Notes: a model not told the origin generated them from the letters alone. DNA of 64,000 nucleotides from Alphaproteobacteria bacterium (GCA_015062235.1 SUUZ01000008.1:272-64271); one strand, 5' to 3'. Numbered from the stretch's first letter, positions 1 to 64,000 are shown. A program made the numbers and translations.

Positions 1-7752: not shown

Positions 7753-8709
7753 TTAATGTTTTTTTACATAAAATTTTATTTTGCAAAAACGATAAACTAT
7801 TCCATATTCTTTATATCTCTTTTCAAAAATAAAATTTTTAATATGGTTTATAATTTTTTGCCAAAATGAAATTTTTAATGGTTTGATGTTGTTAAGTTTA
7901 AGACTTTTTTCGATTAAATTATAATCATATTTTGAATATTTGTTAATAAATAAAGGAGCTAACAAATTAAAATGGTTAACATTAAAACCAAAAGCTTGTT
8001 TTTTTATAAAAGGCATTCCTAGTAAAAATAGAATAAAAAAATCATCATCATAACAACGAACTTTATTGGGACGAAAATGATGAAAAATTCGGATTGATAA
8101 AGGTATTGTTCTTATATTACTTTTGATAAATTTTTTGTGTTGTTTTATTTGTTGTCTTAAATTCTTGGAAGAAAAGACACAATCCCATTTTAAGCCTTTC
8201 TCAGTAATCATATCCGAAAGCCCTATTTCATAAAGTCGTACTATATCATTTTTATCTATTTCCTCACCTATTGAAGTTATAAAATTTTTAAACCAACTGC
8301 TTAGGAATATATCTTGTTTTAAGATAATAAAAAAGCTCATCATAAATTTGTTGCCACATATAGACCATGCTGATACTTGGGAATCTTGCATTTTAGCAAA
8401 AATTGTATCTAGTGAAAATAGGGGGCCAAAACAAGAATCATTTACTAGCAAAATCTCATCATATTTTTTTAAGTTGTCAATTTTAGAAAACAAAATTCCC
8501 CAAGATCCAAAGTCATATTTTTTATGTCTTTGTGCTATCGTATATTTGGTGTATGGAGTAATTTTTTGTAATTCTATTTGAGATAGTTCGCAATCTGCAC
8601 AATAATAGATATCGGCGTATTTAGATAGTTCTTTAATATAATATACAACATAATCTTCAATAACACTTTTTGAGCTATATCCTGCAAATAGGCACAAACG
8701 CTTTACCAT
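7753..8709 (-). CDS. Rhamnan-synthesis protein F (RgpF)-like glycosyltransferase
   Basis: N-terminus KRLCLFAGYSSKSVIEDYVVYYIKELSKYADIYY is characteristic of the RgpF family. It is paralogous to 28202..29101. Basic amphipathic C-terminal tail. Confidence 0.6.
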   Translation of the reverse strand: MVKRLCLFAGYSSKSVIEDYVVYYIKELSKYADIYYCADCELSQIELQKITPYTKYTIAQRHKKYDFGSWGILFSKIDNLKKYDEILLVNDSCFGPLFSLDTIFAKMQDSQVSAWSICGNKFMMSFFIILKQDIFLSSWFKNFITSIGEEIDKNDIVRLYEIGLSDMITEKGLKWDCVFSSKNLRQQIKQHKKFIKSNIRTIPLSIRIFHHFRPNKVRCYDDDFFILFLLGMPFIKKQAFGFNVNHFNLLAPLFINKYSKYDYNLIEKSLKLNNIKPLKISFWQKIINHIKNFIFEKRYKEYGIVYRFCKIKFYVKKH

Positions 8710-8734
8710 GTTTTATCTTCCTTTTAAACAAACA

Positions 8735-8903
8735 CAAAAAAAGTCGCTTGATGAGGGCGACTGGAAGTTGAAAGCATTTGCAAGAAATGTGCAGTGTATT
8801 TGGTATTATATATACATATATACCTTATTAGCTGCCTTCCAGTCGATAGACTAAAAGGCAGTTTTTACGTTCATCAAAGGAACAACTTGCAAGAGGCTTT
8901 CAA
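8735..8903 (-). promoter_or_regulatory. Structured leader with terminator and competing helices upstream of the RgpF-like gene
   Basis: On the minus strand, hairpin agtcgc/gcgact (8742-8762) plus a U7 run (8735-8741) lies about 25 nt before the AAGGAAG SD and the ATG at 8709. A 10-bp alternative helix (8758-8767 with 8836-8845) consumes the terminator 5' arm. An upstream hairpin ctgcctt/aaggcag (8832-8861) overlaps that helix. There is one further long-range pairing, 8768-8784 with 8886-8903. Confidence 0.5.
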
Positions 8904-9100
8904 ACCTCACATTGGTTATCATCCAATGCGAAATTGATGCTATCTGAAATGCTAGCAAAAGTCAATAAACAACCTAATTGCTTTTTTATAAATAGGTTGG
9001 ATAGAGTGATTACTTCAATAGATTCGGTAATGACATTTTTTACTTGAAATATATGTATATATGTGTTAGTTGTGCCAAATATTTAAATTTTTATGTATGA

Positions 9101-9634
9101 ATGATGTTTAACTTAATAAAAATTATAATTATGGAAAATTACATTGTATCACGAGCAATTTTAGTTGTCTTTACAGCTATTCATCTTTTTGTTCTTTATG
9201 TTGGAGCGAGTGGACTTATTACCTGTCACATTAACAAATTACGACTTCGAGCTTTTTTTATTACAGAGCTTGTCTTGTTTACAGGTTTTATCGTATATGA
9301 CTGTATTGCTTATCCACCTGTAGCTGGTTGGCTTGCTGCAATTTTTGCCTATTTGTTTATTTATTCGGTAATTATTGCGACATGGCTTTTGTTCTCAATT
9401 CATGCAATCTTAGAAAAAGATGTTTACTATGATATGAAAACAGAAGAAATAATTAGTATACGAGGTGATGATTATATTAAAGGTTTTGTTGTTGTCGACA
9501 ATGATTTTGAAGCTGATGTTGTCTTACCTTGGAAAGAATACGAAGCTTTGCCCGCCAATCCTCCTGAAATTTTAAAGGTAAAATTTAAAGAGGTGCTTTA
9601 TGGATTTGCAATAGTTGTTGTTACTACTGCCTAG
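9101..9634 (+). CDS. Membrane protein, function unknown
   Basis: Four hydrophobic helices in the N-terminal ~100 aa, then a soluble C-terminal part. No family recognised. The exact start is uncertain (several Met codons). Confidence 0.5.
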   Translation: MMFNLIKIIIMENYIVSRAILVVFTAIHLFVLYVGASGLITCHINKLRLRAFFITELVLFTGFIVYDCIAYPPVAGWLAAIFAYLFIYSVIIATWLLFSIHAILEKDVYYDMKTEEIISIRGDDYIKGFVVVDNDFEADVVLPWKEYEALPANPPEILKVKFKEVLYGFAIVVVTTA

Positions 9635-9638
9635 TGTC

Positions 9639-9678
9639 AAAACCGCTGTATCTATCAAAGAAACAGCGGTTTTGTTTT
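9639..9678. terminator. Bidirectional hairpin terminator between convergent genes
   Basis: Stem aaaaccgctgt (9639-9649) / acagcggtttt (9663-9673), with T-rich flanks on both strands. Confidence 0.75.
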
Positions 9679-9686
9679 ACCTAACA

Positions 9687-10130
9687 TTATCCAGTTATCA
9701 TAGCTGTAAAAGTCGCCTCAGAACATATAGTATCACCAAGGTATGCTTTACCTTCAAAAACAAAAACCTTGCCACGTTCTTTAATCTTTCTAACATGCAT
9801 TTTTAGCATGGTATCTGGAACAACTGGTTTGCGAAATTTTACACCATCAACAGACATAAAGAATACACCCTTTTTATCATTTTTATAGTTAGGCATATTT
9901 TCTATAACAACACAACCTGCAACCTGAGCCATCGCTTCAATTTGCAATACTCCTGGCATAATAGGATTGTTTGGAAAATGACCACGGAAAAAGTCTTGAG
10001 CCATTGTAATGCTTTTGTAACCAACACCTTCAACACCATCTTCTAAAATCTCTAATTTTTCAACAAACAAAAATGGATCTCGATGAGGGAGCATTTCTTT
10101 TATTTCATCTTCATTATATGTTTTTACCAT
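9687..10130 (-). CDS. fabZ: 3-hydroxyacyl-ACP dehydratase FabZ
   Basis: LPHRDPFLFVEK...FFRGHFPNNPIMPGVLQIEAMAQ hot-dog motifs. 147 aa. Located directly downstream of lpxD. Confidence 0.95.
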   Translation of the reverse strand: MVKTYNEDEIKEMLPHRDPFLFVEKLEILEDGVEGVGYKSITMAQDFFRGHFPNNPIMPGVLQIEAMAQVAGCVVIENMPNYKNDKKGVFFMSVDGVKFRKPVVPDTMLKMHVRKIKERGKVFVFEGKAYLGDTICSEATFTAMITG

Positions 10131-10141
10131 TATGTTTTCCT

Positions 10142-11155
10142 TTATTTTTTACACATTTTTTGAATTGTAGCGGTTTGTTTCATAAAGTCGCGAAAACCTA
10201 TTGCTGGTATTCCCATGACTGCTGTTCCAGCTTCAACATCACGCATAACACCAGATTTAGCACCAATCTGAGCTTGAGAACCGATATTTAAATGATCTGC
10301 AAAACCTGCTTGCCCACCAACAACTACATAATCACCAAAATTACAACTTCCAGCTATACCTGTTAAAGCAACCAAAATACAGCCTCGACCTAAAACATCG
10401 TTGTGAGCAACTTGAACCAAGTTGTCAATACGACAGCCATCGCCTATAATTGTATCATCAAGAGCTCCTCTGTCGATACAGCTGTTTGCTCCGATTTCAA
10501 CATCATTACCAATAATTACTCGACCAAGTTGTGGTATACGTTTGTGTTGTCCTTGAACTGTTTGAAAACCAAAACCATCCCAGCCAATACGTGCACCACC
10601 ATAGATATAAACATTATTACCAATGATTGAGTGCATAATATTAGCACAAGAACCTATTCTACAATCATTACCAAGTTTGCAACCGTCAGCAATTACACAG
10701 TTTGGTTCTAAATAGCAATTGTCACCAATTTCTACATTTTCACCAATAACTACATAATCACCTATATAGCAATTTTGGCCAATTTTAGCTGTTTTTGCAA
10801 TTTTAGCTGTTTCGCATATTTTAGCTTCTGATAAAATTTCGCTATACATAGCATAGTTTAATTTAACAAAGCTATCATGAGGATTATCGCTAAGCAAAAC
10901 AATAACATTTTGTGGTATCAAGCTGGCAAAGTCTTTTGATGTTACACAAGCAGTTGTCTTAATGTTGGTGGCTGCGTCTTTTTTCTTTTTATCAAAGAAA
11001 AAAGATATTTCACCCTCGCCTCCTTTGAAAATGCTAGCAATATCATTAATCATAATATCAGACTTTGTTTCATCAACCAAAGAAGCATTACAGATTTCAG
11101 CAATCTGCTTTAATGAAAAAGGTCCATTATTTTTGTAAAAACGAGGATCAACCAT
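10142..11155 (-). CDS. lpxD: UDP-3-O-acylglucosamine N-acyltransferase LpxD
   Basis: N-terminal LpxD-type domain followed by a long hexapeptide-repeat region. Sits in the conserved position between bamA and fabZ. Confidence 0.9.
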
Positions 11156-11166
11156 TTGTTATCTCC

Positions 11167-13425
11167 TTATAGTCTAGTACCAAAGTTCAAACGGAATACT
11201 TCTGTTTCGTCATAGTCTTCTTTAACAATTGGGAAACCAAAGTCAACATCTATCTGTCCCATTGGTGACAACCATTGGAATCCAAAACCAACCGAAACAC
11301 GAGGTGTGTCTGAGTAATAAATATCGTCTGTATTTAAGTTGTCAGGCTTGCCAATCATACCAACATCAGTAAATACATGAGCAGAAATTCCTAGTTCATC
11401 AAGCCCAATTGGGAAACCAAATTCGGCACCTGAATACACCATCCAATTACCACCTAAAGCATCATTGGTGTATTTGTCACGGGCACCTATACCACCTGCT
11501 TCAAAACCACGCATTGTATAACCACCTAGGAAATAACGGTTAGCTAGACGTACTGTTTCGTCACCATAAGCTTCTATCATACCAGCATTAACAAATAGCT
11601 TTAAAGTATAGTAGTCAGCCATCGTATTGTACCAATATGCTTTACCATCAAATTTGACATATTTTTCATCACCACCAAGACCTGCAACATCTGTACCTGC
11701 AGATAAGAAATAGCCATCACGAGTAAACATTGCGCTATCACGTTTGTCATAAACAAATGTTGTTCCAATTGATGAGTTAGTATATTTGCCTTTTTCATCT
11801 TTAATATATTTAGAAGCATATTCGCCAACGCTAGTAATTTCATCTTGTTTTAAGGTATAGCGTAACTGTTGAGATAAATCATCAGTATAGTTCCAACCTG
11901 TACGTAAACGACCACCAGTTATTTTGCTGTCGTATGAACTTTCATCTTGATAGTCTTGACGAGAATGAAATAAGTCAACACCTGCACGCAAACGACGATT
12001 AAGGAAATATGGTTCTGTGAAGCTGACATCAAAATCTTGTGATTTTTGTGAAACCGCAACATCAAAACCTAAACGTTGACCAAGACCGCGGAAATTGTTT
12101 TCGGTAACACCTGTCCTAACCAAAGCACCATTTACTGTTGAATAACCAATACCAACATTAAAATAACCCGTAGATTTTTCTTTAACTTCAATATCTAAAT
12201 CTGCCCGATTGTTATCTTTTGGATTGGTGTTGATTTCAACTTTTTCAAAGTAATCAAGATTTTCAACGTTACGACGAGAATCCTTAATTTTAGCCGCATT
12301 AAAAGCATCGCCCTCATTAATACGTAATTCTCGACGTATAACTTTGTCGTGAGTATTGGTGTTTCCTTTGATATTAATTCTATCTACAAAAAAGCGACTA
12401 CCCTCTTTAATGCGGAACGAGACATTAGCATCGCCAGTTGCTGTATTTTTGCTAACATCTGGTACAACCTCAACAAAAGCATATCCTCTTTTACCTAACT
12501 CGTCAGTTAGAGCTGTTACAGTTTTATCTATAGCATCAGAGTTATATTTTTCATCAACCTCAACTTCTATAAATTTATTAAAATCTTCAGCATTAACATC
12601 AGCTATTTCAGAGACTATATCAACATTTCTGACTGTATATTTTTTGCCTTCATCGACAACAAAAGTTAAAGTGAAAGATTTTTTATCAGGACTTAATTCG
12701 GCAATACCTGAAACAACTCTAAAATCAGCATAGCCTTTCTTTAAATAAAAACGTCGTAATAACTCTTTGTCATAATTTGTTTTTTCGGCATCATAGTTTT
12801 CTGCTGATGAAAAAATACGATACCAACGGCTTTCTTTACTCATTAATACTTCTTGAAGTTCTTTAGCTGAGTAATGCTCATTACCAATAAAGTTTATTTT
12901 ATCAATGACAGCTAGAGGACCTTCATTTATATTAAAAATTAAATCGACACGATTTTGATCACGACGAATAATTTCTGGGTTTACAACCGTTGCATATCGT
13001 CCACTCCGCTTGTAAACATCTAGAATACGGCGAACATCATCTTGAACTTTGGCTCGTGAATAAGTAGATCGTGGGGTTAATCTAATTTCACTTTCAAGCA
13101 TGGTATCATCAACGTCTTCATTACCATCAAACAAAACCTCTGATATAACAGGATTTTCAGATACTTTTACAAACATTGTTCCATTGTTGACATTTATTGC
13201 AACATCTTCAAAAAGACCTGTTGCATATAGATTTTTTAGAGCATCATTTAATTGCTCATCATTAGTATTTTGACCTGATTTGATATTAACATAGGACTTT
13301 ACAGTTTCTGCCTCAACACGCTCTAATCCTTCAACTTTAATATCTTTTACATAAACATCCGCAGCTAGTGTGCTAGTTGATGCTAAAAGACTAAATACAT
13401 AAGTACCTAAACATATTTTTTTCAT
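11167..13425 (-). CDS. bamA: Outer membrane protein assembly factor BamA
   Basis: Signal peptide MKKICLGTYVFSLLASTSTLAA, POTRA repeats, and a C-terminal beta-barrel ending FRLNFGTRL. The track ORF begins 8 codons earlier (13449); MKK at 13425 fits the signal peptide better. Confidence 0.95.
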   Translation of the reverse strand: MKKICLGTYVFSLLASTSTLAADVYVKDIKVEGLERVEAETVKSYVNIKSGQNTNDEQLNDALKNLYATGLFEDVAINVNNGTMFVKVSENPVISEVLFDGNEDVDDTMLESEIRLTPRSTYSRAKVQDDVRRILDVYKRSGRYATVVNPEIIRRDQNRVDLIFNINEGPLAVIDKINFIGNEHYSAKELQEVLMSKESRWYRIFSSAENYDAEKTNYDKELLRRFYLKKGYADFRVVSGIAELSPDKKSFTLTFVVDEGKKYTVRNVDIVSEIADVNAEDFNKFIEVEVDEKYNSDAIDKTVTALTDELGKRGYAFVEVVPDVSKNTATGDANVSFRIKEGSRFFVDRINIKGNTNTHDKVIRRELRINEGDAFNAAKIKDSRRNVENLDYFEKVEINTNPKDNNRADLDIEVKEKSTGYFNVGIGYSTVNGALVRTGVTENNFRGLGQRLGFDVAVSQKSQDFDVSFTEPYFLNRRLRAGVDLFHSRQDYQDESSYDSKITGGRLRTGWNYTDDLSQQLRYTLKQDEITSVGEYASKYIKDEKGKYTNSSIGTTFVYDKRDSAMFTRDGYFLSAGTDVAGLGGDEKYVKFDGKAYWYNTMADYYTLKLFVNAGMIEAYGDETVRLANRYFLGGYTMRGFEAGGIGARDKYTNDALGGNWMVYSGAEFGFPIGLDELGISAHVFTDVGMIGKPDNLNTDDIYYSDTPRVSVGFGFQWLSPMGQIDVDFGFPIVKEDYDETEVFRLNFGTRL

Positions 13426-13452
13426 TTGTGTATCCCCACATAAGTACAAATT

Positions 13453-14580
13453 TTAAGAAAACCAACGATTAAACAAACGAGCAAAATCGTTATATGTTGC
13501 AAATAGCATTAAAGCTATGAGCAAAAGAAAACCAAACTTAAAGACATATTCTTTAGCTTGTTCGTTAATTTCACGACGAAGTAAAATTTCGATAATATAG
13601 ATAACAACATGACCACCATCAAGCATTGGTATAGGAAATAAATTTATTAAGCCCAAATTGATTGATAGTAATGCCATGAATATTAAAAAGTCTAACCAAG
13701 AACTAGACTTACTGATATCTCCAGACATTTCAGCAATACGGACAATACCACCTAAATCATCTGTTCCACGGCGACCTGTAATCATTTGCCCAACACCACG
13801 CAACGTAACAACGCTAACATCCCATGTTTTGATGCTAGCCTCTTTTACAGCTTCGAAAAATGATAGTTTTACAGGATCAAACTCAACCTCTGTTACTGAA
13901 ACAACACCAAGCATTGGTTTTTGCTCTTGCTTGAGCTCTTTATCAAGAGGAATAATTGCTAGAGTAACATCTAGTTTTATTTTTTGGTCACCGCGCATTA
14001 ATTCTAGCGCCACAGTCCCTGATGTATTCATTTGAACTTCTTGATGAAACTCGTTAAATGTTTTTACTTCGCGACCATCGACACTCAAAATCTTATCTTG
14101 AGGCATAATACCTGCCTTTTGAGCTGGACTTCCTTCTATTACCGAACCAATTATTGGTGGAAAATCCATTTTACCAAAAGAAAGAAGCATAGCTGTAAAA
14201 ACAACTATCGCAAATAAATAATTAAATGCAGGACCACCTATTACGATTGCTAATTTTTTGAAAGGATTTTGATAAGCAAACGCATATTTTTTTTCTTCTT
14301 CTGAAAGATTTGATGCCTCGTTAGAAGAAGATGCCGCATCTCCATCACCTAAAAATTTGCAATAACCTCCTAGTGGCACTGCAGATATTTTCCATAATGT
14401 TCCTGATGAATCACGCTTTCCCCACAGTTGTTTACCAAAACCAATTGAGAATTCAGCTACTTTAACACCACAAAGTTTGGCTATAATATAATGACCAAAT
14501 TCGTGTACAAAAACTAATATCCCAAGAAGAACAAGAAATGGGACAACATAATGAATTATATTGATAAGCCAATCCATCAA
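13453..14580 (-). CDS. rseP: Site-2 zinc metalloprotease RseP (M50)
   Basis: HEFGHY motif in TM1, a PDZ region, and a C-terminal NLFPIPMLDGGH motif. Confidence 0.9.
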   Translation of the reverse strand: MMDWLINIIHYVVPFLVLLGILVFVHEFGHYIIAKLCGVKVAEFSIGFGKQLWGKRDSSGTLWKISAVPLGGYCKFLGDGDAASSSNEASNLSEEEKKYAFAYQNPFKKLAIVIGGPAFNYLFAIVVFTAMLLSFGKMDFPPIIGSVIEGSPAQKAGIMPQDKILSVDGREVKTFNEFHQEVQMNTSGTVALELMRGDQKIKLDVTLAIIPLDKELKQEQKPMLGVVSVTEVEFDPVKLSFFEAVKEASIKTWDVSVVTLRGVGQMITGRRGTDDLGGIVRIAEMSGDISKSSSWLDFLIFMALLSINLGLINLFPIPMLDGGHVVIYIIEILLRREINEQAKEYVFKFGFLLLIALMLFATYNDFARLFNRWFS

Positions 14581-14586
14581 AAACTC

Positions 14587-15411
14587 CTATCTAATGATAT
14601 AAACCAAACTTAAAAGCATAACAAATGCAAAAGGTGCGGCGAAAATTAAACCATCTATACGATCAAAAATTCCACCATGTCCTGGTATTAGATTGCTAGA
14701 ATCTTTAATTCCTAAACGACGTTTCATATAGGACTCTATTAAATCACCTATTTGTGCTATCACAGCCAAAATAGCAGCCATTATTACATAGTATCTAGAT
14801 ACTTCCCAAGATGCTGCTCCAAAGAACCAACATACAGCATAGCTTATGGCCATAGCTAAAAGCATACCACCAATTAAGCCTGCCCATGTTTTATTTGGTG
14901 AGATTTTAGGAGCTAGTTTGGGACCTTTGATAGTACAACCAAAGATATAACCACCGATATCGACACCCCAAACTAAAAACAAAAACCACAATACAATCTG
15001 AGCACCATAGGCACTATAGATAGCTGTTATAGCCCCAATACCTATTGAAATATAAGGAATTCCTAAAAGTAAAAATTTGCGATATATCTCGCCTTTGGAT
15101 TTGAAAAAGGCTATGATAAAAGCTGTTACTATAACAAATGCATCAATAATTAGTGACTCTATTAAAATTACCGTAGCTGCGACAAACAGATAAGTTATAG
15201 CATAAAACAACTGACGAGAGGATGGAATCATATTAGCCCATTCCCATGACAATAACGCAGCACCTAACAATGCTAGCAAATAAATTGTTGGGTAACCAAA
15301 AACGACACATGCTACAACTATTGGTACTAGAACTAATGTAGTAGCTAACCGTTTTAAAAATGAATTTATCTTAGACTTTTCCATAGCGTCTCTCCCTTGA
15401 GTTGAAATCAT
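14587..15411 (-). CDS. cdsA: Phosphatidate cytidylyltransferase CdsA
   Basis: Polytopic membrane protein with signature SYMKRRLGIKDSSNLIPGHGGIFDRIDG. The start may be the internal Met at 15384. Either start overlaps the uppS 3' end. Confidence 0.9.
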   Translation of the reverse strand: MISTQGRDAMEKSKINSFLKRLATTLVLVPIVVACVVFGYPTIYLLALLGAALLSWEWANMIPSSRQLFYAITYLFVAATVILIESLIIDAFVIVTAFIIAFFKSKGEIYRKFLLLGIPYISIGIGAITAIYSAYGAQIVLWFLFLVWGVDIGGYIFGCTIKGPKLAPKISPNKTWAGLIGGMLLAMAISYAVCWFFGAASWEVSRYYVIMAAILAVIAQIGDLIESYMKRRLGIKDSSNLIPGHGGIFDRIDGLIFAAPFAFVMLLSLVYIIR

Positions 15412-16072
15412 TGATGATTTCTTTTAGTTCATTGACTGTAAAATCAGGCCATAATGTTTTGGTAAAAAATAATTCGCTGTAAGCTAATTGCCATAAAAGA
15501 TAGTTGCTTATGCGCTGTTCACCACTAGTTCTGATGACGATATCGGGATCAGGAATACCTGAGGTGTATAGCATGTTAGAAAACATATTTTCATCTATAT
15601 CATCTAAATGCAAATCACCTTTAGCAACTAATGATGAGGTACGCCGAACTGCTGACAAGATTTCAGCTCGTGAACCATAGCTTAGTGCGATACAAAAAGT
15701 AAACTTGTCGTTATTTAATGTCTCTTTTTCTAGATTGTTTATTTGCTCTATAATGTCTGGAGCTAACATATCTCTTTCACCAATAACCTTGATACGAGCT
15801 CCTCTATCTTTGATTTCTTTAAGTTCGCTTTTGAGATATTGACGCAGTAAGTTCATTAAATAATCTACTTCAGCCTTATCCCTTTTCCAATTTTCAGTAG
15901 AAAAAGCATAAACTGTCATACATTCAATGCCCATATCAGCAACTGCCTTAGCAATTTCTTGCAATGTCTCGGCACCCTTTTTATGACCTGCCGAACGAGG
16001 CAATCCTTGTTTTGATGCCCAACGTCCGTTTCCATCCATAATAATGGCGATATGTTTTAACTTTTTATCCAC
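15371..16072 (-). CDS. uppS: Undecaprenyl-diphosphate synthase UppS
   Basis: HIAIIMDGNGRWA and RTSGEQRISNYLLWQLAYSELFF motifs. Confidence 0.95.
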   Translation of the reverse strand: MDKKLKHIAIIMDGNGRWASKQGLPRSAGHKKGAETLQEIAKAVADMGIECMTVYAFSTENWKRDKAEVDYLMNLLRQYLKSELKEIKDRGARIKVIGERDMLAPDIIEQINNLEKETLNNDKFTFCIALSYGSRAEILSAVRRTSSLVAKGDLHLDDIDENMFSNMLYTSGIPDPDIVIRTSGEQRISNYLLWQLAYSELFFTKTLWPDFTVNELKEIINDFNSRERRYGKV

Positions 16073-16094
16073 GTTTACTCGTCCTAAACCAAGA

Positions 16095-16658
16095 TTATAC
16101 TTGGAGAATATCCTTTTCTTTTTGAGCTAACATTTCGTCTATCTTTTTTGTTGCATCATCTGTTAGCTTTTGAATCTCGGTTTCGTATCTCTTTTCATCA
16201 TCTTCTGATATAGCGTTATCCTTTTTTAGCTTTTTAATATCATCAAGAGCATCTCTGCGAATATTGCGAACAGCAACCTTAGAAGCCTCAGCATATTTGC
16301 CTGCAACCTTTGACAATTCGCGACGACGTTCTTCTGAAAGAGGTGGAATTGGAATACGAATTAACTGTCCATCTGAAGAAGGATTTAACCCCAAGTCAGA
16401 CTCCATAATTGCTTTTTCAACAGATTTGGCCAGTCCTCTATCCCAAACACTTACAGATAATGTACGAGCATCTGGAACAGAAATTGTACCAACCTGCGCT
16501 AAAGGTGTCATAGAACCATAAGCCTCAACCATAATACCATCAAGAAGACTAATATGAGCTCGCCCTGCCCGCAACGAACCAAAATCATTTTTTAGAGATT
16601 CAATTGTTTTATCCATACGATTTTTTGTATCATTTTTAATTTCTGAAAAGTCTGCCAT
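16095..16658 (-). CDS. frr: Ribosome recycling factor
   Basis: The Frr-like sequence starts at MADFSEIKNDTKNRMDKTIESLKNDF. The track ORF (to 16748) carries a 30-codon extension that would overlap pyrH, so I place the start at 16658. Confidence 0.9.
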   Translation of the reverse strand: MADFSEIKNDTKNRMDKTIESLKNDFGSLRAGRAHISLLDGIMVEAYGSMTPLAQVGTISVPDARTLSVSVWDRGLAKSVEKAIMESDLGLNPSSDGQLIRIPIPPLSEERRRELSKVAGKYAEASKVAVRNIRRDALDDIKKLKKDNAISEDDEKRYETEIQKLTDDATKKIDEMLAQKEKDILQV

Positions 16659-16668
16659 TGTTACCTCG

Positions 16669-17382
16669 TTATTTTCTGATAATTGTAAATTTTCCTTCGC
16701 CTTGCATAATGTTTTTAAGCGAATCTTCCTCATGCTGAGAAAATACAATAATTGGTATATTATTTTCTTTTGCCAATGAAACCGCCGTCAAATCCATAAC
16801 CTTAAGCTGTTTTTGTATAACATCATCATACGATATCTCATCAAAACGTTGAGCATCTGGGTTGGTCTTTGGATCTTTTGAATAAACCCCGTCAACCTGA
16901 GTTGATTTTAGGACAACCTCGCACTGCATCTCAGATGCACGCAACACTGCACCTGTATCTGTTGTAAAATAAGGATTCCCTGTTCCTCCTGCAAAGATAA
17001 CTACTCTTCCCTTTTCTAAATGACGAAGAGCTCGGCGATACATATAATTTTCGCAAGCTTGGGGAACGCTTAATCCAGACAGAACTCTGGTAGCAACATC
17101 ATTATTTTCCAAAGCATTTTGCAAACACAAAGCATTCATCAATGTTGCAAGCATGCCTACTTGATCAGCTACTGTACGATTCATGCCCTTAGCCGCCTCT
17201 TTGGCACCACGAAAAATATTTCCGCCACCAACAACTATACAAACATCTACCCCTGATTTACGAATATCTTTAATTTGTAGAGCAAGAGATTGCAAAATAT
17301 CTGGTGAAACACCAAAGCTTTTATCTCCCATAAGTCCTTCGCCCGAAAGTTTGAGCAAAACTCTTTTGTATATTGGTTTCAT
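16669..17382 (-). CDS. pyrH: UMP kinase PyrH
   Basis: YKRVLLKLSGEGL and IVVGGGNIFRG motifs. 237 aa. Confidence 0.95.
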   Translation of the reverse strand: MKPIYKRVLLKLSGEGLMGDKSFGVSPDILQSLALQIKDIRKSGVDVCIVVGGGNIFRGAKEAAKGMNRTVADQVGMLATLMNALCLQNALENNDVATRVLSGLSVPQACENYMYRRALRHLEKGRVVIFAGGTGNPYFTTDTGAVLRASEMQCEVVLKSTQVDGVYSKDPKTNPDAQRFDEISYDDVIQKQLKVMDLTAVSLAKENNIPIIVFSQHEEDSLKNIMQGEGKFTIIRK

Positions 17383-17549
17383 TATAAACTCTTATGCATA
17401 AAGTTGTTTTGTTTTATATTAATAAAAAGAATCGTTTTGTCATCAAAATTCTTCATTTGCTTAACAACCTATTGTAAAAAGGTTGCCAAAAAGTGAATCT
17501 TGGAGTAATTAATATTTGAGTCTTGATTTTTAATGCTTAGAGAGGGTTT

Positions 17550-18194
17550 ATGTCTGATAATTTACTTTTTACTCTTTGGGGAATCGGCGGTTATTTGCTC
17601 GGTTCAATTCCATTTGGCTTAGTTTTGTGCTATTTAGCTGGTTATGGCGATATTAGAAAAATTGGTTCGGGAAATATTGGTGCAACTAACGTTTTGCGTA
17701 CGGGTAATAAATGGCTTGCTTTGTTAACTGTTGTTTTGGATGCTTCTAAGGCTGGTATCGTTGCTTGGCTTGCTTTCAAATTTGTACCTGCAAAACCTAT
17801 TATGTTTTTAGGTACTATAAGTCAGGCAAATATTTTTGCCTCTTTAATTGCTGGTTCAATGGCTATAATTGGTCATAATTTCCCTGTTTGGTTAAAATTT
17901 AAGGGCGGTAAGGGCGTTGCTTCAGCATTTGGTTTTATTTTGGCAACACAACCAATGATTGCTTTATCAGCTATTGGTGTTTGGTTGGTTATGGCTTTTA
18001 CATTTAAATATTCTTCATTGTCAGCAATTACTGCGGCATTTGCGGTACCAATTATAACTTTCTTTTATTCTGCGCCAATATATACGGTATTTTTTACAGG
18101 ATTGGCATTGCTTGTGTTGATTAGACATCATGCTAATATAAAACGATTGCTTAAAGGCGAAGAAAGTAAAATTAAATTGAAAAAAGAAAGATAA
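17550..18194 (+). CDS. plsY: Glycerol-3-phosphate acyltransferase PlsY
   Basis: GSGNIGATNVLRTG motif in a polytopic membrane protein of 214 aa. Confidence 0.9.
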   Translation: MSDNLLFTLWGIGGYLLGSIPFGLVLCYLAGYGDIRKIGSGNIGATNVLRTGNKWLALLTVVLDASKAGIVAWLAFKFVPAKPIMFLGTISQANIFASLIAGSMAIIGHNFPVWLKFKGGKGVASAFGFILATQPMIALSAIGVWLVMAFTFKYSSLSAITAAFAVPIITFFYSAPIYTVFFTGLALLVLIRHHANIKRLLKGEESKIKLKKER

Positions 18195-18197
18195 ATA

Positions 18198-19325
18198 GTG
18201 GCTTCAAAAGAACAAATAATTGCTGCTTTGCGCCTAATTAATACCTATAAAATTGGCGCTAAGAAGTTTTATCAACTTGTTGAAAATTATGGTTCTGTAA
18301 TAGCTGCTGTTGATTTTGTTTCGGCAAAAGGAAAATATAAACCTTGGTCAAATGAACAAGCTGAAATAGAGCTTAGAAAAGTTGAAGCCATTGATGCCAA
18401 AATAATTCTTTATAGTGATGACGAATATCCTGCAATTTTAAGAAATTATAACAATGCACCTCCCTTGCTTTATGTTAAAGGCAATATTACCGCTTTGAAT
18501 TTTGATAGCTCTATAGCTATTGTTGGTGGAAGAGCTGCATCAATTAATGGGCGTAAAACAGCTGCGAAAATAGCTAAGGAACTTACTGAAGAAGGTGTTT
18601 GTATTGTTTCTGGAATGGCTAGAGGAATCGACGCATCGGCCCATAAAGGCGCTATGTTTGCTAAAAATGAGACAGGAAGTACTATAGCTGTTTTGGGTAC
18701 GGGAATAGATATTGTTTACCCTCCAGAAAATAAGGATATATATGAACAAATTCAGCAAAATGGCTGTATTATATCTGAGTTTCCTATTGGTACAAAAGCT
18801 GTTGCATCACAATTTCCGCAAAGGAATCGTGTTGTTGCGGCATTGAGTGAAGCTATATTAGTGATTGAAGCTGGTATAAATTCTGGTTCTTTAATAACAG
18901 CTCAATTTGGCTCAGAAATGGGAAAAACTATATTTGCGGTACCAGGGACTCCTGGAGAATCGAGGTCACAGGGCGCAAATTATTTGATAAAAAAAGGAGC
19001 TGTTTTGGTGGAGATGTCTGCTGATATATTACCTTTTTTAAAAGGTAATAAAAAAGGAGAAAAAGTACAAAAAAAACAAGCTATACAAAAAGTTCTTGTT
19101 TTTGAAAATAATGATGTTAATTATAGCGAACAAGAAAACGAACAAAATATTAAGGATGATAGTTTAATTAGTTTTTTAACAGTTGATGGTGTTTCGGTTG
19201 ATGAATTAATTAGGCTGACAGGTAAAGATACATCGACTATTGCTATGGAAATTTTAGAGCTTGAGTTAAGTGGAATTGTTGAACGAAGATCTGGAAACAA
19301 AGTAGCGTTAATTAATCAAGATTAA
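18198..19325 (+). CDS. dprA: DNA-processing protein DprA
   Basis: Rossmann-like DprA core (GMARGIDASAHKGA ... FPQRNRVVAALS). GTG start 3 nt after plsY. Sits in the plsY-dprA-topA order. Confidence 0.9.
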   Translation: MASKEQIIAALRLINTYKIGAKKFYQLVENYGSVIAAVDFVSAKGKYKPWSNEQAEIELRKVEAIDAKIILYSDDEYPAILRNYNNAPPLLYVKGNITALNFDSSIAIVGGRAASINGRKTAAKIAKELTEEGVCIVSGMARGIDASAHKGAMFAKNETGSTIAVLGTGIDIVYPPENKDIYEQIQQNGCIISEFPIGTKAVASQFPQRNRVVAALSEAILVIEAGINSGSLITAQFGSEMGKTIFAVPGTPGESRSQGANYLIKKGAVLVEMSADILPFLKGNKKGEKVQKKQAIQKVLVFENNDVNYSEQENEQNIKDDSLISFLTVDGVSVDELIRLTGKDTSTIAMEILELELSGIVERRSGNKVALINQD

Positions 19326-19340
19326 TTTAAGGTGAAATAG

Positions 19341-21794
19341 ATGAAATTAGTTATTGTGGAATCCCCTGCTAAAGCAAAAACAATTAATAAATATTTGGGC
19401 AAAGACTATCAGGTTTTAGCTAGTTTTGGACATATTAGAGATTTGCCTAGTAAAGATGGATCTGTTAAACCTGATGATGATTTCGCAATGACTTGGGAGT
19501 TAAGCACTGGTGGTAAAAAACGCCTTGCAGATATTGTAAAAGCTTTGAAAGATGCTGATACGTTAGTCCTTGCATCCGACCCTGATAGAGAGGGAGAAGC
19601 TATTGCTTGGCATATTTTAGAAGAATTAAAGAATAAAAAAGCTTTAAAAGGTAAAAATATTGAGCGTGTAGTATTTCATGAAATTACCAAGGCTGCTGTT
19701 ACTGAGGCAATAAATAATCCTCGTAAGATTGATGATAATTTGGTTTCGGCCTATATGGGACGGCGTGCGCTTGACTATTTGGTTGGTTTTACATTGTCAC
19801 CAGTATTATGGCGTAAGCTTCCTGGATCACGTTCGGCTGGGCGAGTTCAGTCTGTTGCTCTGCGGTTAATTTGCGAACGAGAAACAGAAATCGAAAAATT
19901 TAAACCAGAAGAATATTGGACAATTGATGCAGAATTATTGACTGCAAAAAAGGCTTTGATAAAGTCTCGTTTGATTGAGCTTGATGGGAAAAAATTAGAA
20001 AAATTTGATATCAACAGTGAAGAAAAAGCTAATGAGGCTAAAGCTAAAATAGAAGCACAAAATTTTGCTATTTTTAATATTGAACGTAAAAAAACAAATC
20101 GTTACCCTGCTCCACCTTTTACAACATCTACATTACAACAAGAGGCCGCTCGCAAGCTTCGTTTTTCAGCTAAGAAAACTATGCAAATTGCACAAAAGCT
20201 TTATGAAGAAGGTCTTATTACCTATATGCGTACTGATGCGGTTAATTTATCAGCTGAAGCTGTTAGCGCTTGTCGTGAAGCTATTGTAAAATATTTTGGT
20301 GATGCGTATTTACCAAAAGAACCTAAAGAATACAAAACAAAATCAAAAAATGCTCAGGAAGCACACGAAGCTATTCGTCCATCAGATGTTATGAACACAC
20401 CAAAGAAAATGGAAGTAAAATTAGCTGCCGATGAGCATAAGCTTTATGAGCTTATTTGGAAGCGTACGGTTGCTTGCCAAATGAACCCTGCTGTTTTGGA
20501 TAAGGTAGTTATTGATTCAAGATCAGAAGACATGCAAATTTTGCTTCGTGCTAATGGTCAAGTTATTGAGTTTGACGGTTTCTTAAGGTTGTACCAAGAA
20601 TCAAAAGACGACTCAGATGATGATGATGAAAACAAAATTTTGCCAAATGTTGAACATGGTGAAAAAGTCGATAAAGGTGAAATTACAGCAGAACAGCACT
20701 TTACAGCTCCACCACCAAGATTTACTGAAGCAAGTCTTGTAAAAAAATTGGAAGAATTAGGAATTGGACGACCATCAACCTATGCAACTATTATTGCTGT
20801 GTTGCAAGAACGCAAGTATGTGCGTGTAGAAAAATTGCGCTTTATACCAGAAGATCGTGGTAGGATTGTAACTGTTTTCTTGGAAAATTATTTTAGAAAA
20901 TATGTTGAATATGATTTTACAGCACAAATGGAAGAATTTTTGGATGATGTGTCTTCGGGACAGATGGAATGGAAAAAGCTTTTAGAAGGTTTTTGGGTAA
21001 AATTTGCTCATAATGTGGAAGCAGTTAAACCTTTGCAAGTTTCTGAAGTTATTGAAAAAGTAGACGAGGTTTTGGCGCATCACTTGTTCCCAGAAAAAAG
21101 TGATGGTAGCGATCCAAGAGTGTGCCCTGAGTGTGGTAGCGGAAAGTTGAGCATTAAACTTGGAAAATTTGGTGCATTTATTGGGTGTTCAAATTATCCT
21201 GAATGTAAATATACAAAGCCTTTGGTTGATACAACTGAGGAAGAAAATAATGATACAGCCAAAATTAAAGAAGTGGCTGATCAGGTTTTGGGACAAATGA
21301 ATAATTTGAATATTTATTTGAAAAAAGGTCCTTATGGTTTTTATGTTCAGCTTGGTGAAGACCAAACTGCTACTACTGAAAAGCCGAAAAGAGCTTCTTT
21401 GCCAAATGGAATTACACCTGATGAGATAACCGTAGAACAAGCAACTAGATTGCTTAGTTTGCCTTTTGATTTGGGTGATGGAATTGAAGTTAATGCAGGA
21501 AAATTTGGGCCTTATTTGAAGGCTGGAGGAAAGTCTGTTAGCTTGCGCGGACAGGATAATATTTTTAATATAACACTTGAAAGAGCTAAGGAACTTTTGG
21601 CGGGAGCAAAAGAAAAACCACAAGGAAAAGCTTTGGGTATTCACCCAAAAAACAAACAAGAAATTGTTTTATTAATGGGGCGTTATGGACCATATATTAA
21701 GTGTGGTAAAAATAATTATGCTTTGCCTAAAGAGATTTCTGGGCATGAACCTAGCCTTGATGAAGCTATCAAGATTATAGATGCTAAGAAGTAA
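19341..21794 (+). CDS. topA: DNA topoisomerase I
   Basis: Toprim N-terminus KLVIVESPAKAKTI, DPDREGEAI, the active-site region, and a C-terminal Zn-ribbon (CPECGSGKL...CSNYPEC). Confidence 0.95.
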   Translation: MKLVIVESPAKAKTINKYLGKDYQVLASFGHIRDLPSKDGSVKPDDDFAMTWELSTGGKKRLADIVKALKDADTLVLASDPDREGEAIAWHILEELKNKKALKGKNIERVVFHEITKAAVTEAINNPRKIDDNLVSAYMGRRALDYLVGFTLSPVLWRKLPGSRSAGRVQSVALRLICERETEIEKFKPEEYWTIDAELLTAKKALIKSRLIELDGKKLEKFDINSEEKANEAKAKIEAQNFAIFNIERKKTNRYPAPPFTTSTLQQEAARKLRFSAKKTMQIAQKLYEEGLITYMRTDAVNLSAEAVSACREAIVKYFGDAYLPKEPKEYKTKSKNAQEAHEAIRPSDVMNTPKKMEVKLAADEHKLYELIWKRTVACQMNPAVLDKVVIDSRSEDMQILLRANGQVIEFDGFLRLYQESKDDSDDDDENKILPNVEHGEKVDKGEITAEQHFTAPPPRFTEASLVKKLEELGIGRPSTYATIIAVLQERKYVRVEKLRFIPEDRGRIVTVFLENYFRKYVEYDFTAQMEEFLDDVSSGQMEWKKLLEGFWVKFAHNVEAVKPLQVSEVIEKVDEVLAHHLFPEKSDGSDPRVCPECGSGKLSIKLGKFGAFIGCSNYPECKYTKPLVDTTEEENNDTAKIKEVADQVLGQMNNLNIYLKKGPYGFYVQLGEDQTATTEKPKRASLPNGITPDEITVEQATRLLSLPFDLGDGIEVNAGKFGPYLKAGGKSVSLRGQDNIFNITLERAKELLAGAKEKPQGKALGIHPKNKQEIVLLMGRYGPYIKCGKNNYALPKEISGHEPSLDEAIKIIDAKK

Positions 21795-21851
21795 GTGTAT
21801 ATTTGATAGGCATTTGTTATTTTGAGAAAGTTAGAAATGTTTTAAAAGATG

Positions 21852-21890
21852 AAGGGGGAATATTCAAAAGAATATATCCCCCTTTGATTT
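21852..21890. terminator. Hairpin terminator between topA and the convergent hypothetical gene
   Basis: Stem aagggggaatattc / gaatatatccccctt (one bulge), then TTGATTTTT. Confidence 0.7.
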
Positions 21891-22352
21891 TTATTTGCTT
21901 GCAAGCCAATAACGGAAGTGTATTTTAGAAAAATTTCCTTCAGTCTCCCATTTATTGCCATTTAGCTTGAAAACTCTTCGGCATATTTCATTGTTTATGC
22001 TTGAGTAAAACGATTTTTCAACGAGCTTGTGATTGAAAGAGTCTGTGGATAGATAGGTGCTGGTGACGATAAGTCTGTTGCCCCATTTATCTATTCTTTC
22101 GATTGTATCAACGTCGTACTCTTCTTTCCAAGACACCGTAACCACGCTGTGTTGATGTTTGAATAGTCTGACAAACCAGAAGTAGCCATCATGGTCATAG
22201 AAAGCTTTGTAAGAATTCTTGTAATTAGAATCTCTGCCCTCGACAACTAGATATTGATTTTCGCGTTGATACTTATGATTGTAAGCCAAATCGTTGATAA
22301 CGATGTTTTCATCTTTGAAAGACACAGCTTTCTTAAAACTAAAAATTTTCAT
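21891..22352 (-). CDS. Hypothetical protein (153 aa)
   Basis: Long ORF with ordinary composition. No SD seen and no family recognised. Confidence 0.4.
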   Translation of the reverse strand: MKIFSFKKAVSFKDENIVINDLAYNHKYQRENQYLVVEGRDSNYKNSYKAFYDHDGYFWFVRLFKHQHSVVTVSWKEEYDVDTIERIDKWGNRLIVTSTYLSTDSFNHKLVEKSFYSSINNEICRRVFKLNGNKWETEGNFSKIHFRYWLASK

Positions 22353-22549
22353 ATGTATAAGTATTAGTAATATTTATTTTGATGGGGCGATAGTATCATA
22401 TTTTGGGTAATGATACAAGATGTTTTTTTGGGGAATAAATAGACGCCGCTGGTTCAACCCAAGATTGAAAAACACAACCAGACAAGCAAAATAAGCACAA
22501 CCGAAAGTAGAATTTTATTTACTTTTCGCAGAATATAGAATTGTAAAAA

Positions 22550-22771
22550 TTATTTTATTCCAGCTTTATTCATTAGATCTTTTATTGTTTTAAAATTCTT
22601 AATTTCATCAAAATCCATTTGAATATTAAGACTGTCAGTAAACATAGATATTGTACACATAATAGCAAGAGAATCCCATTCAGGAAGATCTTCTAATATT
22701 ATATCTTCATGTAAATTTGTATCTGTATTAATAGCTATTTTTAGCTCATTTAAGAATTCTTCTTTATTCAT
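22550..22771 (-). CDS. Dedicated acyl carrier protein
   Basis: From MNKEEFLNELK: 73 aa with a DSL phosphopantetheine-site motif (EWDSLAIM). The ATG is embedded in the stop region of the upstream KASIII gene (tATGAAtaa) and preceded by AAGGAG. Confidence 0.75.
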   Translation of the reverse strand: MNKEEFLNELKIAINTDTNLHEDIILEDLPEWDSLAIMCTISMFTDSLNIQMDFDEIKNFKTIKDLMNKAGIK

Positions 22772-23846
22772 ATTTTTTCTCCTTATAAGTAAATATTGTA
22801 GGTGCATATATTTTATCTAAATTTATGACAGCTGCACCATAAGCTAGTCCGACACCAAAACCAGAAAGTAATAATGTTTTTCTATTGTTTGTAACATCAT
22901 CTGATAAATAATCATTTATAACGCTTGGTATTGAAGCTACCGCTAAATTTCCATATTTTGCCAGTGTGGACGTTGGAACTTTATTAAAATCTTTTTCGCC
23001 AATTCTTAGAGCAATATTTTGAATTATATTCTTATTCGCTTGGTGTAGCACAAAATAGTCAATTTCGTTTACGGTTAAATCGGCAAGACTAAGTGTATCG
23101 TATATATTTTGTGGAACAGTATTCATTGTAAAATCAAAAACATTTTTTCCATTCATTTGGAAATTATTGAGTGATTTTATATTTCCATATTCATCAATAT
23201 TTTCCTTAGATGTCGCTTCAGAATAAGGAATTCTAGCACCTCCCGCAGGAATTATAATGTTTTTATAGTCTTTTCCTTTTGTACCAAGTATAAAATATGA
23301 ATTATTTTCTGTTTCGCTTCTTTCAATTATAGTGGCGGCTGCACCATCTCCAAAAATTGGAGCACAAATTCTATCTTTTATATTAATAGTCTTGGTTTTT
23401 GTATCTCCAACCAAAAGTAAAACTCTTGTACATCCGTTTTCAATAAGAGAACATGCCATACACAAACCATAAACATATCCAGCACAACCATGGTTTATAT
23501 CAAAAGACATACATGTTGTTGGTAAATCTAATTTACCTTGTAAAACACATGAAGTAGGAGGACATTTATAATCAGGATTATCTAAAACACATACAAGAGC
23601 ATCTATTGAATTTTTATCAATATTCATACCCTCAATAATTCTGCTTGCTGCATACTCCATAAGATCGGCAGGAGTCGTGCTTTCAGATGAAACGGCTCGT
23701 TCATTTAAACCGACAACCATTTTTAAGCGTTTAATTTTATTAATATCGTCATAATACTGTGCTTCGTCATCAAGCTTGATTCTATTTTCAGGAACAACAG
23801 TGCATATTCCCATAATCTTTGAGTGATTAAACGTCAAATGTGCCAT
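22764..23846 (-). CDS. 3-oxoacyl-ACP synthase III (FabH-like)
   Basis: Thiolase-fold KASIII features: active-site Cys context (NHGCAGYVYGL), FVLHQANKNI, and C-terminal GFGVGLAYGA. Confidence 0.8.
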   Translation of the reverse strand: MAHLTFNHSKIMGICTVVPENRIKLDDEAQYYDDINKIKRLKMVVGLNERAVSSESTTPADLMEYAASRIIEGMNIDKNSIDALVCVLDNPDYKCPPTSCVLQGKLDLPTTCMSFDINHGCAGYVYGLCMACSLIENGCTRVLLLVGDTKTKTINIKDRICAPIFGDGAAATIIERSETENNSYFILGTKGKDYKNIIIPAGGARIPYSEATSKENIDEYGNIKSLNNFQMNGKNVFDFTMNTVPQNIYDTLSLADLTVNEIDYFVLHQANKNIIQNIALRIGEKDFNKVPTSTLAKYGNLAVASIPSVINDYLSDDVTNNRKTLLLSGFGVGLAYGAAVINLDKIYAPTIFTYKEKKYE

Positions 23847-23862
23847 AGTAATTAATCCTTTA

Positions 23863-24537
23863 TTACTTTATATGTTTTGCAAAAAATGAGGCGCTAATTC
23901 CCAGTCGTTTTTTTGCTGGAATTCCTTCATAAATAGAGTCTTCTTCTGTATTCTTTCTAATAACTGCTGACATTGTTATAAAATTATAGGGGGCTATTTT
24001 AATTTTATCTGCTATAATTGCACCAGATCCCAAAAAACAATTTTCTCCTATTTCGCAAAATCCATTGGTAGAACCAACTATATAACAATTGTTTTTAATG
24101 ATGTTATCATGTGAAATAAAAGCACTTGGCCATATTATTGTATTATCTCCTATAATGCTTTTTCTTAAAATTCTGGCACACTCCATAATTATACAATTTT
24201 TTCCAATTGACACTTTATCGCTTATATATGCATCTGGATGAATAAAGGTTGCTAAGTTATAGCCTTTTTCTATTGCTTGCTTATAAATCATTTCTCTACT
24301 TTTGTTCAGATTAGAATAACCAATAGCAATAAACATTTCATAAACATCAGGTGAATATTTTTTTTCAATATCTTCAAAATCAACTAACTCTTTGTTATAA
24401 AATATTTTACTTTGTTTATAGTCCTTGTTTACAGTAAAACAAACAACCTCATATTCACTATATTCCTCAAAATAATCACAAACCATCTCAGAGTAATTTG
24501 TATTTCCAAATATAATCAATTTTTTATTTTTCTTCAT
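23863..24537 (-). CDS. NeuD/PglD-type hexapeptide sugar N-acyltransferase
   Basis: N-terminal Rossmann-like segment (KLIIFGNTNYSEMV) followed by left-handed beta-helix repeats (IGKNCIIMECA..IGDNTIIWPSA..IGENCFLGSGA). Confidence 0.7.
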   Translation of the reverse strand: MKKNKKLIIFGNTNYSEMVCDYFEEYSEYEVVCFTVNKDYKQSKIFYNKELVDFEDIEKKYSPDVYEMFIAIGYSNLNKSREMIYKQAIEKGYNLATFIHPDAYISDKVSIGKNCIIMECARILRKSIIGDNTIIWPSAFISHDNIIKNNCYIVGSTNGFCEIGENCFLGSGAIIADKIKIAPYNFITMSAVIRKNTEEDSIYEGIPAKKRLGISASFFAKHIK

Positions 24538-24541
24538 ACAT

Positions 24542-25243
24542 TTAAGCTTTCATATATTTTCTAGCATCTAGGCCACAGTTAAAAATCAGATCCAGAATAC
24601 TTACGCCATGCTCAAAGGGTGGATTTAGTTGCGGATATTCAGAATATCCACTATAATCCATCCATGATAATTTAATGTTTTCTTTTTCAAACAAGTTTGC
24701 TTTGATATAATCTCTGGCTGCAGGACCTGATAAATATTCTGTCCCACCGGCTTTTTTTACCAGATCGACAAGTCTTTCTGTCTTACCTTCAATTAGACCA
24801 TAATCCTGAGAAAATGATATTTTTGTATTTATACCCAGTATTTTATTGATTGCATCAATAAATTTATAATTCACCTTGCAAAGATATTCTTCTTGTTCAC
24901 ATTCTTTATATACTTTTTCAAAAACATCTGCATAATCCTTAAAAAAAGGAGCTTTCTTGTAAAACTGTTTAATTGTACTCCAATGAGAATTAGCCCATTT
25001 TCTATCAATAATTTTGGCATCCATTATTCTAACATCATGGCTTATATGTCCTTTTGTAGCGACGGGAATTGATAGCCAATGTAAACCACTTGGAGTTTTT
25101 ATTTTATTTCGATTACGCCAATCATTTTTTGTATACTGCATTTCATCGTAAAATATAAACTCGTCCACTGCGGCGATTATATCAAAATAGCCTTTCCAAG
25201 GAATGTAATTAGATTGTAATATTGCTACTTTTTTATTTTGCAT
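24542..25243 (-). CDS. WbqC-family protein
   Basis: From MQNKKVAILQSNYIPWKGYFDII, a typical WbqC-like N-terminus. The track ORF extends 26 codons further into the upstream gene. Confidence 0.7.
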   Translation of the reverse strand: MQNKKVAILQSNYIPWKGYFDIIAAVDEFIFYDEMQYTKNDWRNRNKIKTPSGLHWLSIPVATKGHISHDVRIMDAKIIDRKWANSHWSTIKQFYKKAPFFKDYADVFEKVYKECEQEEYLCKVNYKFIDAINKILGINTKISFSQDYGLIEGKTERLVDLVKKAGGTEYLSGPAARDYIKANLFEKENIKLSWMDYSGYSEYPQLNPPFEHGVSILDLIFNCGLDARKYMKA

Positions 25244-27044
25244 TAAAAACCTCTCTCCAAAGTGAAGCTTTATATTTGTTATTAAAAAATTTTGAAGCAT
25301 TATCTTTAGAAATATCTGCATCTCTATTTCTAATTAGTTCCTCGAATGTTAAGTTGGCTATTTCGTTACTATCAAAAATTTTAATACCGAAATCATTCAG
25401 ACTACTAAAAGTGGATATTTCTTTTTTTATAAACACTTTTTTACCCAAGGCTATAGAAGCAATTGTATTACCGACCCCTTGTTGTCTATTTTGGTTTAAT
25501 ATCAAAATATCATTTTTAGCAAGATGATTAGCAAAATTCTGCGGAGACATATATTCTTCTATATATTCAAACTTATTACCAAATATTTCTTTTCCTTTTT
25601 TTATAATTTCTGATTTAAATTTCATATCTCCGTATGACAGAATGGTACATATTCTGATATTCTCATTTGCAAATTTAGCTAAATTATCCAACATACCTAA
25701 TGTTGATTTATCACAAGAGTTGTTAATTTGTATTTTAATATAATCGCAATCTTTGTAAGAATGTTTGGCGTTTTTAATCATTTTTAGTGTAATAGGAAAT
25801 ATAGCATGAACACAGTAAAATTGTTTATTAGATAAATTATATTTTATTTGTGCGTAGTTAGCATCAAAATCGCTTAAATAACCCTTTAGATTTTTCCTAA
25901 CAAAATCATTTTTTTCATCTCTTGGAGCGTTATAAAGATCTCCACCCCAAATTACCCAATAAGCTTTTTCTTTCAATATTTTCTTATGATTATATAAATA
26001 CTCGACTAATTCATTATCAAATAGTGAATGACATATAATTTTCTTGCATTTATTAAAGTTTAATTTTTTAAATCTGTCGATCTTAATAACATTTTCACCT
26101 AAAGGAAAGGGATATTGGTCAAAAACCTTTTTGCATAATATTAGGTGCTCTTTAGAGTTAAAATTACTATTCAAAAAATCTACAAAAGGTTTATTAAATT
26201 TGTCGTTAAACATTAAATGTACAAACTTAACATTATCTTTCTTTATCCTATAAGATATTTTTATGTTATTTATTTTCCATTTTATACTTCTGTATAATTT
26301 CATTCCTAACTTTTTACAGCTAGTCCGAAAATTTTGAAAAAAATTAATAATTTTGTATATTTTAATTTTTAGTTTTATTCTTCTTAAAGAAGTCTCATAT
26401 TTTTCTGAATTTGTAATTCTGGTATAGCTATTATCATCGGAGTAATTTAGTAATACCTTTTCGATAAAAATAGGAGTAGATTGTCTGGTATAACGGAGTA
26501 TTAAATCCCAATCGACAAGTCTCTTTAGTTTTGTATCAAAATTACCGTATTTACTAACTAAAGATTTATGATGTACAAAGCAACCCATGTCGATGTAATT
26601 TTTTTTACAAAGATCTGTAAAACTAAATGCTTTTCCAATTACTCCAATATTAGGATGATTCATTTGAGCATAAAAACATTTTGCTTCTATATTAGAAATT
26701 ATTGCCTTTTTAAATTCTTCTAAAAATGTAGGAGTAATTTCATTATCTGTGTCTAAATATGCAATCCAATCATTATTTGCTTTTTTTAATCCTGTATTTC
26801 TGGCAGTACAAACACCTTCATTTGATTTATATTCATATATAAATTTGCCTCTAATAAAATATTTACTGTACTTATTTTTTAAGAGCTTTTCTGTGTTATC
26901 TGTTGAACCATCATCTATGATTATTAACTCATAGTTTTTATAAGTCTGTGCTAACAAAGAATTTATAGCATTTTCTATACAAAAAGCCCTATTATATGTT
27001 GGCATAATGATTGAAAATTTTGGTTCTTTTTGATTAATAGACAT
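25233..27044 (-). CDS. Fusion glycosyltransferase: N-terminal GT2 plus C-terminal WecF-like (GT56, 4-alpha-L-fucosyltransferase family)
   Basis: N-terminus FSIIMPTYNRAFCIENAINSLLAQTYKNYELIIIDDGSTDNT is GT2. The C-terminal half (KFVHLMFNDKFNKPFVDFL ... WVIWGGDLY ... NRQQGVGNT) resembles WecF as I recall it. Confidence 0.6.
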   Translation of the reverse strand: MSINQKEPKFSIIMPTYNRAFCIENAINSLLAQTYKNYELIIIDDGSTDNTEKLLKNKYSKYFIRGKFIYEYKSNEGVCTARNTGLKKANNDWIAYLDTDNEITPTFLEEFKKAIISNIEAKCFYAQMNHPNIGVIGKAFSFTDLCKKNYIDMGCFVHHKSLVSKYGNFDTKLKRLVDWDLILRYTRQSTPIFIEKVLLNYSDDNSYTRITNSEKYETSLRRIKLKIKIYKIINFFQNFRTSCKKLGMKLYRSIKWKINNIKISYRIKKDNVKFVHLMFNDKFNKPFVDFLNSNFNSKEHLILCKKVFDQYPFPLGENVIKIDRFKKLNFNKCKKIICHSLFDNELVEYLYNHKKILKEKAYWVIWGGDLYNAPRDEKNDFVRKNLKGYLSDFDANYAQIKYNLSNKQFYCVHAIFPITLKMIKNAKHSYKDCDYIKIQINNSCDKSTLGMLDNLAKFANENIRICTILSYGDMKFKSEIIKKGKEIFGNKFEYIEEYMSPQNFANHLAKNDILILNQNRQQGVGNTIASIALGKKVFIKKEISTFSSLNDFGIKIFDSNEIANLTFEELIRNRDADISKDNASKFFNNKYKASLWREVFNAK

Positions 27045-28205
27045 CTAAAAACTTTCACTTAATTCTAAATTATTTCCTTTTTTCCAAAACTTTAGAACAG
27101 CATCAATTATTTTTTCAATTTCTTTATTAGTAATATCGTAAAACATAGGTAATCTAACTAGGGTATTTGAAATTTTATTAGTTATTTCCATTGGTGAAGC
27201 TGTTTTACAATATTTTACTCCTGCAGGAGCACTGTGTAGTGGAATATAGTGAAATGGAGCATATATATCTTTTTCTTTTAGAAAACTGATAAACTTTGTT
27301 CTTGTTTCTAAATCATTAAACAAAAGATAAAACATATGACCATTGTTTGTACAATCTGTAGGAATAGTAGGAAGCTTTACCTTTCCTTCTTTTTCTAATT
27401 GAACAAAGGCATTATAATATTTTTTCCATACCTCAACACGTTTTGATTGAATTTTATCAGATATTTCTAATACTGAGTACAGATAAGCTGCCACAACATC
27501 ACTAGGTAAATAGCTTGAACCTTTATCAACCCATGTATATTTATCAACCTGTCCTCTGAAGAACTTACTTCTATTTGTACCTTTTTCTCTGATAATTTCG
27601 GCTCGTTCTGCTAATTCATCATTATTTGTTACAAATAAACCTCCTTCGCCAGACATAATATTTTTAGTTTCATGAAAGCTAAAACACCCCATATCTCCAA
27701 TCGTACCAAGTGGCTTTCCTTTATATTTGGAATCAAATGCTTGAGCTGCATCTTCAATAACTAAAAGATTATGACGTTTGGCAATGTCCATAATTACGTC
27801 CATCTCGCAAGCTACACCAGCATAGTGTACGCAACAAATTGCTTTCGTTTTTGAAGTAATTGCTGCTTCTATTTTAGTCTCATCAATATTTAATATGTCG
27901 GACCTAATATCAACAAATACAGGAACAGCTCCTTGCAATACAAAAGCATTTGCAGTTGAACAAAAGGTGTAGGAGGGCATAATAACTTCGTCACCAGGTT
28001 GTAGGTTTGCTAAAATTGCAGCCATTTCTAAAGCTGCTGTCCCAGAATGAACCAAAAGAGCTTGTTCGCAATTCAAATTTTTCTTAAACCACTCATGACA
28101 AAGTTTTGTATATTTACCATCTCCTGAAGCGTGGTTTTGTGCAAATACATCTAAAATATATTCTGTGGTTTTATCCGTAAAAGTTGGCATATTAAAATTT
28201 ATCAT
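27045..28205 (-). CDS. wecE: dTDP-4-amino-4,6-dideoxyhexose transaminase (WecE/RffA-like, DegT family)
   Basis: Long collinear similarity to enterobacterial WecE as I remember it: GDEVIMPSYTF.STANAFVL.GA, VHYAGVACEMD, GCFSFHETKN, AEIIREKGTNRS.FFRGQVDKYTW. Confidence 0.8.
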   Translation of the reverse strand: MINFNMPTFTDKTTEYILDVFAQNHASGDGKYTKLCHEWFKKNLNCEQALLVHSGTAALEMAAILANLQPGDEVIMPSYTFCSTANAFVLQGAVPVFVDIRSDILNIDETKIEAAITSKTKAICCVHYAGVACEMDVIMDIAKRHNLLVIEDAAQAFDSKYKGKPLGTIGDMGCFSFHETKNIMSGEGGLFVTNNDELAERAEIIREKGTNRSKFFRGQVDKYTWVDKGSSYLPSDVVAAYLYSVLEISDKIQSKRVEVWKKYYNAFVQLEKEGKVKLPTIPTDCTNNGHMFYLLFNDLETRTKFISFLKEKDIYAPFHYIPLHSAPAGVKYCKTASPMEITNKISNTLVRLPMFYDITNKEIEKIIDAVLKFWKKGNNLELSESF

Positions 28206-29101
28206 TTTAAGCCTTTCTTTCTAAAAAAATTGATTGGCAATGGTATCTTGCAAATTTTTATGAGTGACTTGCCTGATTTAGTTATTTTGTTTTGATAAAA
28301 AAGGCGCTTTAATAATTCCAAATCTCTGGGTAGTATTAATGGGAAAATTCTATTAAAAGTTGTCTTAAAATAGTTACAGATATCTCGGTAGCAATCGTTA
28401 AAATCTTGCTTTAGAAAAATTAGCAAACCTCTAACTGATTCCTTACTACATGCCCCTATTACAAAAACTTTTCTTTTTAATAACGGTGCTTTTTGATGTA
28501 TTAACGTTATTGGATATTCTGTTTGATTACAGATTGTTTTAGCCTTAATAAAACTTTCTCCCTTAAAACCAAGTTTTTCTAAAAATGACTTTAGAGGCAC
28601 TTCATAAGTTTTTACTATTTCTCTAAAATCATTTTTATGAGTAACAGCTCCAAGCCAATTTGCAAATTCTTGATGTGTGAATACGTTTTTCTTAAACACT
28701 AAAAAATAGCTTTGTAAATGATGCTGAATTTCTAAACTATCTGTAACACCCCAAAAATCACAGTCTCGTTGGTTCATTTCGCTAAACATTTGGTCAAAAT
28801 CCATAACGGAAAAACAACTATCATTACATAAAATAAGTTCGTCTGCTTCTTCTAACAAACCTTGCTTTGAGGCGTATTGATAACCACGCTTGTAAGAACC
28901 AAAGTCATATTCGCCATGCGGTGCAAAGTCACAAAATTCAACTAACCCGTTTAGTTTCTGCTTTTCTTCAGCTTTTGCTTTGTTGTCTGCAATAAAAATT
29001 ATTTTGTCTGCAACTCGCTTTAGCCTCTTTAGGTAACTTATTACATAATCATGGACTATCCCTTGATTGTCGTATGAGGCATATATTACTAGTCTAGTCA
29101 T
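28202..29101 (-). CDS. RgpF-like glycosyltransferase (paralogue of 7753..8709)
   Basis: TRLVIYASYDNQGIVHDYVISYLKRLKRVADKIIFIADN. ATGA overlaps with both neighbouring genes. Confidence 0.6.
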   Translation of the reverse strand: MTRLVIYASYDNQGIVHDYVISYLKRLKRVADKIIFIADNKAKAEEKQKLNGLVEFCDFAPHGEYDFGSYKRGYQYASKQGLLEEADELILCNDSCFSVMDFDQMFSEMNQRDCDFWGVTDSLEIQHHLQSYFLVFKKNVFTHQEFANWLGAVTHKNDFREIVKTYEVPLKSFLEKLGFKGESFIKAKTICNQTEYPITLIHQKAPLLKRKVFVIGACSKESVRGLLIFLKQDFNDCYRDICNYFKTTFNRIFPLILPRDLELLKRLFYQNKITKSGKSLIKICKIPLPINFFRKKGLK

Positions 29102-29724
29102 ATTTCCCTCATTTTTGTTTTAAGCTCGGGGTGGTCGTGTAAGTATTTAAATATCAATCCCCTGCTACAACCTATGTTTATGGCTATTTCATTTTTGGTT
29201 TTGCCTTGGCTTAGCATTTGCATTATCTTGTATTTGTGCTGTTCTAAGAGGCTTTTTTTCTTGCGTCCAGCTGGAAAACCTAAAACTTTGCCTTCTTGTT
29301 TCCTTCGTTTTAACGCATTAGTTGTAATTATTGAAACCATACTATTTCTGATATCTATAGATAAACGTACACCTTTAAGTAGAACCTTCGTTTGTTTGGA
29401 GTTGTCAAAACTTAGATTTTCTTTTGCGCTTATCAGGCGAAAATTTTCAGATATTAGATTTTCAATATTGTCTGCTATTTGTGAAATCTTGTGGCCAATA
29501 CTGGTAATATTAGCAATAATAATGGTGTTTTCTTTTGTATTGAGGTTGGATTTTATGTTTTTGATATCAGAATCGCTAAAAAAAACATCAACCGAAAAAC
29601 CCTCGCTTTGAGCATATTGATTCACAATGTCTCTTTGGGCGTCAAGACCAATGTTTTTGGGGCTTTTATCTAGGTAACCTATGATCAAAATAAACCTCTT
29701 TGCAACTTTTGGTGGAATATCCAA
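29098..29724 (-). CDS. Serine-recombinase (resolvase/invertase)-fold protein with C-terminal HTH; catalytic motifs appear degenerate
   Basis: Collinear with gamma-delta resolvase/Hin by eye: IIGYLDKSPKNIGLDAQ vs FGYARVSTSQQSLDIQ, IIIANITSIGH vs ILVKKLDRLGR, GFPAGRKKK vs FGRKRK, and HTH GKTKNEIAINIGCSRGLIFKYL. The likely true start is TTG 29688 (AAGAGG SD 6 nt upstream), giving MIIGY... There is no ATG option. It is the first gene of the minus-strand operon. Confidence 0.6.
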   Translation of the reverse strand: MDIPPKVAKRFILIIGYLDKSPKNIGLDAQRDIVNQYAQSEGFSVDVFFSDSDIKNIKSNLNTKENTIIIANITSIGHKISQIADNIENLISENFRLISAKENLSFDNSKQTKVLLKGVRLSIDIRNSMVSIITTNALKRRKQEGKVLGFPAGRKKKSLLEQHKYKIMQMLSQGKTKNEIAINIGCSRGLIFKYLHDHPELKTKMREI

Positions 29725-29739
29725 AAACCACCGTTTTTG
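29722..29739. repeat. Left inverted site CAAAAA-CCACCG-TTTTTG
   Basis: 18-bp site with dyad arms (CAAAAA/TTTTTG) around an asymmetric core. The 15 nt at 29722-29736 are the perfect reverse complement of 29857-29871. Confidence 0.85.
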
Positions 29740-29811
29740 TAGAGGCGATTTTATTGTCTTTAGACATAATGAAAAAAATCACAGAACTGCTTGTATTTAT
29801 TTAAATTTTTG

Positions 29812-29840
29812 TTGCATTATTATTTTTATAAGTTTATAGA
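29812..29840 (+). promoter_or_regulatory. Sigma70-like promoter inside the IR-bracketed cassette, currently facing the + strand glycosyltransferase operon
   Basis: TTGCAT (29812-29817), a 17-nt spacer, then TATAGA (29835-29840). Confidence 0.5.
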
Positions 29841-29853
29841 TTTTAATATGTAA

Positions 29854-29871
29854 AATAAACGGTGGTTTTTG
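29854..29871. repeat. Right inverted site AATAAA-CGGTGG-TTTTTG
   Basis: Matches the reverse complement of the left site at 16 of 18 positions (15 contiguous). The core is inverted (CGGTGG). Confidence 0.85.
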
Positions 29872-29905
29872 TAGATTTATTTTCTTTTATTATATGAGGT
29901 TTTAT

Positions 29906-30856
29906 ATGTCTATCAAACATAAAATATCAGTAATAATTCCCATTTATAATACTGCTAAGTATTTAGAAAAGTGTCTTAGCAGCATACTTTGTCAAAGTTT
30001 GTCTGATATTGAAGTAATTTGTATTAACGATGGCTCAACAGATAATAGTTTAAGCATATTAGAAGAATATGCAAAAAAAGATGATAGAATAAAAATCATA
30101 AATCAAGAAAATTCAGGGCAATCTGTTGCTCGTAACAAAGGGTTGGATGTAGCTAAAGGTGATTATATCTATTTTGTAGATTCTGATGATAGCATTCATA
30201 AACAAACATTGGAAATTATGTATAAAGCTGCCGAAAAGTCAGGATGTTTTATTGTTGCTACAGAGGATATAAATCAACTTAGCAAAAATCATGAGAATAC
30301 AAAGAAATATCAAACAGATGATATTAAATACAATTTACACAATAATCCGTTAAAACATCTTTTAAATAATGTTTGGTCAAGTTCAGTCATATGGAATAAG
30401 CTTTATAAAAGAGAAATATTAAAGGATTGGCGATTTATTGAAGGTATTTATTTTGAAGATTGGCCTTTTATTACTTGTTTATTTTCAACCATCGACCAAT
30501 ATGCAACAATACCTTATTCACTTTATTTTTATAATGATGAAAATGTATCAACAGTAAGAAGTACGTTTACCACTAAAAAACTTAATGATTATATCACAGG
30601 AATTCGTTTTACACATCAGTATTTTCAGGCAAAAGAAAAAATAAAATATGCAAAAGATGTCAGAAAGAAGAGAATTGCTGCATCTATAAAAATGATGATT
30701 AATAAGGTTAAAAGAGAACCAATAAATCATAAAGAGCTAGTCGCTCAATTAAAGGAAAATTTAATTCAGTTAAGAAAAGAAGGTGTTTGGTATTATTCTG
30801 ACCTTCCTTTCAAAATTATATTCCGTTTTTTCAAAATGTGTATGAGAGGATATTAG
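29906..30856 (+). CDS. GT2-family glycosyltransferase
   Basis: ISVIIPIYNTAKYLEKCLSSILCQSLSDIEVICINDGSTDNS and a DSDD motif. I prefer ATG 29906 (GAGG SD 6 nt upstream) over the track start at 29894. Confidence 0.85.
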   Translation: MSIKHKISVIIPIYNTAKYLEKCLSSILCQSLSDIEVICINDGSTDNSLSILEEYAKKDDRIKIINQENSGQSVARNKGLDVAKGDYIYFVDSDDSIHKQTLEIMYKAAEKSGCFIVATEDINQLSKNHENTKKYQTDDIKYNLHNNPLKHLLNNVWSSSVIWNKLYKREILKDWRFIEGIYFEDWPFITCLFSTIDQYATIPYSLYFYNDENVSTVRSTFTTKKLNDYITGIRFTHQYFQAKEKIKYAKDVRKKRIAASIKMMINKVKREPINHKELVAQLKENLIQLRKEGVWYYSDLPFKIIFRFFKMCMRGY

Positions 30857-30857
30857 G

Positions 30858-31748
30858 ATGAAAAAACAACCAAAAATATCTATCATAATACCAGTATATA
30901 ATACAGAAAAATATTTAAGACAATGTTTAACTAGTGTTGTAAATCAAACACTAAAGGATATAGAAATAATATGTGTAAATGATGGTTCTACCGATAATAG
31001 TTTAAGCATCTTGAAAGAATATGCAAAAAAAGATAATCGAATAAAAATTATAGAAAAAACAGTTTCTTCAGGTGCAGGAGATAGTCGCAATCAAGGAATA
31101 AAAGTAGCACAAGGAGAATATCTTTGGTTTGTTGATTCTGATGATTGGGCAGAGCTAAGTACATGCGAAGAAGTTTATAAATATATTCTAAAAAATAAAG
31201 ATATAGATTTTTTAATTTTTGATGCTGATACATACTGTAATAATGCTTTTCATTGTAATGATGGAAATTTGAATAAAAGTTTTTTACCGCAAGAAAATCC
31301 TTTTTATCCAGAAGATTATGCTGAAACATTATTCTATATTTCAAACCCTCCAGCATGGAATAAGATATACAGTTCCGCATTTATCAATAAAAATAAATTA
31401 GAATTTCAAAATTTGAGTTCTTGTAATGATATTGCATTTACTAGATTGTCTTTTGCTATGGCAGAAAAAATCGGATACATAAATTCTGTATTTTATCACT
31501 ATAGAACAGATGCAGAAGGAGCCATTTCTCGCAAAAGAGGGAAAAACTGTTTGAATGTAATCCGAGCTTTTAGGTACATAAAAAACAAATTAAGAGGATT
31601 AGACAAATATAGAATGTATAAAAATTGTTTTTATAAGTCGATAATACCCAATATTCTTTATGAAAAAAAATACGCTAGTTTTTGGGGCCGTATTATACTC
31701 AAATTATATTACTTAAGCATCAATAATTTTAAAACTAATTATAAGTAA
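30858..31748 (+). CDS. GT2-family glycosyltransferase
   Basis: ISIIIPVYNTEKYLRQCLTSVVNQTLKDIEIICVNDGSTDNS and VDSDD. Starts 1 nt after the previous stop. Confidence 0.85.
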   Translation: MKKQPKISIIIPVYNTEKYLRQCLTSVVNQTLKDIEIICVNDGSTDNSLSILKEYAKKDNRIKIIEKTVSSGAGDSRNQGIKVAQGEYLWFVDSDDWAELSTCEEVYKYILKNKDIDFLIFDADTYCNNAFHCNDGNLNKSFLPQENPFYPEDYAETLFYISNPPAWNKIYSSAFINKNKLEFQNLSSCNDIAFTRLSFAMAEKIGYINSVFYHYRTDAEGAISRKRGKNCLNVIRAFRYIKNKLRGLDKYRMYKNCFYKSIIPNILYEKKYASFWGRIILKLYYLSINNFKTNYK

Positions 31749-31773
31749 ATTTAATAATATAAAGGTTAGTAAA

Positions 31774-34503
31774 ATGGAAAAACAGATTATTTATAAGCCT
31801 AATAAAAATATTCCAATAGTATTTATAACAGACAATAATTTTGTAATGCAAACAAGTGTAGCTTTAGTATCTTTAATTAAAAATAGAAGAAATGTTAATT
31901 ATGATATTTTTGTTATAGGAGCAGATTTATCACAGGAAAATATCAATATTATTCAGAATATTGCTTGTTATAAGCAAAATATTACAGTTATTCAAGCAGA
32001 TGTGAATAAAATAAAAAATATTCATAAGTATAATGTGGAAGGTCAAGGAAAGTATCTTTCTGCTAGTGAAGCAGCATTGCTAAAATTTGATTTGCCAAAT
32101 ATATTGGCCGACTATGAAAAAGTAATTTATTTGGATGGTGATGTTATTGTTTTGAATCCGTTAGATGGTTTGTACAATACAGATTTAGGAAGTAATTATG
32201 TTGCTGCGGCACATGATACTGGTAAATTATACTTTGATAGTGGATATAATAGAATATTTCCAAATTATTTTAATTCAGGTGTGATGTTGCTAAATTTGGA
32301 ACTAATGAGACAGCACAATTTAACAGATAAGTTAATTAATACAAAGAAAGAATTAAATGATTCTAATTTAATGGATCAAAATGTGTTAAATATTGTATTT
32401 AAAGATAAAATTAAGATAGTTGATATAAGATACAACTTACTAATTTTAAATTTAGAAAGGGCAAAAGAAAAATGGAATATAGAAGATATTAATAAATTAT
32501 TCAATAGTTCATATACTTGTTTTGAGGAGATAAAAAGACAAGCATGTGTAATACATTTTTCTAGCAAAGATAAACCTTGGATATATAAAGATGTTTCTTA
32601 TGCAAAAGATTGGTATAATTATTATAAAAAAACTCCTTTTAAAAATAATAAATTAGTTCGTGTGAAAAGGGATAATAAGAATAATGTTTTTTTAGAAAAT
32701 ATTTTTTCTATAAAAAATAATAAAGATAAAACACGTAAAATATTACAATTTTTAGGCTTAAAGATAAAAATAAAAAGAAATAAAAATTCTCATTTGGATA
32801 TTAATAGATCAGATACTAAAAATAAAAAGGGAATTATTGTTTCGATGACATCATATCCAGCAAGAATTAATACTGTTCATTTAACAATAGAAAGTTTACT
32901 TAATCAAACATTAAAAGCAGATAAGTTGATTTTATGGTTGGCATTAGAACAATTTAAAAACAAAGAAAATGATTTGCCAAAAGAGTTGCTAGAATTACAA
33001 AATAAAGGGCTTACAATTGATTGGTATCATGATATACGTTCGTATAAAAAACTTATACCAACACTAATAAAACATCCAAATGACATTATTATAACTGTTG
33101 ATGACGATGTTATCTATGATAAAAATTGTATTAAGTTATTGTGGAAGTCACATCTTAAACATAAAAAAACGATAATTTGCCATAGAGGACATTATATACT
33201 ATTTGATAAAAAAAAGAATATACTGCCTTATTCACAATGGAAAAGTCAATATAAAAAGAATAATCCAAGTTATAATATTTTACAAACAGGTGTTGGAGCC
33301 GTATTGTATCCACCTAAAGTTTTGTATAAAGATGTCTTAAATGAAAATCTATTTATGTCGTTGGCTTATGATGGTGATGATTTATGGTTTTGGGCTATGG
33401 CTAATTTAAACAAAACTAAGATCGCTATATGTAAAAACAATATTAATAGGCTATGTTATGTTGATGGAAGTCAAGAAGTTGGATTATGGCATGAAAATGT
33501 TGAAAATTTTGGTAATGATAAAAAGTTACAAAATTTGATAAGTCATTATCCTCAATTACTAAAAAAACTAAATAAGAAAAATTATAATGATATGTGGTTT
33601 AATAAAATTTTCTCAATTACTAAAAGTGGCGACAAAAAGCATAAAATAATTACTGTTTTAGGATTGAAATTTAAAATTAAAAGAAAGAGATTTATTCAAA
33701 AAGAACGTATTAAAAATCTTGAATGCCAAATGGCAGATATTAGGGAATTGCAAAAAAACACAGAAGATCAATTAAATAAGGTGCAAAATAAATTAGATAA
33801 TATTAAAAATGATAGTGAAAAAAAATTTTTAAAAATAAGAAATTTATTTAGTGAGTTAAATTATGCTAATTTATTTCACGATAGTACATTAAATTCAGAA
33901 TGGTTAAAGAATAAAAACTTTTCTTTATATGGAGCTGCTGCTAATTATAGTTTTATTTATACATTATTTAAAATTTTAGATAACGCAAAGCCTAAAAGTA
34001 TATTAGAGTTTGGCTTGGGACAAACAACAAAACTTACATCTCAATATGCAATATATAGTAACTGTAAACTAGACGTTTGTGAACATGATTTAGAATGGAT
34101 AAATATTTATAAAAAACAGCTTCCTGATGAAAAAAATATTAATATAAATCATTTGGATTTAGAATATTTTGATTATGATGGTGTCAGAAATGATAGATAT
34201 GCAAATCTAAATACTATTACAAAAGATAGAAAGTTTGATTTAATAATTATAGATGGTCCAATTGGGCATAAGAAAAATTTTCCAAGATCTAATATTTTAG
34301 AAGTTATTGAAAATAATAGTTTAGATGAAAATTTTATAATAATTATTGACGACACTGAACGCAAGGGAGAGCAGATGTTGATTAAAAAAATTAAAGATAT
34401 GCTAACAGAAAAAAATATCGATTTTGTTTATTCAATACGAGAAGGTAATAAACAACAATCGCTAATTACAAGTACTTCATTTAGCTATATAAAAAATTTA
34501 TAA
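31774..34503 (+). CDS. Three-module protein: GT8 glycosyltransferase, a second GT-A-like module, and a class I methyltransferase-like module
   Basis: aa 10-290 is GT8 (IPIVFITDNNFVMQT, YLDGDVIV, FNSGVMLLNL). aa ~350-590 is a second GT-like module (GIIVSMTSYPARINTV, VDDDVIYD). aa ~640-680 is a coiled coil, followed by ILEFGLGQTT and DLIIIDGP (SAM-MTase-like). Two internal copies of a basic tail motif mark the junctions. Confidence 0.7.
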   Translation: MEKQIIYKPNKNIPIVFITDNNFVMQTSVALVSLIKNRRNVNYDIFVIGADLSQENINIIQNIACYKQNITVIQADVNKIKNIHKYNVEGQGKYLSASEAALLKFDLPNILADYEKVIYLDGDVIVLNPLDGLYNTDLGSNYVAAAHDTGKLYFDSGYNRIFPNYFNSGVMLLNLELMRQHNLTDKLINTKKELNDSNLMDQNVLNIVFKDKIKIVDIRYNLLILNLERAKEKWNIEDINKLFNSSYTCFEEIKRQACVIHFSSKDKPWIYKDVSYAKDWYNYYKKTPFKNNKLVRVKRDNKNNVFLENIFSIKNNKDKTRKILQFLGLKIKIKRNKNSHLDINRSDTKNKKGIIVSMTSYPARINTVHLTIESLLNQTLKADKLILWLALEQFKNKENDLPKELLELQNKGLTIDWYHDIRSYKKLIPTLIKHPNDIIITVDDDVIYDKNCIKLLWKSHLKHKKTIICHRGHYILFDKKKNILPYSQWKSQYKKNNPSYNILQTGVGAVLYPPKVLYKDVLNENLFMSLAYDGDDLWFWAMANLNKTKIAICKNNINRLCYVDGSQEVGLWHENVENFGNDKKLQNLISHYPQLLKKLNKKNYNDMWFNKIFSITKSGDKKHKIITVLGLKFKIKRKRFIQKERIKNLECQMADIRELQKNTEDQLNKVQNKLDNIKNDSEKKFLKIRNLFSELNYANLFHDSTLNSEWLKNKNFSLYGAAANYSFIYTLFKILDNAKPKSILEFGLGQTTKLTSQYAIYSNCKLDVCEHDLEWINIYKKQLPDEKNININHLDLEYFDYDGVRNDRYANLNTITKDRKFDLIIIDGPIGHKKNFPRSNILEVIENNSLDENFIIIIDDTERKGEQMLIKKIKDMLTEKNIDFVYSIREGNKQQSLITSTSFSYIKNL

Positions 34504-34579
34504 ACAGATAGAATATCCAGTGAAACATTATTGATATGTGAGCCAAATGATATTTAATTATAATTGAAAATGTAACATA

Positions 34580-36337
34580 ATGCTAAAGAAACTAAAACAA
34601 TCCTCTCTAATCCAAAACTACTCTAAAATCTATCCATATGTAAAACCATATTGGATTAGGGCATTAATTGCTGTATTAATAACAATTCCAATCGGTTCTA
34701 TGGATGCGGTTATTGCATGGTCTTTGAAACCTTATATGGATGTGGTTATGCTTGAACAACAAACCACTGCTAGTCAAACTATGTTAATTCCTGTATTAAT
34801 CATAGTTTTTAGTTCACTTCAAAGCCTTTTCAATTATACCGCAACCTATATGAATACTTGGGTCGGACAGAAGATTGCCCAAGGAGTTAAGATAGATTTG
34901 TTTGATAAGCTAATGCACTATAATGCTGGATATTTCGATAAGCTGAACTCTGGCGATGTTTTATTTCGTTTTAATAACGATGTAGATATGGCTTGTAGTG
35001 GACTTTTAGCTAACTTAAAGCTTTTTACAACCAGAGTTTTTTCTTCCATTTCGTTGATTGCAGTGCTTTTTTATAATTCTTGGCAATTAGCTTTGGTTGC
35101 AGTTGTGGTTTTAGCAGGAGCTTTATATCCACTTACAACCGTAAGGAGAAAAATTAAATCTGTAATGGATAAAACTATTTTCTCTGGTGCTCGTGTGATG
35201 ACACACTATAATGAAACATTTAGTGGAAACCGTATTGTTACTTCATACAACTTATATGATTATCAAAATGAACGCTTTAAGGAAACATTACGTTCTGTAT
35301 TCAAACTAGGTATGAAAATGGTTCAACGTACGGGTATGATGTCTCCAATGATGCATTTTATTGTATCCTTGGGTATAGCTGCTGTGATTTGGCTTGGAAG
35401 CTATTTAATTGTAACTCATCAAATAACCCCAGGAAACTTCGTATCATTCATTACAGCCTTAATAATGCTTTACAATCCTATTAAATCCATTGGAAATAAC
35501 TTCAATTCGGTACAAATGGCTTTAATGGCTATGGAACGTGTATTTGGATTGTTAGAAGAAGTTCCTGTAATTACAAATAAGCCCAATGCAAAAAAACTAG
35601 GGAAAATCAAGAAATCTATCGACTATAAAGACGTTTGTTTTGAATATGTTAGTAATAAACCAATTCTTAAAAACATAAATTTAAGTATCAAATGTGGTGA
35701 AACCATAGCTTTTGTAGGTAATTCTGGTGGTGGTAAAACCACACTGGTAAACTTGTTGCCAAGATTTTATGATATTAAATCGGGAAGTATAAGCATTGAC
35801 GGACAAGATATCAGAGATTTAGAGCTAAATTCCTTGCGTGATAAGATAGCTATTGTGTTTCAAGACAATTTCTTGTTTTCAGGTACTATCAGAGAAAATA
35901 TCCTACTTGGTAGAACAGATGTAAGCGAAAAACAACTAAACGAAGCTATTAAATGTGCTTGTTTAGAAGAATTTATATCTAGTCTTGAAAAAGGTTTAGA
36001 TACCGAGATTGGTGAGCGAGGCGTTTTGCTTTCAGGTGGTCAAAAACAAAGAATAGCAATAGCTAGAGCTTTTATCAAAGATGCTCCTATTGTTATTTTA
36101 GATGAGGCAACATCAGCTCTTGATAATAAATCTGAAGCAGTTGTTCAACAAGCTATTGATAACCTAATGAAAGACAGAACGGTGTTTATTATTGCACACC
36201 GCCTATCTACTGTTAGGAATGCCGATAAGATTGTCGTTGTAAACTATGGTGAGATTGTAGAAATAGGAACACATGAAGAATTATTGGCAAAAGATAATTC
36301 TATCTATGGTTCTTTATACAAAACACAGATTAAATAG
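34580..36337 (+). CDS. MsbA/PglK-like ABC exporter (fused TMD-NBD)
   Basis: Six-TM N-terminal half. Walker A GNSGGGKTT, signature LSGGQKQR, Walker B VILDEATSALD, H-loop IAHRLST. Confidence 0.85.
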   Translation: MLKKLKQSSLIQNYSKIYPYVKPYWIRALIAVLITIPIGSMDAVIAWSLKPYMDVVMLEQQTTASQTMLIPVLIIVFSSLQSLFNYTATYMNTWVGQKIAQGVKIDLFDKLMHYNAGYFDKLNSGDVLFRFNNDVDMACSGLLANLKLFTTRVFSSISLIAVLFYNSWQLALVAVVVLAGALYPLTTVRRKIKSVMDKTIFSGARVMTHYNETFSGNRIVTSYNLYDYQNERFKETLRSVFKLGMKMVQRTGMMSPMMHFIVSLGIAAVIWLGSYLIVTHQITPGNFVSFITALIMLYNPIKSIGNNFNSVQMALMAMERVFGLLEEVPVITNKPNAKKLGKIKKSIDYKDVCFEYVSNKPILKNINLSIKCGETIAFVGNSGGGKTTLVNLLPRFYDIKSGSISIDGQDIRDLELNSLRDKIAIVFQDNFLFSGTIRENILLGRTDVSEKQLNEAIKCACLEEFISSLEKGLDTEIGERGVLLSGGQKQRIAIARAFIKDAPIVILDEATSALDNKSEAVVQQAIDNLMKDRTVFIIAHRLSTVRNADKIVVVNYGEIVEIGTHEELLAKDNSIYGSLYKTQIK

Positions 36338-36493
36338 CAACATTATCTATCATTTGAAATTTAAGATTTGTAAGTTCTTCGGATAATCTATCAGCTCGTG
36401 CTTTTTTATGCAAATACTGTTGCTTACAGTAACAATAAGTTATATATAATAATCTAAGCAAAGCCGTTATCAATCAAAAGGGATAGCAGACAA

Positions 36494-37171
36494 ATGCCAA
36501 AAGCAATTTTACTCGACTGGGACGAAACTCTTGCTCACACACGATGTTCCGTTATAGAGGCAATGGAACATACTCTAAAAAAATACAACAAAGAACCTTG
36601 GAATATTACAAAAACCAAATACAGAGACACCAAAAAATCACTAAAAGAAAACTTCCCCAATTTTTTTGGTTCAGATGCTAACAATGCTTATACCGAATAT
36701 CTAAAATACTACACCAAATATGCTTACAACAAAGTTTTGCCAATGGAAAATGCCAGTTCTTTTCTAAAGTTCTGCAATCAAAACAATATCGATTTATATA
36801 TTGTTTCCAACAAAGAAAAATCTTTACTGCTAAAGGAAGTCGACATTTGCTTTCCTAATATCTTATTTAAAAAAATTCTAGGTAATGGCGATGCCCCTCA
36901 AAACAAGCCAAGTCCTGATCCCGTTTTTACCGCACTAGACAATGTCTGTTATAAGATAGACAAAGATAATGTTTGGCTAATTGGCGATAGCAAACAAGAT
37001 ACCGAATGCGCATACAATGCTAATATTCAACCAATTTTGCTTGGTAAAGGAAAATTTATGGACGATGCTTATATCAAAGCAAAAACAAATTCTTCCTTAC
37101 CATTACTGGTTTTTGAAGATTTTAAAGAAATTGCTAATTATCTACGTCTCAAAATTGATAACACAATCTAA
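36494..37171 (+). CDS. HAD-superfamily phosphatase (phosphoglycolate phosphatase-like)
   Basis: LLDWDETLAHT (DxDxT), VSNK, and GDSKQDTECA motifs. Confidence 0.7.
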   Translation: MPKAILLDWDETLAHTRCSVIEAMEHTLKKYNKEPWNITKTKYRDTKKSLKENFPNFFGSDANNAYTEYLKYYTKYAYNKVLPMENASSFLKFCNQNNIDLYIVSNKEKSLLLKEVDICFPNILFKKILGNGDAPQNKPSPDPVFTALDNVCYKIDKDNVWLIGDSKQDTECAYNANIQPILLGKGKFMDDAYIKAKTNSSLPLLVFEDFKEIANYLRLKIDNTI

Positions 37172-37179
37172 AAAAAACA

Positions 37180-37210
37180 AAAGAGTTGCAAAAATATTTG
37201 CAACTCTTTT
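37180..37210. terminator. Bidirectional terminator between the HAD gene and tRNA-Leu
   Basis: Perfect 13-bp stem aaagagttgcaaa/tttgcaactcttt with a 4-nt loop. The T-run is strong on the minus strand (after the tRNA) and modest on the plus strand. Confidence 0.8.
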
Positions 37211-37218
37211 ACTTTAGT

Positions 37219-37304
37219 TGGTAGGGGTGGTCAGACTCGAACTGACACGGCCTGAGGCCACAAGATTTTGAGTCTAGCGCGTCTACCAGTTCCGCCACAC
37301 CCCC
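37219..37304 (-). tRNA. tRNA-Leu (anticodon CAA), CCA encoded
   Basis: The reverse complement folds as GGGGGTG-TG-GCGG-AACTGGTAG-ACGC-G-CTAGA-CTCAAAA-TCTTG-TGGCCTCAGGCCGT-GTCAG-TTCGAGT-CTGAC-CACCCCT-ACCA. It has a long variable arm (class II) and a GTTCGAGTC T-arm. There is one U-U in the anticodon stem and a G1-U72 pair. Confidence 0.9.
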
Positions 37305-37463
37305 ATAAACTGAATGAATTGATAATATATTTATTTGCTATAGTCAATATTTTTTTTATAGAAAAATATAATTTTTTTTATAGCCATTGATTTTATATCC
37401 TCTTTATAACCATAAATCAAATAATTATATCATCATTATCAAACCACTATAAGAGGCAATAAA

Positions 37464-37661
37464 ATGCATATTCTAACCCCAAATAACCTACTGGATTATC
37501 AAAAAAATTTGCAATTTTATCGCAAAATTGATTGCCCATATCCTAAAGGAATAATTTTTGTCAACAATCATTTATGGAACAAAGAACGTTATCTATCACC
37601 ATATCATTTTGAGCACAAAAAAAACCACAATCAATACAATCGTGGCATTTGTTTACAATAA
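37464..37661 (+). CDS. Possible small protein (65 aa), unknown function
   Basis: Good AAGAGG SD 7 nt before the ATG, but no recognisable family. Confidence 0.3.
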   Translation: MHILTPNNLLDYQKNLQFYRKIDCPYPKGIIFVNNHLWNKERYLSPYHFEHKKNHNQYNRGICLQ

Positions 37662-37669
37662 AAAAATAA

Positions 37670-38032
37670 TTAGGCTTTGCCAGACAAACCTCTTGCAATA
37701 TTCATATTGATATCAATCAATATATCCAACTTCTTAGGTTCTGGATTGGTCATTATCTCAACAGTTCTTTTAAATATAAAAGATGCTAAATTAAGTATAT
37801 TTTGCCTAATTTCTGGTGGTTGAGGACAATCATCTTCCTTCATTGCAGATGCCAAAATACTCCACAAATGACGATTCTTATCCAAAGCTGAAGACAACTC
37901 ATCTTTCGAAGTTTCCCAATTTTCTTTAACTTTGTTGAGCGCTGCTGCCGTACGTATAAGCGCCCTAGCTTCAAGCTCAGCCTCGCTCATTCCAGCAACT
38001 TCATTTTGGGCATATCCAGCCAGTGTATTCAT
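37670..38032 (-). CDS. flaF: Flagellar biosynthesis regulator FlaF
   Basis: 120 aa. Family-typical segments: EAELEARALIRTAAAL, NRHLWSILASAM, PPEIRQNILNLASFIFKRT, and a C-terminal LIDINMNIARGLSG. Confidence 0.7.
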   Translation of the reverse strand: MNTLAGYAQNEVAGMSEAELEARALIRTAAALNKVKENWETSKDELSSALDKNRHLWSILASAMKEDDCPQPPEIRQNILNLASFIFKRTVEIMTNPEPKKLDILIDINMNIARGLSGKA

Positions 38033-38124
38033 TTTATGGTTTTGTCCTTAAAATAAAAGATTTTTTAACAGATATAATGATATAGTTATCACAAATATAG
38101 TCAACCTTGGAGATAAAAGCAACC

Positions 38125-39045
38125 ATGAAAAAAATCCTGCTCACAATTTTTATTCTTTTTTCTATCATAACAACACCTTATCATGCTAATGCTTTTGTTC
38201 GTTATGAAGAAAAAAATCCTTTAGTCAGAACAGAATTACATATGACAGGATATATTGACTATGCACCATTCGGTTGGGTCGATAACCCTAATGCAATCGT
38301 TTATGGTAATTTTCACACGGTTTTTCAACCGATGATTGATTGGTTTATAAAAGAAGCCAATATTAAAATGCATTACGACCTTCAGCAAAAAACCTTTGAT
38401 GATTTAACCCAAAAGGTTCGTCAAGGCGATATTGATTTTTTAGTAGGAGCGTATTTCGAAACCGAAATATTTAAGGGACTTCATTTGCTATATCCTGCTG
38501 TTATCTACAACCCAATTACCGTATTTATGCTGCCTAATCGAATTAATGAGGTAAAATCAACCGATGACTTAAAAAAACTCAAAGGCGTGCGTAATACATA
38601 TGAATATTTCAGCGATTTTGTAGAAAAGAAAGTTGCTGAGCTCAATCCTGTAGAAGTCGATTCATCTTATGCAATGTTTGAAAAATTATTTACTCGCGAA
38701 GTAGACTATATAATAACTAGCTATTACTATGGTATGATTGAAGCAATTAAACTAGGATTAAAAAAACAAATAGCTCCAGCCAAACAAACTTTATGGAATA
38801 TTCCAGTATTTGTCGGAGTATCTAAAACATCACGCCATCGTGAACTTATATCAAAGCGCTTAACCAAATATCTTCAAGACAAAAATAATAAAGATATCAT
38901 TCAGAAGAATCTCCAGCAAATTATCAATGATTTTGAAAAACAGCATGAAGGTGTAGTTCCCCCAACATTTGGTTTAGAAAAGCCCGAAACAATAGAAAAA
39001 CAACAGACATCTGAAAACATTGATAACAAGCTTGACGCTAAATAA
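38125..39045 (+). CDS. Periplasmic solute-binding protein (family 3-like), orphan
   Basis: Signal peptide MKKILLTIFILFSIITTPYHANA and an SBP_bac_3-like core (GYIDYAPFGWVD, DIDFLVGAYF). No permease or ATPase gene is adjacent. The track start TTG 38107 is less likely than ATG 38125. Confidence 0.65.
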   Translation: MKKILLTIFILFSIITTPYHANAFVRYEEKNPLVRTELHMTGYIDYAPFGWVDNPNAIVYGNFHTVFQPMIDWFIKEANIKMHYDLQQKTFDDLTQKVRQGDIDFLVGAYFETEIFKGLHLLYPAVIYNPITVFMLPNRINEVKSTDDLKKLKGVRNTYEYFSDFVEKKVAELNPVEVDSSYAMFEKLFTREVDYIITSYYYGMIEAIKLGLKKQIAPAKQTLWNIPVFVGVSKTSRHRELISKRLTKYLQDKNNKDIIQKNLQQIINDFEKQHEGVVPPTFGLEKPETIEKQQTSENIDNKLDAK

Positions 39046-39069
39046 AAGAAAATATATATTCAAAGTACT

Positions 39070-39735
39070 ATGGTTCTATTGGTTCATCATACAACATCGC
39101 CTTTTGCACGCAAAATTCGTTTGCAAATGAGCGAAAAGAAGATGCTCTTCATCTTAAAAGAAGAAGAGCCATGGCGTTTGTCTGCCGATTTTTACAAACT
39201 AAATCCTGCAGGTGAGCTTCCTGTTTTTCTAAATGATGGTAATGTTATTGTCGGACACTACGCTATTTCTGAATATCTTGAAGAAACATCAACCGATATT
39301 CCTCTTATTTATGGTTCTTCCAAACAAAGAGCAGAAATTCGCCGCATGGTAGATTGGTTTGATAATAAGTTCTATCGCGAGGTTTATCGCAATATTGTTA
39401 CCGAAAAAGTTTACAAACGTTTTGCTAGTGGAGTTGCTCCAGATTCTAAAATATTAAAGATTGGTCTAAACAATATAGGCTATCATCTTGAATATATTGA
39501 ATGGCTTCTTGATAAACATCAATATTTGGTTGGTGAAGATATTTCATTGGCAGATATAACAGCAGCCGCCCATTTTTCAATAGTAGATTATTTGGGCGAT
39601 GTTCCGTGGGATGAATTTGCCGCATCAAAATTGTGGTATTCAAAGCTTAAATCGCGTCCCGCATTCAAGGATATTCTCAAAGATACTATTCGTGGTATTT
39701 TACCAGCCCGTAACTACACTAATTTGGACTTTTGA
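39070..39735 (+). CDS. Glutathione S-transferase family protein
   Basis: Thioredoxin-like N-domain (SPFARKIRLQM...LNPAGELPVF) and a helical C-domain (LADITAAAHFS). Confidence 0.75.
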   Translation: MVLLVHHTTSPFARKIRLQMSEKKMLFILKEEEPWRLSADFYKLNPAGELPVFLNDGNVIVGHYAISEYLEETSTDIPLIYGSSKQRAEIRRMVDWFDNKFYREVYRNIVTEKVYKRFASGVAPDSKILKIGLNNIGYHLEYIEWLLDKHQYLVGEDISLADITAAAHFSIVDYLGDVPWDEFAASKLWYSKLKSRPAFKDILKDTIRGILPARNYTNLDF

Positions 39736-39736
39736 T

Positions 39737-40204
39737 ATGAAAAAATTGTCAGTTATTGCTTGTTTGTTTTTAGCGTCTTGTTCATATTTTAGCGGAGGAG
39801 CAGGGCAGGTTGTATACCATTGGGAACGTACTCATACAGGTGTACAAAAATTTGCATCTGATCATGGTGAATGTTTGCTTCAGTCTAAAGCAATTCAATT
39901 TTTTCCTGATTTTCGTTCTTGGTTTTATACCGAAGAAACCAAAATTAATGCTAAAGCTGATTGGAATTCTAGTCGAGGTATTTGGGCAACATATATTCCC
40001 TATGATGGTGCTCAACCACTAATAGTTAATTCCCGCTATGACGATAGTGATATGAATCCTCAAGAATACGTTGCATGTATGAAGCAAAAAGGGTATTGGT
40101 TCCGTACACACGATATTCCTGAAATTACCAACATCAATCTTTACAAGGCATACCATCCTCAGTTGAACAAGCCATTTGGCAAACCGATTTATTACGATCA
40201 ATAG
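39737..40204 (+). CDS. Lipoprotein, unknown function
   Basis: MKKLSVIACLFLASCSY lipobox. The ATG at 39737 follows the GST stop TGA after a single base. The track ORF start (39599) lies inside the GST gene and is rejected. Confidence 0.65.
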   Translation: MKKLSVIACLFLASCSYFSGGAGQVVYHWERTHTGVQKFASDHGECLLQSKAIQFFPDFRSWFYTEETKINAKADWNSSRGIWATYIPYDGAQPLIVNSRYDDSDMNPQEYVACMKQKGYWFRTHDIPEITNINLYKAYHPQLNKPFGKPIYYDQ

Positions 40205-41588
40205 CCAAACCACCACCAACAGATTTATAAAAACTTACAATGTTTTGATATATCTTAGCATTGCTTTGTAAATATTCTTGTTCGGCACTTATTTTGTTTT
40301 GTTCAGCAGTCAACACGTCTGAAAATTCAATTAAACCATTTTGATATTTTCGCAAGCTTAATACACTTATTTCTTTGGTCGAATTCATCATAGCTTTTGC
40401 CGAGATGTTGCGTTTTGTTTCTTCTTTAACCGAATTTATTGCATTGCTAATATCAGCAACAGCATTAAGTAAACTAGCTTGATACAAAGCAAAAGCCTGT
40501 TTAGTGGCAGATTCTTGTAATTTTACTTGGTTAATTAATTCCCCCCAATGCAAAATTGGTAAATTAATTACCGCACCATTAGTATACATATTAAAATTAG
40601 GTCCAAAAATAGGCGAAAGAGTATTGTTTTGATATCCTAAAAAAGCACTTAAAGATACCGATGGAAACAAGTTAGCAATAGCTTGTCCAATTAAAGCATT
40701 TTCGGCAATTAATTGTTGTTCAGTTGCCTGCACATCTGGACGATTCCTAACAATATCTATAGGCAAGTCATAGAGAGAAGCTAATTCAAATGAAAATTTT
40801 TTATATAAAATATCTGATTTATTTTTAATTATATCTACAGGAAGTTTTCCTACCAATATTGATAAAGCATTTTGATATGATTTTTCTTCAAGCCTTAATT
40901 GAGGTATTTTCATTTTAGTTGAATCTAAAAGAGATTTTGCCTGTTCATAATCTAAACTATCAGCCAAACCAGCCTTGTATTTAGCTTCTACTGTTTCAAA
41001 AATATCTGTTTGTAATTTTAAGTTGTTTTCCATTAAGGATAACTGCTTTTCAGCCAATATCCAGTTAATATATTGATTAGCAATTTCTGAAATCAGCGAT
41101 ATTTTAACATTGTCAAAGTTAGCCGCAGTAGCTTTTAGCATTGCTCTAGCACTTTCATCAAGGCGTCGTCTTCCACCCCAAATATCAAGTTCCCAACTAG
41201 CATCAAGTCCCACTTGATAATAATCACTGTTAATAGGAAGAGCTCCAGCTAAAGTCTGGTTGCTTTTATTATATTGTCCTTTAGCATCAAAACTTGGTAA
41301 AAATCCAGACCTATCAATATATAGTTTATATCGTGCTTGTTGCATCTTTTCAATTGCTACTTTGATATTTGGACTGTGTTCTAACCCTTGTTCAATAAGC
41401 TTGTTTAAATTATCGTCTCCAAAGCTTTGATACCATAGAGGATTTATTTTTCTTTTAGAATTTGACTTAAGATAAAGACTGTCGGCAATTTTATTATTTT
41501 TATAAATAGGAGGGCGATGATAATTAGGTCCGACACTACAAGCAATACAAAGAAGAGAAATACTTCCTATCAAAAATATTTTTTTCAT
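40134..41588 (-). CDS. RND efflux outer-membrane factor lipoprotein (NodT/OprM family)
   Basis: Lipobox SISLLCIACSVGPNYHRPP and two OEP repeats. It ends with a ~25-aa extension beyond the usual ...GGG terminus. Confidence 0.9.
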   Translation of the reverse strand: MKKIFLIGSISLLCIACSVGPNYHRPPIYKNNKIADSLYLKSNSKRKINPLWYQSFGDDNLNKLIEQGLEHSPNIKVAIEKMQQARYKLYIDRSGFLPSFDAKGQYNKSNQTLAGALPINSDYYQVGLDASWELDIWGGRRRLDESARAMLKATAANFDNVKISLISEIANQYINWILAEKQLSLMENNLKLQTDIFETVEAKYKAGLADSLDYEQAKSLLDSTKMKIPQLRLEEKSYQNALSILVGKLPVDIIKNKSDILYKKFSFELASLYDLPIDIVRNRPDVQATEQQLIAENALIGQAIANLFPSVSLSAFLGYQNNTLSPIFGPNFNMYTNGAVINLPILHWGELINQVKLQESATKQAFALYQASLLNAVADISNAINSVKEETKRNISAKAMMNSTKEISVLSLRKYQNGLIEFSDVLTAEQNKISAEQEYLQSNAKIYQNIVSFYKSVGGGLAIDRNKSVCQMACSTEDGMPCKD

Positions 41589-44500
41589 TATTTTCTCCTC
41601 TCAAATGGATGCCATTCTTTTAAGTGTTCAAACAAAGAGAATAGGGCAGGAATAAATATTATACCAATAGATGTAGCAGCAATCATCCCATAAAAAACGG
41701 ACGAACCAATAGCAATTTGGCTTGCTGCTCCAGCCCCTGTTGCTACAATCATTGGAAATACGCCTAAAATAAAAGTCAAAGCAGTCATCAATACTGCACG
41801 AAACCTTTCACCAGCCCCTTTTTCTGAAGCCTCTAAAATAGAATAACCTTGTTCACGATAATCTTTAGTAAATTCGACAATAAGAATAGCATTTTTAGCC
41901 GCTAAACCAATTAGCATAATTAACCCAAGCTGAGCATAAATACTAAGTGCTTGTCCCATAAAATGAAGCCCAATAATAGCTCCTAAGATTGCAAAAACTG
42001 TAGAAAACATAACAGCAAAAGCAAGCATCCAACTTTCGTAAAGGGCTACCAAAAATAAATAACAAAATACAAGAGCTAGCATAATTAAAAATATAGCCAA
42101 TCCTGTCGCTTCTACTTCTTGTAAGCTTAAACCAGTCCAAGCAATTTGAAAGTTTTTAGGCAAAATTTTGTTAGCTATAGCTACAACAGTATCAATAGCT
42201 GTTCCACTACTTACTTCTGAAGCAGATTGAGCCGTAATAGCAGCAGTTGTATATAGATTATAACGATATAAAATTTTAGGTGAAACTTGCAATTTTGTAT
42301 TGGCAAAACTTTTAACCCTAACCATAGCCCCATCATTAGCTTTTACATATAAATTCATTACATTATCAATATTACGGCGATATGGATAATCTGCTTGCAC
42401 AATAACTTTATTTATTTGTCCATCTAATGTAATATTATTAACATAACTAGAACCCAAGTTATTATTTAATACATTAAACAGTGACGAAAGTGGAATACTG
42501 TGGCTTTCAAGTTTTGTTCGATTAATATCTAAAAAAATATGAGGTGTATCAGCAGTGTATGTACTAAATGCATAAGCTAAATTGGGATTTTGATTCAAAC
42601 TTTGCAAAAAGTTTTCCATTTCATTATAAAGTTGCAATCCTGTTGTATTACCATCAAGTGCTAACAATTGAAAAGACAACCCGTTAGCATTACCAATTCC
42701 TGGTATTGATGGTGGAGCAAAAAAGTCAACTTGTGCCTTATCATTATGTCCATATTGCATAACAAGTTTTTGAGTTATAGCTTCCATTGACAAATTTTTA
42801 TTTTTACGTTTATCCCAATCATCTAATCCAACAACACCCAAAGCTACATTTTCACCACCGCCACCAAGAATAGAATATCCAGCTACAGATATAAAATATT
42901 TGACCCCATCCATTGCCAATATCTCGCTTCCTAATTCAGCTAACACTTGATTAGTCTGATTAATTGTTGCCGTATTAGAGAGTTGAATATTAGCAAAAAC
43001 AATTCCTTGATCTTCTTCGGGTAAAAAAGATGTTGGTGTCATTTTAAAAGACAAGGCAATCAAGCCGATTGTTACCAAAGTAATTAGTGCTGTTAATTTG
43101 ACTTTGCTAGCAAAAAAACTAACAGCTTTAATGTATTTTTCTTTTCCTTTATCAATAAAAGCATCAAACTGTCTAAAAAATCCTTTAGCTTCTTTTTGTT
43201 TATCGTTTTTTAGAAAAATAGCACAAAGCGAAGGGCTTAATGTAAGGGCATTTATAGCTGAAAAAACAACGGATGTTGCAATAGTTACAGCAAATTGCTG
43301 ATAAATTTTTCCAGTAATTCCCGCCATTAATCCCACAGGTATAAAAATAGATAATAGCACAAATGTTGTAGCAACAATGGCACTACCTATTTGTTGCATA
43401 GCTTTAATTGAAGCGGTTTTAGAATCTAGCCCTTCATTAGCCATCAAATATTCAACTCGTTCAACCACAATAATAGCATCATCAACTACTAGTCCAATTG
43501 CCAAAATCATTGCAAATAAGGTTAATATATTTATATCAAACCCCAACATATAAATTACAGCAAAAGTAGCAATTAATGATACTGGAATTGTAATAAGAGG
43601 AATAAAAGTAGTTTTTATTTTTTGCAAAAATACATAAGTAACCAATACAACCAAAGAAAAAGTTATAACAAGTGTTTCTATAATACTAGCAATAGAAGCT
43701 CTAACAAAATTTGTTGAGTCATAAGCAACTTTAAATTCCATATCTTTAGGAAAACTTTTACTTAAAGTTTCTATTTCTTTTTGCACATTTTTCATAATAT
43801 CTAGCGAATTTGAGTTTGGTGTTTGGCTAAGCCCAATTATAACCGCAGGAGCATTATCATAATGGGCACTCATATTATAAGTATCAGCTCCAATTTCGAT
43901 TCTTGCCACATCTTTTAGTCTAACAATTCCGCCATTTTCAGATGTCGTAACAATAATATTTTCAAAATCTTCCACGCTATTTAATAGTCCTTTAGCTGTT
44001 AAAGACAAAACTACAGGATTATTTTCTGGACTAGGCGAAGAACCGACCGAACCTATAGATGCCTGAATATTTTGGCTACTAATTGCTGAGACGATATCTG
44101 TACTATTAAGGTTTAATGAGGCAATGACTTCAGGTTTTAACCAAATACGCATTGAGTGTTGCGGACCATAAATATCAACACTTCCCATGCCATCAATACG
44201 CAATAATGGGTTTTGAATATTGTTATAAGCAAAGTTTGATAAAAAAAGACTATCATAACTATTATTAGGCGAACGCAATACTAACATTGCCAACATATTA
44301 GAAAGCTGAGATGTAATATCAATTCCTTGTTTAGTAACAATTTCAGGTAGCTGAGAATTAACCTGTTGTAAGCGGTTTTGTACTTTAACTCTGGCAATAT
44401 CTGGGTCTGTACCAATATTAAATGTAATCGTAAGACTATAACTACCATTATCATCTGAACTTGATGACATATAAAGCATATCTTCAACACCATTAATCGC

Positions 44501-44704
44501 ATTTTCAATTGGTATGGCGACAGTATCTACCAAAACTTGAGCCGATGCTCCAGGGTAAGTAGCTTTAACAATAATTTGCGGTGGTGTAATATTAGGATAT
44601 TGCGAAATTGGTAAAACACCAATAGCCAAAAGACCAAGCAAAACTAAAACTATCGACACAACACCTGCAAATCTGGGCTTGTCAATAAAAAATTTTGAAA
44701 ACAT
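41588..44704 (-). CDS. RND multidrug efflux permease (AcrB/HAE1 family)
   Basis: 1038 aa, 12-TM AcrB architecture. N-terminus [24 protein letters not shown]. Conserved TM4 region [14 protein letters not shown]. Confidence 0.95.
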
Positions 44705-45840
44705 TATTTTTTCTCCATTTTCAAATTTGCTATTTTCATTTTAAGCCTTGTACCATCAGCTATTTTACCAATTTTATCTGTTACCAAAAATTCGTTATTA
44801 GCAAATTTATTTGCAACCACATAAGAATCTTCAAAATATCCAACAATTTTAAGAGGAACTTGTTTTAATTTATTATTTTGCATAACATACACAAAAGCAC
44901 CTCTATCGCCAAGAATTGCATAATTTTGCCTAATCAAATAAACATCATTCATTTTTCTTGATAACAAAACATCAACATAAGAATTAGCAATTAACTTTCT
45001 ATTTTTGTTTTCAAAATCAGCAAAAATACTCACAGAATTGGTTGTTTTATCAATTTGATTATCTGCAAATCTAAATTTGCCATTGTTTTCATATATATCA
45101 CCATTTGCCAAGCGCAATTTAATATCTTCATTAGCAAACAACTTACCATCAGCAGATTTTTGTAGTTCAGTCAAATATTCTTTATCTGAAATAGCAAACA
45201 TAACTCTAATAGGATCAAATTGGATAATACTTAAAAGAGGTTTATCACTGGGAGCTACATAATTTCCTTTGGTTAAGGAAACATTACCAATTGTTCCATT
45301 TATGGGGGCTTGCAATACGGTGTAATCATACAAAACCAAAGCTTTTTGTTCTTCAGCTTGCGCTTGTTTGAGGGCTGCTTCAGCAGCTAAAAACTTTGCT
45401 TTAGCATCATCCATATCAGAGGCTGATATCGCCTTTTTGCCTGCTTTTTTTACACGATTAAAATAAGATTTTGCATTTACATAATCAGCTTTTGCCTGCG
45501 CAACAGCTGCTGTAGCAGCATCAAGCTGTGCCTTGTATTGACGTTGGTCAATCAATATCAAATTATCGCCTTCAGCAACATTTTGTCCACCTTCTGCCCA
45601 TACCTCATCAATATAACCACTAACATTTGGCACCAAGTCTACAGATTTTATTGGTGTGATATAACCAACATATTGCGATGTTGTTTCTACATCTTGCGGC
45701 TTTAATGGCAACACATTGATTGTCAAAGCATTGTCACTTGGAGTACTAGACAAAGCAGTGGGATTATAAAAAAAGAAGCCATAAATTAAAACAACAGCTA
45801 CAGTCCAAAATATGTATTTATAAATGGTATAATTACGCAT
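44704..45840 (-). CDS. RND efflux membrane-fusion (periplasmic adaptor) protein
   Basis: N-terminal TM anchor, a lipoyl/hairpin region with Ala-rich coiled coil ([20 protein letters not shown]), and a beta-barrel domain. Its stop overlaps the permease start. Confidence 0.9.
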
Positions 45841-46050
45841 AGCTAAAGCCTCTTTAATATCTTCTAATAAACTAAAATACTAAATAAGCTTTAACTTTAA
45901 TAATACAATATATAACCAAGGTATAGCCTAGTTTCAGACAATGTAACGAACAATTTAACTTTATAATGTTTTTTTCATTATAATAAAAAAATAATCATAT
46001 ATTTTCCAGTGGTATTTATGATGTTATTACTTTGAAAAAACACAATAAAA

Positions 46051-46069
46051 TCTAATTGTAACAATTAGA
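46051..46069. promoter_or_regulatory. Perfect 19-bp palindrome in the efflux/lpxA divergent region (candidate operator)
   Basis: TCTAATTGT-A-ACAATTAGA, located ~25 nt upstream of a TATAAT (46094-46099) that faces lpxA. Confidence 0.35.
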
Positions 46070-46152
46070 AAATTTTTGTGTTTTGCTATTGTATATAATA
46101 TTCGCTAGAGTGCATTTAGTGTAGATTTTTTTGATAATTAAAGGACTCTTTT

Positions 46153-46950
46153 ATGGCGAATATTCATGCTACAGCCGTTGTTGAAGACGGCGCTCAGATT
46201 GCTTCAACTGCAGAAATTGGTCCATTTTGTTGGATTAGCTCTCAAGCTAAAATTGGTGAAAATGTAAGACTTCTTGCCCGTGTAACAGTATATGGCGATA
46301 CTACTATTGGTGATGGTACTGTTGTATTCCCTGGTGCATGCCTTGGTACTGGTCCACAAGACCATGGTAATGAATTTGTTGCTGGGGCAAAAGTAATAAT
46401 TGGTAAAAACAACGTTATTAGAGAAAATGTTACAATCCACGCAGGTACTCCTAAAGAGCAACAAACTACTATTGTTGGTGATGATTGTATGTTTATGGTA
46501 AACTCTCACGTTGCTCATGACTGTGTTGTTGGCAACCATGTAATTATGACAAATAATGCTGTTATTGGTGGGCATGTTCGTGTTGGCGATGGTGCAATTT
46601 TAGGTGGTAACTGTGCGGTACATCAGTTCTGTCGCATCGGTCGCAAAGCTATGATTGGTGGTCTTGCTGGCGTTGACAGAGATGTTATTCCTTTTGGTAT
46701 TGTTACTGGTGAACGTGGCAAACTTCGTGGCTTGAATCGCATTGGCATGATGCGTGGTGGTATGGATGAAGCAACAGTTAAATCGGTTACTCGTGCCTTT
46801 ATGTACATCTTTAAGGGCAAGGAAGATACTTTTGAAGTTCGTCTTGAAAAAGCAAAGGAAAAATTTGCTGATAATGAACTTGTTTTAGAGCAGATAGACT
46901 TTATTGCAGACGGCTTAGCTGGACGTCGTAAAGTTATGACTGCTGAATAG
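46153..46950 (+). CDS. lpxA: Acyl-ACP:UDP-GlcNAc O-acyltransferase LpxA
   Basis: IHATAVVEDGAQI start, a hexapeptide-repeat beta-helix, and the C-terminal helical domain typical of LpxA. 265 aa. Confidence 0.9.
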   Translation: MANIHATAVVEDGAQIASTAEIGPFCWISSQAKIGENVRLLARVTVYGDTTIGDGTVVFPGACLGTGPQDHGNEFVAGAKVIIGKNNVIRENVTIHAGTPKEQQTTIVGDDCMFMVNSHVAHDCVVGNHVIMTNNAVIGGHVRVGDGAILGGNCAVHQFCRIGRKAMIGGLAGVDRDVIPFGIVTGERGKLRGLNRIGMMRGGMDEATVKSVTRAFMYIFKGKEDTFEVRLEKAKEKFADNELVLEQIDFIADGLAGRRKVMTAE

Positions 46951-47175
46951 TTGGTTTTGCCAAAGTTTGGGAAGGTCCTCAATTTTGGTAAGATAATTGA
47001 TTTGGTCTAAAAACTTAAATCAATTTTTACAAAGCTTGATATATGATGCTTTTAGTAATAGTAAAAAATGGTCGCTGTTCTGCTTGTCAGATTTTATAAT
47101 GCCGCTGTTTTGGACCTGTTACGTTGAGCTAGTCAAATATCAAGTTTTGTTTTTTTTATAAGGGTTAAAACAAAA

Positions 47176-48021
47176 ATGAGCAGTATACAACGCAAGCTTG
47201 GCATAATTGCCGGTGGAGGTTCAATCCCTCAACAACTGATTGAACAATGTCAAAAACAGCAATTGGATTTTGTTGTTCTTGCGATAGAGGGTAATGCCGA
47301 TAGTAATCTTTTTAAGAATGCAACATTTACTTATAAATGGATTCGCTTAGGTCAAGCAGGAACGGGATTTAAGTTTTTTGTTGAACAGGGTGTTAAAGAT
47401 GTAGTTATGATAGGAACAATCCGCCGTCCTAGCTTTTTTGATTTGGTACCTGATTTGCGAACTACCGCATTTTTTGCTAAGGTTGGAGCTAAAGCGCTAG
47501 GTGATGATGGACTTTTACGTGCTGTTGTTTCAGAAATTGAAAAAGATGGTATGAAAGTTAAGGGAATTCACGAAGTAATGCCTGATATTTTAGTTAAAGA
47601 AGGGGTTTTAACCAAACGTAAGCCATCAAAACAAGATATTATTGATATAAAAAGAGGTGTCGAAGCAGCTTTTGAACTAGGACGACTCGATATTGGACAG
47701 GCAGTTGTTGTCCAACAAGGTTTGGTTCTAGCTGTTGAAGGTATTGAAGGAACAGATGAACTTTTGCGTCGTTGCAAAGATTATCGTCGCAAAGGTGGTG
47801 GCGGTGTTTTGGTAAAGCTTCGCAAACCTCAACAAGATATGCGTATTGACTTACCAACTATAGGTCCTCGTTCAGTTGAAAGGGCTCATGAAAGTGGATT
47901 AGAAGGAATAGTTGTTCATGCAGGTAATGGACTTATTGTTGATGAAAAAGAAACCATAGCATTAGCAGACAAATATAAAATGTTTATCATAGGAGCAACA
48001 CCAAATGACTACCTCAAATAA
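47176..48021 (+). CDS. lpxI: UDP-2,3-diacylglucosamine pyrophosphatase LpxI (DUF1009)
   Basis: LGIIAGGGSIPQQL, LDIGQAVVV, EGIEGTDELLRR, and KPQQDMRIDLPTIG motifs. Sits between lpxA and lpxB. Confidence 0.85.
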   Translation: MSSIQRKLGIIAGGGSIPQQLIEQCQKQQLDFVVLAIEGNADSNLFKNATFTYKWIRLGQAGTGFKFFVEQGVKDVVMIGTIRRPSFFDLVPDLRTTAFFAKVGAKALGDDGLLRAVVSEIEKDGMKVKGIHEVMPDILVKEGVLTKRKPSKQDIIDIKRGVEAAFELGRLDIGQAVVVQQGLVLAVEGIEGTDELLRRCKDYRRKGGGGVLVKLRKPQQDMRIDLPTIGPRSVERAHESGLEGIVVHAGNGLIVDEKETIALADKYKMFIIGATPNDYLK

Positions 48022-49171
48022 ATTAAAAATATACTTAATTGCGGGTGAGCCTAGTGGTGACTTGCTAGGTTCTAGGTTGATGCGTGCATTACGCAACAAA
48101 ACTAATGATAGTGTAGAATTTTTTGGTCTTGGTGGCGATACTATGGAGCAAGCAGGACTAAAATCGTTGTTTGATATTTCCGAACTTGCTGTTATGGGAT
48201 TGATTGAGGTAATTCCTAGCATTCCACGAGTTTTAAAACGTATAAAACAAACTGTTAATGATATCATTAAAGTGCAACCAGATATTGTTATAACTATTGA
48301 TAGTTGGAGCTTTTGCAGTCGCATACACAGGGCTTTGCGTAAACTAAACACAGGTATAAAACAGCTTCATTATGTTGCTCCTCAGGTTTGGGCATGGAAG
48401 AAACGCCGAGCTAAAACTATGTATAAATATGTCGATGAATTATTAACTCTTTTACCTAATGAACCCCAATATTTTACCAAACACAATTTAAATACTATTT
48501 TTGTAGGTCACCCTGTAATTGAAAGCGATGCTCTAAAGGCTGATGGGCAGGATTTTCGTAAAAAATACAAAATAGGCAATGAAAAACAAATTATTTCAAT
48601 TCTTCCAGGATCTCGTCATACTGAAGTTAGCAAACTTTTACCAGATTTTTTAACCGCTGCACGTCTTATTTATGAACAAAATCCTGATGTGTTTTTTGCC
48701 TTACCGACAGTTAAAACAGTCGTAAATCGCGTAAAACACATGGTAAAAAACTCTCAATTACCAATGGTCATTTTAGAAACGGAAGCTGATCGTTATAGTG
48801 CTTTTCAAGCATCATCAGCGGCTATTGCTGCCTCTGGTACTGTAGCATTAGAATTAGCAATTTGTAATATTCCTCATATCATATCTTACAAAGTTGCTCC
48901 TCTAACCTATCTACTTGCTAAATATTTAGTTAAAATAAAGTATGTTAATTTGACCAATATTCTGTTAAATCGCTTAGTTGTTCCAGAATTATTGCAAGAA
49001 AAATGCACACCTCAAAACATTGTTCATCACATAAATGAATTGTTGAAAAATGGTCGTGCTTACGAAAAGCAAATAGAGGGTTTTTCTGAAATTAAAGACT
49101 ATCTAACCAATGGCACACAAACTCCAAGCGAAAATGCTGCCGATGCTATTTTGGAACTAATTAAATGTTAA
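48005..49171 (+). CDS. lpxB: Lipid-A-disaccharide synthase LpxB
   Basis: KIYLIAGEPSGDLLGSRLMRAL N-terminus and GT19 architecture. Confidence 0.9.
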   Translation: MTTSNKLKIYLIAGEPSGDLLGSRLMRALRNKTNDSVEFFGLGGDTMEQAGLKSLFDISELAVMGLIEVIPSIPRVLKRIKQTVNDIIKVQPDIVITIDSWSFCSRIHRALRKLNTGIKQLHYVAPQVWAWKKRRAKTMYKYVDELLTLLPNEPQYFTKHNLNTIFVGHPVIESDALKADGQDFRKKYKIGNEKQIISILPGSRHTEVSKLLPDFLTAARLIYEQNPDVFFALPTVKTVVNRVKHMVKNSQLPMVILETEADRYSAFQASSAAIAASGTVALELAICNIPHIISYKVAPLTYLLAKYLVKIKYVNLTNILLNRLVVPELLQEKCTPQNIVHHINELLKNGRAYEKQIEGFSEIKDYLTNGTQTPSENAADAILELIKC

Positions 49172-51102
49172 AATTTATTCAAAACTGTTGGCAAGAAGAC
49201 AAAGCTAGACGAGTTTTGTGGTCTCCAGTTTTGTTTGGTTTGGGTATAGCTTGCTATTTTGCTTTTACATTAGAACCATCTAAATGGCTTACTCTTATTC
49301 TAATCGAAACACTTATTATTTTAGCAATTTTATTTCGTCATTATATAAGTATTTTGCGTATACTAGGATTTTTAGCAATTATTGTTGCTGGTTTTGCAAC
49401 AATCCAATTAAAGAGTATTTGGCTTAATTATCCAACAGAAAAGCTTCCTTCTGATACTTTTTATTTTAAAGGACAAATTGTGTCTGTAGATACTAATTAT
49501 CAAGGACGCAAGCGATTTACCCTAAAAAATATTCAAGATTTTGATGGCAAAATTTATAAAGGCAAATATCGCATAACCCAACGATCTAAAAAAGACGAAG
49601 CAGAAATTGGCGATTGTGTCGAAATGGTTGGAACAATATCGCCTCTTTCCAAAGAAGTTATTGTTGATGGATATCAATTTGACCGTAAAGGCTATTTTGA
49701 AGGATTGAAAGGATCGGGGTTTGCTGAGAGCAGATGGTTTAAGATTACTTGTTCAGACATTGGTAAAGCAAAGCCAATTGCCAGTATTATTGCTAATTGG
49801 CGACAAAAAATTGTTAAACATATTCAACAAATATTACCATCTTCAGAGGCAGCTATTGCTTCAGCTATTATTGCAGGCGAAAGAGGAGCTATTAACGAAG
49901 AACAATATACACAATATCGTAACTCTGGATTAGCTCATTTTTTATCAATTTCTGGACTACATATGAGTATGCTTGCGGGATTAATGTTCTTTTTAGTACG
50001 TTTTGTAATTGCATTATTTCCTAAGCTAGCCTTGAGAATTGATAGTAAAAAAATAGCGGCTATCTTCGCTATTATCTTAAGTTTGATATATTTATTTATA
50101 TCTGGCAATGCTATACCAGCTCAACGAGCTTTTATCATGACATTTGTAGTATTGCTAGGGGTTTTGACCAATCGCCGAGCAATATCAATACAAACTATCT
50201 CTTTAGCTGCTTTTATAATATTATTAGTTTCGCCAGAAGTTTTAGTATCTGCTAGTTTTCAGATGTCTTTTGCTGCGGTCTTGGGGCTAATAGCTTTTTA
50301 TGAAAAAATATCACACTATGTTCAAAAGTTTTTAAACATTTCAGGCTTTCGCAAATGGGTAAGAGTTATTTTGCTATATATTTTAGGTATCATAATTTCT
50401 GACTTTATTGCATCAGTGATGACATTGCCTTTTGCAATATATCATTTTAATATGATTGCTGTTTATACGACATTAGGCAATTTTTTAGCAGGTCCAGTTA
50501 TCGGTTTGGTCATAATGCCGTTTGTATTATTAAGTTTGTTATTTATGCCATTTGGCTTAGATACAATTTTTCTTAAGATTACAGGATTTGGTATAAGTTT
50601 AGTAAATCAAATAACATTTTATGTTGCGTCATTGCCCAATGCTGCCATTCAAGTTCCATCAATACCTCATTGGGGTTTAGTACTAATTATTGGAGGAGGA
50701 TTGTGGTTTATTATTTGGCAAGCTAAATGGCGTTATTGGGGGCTTTTTGCAATTGTTATTGGTTTATTCAGTATAATCACTGTAAGAACACCTGATATTA
50801 TTATTAGTCCTGATGCTAAGGTAGTTGCTTTCAAAAACAAACAAGGAAAACTCGAGATAGTATCTTCAAGAAGCGGAAGATTTATTAAAGACATTTGGCA
50901 AAATAAATATTCTTTTGCTTCCAACAAAGCCAATCTTCAAGAACATCCAGAAATCAAAATAACTGGTACAAAAGTAATCTATAATAATAAAGAATATAAC
51001 TTGGATAATGAAATTGGTATGAGTATTTATATTAATTCTGATGGTTCAAATAACATTAAGACAATTCGTGATGATATAGGTTACAGGTATTGGAATAAAT
51101 AA
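49165..51102 (+). CDS. comEC: ComEC/Rec2-family DNA internalisation channel protein
   Basis: N-terminal OB-like/DUF4131 part and a polytopic competence domain (LAHFLSISGLHMSML). Its ATG overlaps the lpxB stop (ATGTTAA). I could not see a clear metallo-beta-lactamase HxHxDH motif. Confidence 0.8.
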   Translation: MLKFIQNCWQEDKARRVLWSPVLFGLGIACYFAFTLEPSKWLTLILIETLIILAILFRHYISILRILGFLAIIVAGFATIQLKSIWLNYPTEKLPSDTFYFKGQIVSVDTNYQGRKRFTLKNIQDFDGKIYKGKYRITQRSKKDEAEIGDCVEMVGTISPLSKEVIVDGYQFDRKGYFEGLKGSGFAESRWFKITCSDIGKAKPIASIIANWRQKIVKHIQQILPSSEAAIASAIIAGERGAINEEQYTQYRNSGLAHFLSISGLHMSMLAGLMFFLVRFVIALFPKLALRIDSKKIAAIFAIILSLIYLFISGNAIPAQRAFIMTFVVLLGVLTNRRAISIQTISLAAFIILLVSPEVLVSASFQMSFAAVLGLIAFYEKISHYVQKFLNISGFRKWVRVILLYILGIIISDFIASVMTLPFAIYHFNMIAVYTTLGNFLAGPVIGLVIMPFVLLSLLFMPFGLDTIFLKITGFGISLVNQITFYVASLPNAAIQVPSIPHWGLVLIIGGGLWFIIWQAKWRYWGLFAIVIGLFSIITVRTPDIIISPDAKVVAFKNKQGKLEIVSSRSGRFIKDIWQNKYSFASNKANLQEHPEIKITGTKVIYNNKEYNLDNEIGMSIYINSDGSNNIKTIRDDIGYRYWNK

Positions 51103-51189
51103 TATAAAAAAATGTTGTATGTATCTTAAAAATATGCTACAGTAGCAACTGATTAAATATAATAAATAAATTACTTAAAATTAATAGTT

Positions 51190-51396
51190 ATGAAAAATTT
51201 GAATCAGAAGTTGTTCATCACAGCAGTTGTTTCCGGTGTTATTGAGGTTGCACTTTTTTACTATTTCGGAATTAAGGGTGTTACACCTCTTCCTCAGTGG
51301 GGAATGATTGCTCTTGGAGGAGTAGGAGCAGTAATGACGGTGTCATTAGCTCTCTTTATCATCAGAAAACTTACTGGTGCAGAAAAGTGGGACTAG
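51190..51396 (+). CDS. Small two-TM membrane protein, unknown function
   Basis: Two hydrophobic helices. No SD seen. Confidence 0.35.
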   Translation: MKNLNQKLFITAVVSGVIEVALFYYFGIKGVTPLPQWGMIALGGVGAVMTVSLALFIIRKLTGAEKWD

Positions 51397-51413
51397 ATGG
51401 TTTCAAAACCAAA

Positions 51414-51441
51414 CCCCTTTATCGAAAACTCGATAAAGGGG
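51414..51441. terminator. Bidirectional hairpin terminator
   Basis: 12-bp stem cccctttatcga/tcgataaagggg with loop aaac. Flanks are T-rich on both strands. Confidence 0.75.
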
Positions 51442-51463
51442 TTAACCTTTTTTATAGTATACT

Positions 51464-51829
51464 TTACGCTAAGTTTTCAATGCCCAACATCATATTTTCG
51501 CGGTATTCGGCACCCCAGGCAACCATAGAATCAATCACAGGCTTAAGCGCATATCCTACAGCTGTTAGGGTATATTCCACACGAGGCGGAATTTGTGCAT
51601 ATACCTCACGAATGACCAAACCTTTTTCCTCTAAAGCACGCAAATTAGACGTTAGAACCTTTTGGGTAATATCCCCCAAAGACTTTTTTAATTCGCCAAA
51701 ACGTTTAGTTCCATCCATCAATGTTTGGATAATTTGCATTTTCCAACGATCGCCAATCAATTTAACGGTCATTTCTGCTAAGTATTTTTGCACATCATCA
51801 ATCATAAAAAAAACTCCTAAAACTCGCAA
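51464..51829 (-). CDS. HxlR-family winged-helix transcriptional regulator
   Basis: GDRWKMQIIQTLMDGTKRFGELKKSLGDITQKVLTSNLRALEEKGLVIREVYAQIPPRVEYTLT. Confidence 0.85.
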   Translation of the reverse strand: MRVLGVFFMIDDVQKYLAEMTVKLIGDRWKMQIIQTLMDGTKRFGELKKSLGDITQKVLTSNLRALEEKGLVIREVYAQIPPRVEYTLTAVGYALKPVIDSMVAWGAEYRENMMLGIENLA

Positions 51830-51959
51830 GAAACATACAATAGTATCTTTTGAGAAACTATAGCACTTCCAAGTGCTTACTTTACTTTTCTAGCAGAAAC
51901 ATATTATAAAATCAACATAAAACGCAAAAATAATCATACATTTTAATAAGGACGCAAAA

Positions 51960-53198
51960 ATGAAAAGAATTACTTTGACAGCTATTGGTTTAGCTCTTGT
52001 TTGTGCATCACAAGCTCATGCTGCTGGTTATCAACTTAATGAGTATTCAGTAACAGGTTTAGGTCGTTCATTCGCTGGTGCAGGTGTAATGGGCGATGAT
52101 TATTCGGCTCTTGCCTATAATCCTGCAGGTATGACCTTAATGAAACGCTCAGGTTTCCAAGGAGGTCTGACTATGGCTGAAATGAAATCTGATGTAAAAG
52201 GAAAAGGCACTTTCGAAGGTAAATCAACCGATATGCACTATGGCGTACCATTGCCGTCCGGTTTTGCTCATTGGAATGTTAACGACAAATTGTTCTTAGG
52301 TGCCGGTATTTATGCTCCTTACGGTTTGTCAACCAAGCATGACAAAGAAGGGTTTGTTGCTGGTGAGGCTCGTAAATCAGAATTGGAAGTTATCGATTCG
52401 TCTGTTGCCGCAGCCTATAAGTTTACAGATAAATTGTCTTTGGGTGCAACATTAAGCCTTCGTTATATTCATGGCCACATGACTGGTGATGTATATGCAG
52501 TTGAAGGAAATCCCGCAACAAAAATCGGTGAAGGAAACTATGACCTGGACGGTTGGACCGGAACCGGTATAATTGGGGCTATGTATGAATTTACACCTGA
52601 TACTCGTGTTGGTATAAGCTATAAGTTCCGCAGTATTCAAAAGGTTAAAGGTGATTTTACTTATGAGAGTGTGCTTCCTGCAGATATTTCGCCGATCCCA
52701 ACAACTGTTGATCCTAACGGATTGGCATCCCCTGATTTGCCAGCTGGTGTATTGCTTTCGGCTTATCACAAAGCTAGTGATAAAATAGGTTTGTCGACCT
52801 CTGTTCGTTGGACCGAATGGAACAAGTCATTTAATCAATTTACTATGACTTCGGGTTTTGCTGCTGGTAACAAGACACAGCCGTATGAATGGCGCAATAC
52901 TTGGACGGTGGCTGCAGGTGTTGATTACTATCATAATGACAACTGGACATTCCGCTTTGGTACTGCTTATGACCAATCTCCGGCCAAAAGCCAATTCAAT
53001 CGTTCAAACCGTATTCCCGATACCAACCGTATTTGGTTATCTGCCGGTTTGAGTTATGAGGCTGACAATTGGCAAATTGATGCCGGTTATGCTCACTTGT
53101 TTATGCAAAAAGGTGATGTCGCAATGCCAGGTAATGCATATGCCGAATATACAAGCTCGGCTAATATGTATGGTCTAAACTTTATGTACAAGTTCTAA
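51960..53198 (+). CDS. FadL/OmpP1/TodX-family outer-membrane transport protein
   Basis: Signal peptide, then AAGYQLNEYSVTGLGRSFAGAGV, and a C-terminal aromatic residue (MYKF). Confidence 0.85.
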   Translation: MKRITLTAIGLALVCASQAHAAGYQLNEYSVTGLGRSFAGAGVMGDDYSALAYNPAGMTLMKRSGFQGGLTMAEMKSDVKGKGTFEGKSTDMHYGVPLPSGFAHWNVNDKLFLGAGIYAPYGLSTKHDKEGFVAGEARKSELEVIDSSVAAAYKFTDKLSLGATLSLRYIHGHMTGDVYAVEGNPATKIGEGNYDLDGWTGTGIIGAMYEFTPDTRVGISYKFRSIQKVKGDFTYESVLPADISPIPTTVDPNGLASPDLPAGVLLSAYHKASDKIGLSTSVRWTEWNKSFNQFTMTSGFAAGNKTQPYEWRNTWTVAAGVDYYHNDNWTFRFGTAYDQSPAKSQFNRSNRIPDTNRIWLSAGLSYEADNWQIDAGYAHLFMQKGDVAMPGNAYAEYTSSANMYGLNFMYKF

Positions 53199-53245
53199 AG
53201 GACGAACAATCTGTCCGTTATTATTATAAACTCACACACACAACA

Positions 53246-53274
53246 GAAAAGCCTCTCGTTTTGAGAGGCTTTTC
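53246..53274. terminator. Bidirectional hairpin terminator
   Basis: gaaaagcctctc-gtttt-gagaggcttttc. Either strand reads stem plus TTTTC. Confidence 0.7.
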
Positions 53275-53290
53275 TACGATATTAAAAATT

Positions 53291-53458
53291 TTATTCAAAA
53301 TTTGCTTCTTTAACTGCTTTGTCGGTAGCAAAATCAGATGTTCTTTCAACCGTGTTATTAAAACTTGTTAAAAAACTATCCATATAGCCATTGTCATACA
53401 AATATTTTCCGCCCCAAGCTAATCCAACTAAAATTAGAATCCAAACCACAAATTTCAT
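53291..53458 (-). CDS. Small single-TM protein, unknown function
   Basis: MKFVVWILILVGLAWGG... preceded by AGGAG 7 nt upstream. The track start (53491) lies further upstream and lacks an SD. Confidence 0.45.
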   Translation of the reverse strand: MKFVVWILILVGLAWGGKYLYDNGYMDSFLTSFNNTVERTSDFATDKAVKEANFE

Positions 53459-53657
53459 TATTTTTCTCCTAACAAAGTTTATCAATATCATTATACTATA
53501 ATCAATAAGATTAAATAGATGTTAAAATTTGCTGTTGCCAAGCCCTTTTAACTAGACTAAACTTAAAATTTGTTAATTTATGCCGATTCTTACTTGGCGT
53601 TAAGATAAAGTTGATATAAGCTGATGTTGGTGTATTAAACATAGTTTTGAGGGAAAA

Positions 53658-54806
53658 ATGGCTGAAAAAAAGAACAAAAAGCCTGTTGTTTTGCAGGTTC
53701 TACCCGAAATGAACCATGGTGGAGTTGAAATGGGTACAGTTGAGATTGCTTCTGGGCTTCAAGCAGAAGGGATTAAAAACTTTGTTGCATCTGCAGGTGG
53801 TCGTATGGTTTATGATCTTAAAAAGATCAAGGTCAAACATTTTGAATTGCCACTAAAAACCAAAAATCCTATCAAACTTTGGCTTAATGCTAGAAAATTA
53901 GAAAAAATTATCAAAGAAAATGGGATCAATATTGTTCACGCTCGTTCACGTGCTCCTGCATGGAGTGCATATTGGGCAGCTAAGCGTGCAGGCGTTCAAT
54001 ATCTTACGACTTTTCATGGTACGTATGGCTTGGGACCACTAGGAATTAAAAAGATATATAATCGTGTTATGACGTATGGCAAACTTGTTATTGCAATTTC
54101 TAACCATATCAAAAACCACATGATAAAAGAATATAAAGTGCCAGAAGAAAAAATGCGCCTCATTCATCGTTGTGTCAATATTGACAATTTTGCTCCAGAA
54201 AAGGTAAGCCAAGAACGTATTATCAAGGCGTTAAAAGAAAATCATATTCCCGAAGATAAACCAATTATTTCTCTTGTTGGTCGAGTTACTCGTTGGAAAG
54301 GTCAACACCTTTTAATTGAAGCTCTATCAAAAATAAAAACAAAAGATTTTTACTGTTTAATTGTCGGTTCTGATCAAGGTCGTATACATTATACTAACGA
54401 ACTTAAAGATTTAGCTAAAAAGTACAATCTTGATGCTAAAATTCAATTTATTGATCATAGCTTTGACATTCCAGCAATTCTAATGCTGTCCGATATAGTT
54501 TTGTCGACAGCTATAGAACCCGAAGCCTTTGGTCGTGCAGCTATCGAAGGACAAGCTATGGGTAAAATTGTTTTAGCTTCCAATATTGGAGGTTCGCTCG
54601 ACAATACAATTGACGGTATAACTGGCAAATTGTTTGAGAGCAATAATGCTCAGTCTTTAGCAGATGCTATTGATTGGGCGCTTAAATTGCCTGCCAAAGA
54701 AAGAGAAAAAATTTCTAAAGCAGCAATTAAAAACGTAAAAGATAATTTTACGAAACAAATAATGTGTGATAAAACAATTGCAGTTTATCACGAACTAATC
54801 AAATAA
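53658..54806 (+). CDS. GT4-family (group 1) glycosyltransferase
   Basis: GT-B fold with an E-x7-E region (EPEAFGRAAIEGQAMGKIVLASNIGG). Confidence 0.8.
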   Translation: MAEKKNKKPVVLQVLPEMNHGGVEMGTVEIASGLQAEGIKNFVASAGGRMVYDLKKIKVKHFELPLKTKNPIKLWLNARKLEKIIKENGINIVHARSRAPAWSAYWAAKRAGVQYLTTFHGTYGLGPLGIKKIYNRVMTYGKLVIAISNHIKNHMIKEYKVPEEKMRLIHRCVNIDNFAPEKVSQERIIKALKENHIPEDKPIISLVGRVTRWKGQHLLIEALSKIKTKDFYCLIVGSDQGRIHYTNELKDLAKKYNLDAKIQFIDHSFDIPAILMLSDIVLSTAIEPEAFGRAAIEGQAMGKIVLASNIGGSLDNTIDGITGKLFESNNAQSLADAIDWALKLPAKEREKISKAAIKNVKDNFTKQIMCDKTIAVYHELIK

Positions 54807-54826
54807 ATAGAAAGGAATATTTAATT

Positions 54827-56752
54827 ATGGTTGCGATTAAATTGCCAGATGGCAGTGTGATGGAAATGGAAAGCGGGGTCAATGGTTTTGACATCGCTAA
54901 CAAAATTAGTTCAGGACTTGCAAAGGCTGCTTTAGCAGTAAAGATTGACGGAAAACTTACCGATTTGAGCACTCCTATCACTACCAACGCAACCGTAACT
55001 ATCATTACTGGTAAAGATAAGGAAGGCTTGGAAATTATCCGTCACTCTTGTTCACATATAATGGCCGAAGCTGTTAAAGAATTGTGGCCTGAAGTACAAG
55101 TTACAATTGGTCCTGCTATTGAAAACGGATTTTATTACGATTTTTCTCGTAAAGAACCATTTACAACCGAAGATTTTGAAAAAATCGAAGCTAAAATGCA
55201 CGAGATTGTGAAACGTGACGAAAAAGTAGAGCGCAAAGTTTTGCCTCGTAATGAAGCTATCGCTTATTTCAAAGGTATCGGTGAAAATTATAAAGCTGAG
55301 ATTATTGAAGATTTGCCTGAAAGCGAAACAATTTCGTTATATTCTCAAGGCAACTTTACCGATCTTTGTCGTGGTCCTCACGTTCCCTCAACAGGTAAAG
55401 TTGGTGATGCTTTCAAATTGATGAAAGTTGCTGGAGCTTATTGGCGAGGTGATTCTAGCAAAGAAATGTTACAACGTATCTATGCAACAGCATGGGCTGA
55501 TAAAAAAGACCTCAAAGCCTATTTAGAAATGTTGGAAGAAGCAGCCAAACGTGATCATCGCAAGCTCGGTCGTGATATGGATTTGTTCCATTTTGAGCCA
55601 GAATATGCTCCTGGTGCTGTTTTTTGGCATGATAAAGGATATAAAATTTATCGTAGGCTTATTGAGTATATGCGCAAGCGCCAAGATAACAATGGTTATA
55701 TTGAAGTTGCAACTCCTCGTATTATGGATAGATGCTTGTGGGAGACTTCGGGTCACTGGGAAAAATATGGTGCTCACAACTATTCTGGTAAAACCGAAGA
55801 TGAAAAAGTATTTTGTGTAAAACCGATGAATTGTCCTGGTGGACTTTTGGTCTATAAACAAGGTGTTAAATCATATCGTGATTTGCCGTTGCGTATGGCC
55901 GAATTTGGTATGGTAAACCGTTACGAAGCTTCAGGTTCGTTAATGGGGTTAATGCGTGTTCGTGAATTTACTCAAGACGATGCTCACATATTCTGTACAC
56001 CAGAACAAATGGAAGAAGAATGCATTACAACTTTGAAATTGATTTTGGATATTTACAAAGATTTCGGTTTCAACGAGGTTAAAATTTATCTTTCAACACG
56101 TCCAGAAAAACGTATTGGTTCTGACGAAATTTGGGACTTGTGTGAAAAATCTTTAGCTAATGCGTTAACTTCACATGGTTACGAGTTTGAAATTAATGAG
56201 GGCGAGGGCGCATTTTATGGTCCTAAGTTAGAATTTATTTTGCGTGACGCTATCGGTCGTGAATGGCAATGCGGAACAATTCAAGTTGATATGAACTTAC
56301 CTCAACGTTTTGATATCAGTTATATTGGCGAAGACGGCGAAAAACATCAACCAGTGATGTTGCATCGTGCCTTGTTTGGTTCTATTGAAAGATTCTTAGG
56401 GATTTTGATAGAAAATCATGCTGGAAGATTACCATTGTGGTTATCGCCAGAACAAGTCGTGGTTTGCCCGATTGTCAACGAATTTGATGATTATGCAAAC
56501 GAAGTTACAAATGCTTTGAAAAAAGCTGGTCTGTCTGCAAAAACAGACTTACGTAATGAAAAAATTAACTACAAAGTCAGAGAACATTCTGTTGCCAAAA
56601 TACCTGTTATTGCTGTTGTTGGTGCTAAAGAACGTGAAAATCGTACAGTTACTGTTCGTCGTATCGGTTCTGACAAACAAGAGGTTATGGCTTTAGATGA
56701 CTTTATCAAAGCTCTGGTTGAAGAAGCCAAAATGCCTCATGCTGATGAGTAA
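54827..56752 (+). CDS. thrS: Threonine--tRNA ligase
   Basis: TGS N-terminus (IKLPDGSVME), editing domain, class II core (RVREFTQDDAHIF), and anticodon-binding domain. 641 aa. Confidence 0.95.
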   Translation: MVAIKLPDGSVMEMESGVNGFDIANKISSGLAKAALAVKIDGKLTDLSTPITTNATVTIITGKDKEGLEIIRHSCSHIMAEAVKELWPEVQVTIGPAIENGFYYDFSRKEPFTTEDFEKIEAKMHEIVKRDEKVERKVLPRNEAIAYFKGIGENYKAEIIEDLPESETISLYSQGNFTDLCRGPHVPSTGKVGDAFKLMKVAGAYWRGDSSKEMLQRIYATAWADKKDLKAYLEMLEEAAKRDHRKLGRDMDLFHFEPEYAPGAVFWHDKGYKIYRRLIEYMRKRQDNNGYIEVATPRIMDRCLWETSGHWEKYGAHNYSGKTEDEKVFCVKPMNCPGGLLVYKQGVKSYRDLPLRMAEFGMVNRYEASGSLMGLMRVREFTQDDAHIFCTPEQMEEECITTLKLILDIYKDFGFNEVKIYLSTRPEKRIGSDEIWDLCEKSLANALTSHGYEFEINEGEGAFYGPKLEFILRDAIGREWQCGTIQVDMNLPQRFDISYIGEDGEKHQPVMLHRALFGSIERFLGILIENHAGRLPLWLSPEQVVVCPIVNEFDDYANEVTNALKKAGLSAKTDLRNEKINYKVREHSVAKIPVIAVVGAKERENRTVTVRRIGSDKQEVMALDDFIKALVEEAKMPHADE

Positions 56753-56758
56753 TATTTA

Positions 56759-57025
56759 ATGTTTGAATTAATCGGTTTAATTGGGTCACTATGCTTTGCG
56801 GTCAATTCATGGCCGCAAGCATGGATGGCTTATAAAAATAAAACAGCTCAAGGTGTTTCGTTATATCTTTTGATATTTGCCACACTTGGAGGTGCATGCT
56901 CTTTGGTTTATGTCGTTGCAACTAAACAATATGCCATTATACCGAATTTCCTTTGCGGACTTATGGGGATTTTGGTGGTCTTTTATTATAAGTTGCATGA
57001 TATTTTTAAGGGGGCTAAGCAATGA
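56759..57025 (+). CDS. SemiSWEET-like PQ-loop protein A (3 TM)
   Basis: 88 aa with three hydrophobic helices. The PQ motif is in TM1, followed by WPQAWMAYKNKTAQGVS. Confidence 0.65.
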   Translation: MFELIGLIGSLCFAVNSWPQAWMAYKNKTAQGVSLYLLIFATLGGACSLVYVVATKQYAIIPNFLCGLMGILVVFYYKLHDIFKGAKQ

Positions 57026-57282
57026 TTCAAATAATCGGTTATATCGGTTCATTGGCCTATGCTCTCTGTGGATTGCCCCAAGCAGTATTAAGTATTAAAA
57101 ACGGACATTCTCAAGGTATATCTCGTGCTTATGCGCTGTTGTCATTGTTAGGTTCTGTCTTAAGTTTGATATATGCTTTTCCGCGCGGAGATTTTGTGTT
57201 GTTGCTAAACTTTGGCGTAAATATTATTGTTTGGAGCATAGTTTTAAAATATAGCTATTTTGAACGTCTAAAAAACAAGTAA
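57022..57282 (+). CDS. SemiSWEET-like PQ-loop protein B (3 TM)
   Basis: 86 aa with LPQAVLSIKNGHSQGIS. It is paralogous to protein A. Its start overlaps the stop of A (ATGA). Confidence 0.65.
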   Translation: MIQIIGYIGSLAYALCGLPQAVLSIKNGHSQGISRAYALLSLLGSVLSLIYAFPRGDFVLLLNFGVNIIVWSIVLKYSYFERLKNK

Positions 57283-57303
57283 AGTACCAGCTAAAACCAC
57301 AAG

Positions 57304-57744
57304 TTAACGAGTATAGTTGTTGTGTTCATAAAATTTTGCTCTTCCTTCATTGGCAGCCAGATCAGCGAAACGATTGCCAATAGAATGAGTTTGAAAAACA
57401 CGTTGATGAGCCTTTATTTTTTCTAGCTGAATACCACGACGTCTAATTTGGTATGCCCAATATTCACAGTATTTATGACGAATAAACTGTTCGTTGGTTC
57501 TAGGTTTATCCTTAACTCCACGTTTAATATAGTCAATTGCAACCTGACTATCAGTATATATAGTTCCATTACCAGAAGTTAAGATACTGGCCAAATGTAT
57601 AGCAAAAAGCTCGGCCTCATTATTTGACCGAGCTTGTGTCCATGTTGAGAATAATTTTCTTTTACTGCCATTCTCAATAATTATACCAATACCTGCAATT
57701 CCCCTTTTATCATCAAATGAGCTGTCACAATATGCTTTTATCAT
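57304..57744 (-). CDS. RNase H type-1 fold protein (RVT_3-like)
   Basis: D/E/D/D candidates in the contexts CDSS, NNEAELFA, IYTDSQ and RFADLAAN. 146 aa. It lacks the canonical RnhA WxxNGW region. Confidence 0.6.
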   Translation of the reverse strand: MIKAYCDSSFDDKRGIAGIGIIIENGSKRKLFSTWTQARSNNEAELFAIHLASILTSGNGTIYTDSQVAIDYIKRGVKDKPRTNEQFIRHKYCEYWAYQIRRRGIQLEKIKAHQRVFQTHSIGNRFADLAANEGRAKFYEHNNYTR

Positions 57745-57848
57745 CGTATCACCTCACTATTATCACACATTTGAGATATAGTAATTAAAAAGGAGCATTC
57801 TATATAATTTTAGCCATATTTATATATTGCTAAATAAAATGGATATAC

Positions 57849-57883
57849 AAAAAAACTCCGTTTAAATGTGTTTAAACGGAGTT
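57849..57883 (-). terminator. Rho-independent terminator after the DegT aminotransferase gene
   Basis: The minus strand reads aactccgtttaaa-caca-tttaaacggagtt followed by TTTTT. Confidence 0.8.
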
Positions 57884-57913
57884 GCGCCCTTATTTAAATT
57901 TGACTGATACTAT

Positions 57914-59074
57914 TTAGGCGGCTTTAGACTTCTTTTGAGAAGCAAATTCGTTCATACAGCCAATAACATAGTCTAGTTGTTCTTTATCCAAATATGGAGT
58001 CATTGGAATACTAAGAACCGTTTTTGAAAGTTTTTCACAAACAGGCATTGGACGAGTATTCCATTTTGCATAAGCTGTTTGAGTATTTACAGGACGTGGA
58101 TAATATGCACCACAAGGAATACCTTTTTCTTTCAAATAAGCCATTAATTCATCACGATCTTCACAATGAATTGTGTAAAGAGCATAAGCAGATTTACAAT
58201 TTGGCAAAATATGTTGTTTACCAAAGTAGTTATCAAGTTCTGCATCATAACGAGCAGCAACTTCTGCACGAGCTTTTAATTCTGCATCAAATACTGTCAA
58301 TTTTTGCAATAATACTGCAGCCTGGAAAGTATTCATACGTCCAGTCATACCAAGACGAATATTATCATAATGATCTGTTGCGCTCATACCATGAACACGA
58401 CAAGATTTCAAAAGCTCATTTTCTTCTTCGGAATTAGTAAAAGTAGCACCACCATCGCCATAACCACCAAGAGGTTTGGTTGGATAGAACGAAGTTGCAG
58501 TCATATCTGCAATTGATCCTGCTTTTTTACCTTTATAAACAGAACCATAAGATTGGCAAGAATCTGACAAAACCTTGAGATTATTTTTTGCTGCGATAGA
58601 CATAATTGCATCATAATCACAAGGAGAACCAAAAATATCAACAGGGATGATAACTTTTGGTGTAAGTTTTCCTTCTTTTTTAACTTCAGCAATAGCGCGT
58701 TCCAAATCATTTATATCCATATTGAAAGTATTTGGATCAGAATCAACAAAAATAGGAGTAGCCCCAACAATAGCAACACATTCAGCTGATGCAACAAAAG
58801 TGAATGATGAAACAAACACAGCATCACCAGCGCCAACACCCCATGCCATCAATGCAAGAGTAAGAGCATCTGTACCAGAACCACAAGTAGCACAAAATTT
58901 TGTACCCGAATAATTTGCCAAAGCTGTATCAAGTTCTCTAGTTTCTGGACCTTGGCAATAGCCTCCATGATCTAAAATTGTTTTGAATGCATCTAAAAAC
59001 TTCTGCTGTCCAATAACTTGTTGAGTAGTTTTGCAGTCAAATAGAGGTATTGCTTTTTCTGGTTTATTTAACAT
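57914..59074 (-). CDS. DegT/DnrJ/EryC1/StrS-family sugar aminotransferase
   Basis: PLP-aminotransferase pattern (GSGTDALTLAL, DAVFVSSFTFVASAE, SFYPTKPLGGYGDGG). The substrate cannot be determined from sequence. Confidence 0.8.
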   Translation of the reverse strand: MLNKPEKAIPLFDCKTTQQVIGQQKFLDAFKTILDHGGYCQGPETRELDTALANYSGTKFCATCGSGTDALTLALMAWGVGAGDAVFVSSFTFVASAECVAIVGATPIFVDSDPNTFNMDINDLERAIAEVKKEGKLTPKVIIPVDIFGSPCDYDAIMSIAAKNNLKVLSDSCQSYGSVYKGKKAGSIADMTATSFYPTKPLGGYGDGGATFTNSEEENELLKSCRVHGMSATDHYDNIRLGMTGRMNTFQAAVLLQKLTVFDAELKARAEVAARYDAELDNYFGKQHILPNCKSAYALYTIHCEDRDELMAYLKEKGIPCGAYYPRPVNTQTAYAKWNTRPMPVCEKLSKTVLSIPMTPYLDKEQLDYVIGCMNEFASQKKSKAA

Positions 59075-59277
59075 TATATTCTTCCTTTAATATCTAGTAG
59101 TTACACGTTTTCTGGCAAGGATATTAAAAAAAAAATACTTAGTTAGCAAAACACAAAATCTTTCATATTTGTAACAAATAGCTAATCTTATGCAACATAC
59201 AACAGATTATCTTGATTTTCTCAAACAAAAATGGTATATACACTGTTAGTTATTTTTTATATGTTAGGAGAAAAATT

Positions 59278-60036
59278 GTGAATAACTTAAAGAAACTAGC
59301 TGTTATTTCAACTTTACTACTTGTTTCTGCTTGTGCAACCAATATTCACCGTAACGAAGAACAAGCAGATCCTTTTGAAAATTTTAATCGTAAAGTTTTT
59401 TCTTTTAACGATGCTGTTTATGAGAATGTTTTTTTTCCTGTTGCTCGCGGGTATCGAGCTGTAACCACTCCTTTTATTCGTGAAAGAGTTAATAGTTTTG
59501 TCGCTAATCTAGATGAACCTATTTCAGCTGCCAACCATTTGTTGCAGTTAGAATTTACAGCTGCAGTTAAAAACTTAACTCGTGTTGTTCTCAACACAAC
59601 CTTAGGACTTGCTGGTACTTTTGATGTTGCACAAGGGTGGGGGCTTGAACCTGACAAGGCTACATTTAACCAAACAATGGCTAGTTGGTGTGTAGCAGAC
59701 GGTCCATATCTGGTCGTTCCATTTATTGGTGGCAATACAACTCGTGGTATCGTTGGTACAGCTGTAGATGCAGCTGCCGATCCTGTTTATTGGATGACTT
59801 ATAATGACGCAAATTATCATGATAAAATTGCCTATCCATATGCCGCTTTGAAATATACCGCGAAAGCCGAAAATTATATGGATTTATACAACGATTTTAA
59901 GAAAAATTCAGTTGACTTCTATGCAACAATGCGTTCTGCTTATTTGCAAAATCAACGCAAATTAAAGTGTCGCTTTGCTCCAGAAGAACAAACAGAGTCA
60001 TATGATTTTGACTTTGATGAAGATTGGGAAGAATAA
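59278..60036 (+). CDS. mlaA: MlaA/VacJ-family outer-membrane lipoprotein
   Basis: GTG 59278 is preceded by AGGAG. Lipobox LLLVSACAT and DPFENFNRKVFSFND. The track start TTG 59212 is less likely. Confidence 0.8.
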   Translation: MNNLKKLAVISTLLLVSACATNIHRNEEQADPFENFNRKVFSFNDAVYENVFFPVARGYRAVTTPFIRERVNSFVANLDEPISAANHLLQLEFTAAVKNLTRVVLNTTLGLAGTFDVAQGWGLEPDKATFNQTMASWCVADGPYLVVPFIGGNTTRGIVGTAVDAAADPVYWMTYNDANYHDKIAYPYAALKYTAKAENYMDLYNDFKKNSVDFYATMRSAYLQNQRKLKCRFAPEEQTESYDFDFDEDWEE

Positions 60037-60065
60037 TTTTTTAACTAAAAACGAGGAAGTTACCG

Positions 60066-60680
60066 ATGAAAAAAAATATCTTTACTTTGATTTTAGCTGT
60101 TTGTATGGGCTTTGTTTCAACAGCAAATGCAGAGGTTGATGCAACAAAAGCAGAAGATTTTATTAAAACAACAACAGCTAAAGGTGTTGAACAAATTATC
60201 AATGCAAATGTCAGCCAACAAGAAAAAGATAAACGTTTTTATGATTTATTGAATGGTGCTTTGGATATGGACTTTATTGGACAGTTCGTATTAGGACGCA
60301 ATTGGAGAACAGCTACAGCACAACAACGTAAAGATTTTATCAATGTTTATCGTGATTTAAATATTGCTACATGGTCAAAAAGATTCAACGAATTCAAAGG
60401 CAAAAATTTTGTATTCAAGGGTACTTCGCCTTCAAGTTCTAAAGGACAAGTTTTTGTTAACACCATTGTTCCTATGGACCAAGGTGAACCAGCAAAAGTA
60501 TTGTGGCGTGTAAGAGAAAAAAATGGTAATTACAAAATCGTTGATATTGTTATTGAAGGTGTAAGTTTGGCTCAAGCTTCTCGTAGCGAATATACAGCTT
60601 TCATCAAGAACAATGCAGGCGGAATAGATGCTTTAATTAAAAATTTGAACGAGAAATTGGCTCAACAAAAAACAAAATAA
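60066..60680 (+). CDS. mlaC: MlaC/Ttg2D-family periplasmic phospholipid-binding protein
   Basis: Signal peptide. DFIGQFVLGRNWRTATAQQRKDFINVYRDL is typical of the family. Confidence 0.7.
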   Translation: MKKNIFTLILAVCMGFVSTANAEVDATKAEDFIKTTTAKGVEQIINANVSQQEKDKRFYDLLNGALDMDFIGQFVLGRNWRTATAQQRKDFINVYRDLNIATWSKRFNEFKGKNFVFKGTSPSSSKGQVFVNTIVPMDQGEPAKVLWRVREKNGNYKIVDIVIEGVSLAQASRSEYTAFIKNNAGGIDALIKNLNEKLAQQKTK

Positions 60681-60710
60681 TCTTCTTAAATCAACAAGAG
60701 GACTTTAAAA

Positions 60711-61691
60711 ATGAAAAAAATATTAGTCATGGGTGGAGCTGGCTATATCGGTTCGCACACCGTTAAGCATTTACTTGATAATGATTATGAAGTAGTTGTT
60801 GCCGATAATCTAATTTATGGACACTTAAATGCTGTTGATAAAAGAGCATCTTTTATCCATGCAGATTTACTAGATACCATATCATTACAAAGAGTTTTTC
60901 AAAATTATAAAATAGATGCAGTTGTTCATTTTGCCGCATTTACTTATGTTGGTGAAAGCGTAGAAAATCCTGAAAAATACTATTATAATAACGTGGTAGG
61001 AACAGTTAATTTACTTAATACTATGAAAAACTATGGCGTTAAAAAAATAGTATTTTCTAGTACCTGTGCCACTTATGGTGAGCCAAAGTATATGCCTTTA
61101 GATGAAAAACATTCGCAAAATCCTATTAATCCGTATGGTCGCACCAAATTAATGATTGAGCAAATATTCAGTGATTATGCAAAAGCTTATGATTTAGAAT
61201 ATATTGCTTTGCGTTATTTTAATGCAGCTGGAGCTGCATCAGATGCTTCTATTGGAGAAGATCATAATCCAGAAACACATCTTATTCCTTTAGTATTAAA
61301 GGCTATTAAAGGGGAGCGAGCTAGCATAAAAATATTTGGTACAGACTATGATACACCTGATGGAACTTGTATTAGAGACTATATTCATGTTGAAGATTTG
61401 GCTTTAGCTCATCGTTTAGCTTTAGAAAAACTTGGTTCATATAGTGGCTGTATAAATCTTGGTACAGGAGTTGGAACAAGTGTTAAAGAGATTATTAAAG
61501 CAGCCGAAGATGTTAGTGGAAAAAAGTGTCCTGTTGAATATGCCGAACGTCGAGCTGGCGACCCTGCACGCCTGTTTGCAAACAACTCAAAAGCAAAAGA
61601 TATTTTAGGTTGGCAACCTAAATATAACGATATTAAAGATATTGTTCAAACAGCTTGGAATTGGGAATTAAAAAAGAGTTCATGGATCTGA
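60711..61691 (+). CDS. galE: UDP-glucose 4-epimerase GalE
   Basis: GGAGYIGSH, SSTCATYG, the YGRTK catalytic motif, and RDYIHVEDLA. Confidence 0.9.
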   Translation: MKKILVMGGAGYIGSHTVKHLLDNDYEVVVADNLIYGHLNAVDKRASFIHADLLDTISLQRVFQNYKIDAVVHFAAFTYVGESVENPEKYYYNNVVGTVNLLNTMKNYGVKKIVFSSTCATYGEPKYMPLDEKHSQNPINPYGRTKLMIEQIFSDYAKAYDLEYIALRYFNAAGAASDASIGEDHNPETHLIPLVLKAIKGERASIKIFGTDYDTPDGTCIRDYIHVEDLALAHRLALEKLGSYSGCINLGTGVGTSVKEIIKAAEDVSGKKCPVEYAERRAGDPARLFANNSKAKDILGWQPKYNDIKDIVQTAWNWELKKSSWI

Positions 61692-61726
61692 GCTTTATCG
61701 TATTTCGTTAATGCTATGTTTAGGCG

Positions 61727-62008
61727 ATGACAAAAATACTGTCATTCTTGACATGCACAGGTTGGTTTTTACCCAGCTTGAGAGAGCTTTCAGATATATA
61801 TGACAATAAGGAGTTGGTTAGCTCTTCTAGGGTTAAAGCTGGCGGAACTGCTATAGCAAATGGTGGCTACTGGTCATCTACCGAAAGAACGGGAACAGAT
61901 AGTGGTGGTGGTTATACGGCTTTTACTTTTTACATGGGCAGTAATGGTACTGCTGGCTATTCTGCTTATCAGTTTAATAATTATGTCAGCTGCGCGATTA
62001 GCTACTAA
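61727..62008 (+). pseudogene. DUF1566 (Lcl C-terminal)-like domain fragment
   Basis: The 93-aa ORF carries GWFLPSLRELSDIY and GGYWSSTE and ends in the equivalent of YVSCAISY. These are typical of DUF1566, but there is no signal peptide or N-terminal part. Confidence 0.4.
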
Positions 62009-62029
62009 ATCATATACTGAACGATACAA

Positions 62030-62057
62030 AAAAATCCCCCTGTTTAGGGGGATTTTT
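62030..62057. terminator. Bidirectional hairpin terminator
   Basis: 11-bp stem aaaaatccccc/gggggattttt with a 6-nt loop. The A/T runs supply U-tracts on both strands. Confidence 0.8.
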
Positions 62058-62058
62058 A

Positions 62059-62793
62059 CTACATTGGTGGAACAACAGGAAGTTTTGCTGGTGCATTAGG
62101 TCCTTTAGGAATAACAGGGCCATTAGGGTTAGCATTAGGTCCTTTAGGAATAACAGGGCCATTAGGGTTAGCGTTTGGTCCTTTAGGAATAACAGGTCCG
62201 TTAGGGTTAGCATTAGGTCCCTTAGGGATAACGGGACCATTAGGATTAGCGTTTGGTCCTTTAGGAACAACAGGGCCTTTAACATTAGCATTAGGTCCTT
62301 TTGCCACTGCCTGAGGAGGTGTTGGTTTATCTGATAATGATGTCAAATTATTCAAAATTGCATGACTAACCTTGTCACCAATTTTAATACTATGACGTCT
62401 AACTTGTCCTGCGTTTAATTCAACAACAGCCCGAACAGGATCGCGCGAGATAATATGCTCTTCTGACATAGGAGTCGCATTTTCTTTTATCATACTAATT
62501 GTAGCATCAGGAGCAATAAACAGCATATCAAGTGCCAGTTTAGTATTTTTCATCCACATAGCTGTTGGTCTAACAGGATATATACTAAATATCATGCCAT
62601 TATTTGCTGGCATTTGAGTACGAAACATCAAACCTTTTTGCAATTCTTCAGGGCTTGAAGCAACTTCAACATTAAAACGTACTTCTCCATTTGATGTTGT
62701 AATAACCAAAGGTGTAGTAGGTTTTTGTTCCATTTCTTGAGAACATGCAAATAAAAACAAAGTTGCTAATAATACACGCGACATTTTCGACAT
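62059..62793 (-). CDS. DUF192-domain lipoprotein with C-terminal PKGPNANPNGPVI tandem repeats
   Basis: The start at 62793 has AAGGAG 10 nt upstream. Lipobox LFLFACSQ. DUF192-like core (ELQKGLMFR...MWMKNTKLALDMLFI). The tail has about five and a half 13-aa repeats. Confidence 0.7.
   Translation of the reverse strand: MSKMSRVLLATLFLFACSQEMEQKPTTPLVITTSNGEVRFNVEVASSPEELQKGLMFRTQMPANNGMIFSIYPVRPTAMWMKNTKLALDMLFIAPDATISMIKENATPMSEEHIISRDPVRAVVELNAGQVRRHSIKIGDKVSHAILNNLTSLSDKPTPPQAVAKGPNANVKGPVVPKGPNANPNGPVIPKGPNANPNGPVIPKGPNANPNGPVIPKGPNANPNGPVIPKGPNAPAKLPVVPPM
62093..62305. repeat. 39-bp tandem repeat (about 5.5 units) inside the DUF192 gene
   Basis: Units start at 62093, 62132, 62171, 62210 and 62249, with a partial unit from 62288. 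The first two units are identical. Later units differ mostly at synonymous-looking positions. Confidence 0.9.
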
Positions 62794-62807
62794 CGTTGAT
62801 ATTCTCC

Positions 62808-63332
62808 TTATTTTTTCAATTTTTTCGGTGACCAAGCCGATACCTTTACAGGACCATTTTGTGAAATTAAAATTTTTGTTTTATTTTGCTTGTTGCATTG
62901 ACTTTGAAGTGAGTTTTCAAAAGAAGCAACAAAGTTTATGGGGTCAACAACATTATCTTTTTCTGAACGATAAGATTGCTTAAAACAATCAAGCGACATA
63001 ACAAATTGAGACAGCTCATTTTCAGATTTATTACTATACTTCTGCCAAATTAGTTCCAAAAATCTACTATTTTCAGCGCAGACACTGTTTTTGGGCATAA
63101 GAGGCAGTCCAAAACTTAATATTGCTCTAATTGTTGGTTCATAAAAACCAGTCTTTTCACAAACAAAAAGTGATGGCATCAAATAACATCCATTTTTTAG
63201 AGCAAAATGAATCTGTGATAAAAACAGCAAGTGTTGAACTTTTTTTTCATCAATAATCTTCTTATCGTCTTCAGCCTTGCGATAAAACCAATTAACAATA
63301 TCCAGAGATGAATCCATTTTTTGTACAATCAT
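62808..63332 (-). CDS. Panacea/DUF4065 (SocA/GepA-like) domain protein
   Basis: LDIVNWFYRKAEDDKKIIDEKKVQHLLFLSQIHFALKNGCYLMPSLFVCEKTGFYEPTI follows the DUF4065 pattern (D..NWF...A......I...KLQKLLY.AQ...L....L....F.AW..GPV.P). The match is loose in the second half. Confidence 0.45.
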   Translation of the reverse strand: MIVQKMDSSLDIVNWFYRKAEDDKKIIDEKKVQHLLFLSQIHFALKNGCYLMPSLFVCEKTGFYEPTIRAILSFGLPLMPKNSVCAENSRFLELIWQKYSNKSENELSQFVMSLDCFKQSYRSEKDNVVDPINFVASFENSLQSQCNKQNKTKILISQNGPVKVSAWSPKKLKK

Positions 63333-63520
63333 TTAAGAAACCCAACATATATAAAACAATGATATCCAAATTATAATATAAGCTTTGATAATTACAAACA
63401 AATATTTCAAAATAATCACTTTTTAATTATTTGCTTAAAAGTAATTTTTTGCTCTTGTGTAATAAATATAATTGTTTTATCTTGTCAAAAGGTATAATTT
63501 TTTAATAAGGTTTAGCAAAA

Positions 63521-64000
63521 ATGCTGTTGAAAAGAGGTTTTTATTTATCTTGTTTTGCATTAGCTACTGTTTTTATGGTAGGTGGATGTGCGAGTTCGGT
63601 TTTTCCTGATTTTGAAGACTATAACGAAATTATCGTAGATGATGGAGGTAAGGTTGAAATCAGAGAAGTTGATGCGAGAGGTATATTGGTTAGCGATAAA
63701 GAAAATGCCTCGTATGAAGATGATGATTTAATCGAAAACGAAGCTGAGGAAATTACACCAGCAAAAGTTGTTGCTGTCGAAACAGCTGAAATAGATCCAC
63801 TTCCCAGTGAAGAGCAAAAGGAACTAGTTGATAATTTGGATGAAACTACCACCATTGTAAAAGAAGACGAAAAAGTCAATGAAAAGGTTGTTATAGCTGA
63901 TGAGGAAGATGAAGATAAAATAACCGAACCAACGGTTAATTATTTGGCTGCAACAATTTATTTTGAGAATGGTGGAGCTGTAGTTGCTTCATCATATAAT
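63521..64000 (+). CDS. Lipoprotein with acidic linker, 3' end off window (possibly OmpA/Pal-like C-terminal domain beginning)
   Basis: My own translation: MLLKRGFYLSCFALATVFMVGGCASS (lipobox), an Asp/Glu-rich linker, then TVNYLAATIYFENGGAVVASSYN at the window edge. The frame is open for all 160 codons. The minus ORF 63619..63879 is its shadow. Confidence 0.65.
   Translation, partial: MLLKRGFYLSCFALATVFMVGGCASSVFPDFEDYNEIIVDDGGKVEIREVDARGILVSDKENASYEDDDLIENEAEEITPAKVVAVETAEIDPLPSEEQKELVDNLDETTTIVKEDEKVNEKVVIADEEDEDKITEPTVNYLAATIYFENGGAVVASSYN

Follow-up and report, generated by a model that had tools for sequence, protein, structure and literature searches.

A probable Mpi/Hin-type invertible promoter between two glycan operons of an alphaproteobacterium, beside an apparently dead invertase paralog

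The window (the whole stretch of DNA analysed here, 64,000 nucleotides or 64 kb from an Alphaproteobacteria bacterium) carries a short promoter cassette between two glycan operons. We believe that this cassette is probably an invertible promoter (inverton) of the Mpi/Hin type that would be flipped in trans, where flipping at this exact locus, the identity of the enzyme, the transcription start and the function of the neighbouring gene product, here called pseudo-Mpi, are what we infer. Inversion of the cassette occurs in nature: the identical cassette flanked by adk and three further related lineages were found in both states. An invertible promoter flipped by a recombinase encoded elsewhere had been one proposal of the first-pass annotation, and it is supported by both orientations in independent assemblies, by an intact Mpi-family invertase beside most related switches and by the lack of one in the window. 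A switch paired with a conserved, apparently dead copy of its flipping enzyme is previously undescribed; our literature search turned up neither a dead invertase paralog beside an inverton nor any account of the system in Alphaproteobacteria. The features are listed in Table 1.

Table 1. Features in and around the switch, numbered from the first nucleotide of the window.
Feature	Position	Strand	Description	Basis
Pseudo-Mpi gene	29098..29688	-	196 aa; first gene of the minus operon; putative degenerate Mpi-family paralog with predicted E-helix and C-terminal HTH	
Rest of minus glycan operon	22550..29101	-	RgpF-like, DegT aminotransferase, GT2/GT56 fusion, WbqC, PglD-like acetyltransferase, KAS III-like, ACP-like	ORFs, Pfam
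Plus glycan operon	29906..36337	+	GT2, GT2, GT8-containing 909-aa protein, ABC exporter	ORFs, Pfam
Gene-proximal crossover site	29718..29743	.	TATCCAAAAACC / AC / CGTTTTTGTAGA; hix-like 12-2-12 reading	Sequence, exact 15-nt repeat, L001 vs L002 breakpoints
Distal crossover site	29850..29875	.	GTAAAATAAACG / GT / GGTTTTTGTAGA; hix-like 12-2-12 reading	
Invertible segment	29732..29861	.	~130 bp, central dinucleotide to central dinucleotide	Both orientations between identical flanks, L001 + L024 vs L002
Predicted sigma-70-type promoter	29812..29840	+	TTGCAT (29812-29817), 17 nt, TATAGA (29835-29840); inside the invertible segment	
Promoter-like site outside the segment	29889..29916	-	TTGATA, 16 nt, TATAAT; near-consensus	Promoter scan

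Independent metagenome contigs with the adk flank carry the window's identical cassette and an identical downstream protein; their flanks are identical, and the segment in L001 and L024 was reversed relative to L002; the breakpoints between L001 and L002 were located within the gene-proximal site. The type-B switch was reversed in L004 relative to L025, L026 and L030. In the P0002 lineage, L038-40 and L044-48 were reversed relative to L037, L041 and L042, and among the loci with the P0092 invertase, L057 was reversed relative to L054-56, 58 and 62, and L061 relative to L060. L042 joins a P0002-type switch to a window-type leader and may be an inter-locus recombinant or a chimera across approximately 30 shared nt; this junction was left out of the evidence. 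No convincing inverted repeat was found in the tandem-type loci (L009, L012 and L032-36), where five contigs were all identical, and these loci were left unclassified. At the window-type locus, the promoter faced the plus operon in 8 of 8 contigs read, out of 23 on record of which the other 15 were collapsed as similar, and assemblies report the majority orientation only. Because all 8 contigs share one orientation, the either/or behaviour at the window locus is deduced and not observed. An exact search of the JGI metagenome contigs for the flipped junction of the window locus, CTCTACAAAAACGGTGGTTTTTGTAGATTTAT, gave 0 matches; the family-wide locus search found only 2 loci in JGI contigs and none in viral contigs.

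The 18-mers CAAAAACCACCGTTTTTG (29722-29739) and AATAAACGGTGGTTTTTG (29854-29871) contain the two copies of a 15-nt exact inverted repeat, CAAAAACCACCGTTT, which lie at 29722-29736 on the plus strand and 29857-29871 on the minus strand. The two 18-bp sites, their 15-nt reverse-complement match and their inverted orientation had been recognised in the first-pass annotation and were read again here. The dyad-symmetric arms that it described did not hold for the second site, where the dyad is imperfect (AATAAA against TTTTTG). A search of the 64-kb window for further copies showed that these two copies of the repeat are the only exact ones; with up to 2 mismatches there were 4 matches against 0.24 expected, and 4 was reached in 0 of 100 shuffles. 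The sequences are best read as hix-like 12-2-12 crossover sites, that is, 26-bp sites centred at 29730/31 and 29862/63 and inverted relative to each other, in each of which 12-bp half-sites of the type TCTACAAAAACC flank an asymmetric AC dinucleotide. Between the 15-nt repeats, the unique portion of the invertible segment is 29737-29856.

A chance inverted repeat or an assembly artefact, with no biological inversion behind it, has a negligible probability. Short repeats are abundant in AT-rich intergenic DNA, but the pair here is a 15-nt exact match, its count exceeded that of every shuffle, and both states recur in four lineages with the breakpoints exactly at the sites. Moreover, the k-mers used to assemble the 'k141' contigs are much longer than the repeats, and an assembler therefore cannot flip the segment. 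This candidate was ruled out by both orientations in independent contigs (L001/L024 versus L002, and the other lineages). A fossil or locked switch is unlikely. The formerly invertible cassette would now be a fixed promoter of the plus operon, the plus glycan operon would have replaced an adjacent invertase gene, and no enzyme would flip the cassette. The window is without an invertase, the window-type contigs read (8 of 23) all have one orientation, JGI contigs gave no match to the flipped junction, and some relatives are decaying, such as L007, where the repeats are weak and the invertase is truncated at its 5' end, and L011, where pseudo-Mpi is frameshifted. However, both window sites are intact, the 15-nt core and the half-sites are those of the adk-flanked copy seen in both states, and in related genomes there are invertases at other loci whose half-sites are nearly identical and likewise have AC at the centre. 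The uniform orientation must also be read against the majority reporting of assemblies and the 15 of 23 contigs not shown. We prefer the reading of the cassette as an invertible promoter.

A tblastn search of the 64-kb window with eight sister invertases matched the pseudo-Mpi gene alone, and flipping here would therefore have to occur in trans. Most related loci carry an intact Mpi-family invertase gene divergently beside the switch, and an intact invertase adjoins it in 7 of 10 related genome loci. A sister invertase scored 109 bits against Pfam Resolvase, its best solved relative was Gin, and its close homologs are named 'master DNA invertase Mpi family' by PGAP. The L025 invertase (195 aa) scored 269.2 bits against NCBIfam NF009949, just under the cut-off of 272, and no record of exactly this protein was found. 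The sister invertases keep the motifs YxR(V/I)ST and SRLGR. Judged by these sequence matches, the invertases beside the sister switches belong to the Mpi family. In the sister loci with an adjacent invertase, the promoter is directed at the invertase gene in the OFF orientation and at pseudo-Mpi in the ON orientation.

The predicted promoter has the sequence and position given in the first-pass annotation, and in the window state it would read out via the distal site toward the plus operon. A generic promoter scan in the AT-rich DNA of the window gave a count no higher than in shuffles and did not list this promoter because it demands a T as the sixth base of the -10 hexamer. The scan being uninformative, cross-lineage conservation was taken as the promoter evidence instead. 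In seven lineages whose proteins are 45-62% identical, the pattern TTGCAw-N17-TAwrAr keeps a constant distance to the site. It lies approximately 16 nt inward of the site's inner edge, and therefore every transcript would cross the site. The start codon of the plus operon is 34 nt past the distal site (SD GAGG at 29896-29899), which leaves no room for a separate promoter outside the switch. This operon had been annotated with five genes, and four ORFs were found. With an assumed transcription start at approximately 29847, the leader to ATG 29906 is 59 nt, and a segment inverted about the site centres gives a leader of 58 nt to TTG 29688, so the earlier estimates of about 59 and 58 nt were reproduced. 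The distance from the site centre to the plus start codon is 43.5 nt, and its flipped-state counterpart toward pseudo-Mpi is 42.5 nt. Outside the segment, the promoter-like site at 29889..29916 is directed toward the switch and the minus operon, and it overlaps the beginning of the plus gene; the two strands of the 64-kb window contain only four matches of at least 11/12, this site being one of them. As a fixed candidate promoter, it could feed the minus operon in either orientation, and this would blur a clean either/or.

The longest ORF of pseudo-Mpi extends to TTG 29724, and the first-pass annotation had taken this as the upper limit of the minus operon. We place the start at TTG 29688, which it had also named, because homologs begin at MIIGYLD. 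The profile search and the structural comparison of a predicted model that it proposed were both run, and the relation to resolvases was upheld. Pseudo-Mpi scored 22.9 bits against Resolvase (PF00239, cut-off 23.3) and 23.3 against HTH_7 (PF02796, cut-off 23.8), and it matched the NCBIfam Mpi model NF009949 over its full length with 80 bits (cut-off 272); it is thus below all three of these curated family thresholds. With sequence only, the family profile gave just HTH-level matches in the PDB (Hin DNA-binding domain, E = 0.011), and so the fold could be established only through structure prediction. Foldseek with the AF2 model (pLDDT 72) returned small serine recombinases as all of the top 11 matches, each with probability 1.0 and a full-length alignment, with Tn3, gamma-delta, Sin and Gin on top. 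On this predicted model, pseudo-Mpi has the serine-recombinase fold and the HTH first proposed; the fold is that of the small enzymes, an E-helix is present, and the HTH is C-terminal. Pfam and NCBIfam gave only the Resolvase, HTH_7 and Mpi models, and no homology to NusG (UpxY) or UpxZ was found in pseudo-Mpi.

When the pseudo-Mpi family was aligned with Gin and the sister invertases (gamma-delta numbering), R8 was replaced by an invariant Asp, R68 by S or C, and R71 by H, N or S. The E-helix Glu/Arg positions were replaced family-wide. The earlier observation that only the catalytic Ser is kept is right for the window protein, which has Ser at the S10 position; this position is S, N or G in the family, with Asn or Gly in many members, and it is not a kept residue. 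The degenerate active site noted earlier is thereby confirmed and strengthened. In addition, the pseudo-Mpi clade has LGFPAG where the invertase has the GRP minor-groove arm, and its recognition helix is also unlike that of the invertase. From this alignment, pseudo-Mpi appears to be a diverged, catalytically dead paralog of Mpi-family invertases. Against a paralog, pN was 0.24 versus a pS of 0.73, indicating that pseudo-Mpi is under purifying selection. The proteins of the window and L004 differ only in a recombined C-terminal tail, and dN/dS is uninformative for this pair.

The pseudo-Mpi family is broad, and at all loci examined its members were encoded by the first gene of a glycan operon; distant members likewise head glycan operons. 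One genome carries two pseudo-Mpi loci with the same repeat. In L051, the operon headed by a distant member has a fixed promoter, and an inverted repeat was not detectable. We favour pseudo-Mpi as a regulator coupled to the orientation of the switch. As a tentative proposal, a dead invertase subunit made only in the ON orientation may act on the switch machinery, by occupation of the hix-like sites or by assembly with an Mpi-like invertase into dead mixed complexes through the invariant E-helix, and may thereby lock or bias the orientation or silence other phase-variable glycan loci, giving one glycan per cell. If this is true, domestication of the recombinase would have added a new level of control to phase variation.

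Somewhat less likely is that pseudo-Mpi is a plain transcription factor, which would act as a repressor or roadblock on the hix-like sites or the adjoining sequence and would have no role in recombination. The retained E-helix and HTH_7, the latter with its match to Hin, would suit such a protein, and so would a promoter whose transcripts all cross the site, the analogy with TnpR repression at res sites and the inverton-less member L051 that still heads a glycan operon. Against it, the arm and the recognition helix differ from those of the cognate invertase, and the site sequences do not sort with the pseudo-Mpi clades. This possibility, the second that the first-pass annotation had raised, is compatible with an invertible promoter. 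It is very unlikely that pseudo-Mpi is itself the invertase, working with a non-canonical active site. Pseudo-Mpi always adjoins the switch, the window copy retains Ser at the Ser10 position and no other recombinase is in the window; however, many members have Asn or Gly in place of this serine, the whole family has substitutions at Arg8, Arg68, Arg71 and the E-helix Glu/Arg, and most loci also carry an intact Mpi-family invertase.

Under the favoured reading of pseudo-Mpi as a regulator of an invertible promoter, a small Mpi-family serine invertase, acting in trans on the window switch, would cut the central dinucleotides and rotate the segment of approximately 130 bp with its one outward-reading promoter. 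In the window state, the promoter would drive the GT2-GT2-GT8-ABC genes of the plus operon; in the flipped state, it would stand in the same geometry before pseudo-Mpi and the seven downstream glycan genes. Pseudo-Mpi would be a duplicated invertase that has lost the catalytic residues and kept the fold, the E-helix and the HTH. It would presumably be a DNA- or invertase-binding regulator made only with its own operon ON, and by analogy with FljA and UpxZ it could act by shutting off competing glycan loci or by biasing or locking the switch.

Gut Bacteroides are the textbook case of surface variation by Mpi-driven promoter inversion. The present loci place a homologous system in a different phylum, in uncultured Alphaproteobacteria of animal and human guts, which suggests that answers to the pressure from immunity and phages in the gut arose by convergence or were shared horizontally. 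What is new is the broad and conserved group of apparently dead invertase paralogs at the head of switched glycan operons. Because of the switch, assemblies break at these loci and gene callers differ on protein N-termini. If pseudo-Mpi proteins regulate the switch or rival loci, they offer a testable answer to how several invertible glycan loci are coordinated and how inversion rates are biased, a question raised for Bacteroides (PMC10403206).

In Bacteroides fragilis, the master serine invertase Mpi flips promoters flanked by inverted repeats at seven capsular polysaccharide loci, which begin with upxY/upxZ (PMC10403206, PMC11685472). The system described here resembles it in the Mpi-family invertase at the sister switches, the short invertible promoters before glycan operons, the several loci per genome, the locus-specific, regulator-like first gene and the gut habitat of the organisms. 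In contrast, the present host is an uncultured alphaproteobacterium of low GC, the invertase genes mostly stand beside individual switches with no single master copy, the first gene appears to be a dead invertase copy and not a NusG paralog or UpxZ, and the window has one switch between two operons. The likeness of UpxY/UpxZ to pseudo-Mpi is positional only, as first genes with locus-specific paralogs.

The Hin/Gin/Cin/Pin systems (hix/gix; Salmonella fljBA) also use two 12-bp half-sites around a 2-bp crossover, and the half-site TATCCAAAAACC or TCTACAAAAACC here compares with TTATCAAAAACC of hix. Gin is the nearest solved relative of the sister invertases, and the Hin DNA-binding domain matches the pseudo-Mpi HTH. 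In fljBA, the fljA gene in the switched operon silences the alternative locus, and Salmonella fljA is thus a functional precedent for the role proposed for pseudo-Mpi. Unlike those systems, the segment here is approximately 130 bp, does not contain the recombinase gene, and targets glycan operons instead of flagellin. In E. coli fimS with FimB/FimE, the orientation of a short invertible promoter similarly feeds back on the supply of recombinase, as in the invertase-adjacent sister loci; however, FimB and FimE are tyrosine recombinases, both are catalytically active, and there is no dead paralog. TnpR of Tn3/gamma-delta represses at res sites and binds sites that overlap promoters. It shares with pseudo-Mpi the small serine-recombinase fold with E-helix and HTH and was among the top structural matches, but TnpR is an active enzyme, whereas pseudo-Mpi is without the catalytic residues and lies outside any transposon.

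The promoter cassette that in the window separates the divergent minus and plus glycan operons was found in both orientations in metagenome contigs. Where it lies beside adk, L001 and L024 carried it one way and L002 the other; the flanks of these loci were identical, with the cassette set between an adk terminator and the gene leader, the encoded protein was identical to that of the window, and the orientation breakpoints fell exactly at the sites. A second switch type (core CCACCC, adjoining an invertase) was reversed in L004 relative to L025, L026 and L030, and in the lineage with a paralog of 62% identity the segment was reversed between L038-40 plus L044-48 and L037, L041 and L042. Among loci with one common invertase protein, L057 was opposed to L054-56, 58 and 62, and L061 to L060. 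Because the repeats are far below assembly k-mer length, an assembler artefact was rejected as the source of the opposite orientations. Inversion of the cassette is real. Many contigs stop at or within the switch, as expected of a mixed-orientation population. At position 1-60 of L042, an 830-bp ENA contig, the far side of an ON-state switch of the P0002 protein type was joined to a window-type pseudo-Mpi leader; this join is either two divergent pseudo-Mpi genes on one switch, inter-locus site recombination, or an assembly chimera over approximately 30 shared nt.

The first-pass annotation had proposed, as one of two alternatives, an invertible switch at the window locus. The same cassette does turn at the adk flank, but in contigs with the flank of the window (23 on record) the promoter pointed towards the plus operon in all 8 that were readable, and the flipped junction of the window locus had 0 matches in JGI metagenome contigs. 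From the intact sites and the flipping of the same cassette elsewhere, we infer an either/or toggle at the window locus.

Recalculation from the sequence returned the site and promoter positions that had been annotated, as well as leaders of 59 nt and 58 nt on the plus and minus sides. The two sites have in common a 15-nt perfect inverted repeat, CAAAAACCACCGTTT, which has no other exact copy in the 64-kb window; when as many as 2 mismatches were tolerated, there were 4 matches against 0.24 expected, and 0 of 100 shuffles reached 4. The sites are best read as hix-like, with two 12-bp half-sites around an asymmetric AC. The Hin half-site is TTATCAAAAACC, which the window half-site resembles, and sister loci repeat the 12-2-12 layout with centres AC or AA.

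Sites and promoters of the switch in the window
Feature	Sequence	Position	Strand or basis
Proximal site, 18-mer	CAAAAACCACCGTTTTTG	29722-29739	sequence read
Distal site, 18-mer	AATAAACGGTGGTTTTTG	29854-29871	sequence read
Proximal 12-2-12 site	TATCCAAAAACC + AC + CGTTTTTGTAGA	29718-29743	
Distal 12-2-12 site	GTAAAATAAACG + GT + GGTTTTTGTAGA	29850-29875	
Invertible promoter	TTGCAT-17-TATAGA	29812-29840	+, towards plus operon
Fixed promoter-like site, near-consensus sigma-70 type	TTGATA-16-TATAAT	29916-29889	minus

In like-oriented segments of seven lineages, the promoter reads TTGCAw, a 17-nt spacer and TAwrAr, and lies approximately 16 nt inwards from the inner edge of one of the sites, so every transcript crosses a site. 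The plus-operon ATG at 29906 lies 34 nt past the distal site. Since the distance from site centre to start codon is nearly equal on the two sides (43.5 nt plus, 42.5 nt minus) and the plus-operon junction GGTTTTTGTAGATT resembles the junction on the gene side in sister loci, both ends of the window switch have the build of gene-side (output) ends. The fixed promoter-like site, one of only four matches of at least 11/12 on both strands of the window, lies outside the segment, overlaps the plus-gene start codon and faces the invertible promoter, pointing through the switch towards the minus operon. This putative promoter could drive the minus operon whichever way the switch is turned, or be involved in promoter interference. 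At 29710-29733, the site core complements a stretch 12 nt deeper in the pseudo-Mpi leader (GGTGG...CCACC), and the sister-locus leaders examined (L025, L037, L006) showed a matched C:G to G:C change (CGGTGG..CTACCG vs GGGTGG..CTACCC). The hairpin was predicted in four leaders, with energies not significant against shuffles (z -0.5 to -1.2).

The start of pseudo-Mpi, the product of the first minus-operon gene, was placed at TTG 29688 because its homologs begin MIIGYLD. Its called length was 196, 208, 211 or 222 aa by gene caller (29098-29724 in the window, and related contigs); because the longest ORF reads through the crossover site and on into the segment, this length varies with the start codon chosen and, for the P0002 lineage, in part with switch orientation. 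An AF2 model built from a 42-sequence alignment (pLDDT 72) matched the Tn3, gamma-delta and Sin resolvases and Gin best in Foldseek, over the full length and with probability 1.0, in agreement with the annotated serine-recombinase fold. Compared by alignment to Gin and the sister invertases, the family has an invariant Asp for Arg8, Ser or Cys for Arg68, and His, Asn or Ser for Arg71, and its E-helix Glu/Arg positions are replaced. The active site had been described as degenerate with the serine kept; the arginines are indeed lost and Ser10 is present in the window protein, but many family members have Asn or Gly there. The whole-length match to the NCBIfam Mpi model (80 bits only), together with the lineage-specific KENxxL motif and linker common to pseudo-Mpi and the local invertases, identifies the product as a degenerate Mpi paralog, hence the name pseudo-Mpi. 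Against a paralog, pN was 0.24 and pS 0.73, and all but two residues of the LSIDIRNSMVS stretch are invariant, those two nearly so; pseudo-Mpi is not decaying.

The family comprises 34 clusters (50% identity) at E < 1e-30, with dozens more ahead of true invertases. Distant members, at approximately 25-30% identity to the clade of the window protein, are still first in glycan operons; one (L049) has a candidate inverton, and another (L051) lies behind a fixed promoter, with no inverted repeat detected. The Hin-like HTH is kept, the GRP minor-groove arm is missing from the clade, and the recognition helix is unlike that of the invertase. These features, with the inverton-free member, speak against a pseudo-Mpi that simply competes with the invertase for half-sites, and the protein may have other DNA targets or act through protein-protein contacts. 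The family profile also matched long proteins built with 5-11 HTH repeats (e.g. P0239, P0259, P0304), and in L009, L013, L032-36 and L055-58 pseudo-Mpi is directly followed by a protein of 332-334 aa that gives many faint HTH matches.

An intact serine recombinase of 195-211 aa stands beside the switch in 7 of 10 loci in species-representative genomes, usually divergent from the pseudo-Mpi gene. It has the N-terminus MIYGYCRISTxxQ and the SRLGR motif, scores 109 bits against Pfam Resolvase and 269 bits against NCBIfam NF009949 'master DNA invertase Mpi family' (cut-off 272), and has Gin invertase as its best solved relative; NCBI gives its homologs in these MAGs that same family name. Using tblastn with eight sister invertases, no such enzyme was found encoded within the 64-kb window, so flipping here would need the invertase of another locus. 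This is plausible because the 15-nt repeat is the same at two pseudo-Mpi loci of the ERZ25021412 genome (two contigs, approximately 8x coverage), two invertase-bearing loci occur within one sample, and both switch types have half-sites and the AC centre in common. In the stretch that separates the invertase start from the distal site, L005, L007, L008, L010, L013 and L054-62 conserve a palindrome, CTTATAAATAGTTACATAACTATTTATAAG, whose 3' arm extends into the invertase Shine-Dalgarno sequence; in L004 and L011, both arms are changed together. For the invertase, the palindrome could serve as an operator or form a hairpin that sequesters the RBS.

The relatives of the window (33% G+C) are all uncultured 'Alphaproteobacteria bacterium' MAGs, several from species-level genome bins (SGB), with sheep colon as the source wherever the record names one. 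Eight minus-operon ORFs were present, as annotated, and their Pfam matches include RgpF, DegT, GT2/GT56, WbqC, a PglD-like acetyltransferase, KAS III and ACP; up to 36337 the plus operon has four ORFs (GT2, GT2, GT8, ABC exporter) instead of five. The longest WbqC ORF (24542-25321, minus) overlaps the upstream GT2/GT56 gene (25233-27044) by 89 nt. Since its Pfam match starts at residue 36, the true start probably lies later. The window stretch 36467-37224, a HAD-family gene beside tRNA-Leu (37219-37304), was 94% identical to L056, where it abuts an invertase, switch and pseudo-Mpi locus in place of the plus operon and tRNA. With this stretch common and the neighbours different, the HAD gene looks like an anchor within a hypervariable glycan region. 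L007, with a 5'-truncated invertase gene and a repeat of only approximately 7 nt, and L011, with a frameshift splitting the pseudo-Mpi gene, are decaying versions of the module. In L032 and L033, genes for HU, invertase, pseudo-Mpi and glycosyltransferases run co-directionally directly after phage tail genes (GpJ-like), and this locus may serve prophage-linked glycan modification. No pseudo-Mpi family members were found in IMG/VR contigs.

The window feature is real; in the literature, we found no description of such a system in Alphaproteobacteria or of an inverton linked to any dead paralog of an invertase. In kind, the switch of the window is homologous to Hin/hix and to the Mpi system of B. 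fragilis. A regulatory role of pseudo-Mpi would parallel that of Salmonella FljA. The position of pseudo-Mpi parallels that of UpxY/UpxZ, which act as first-gene regulators in several phase-variable glycan loci (PMC10403206, PMC11685472).
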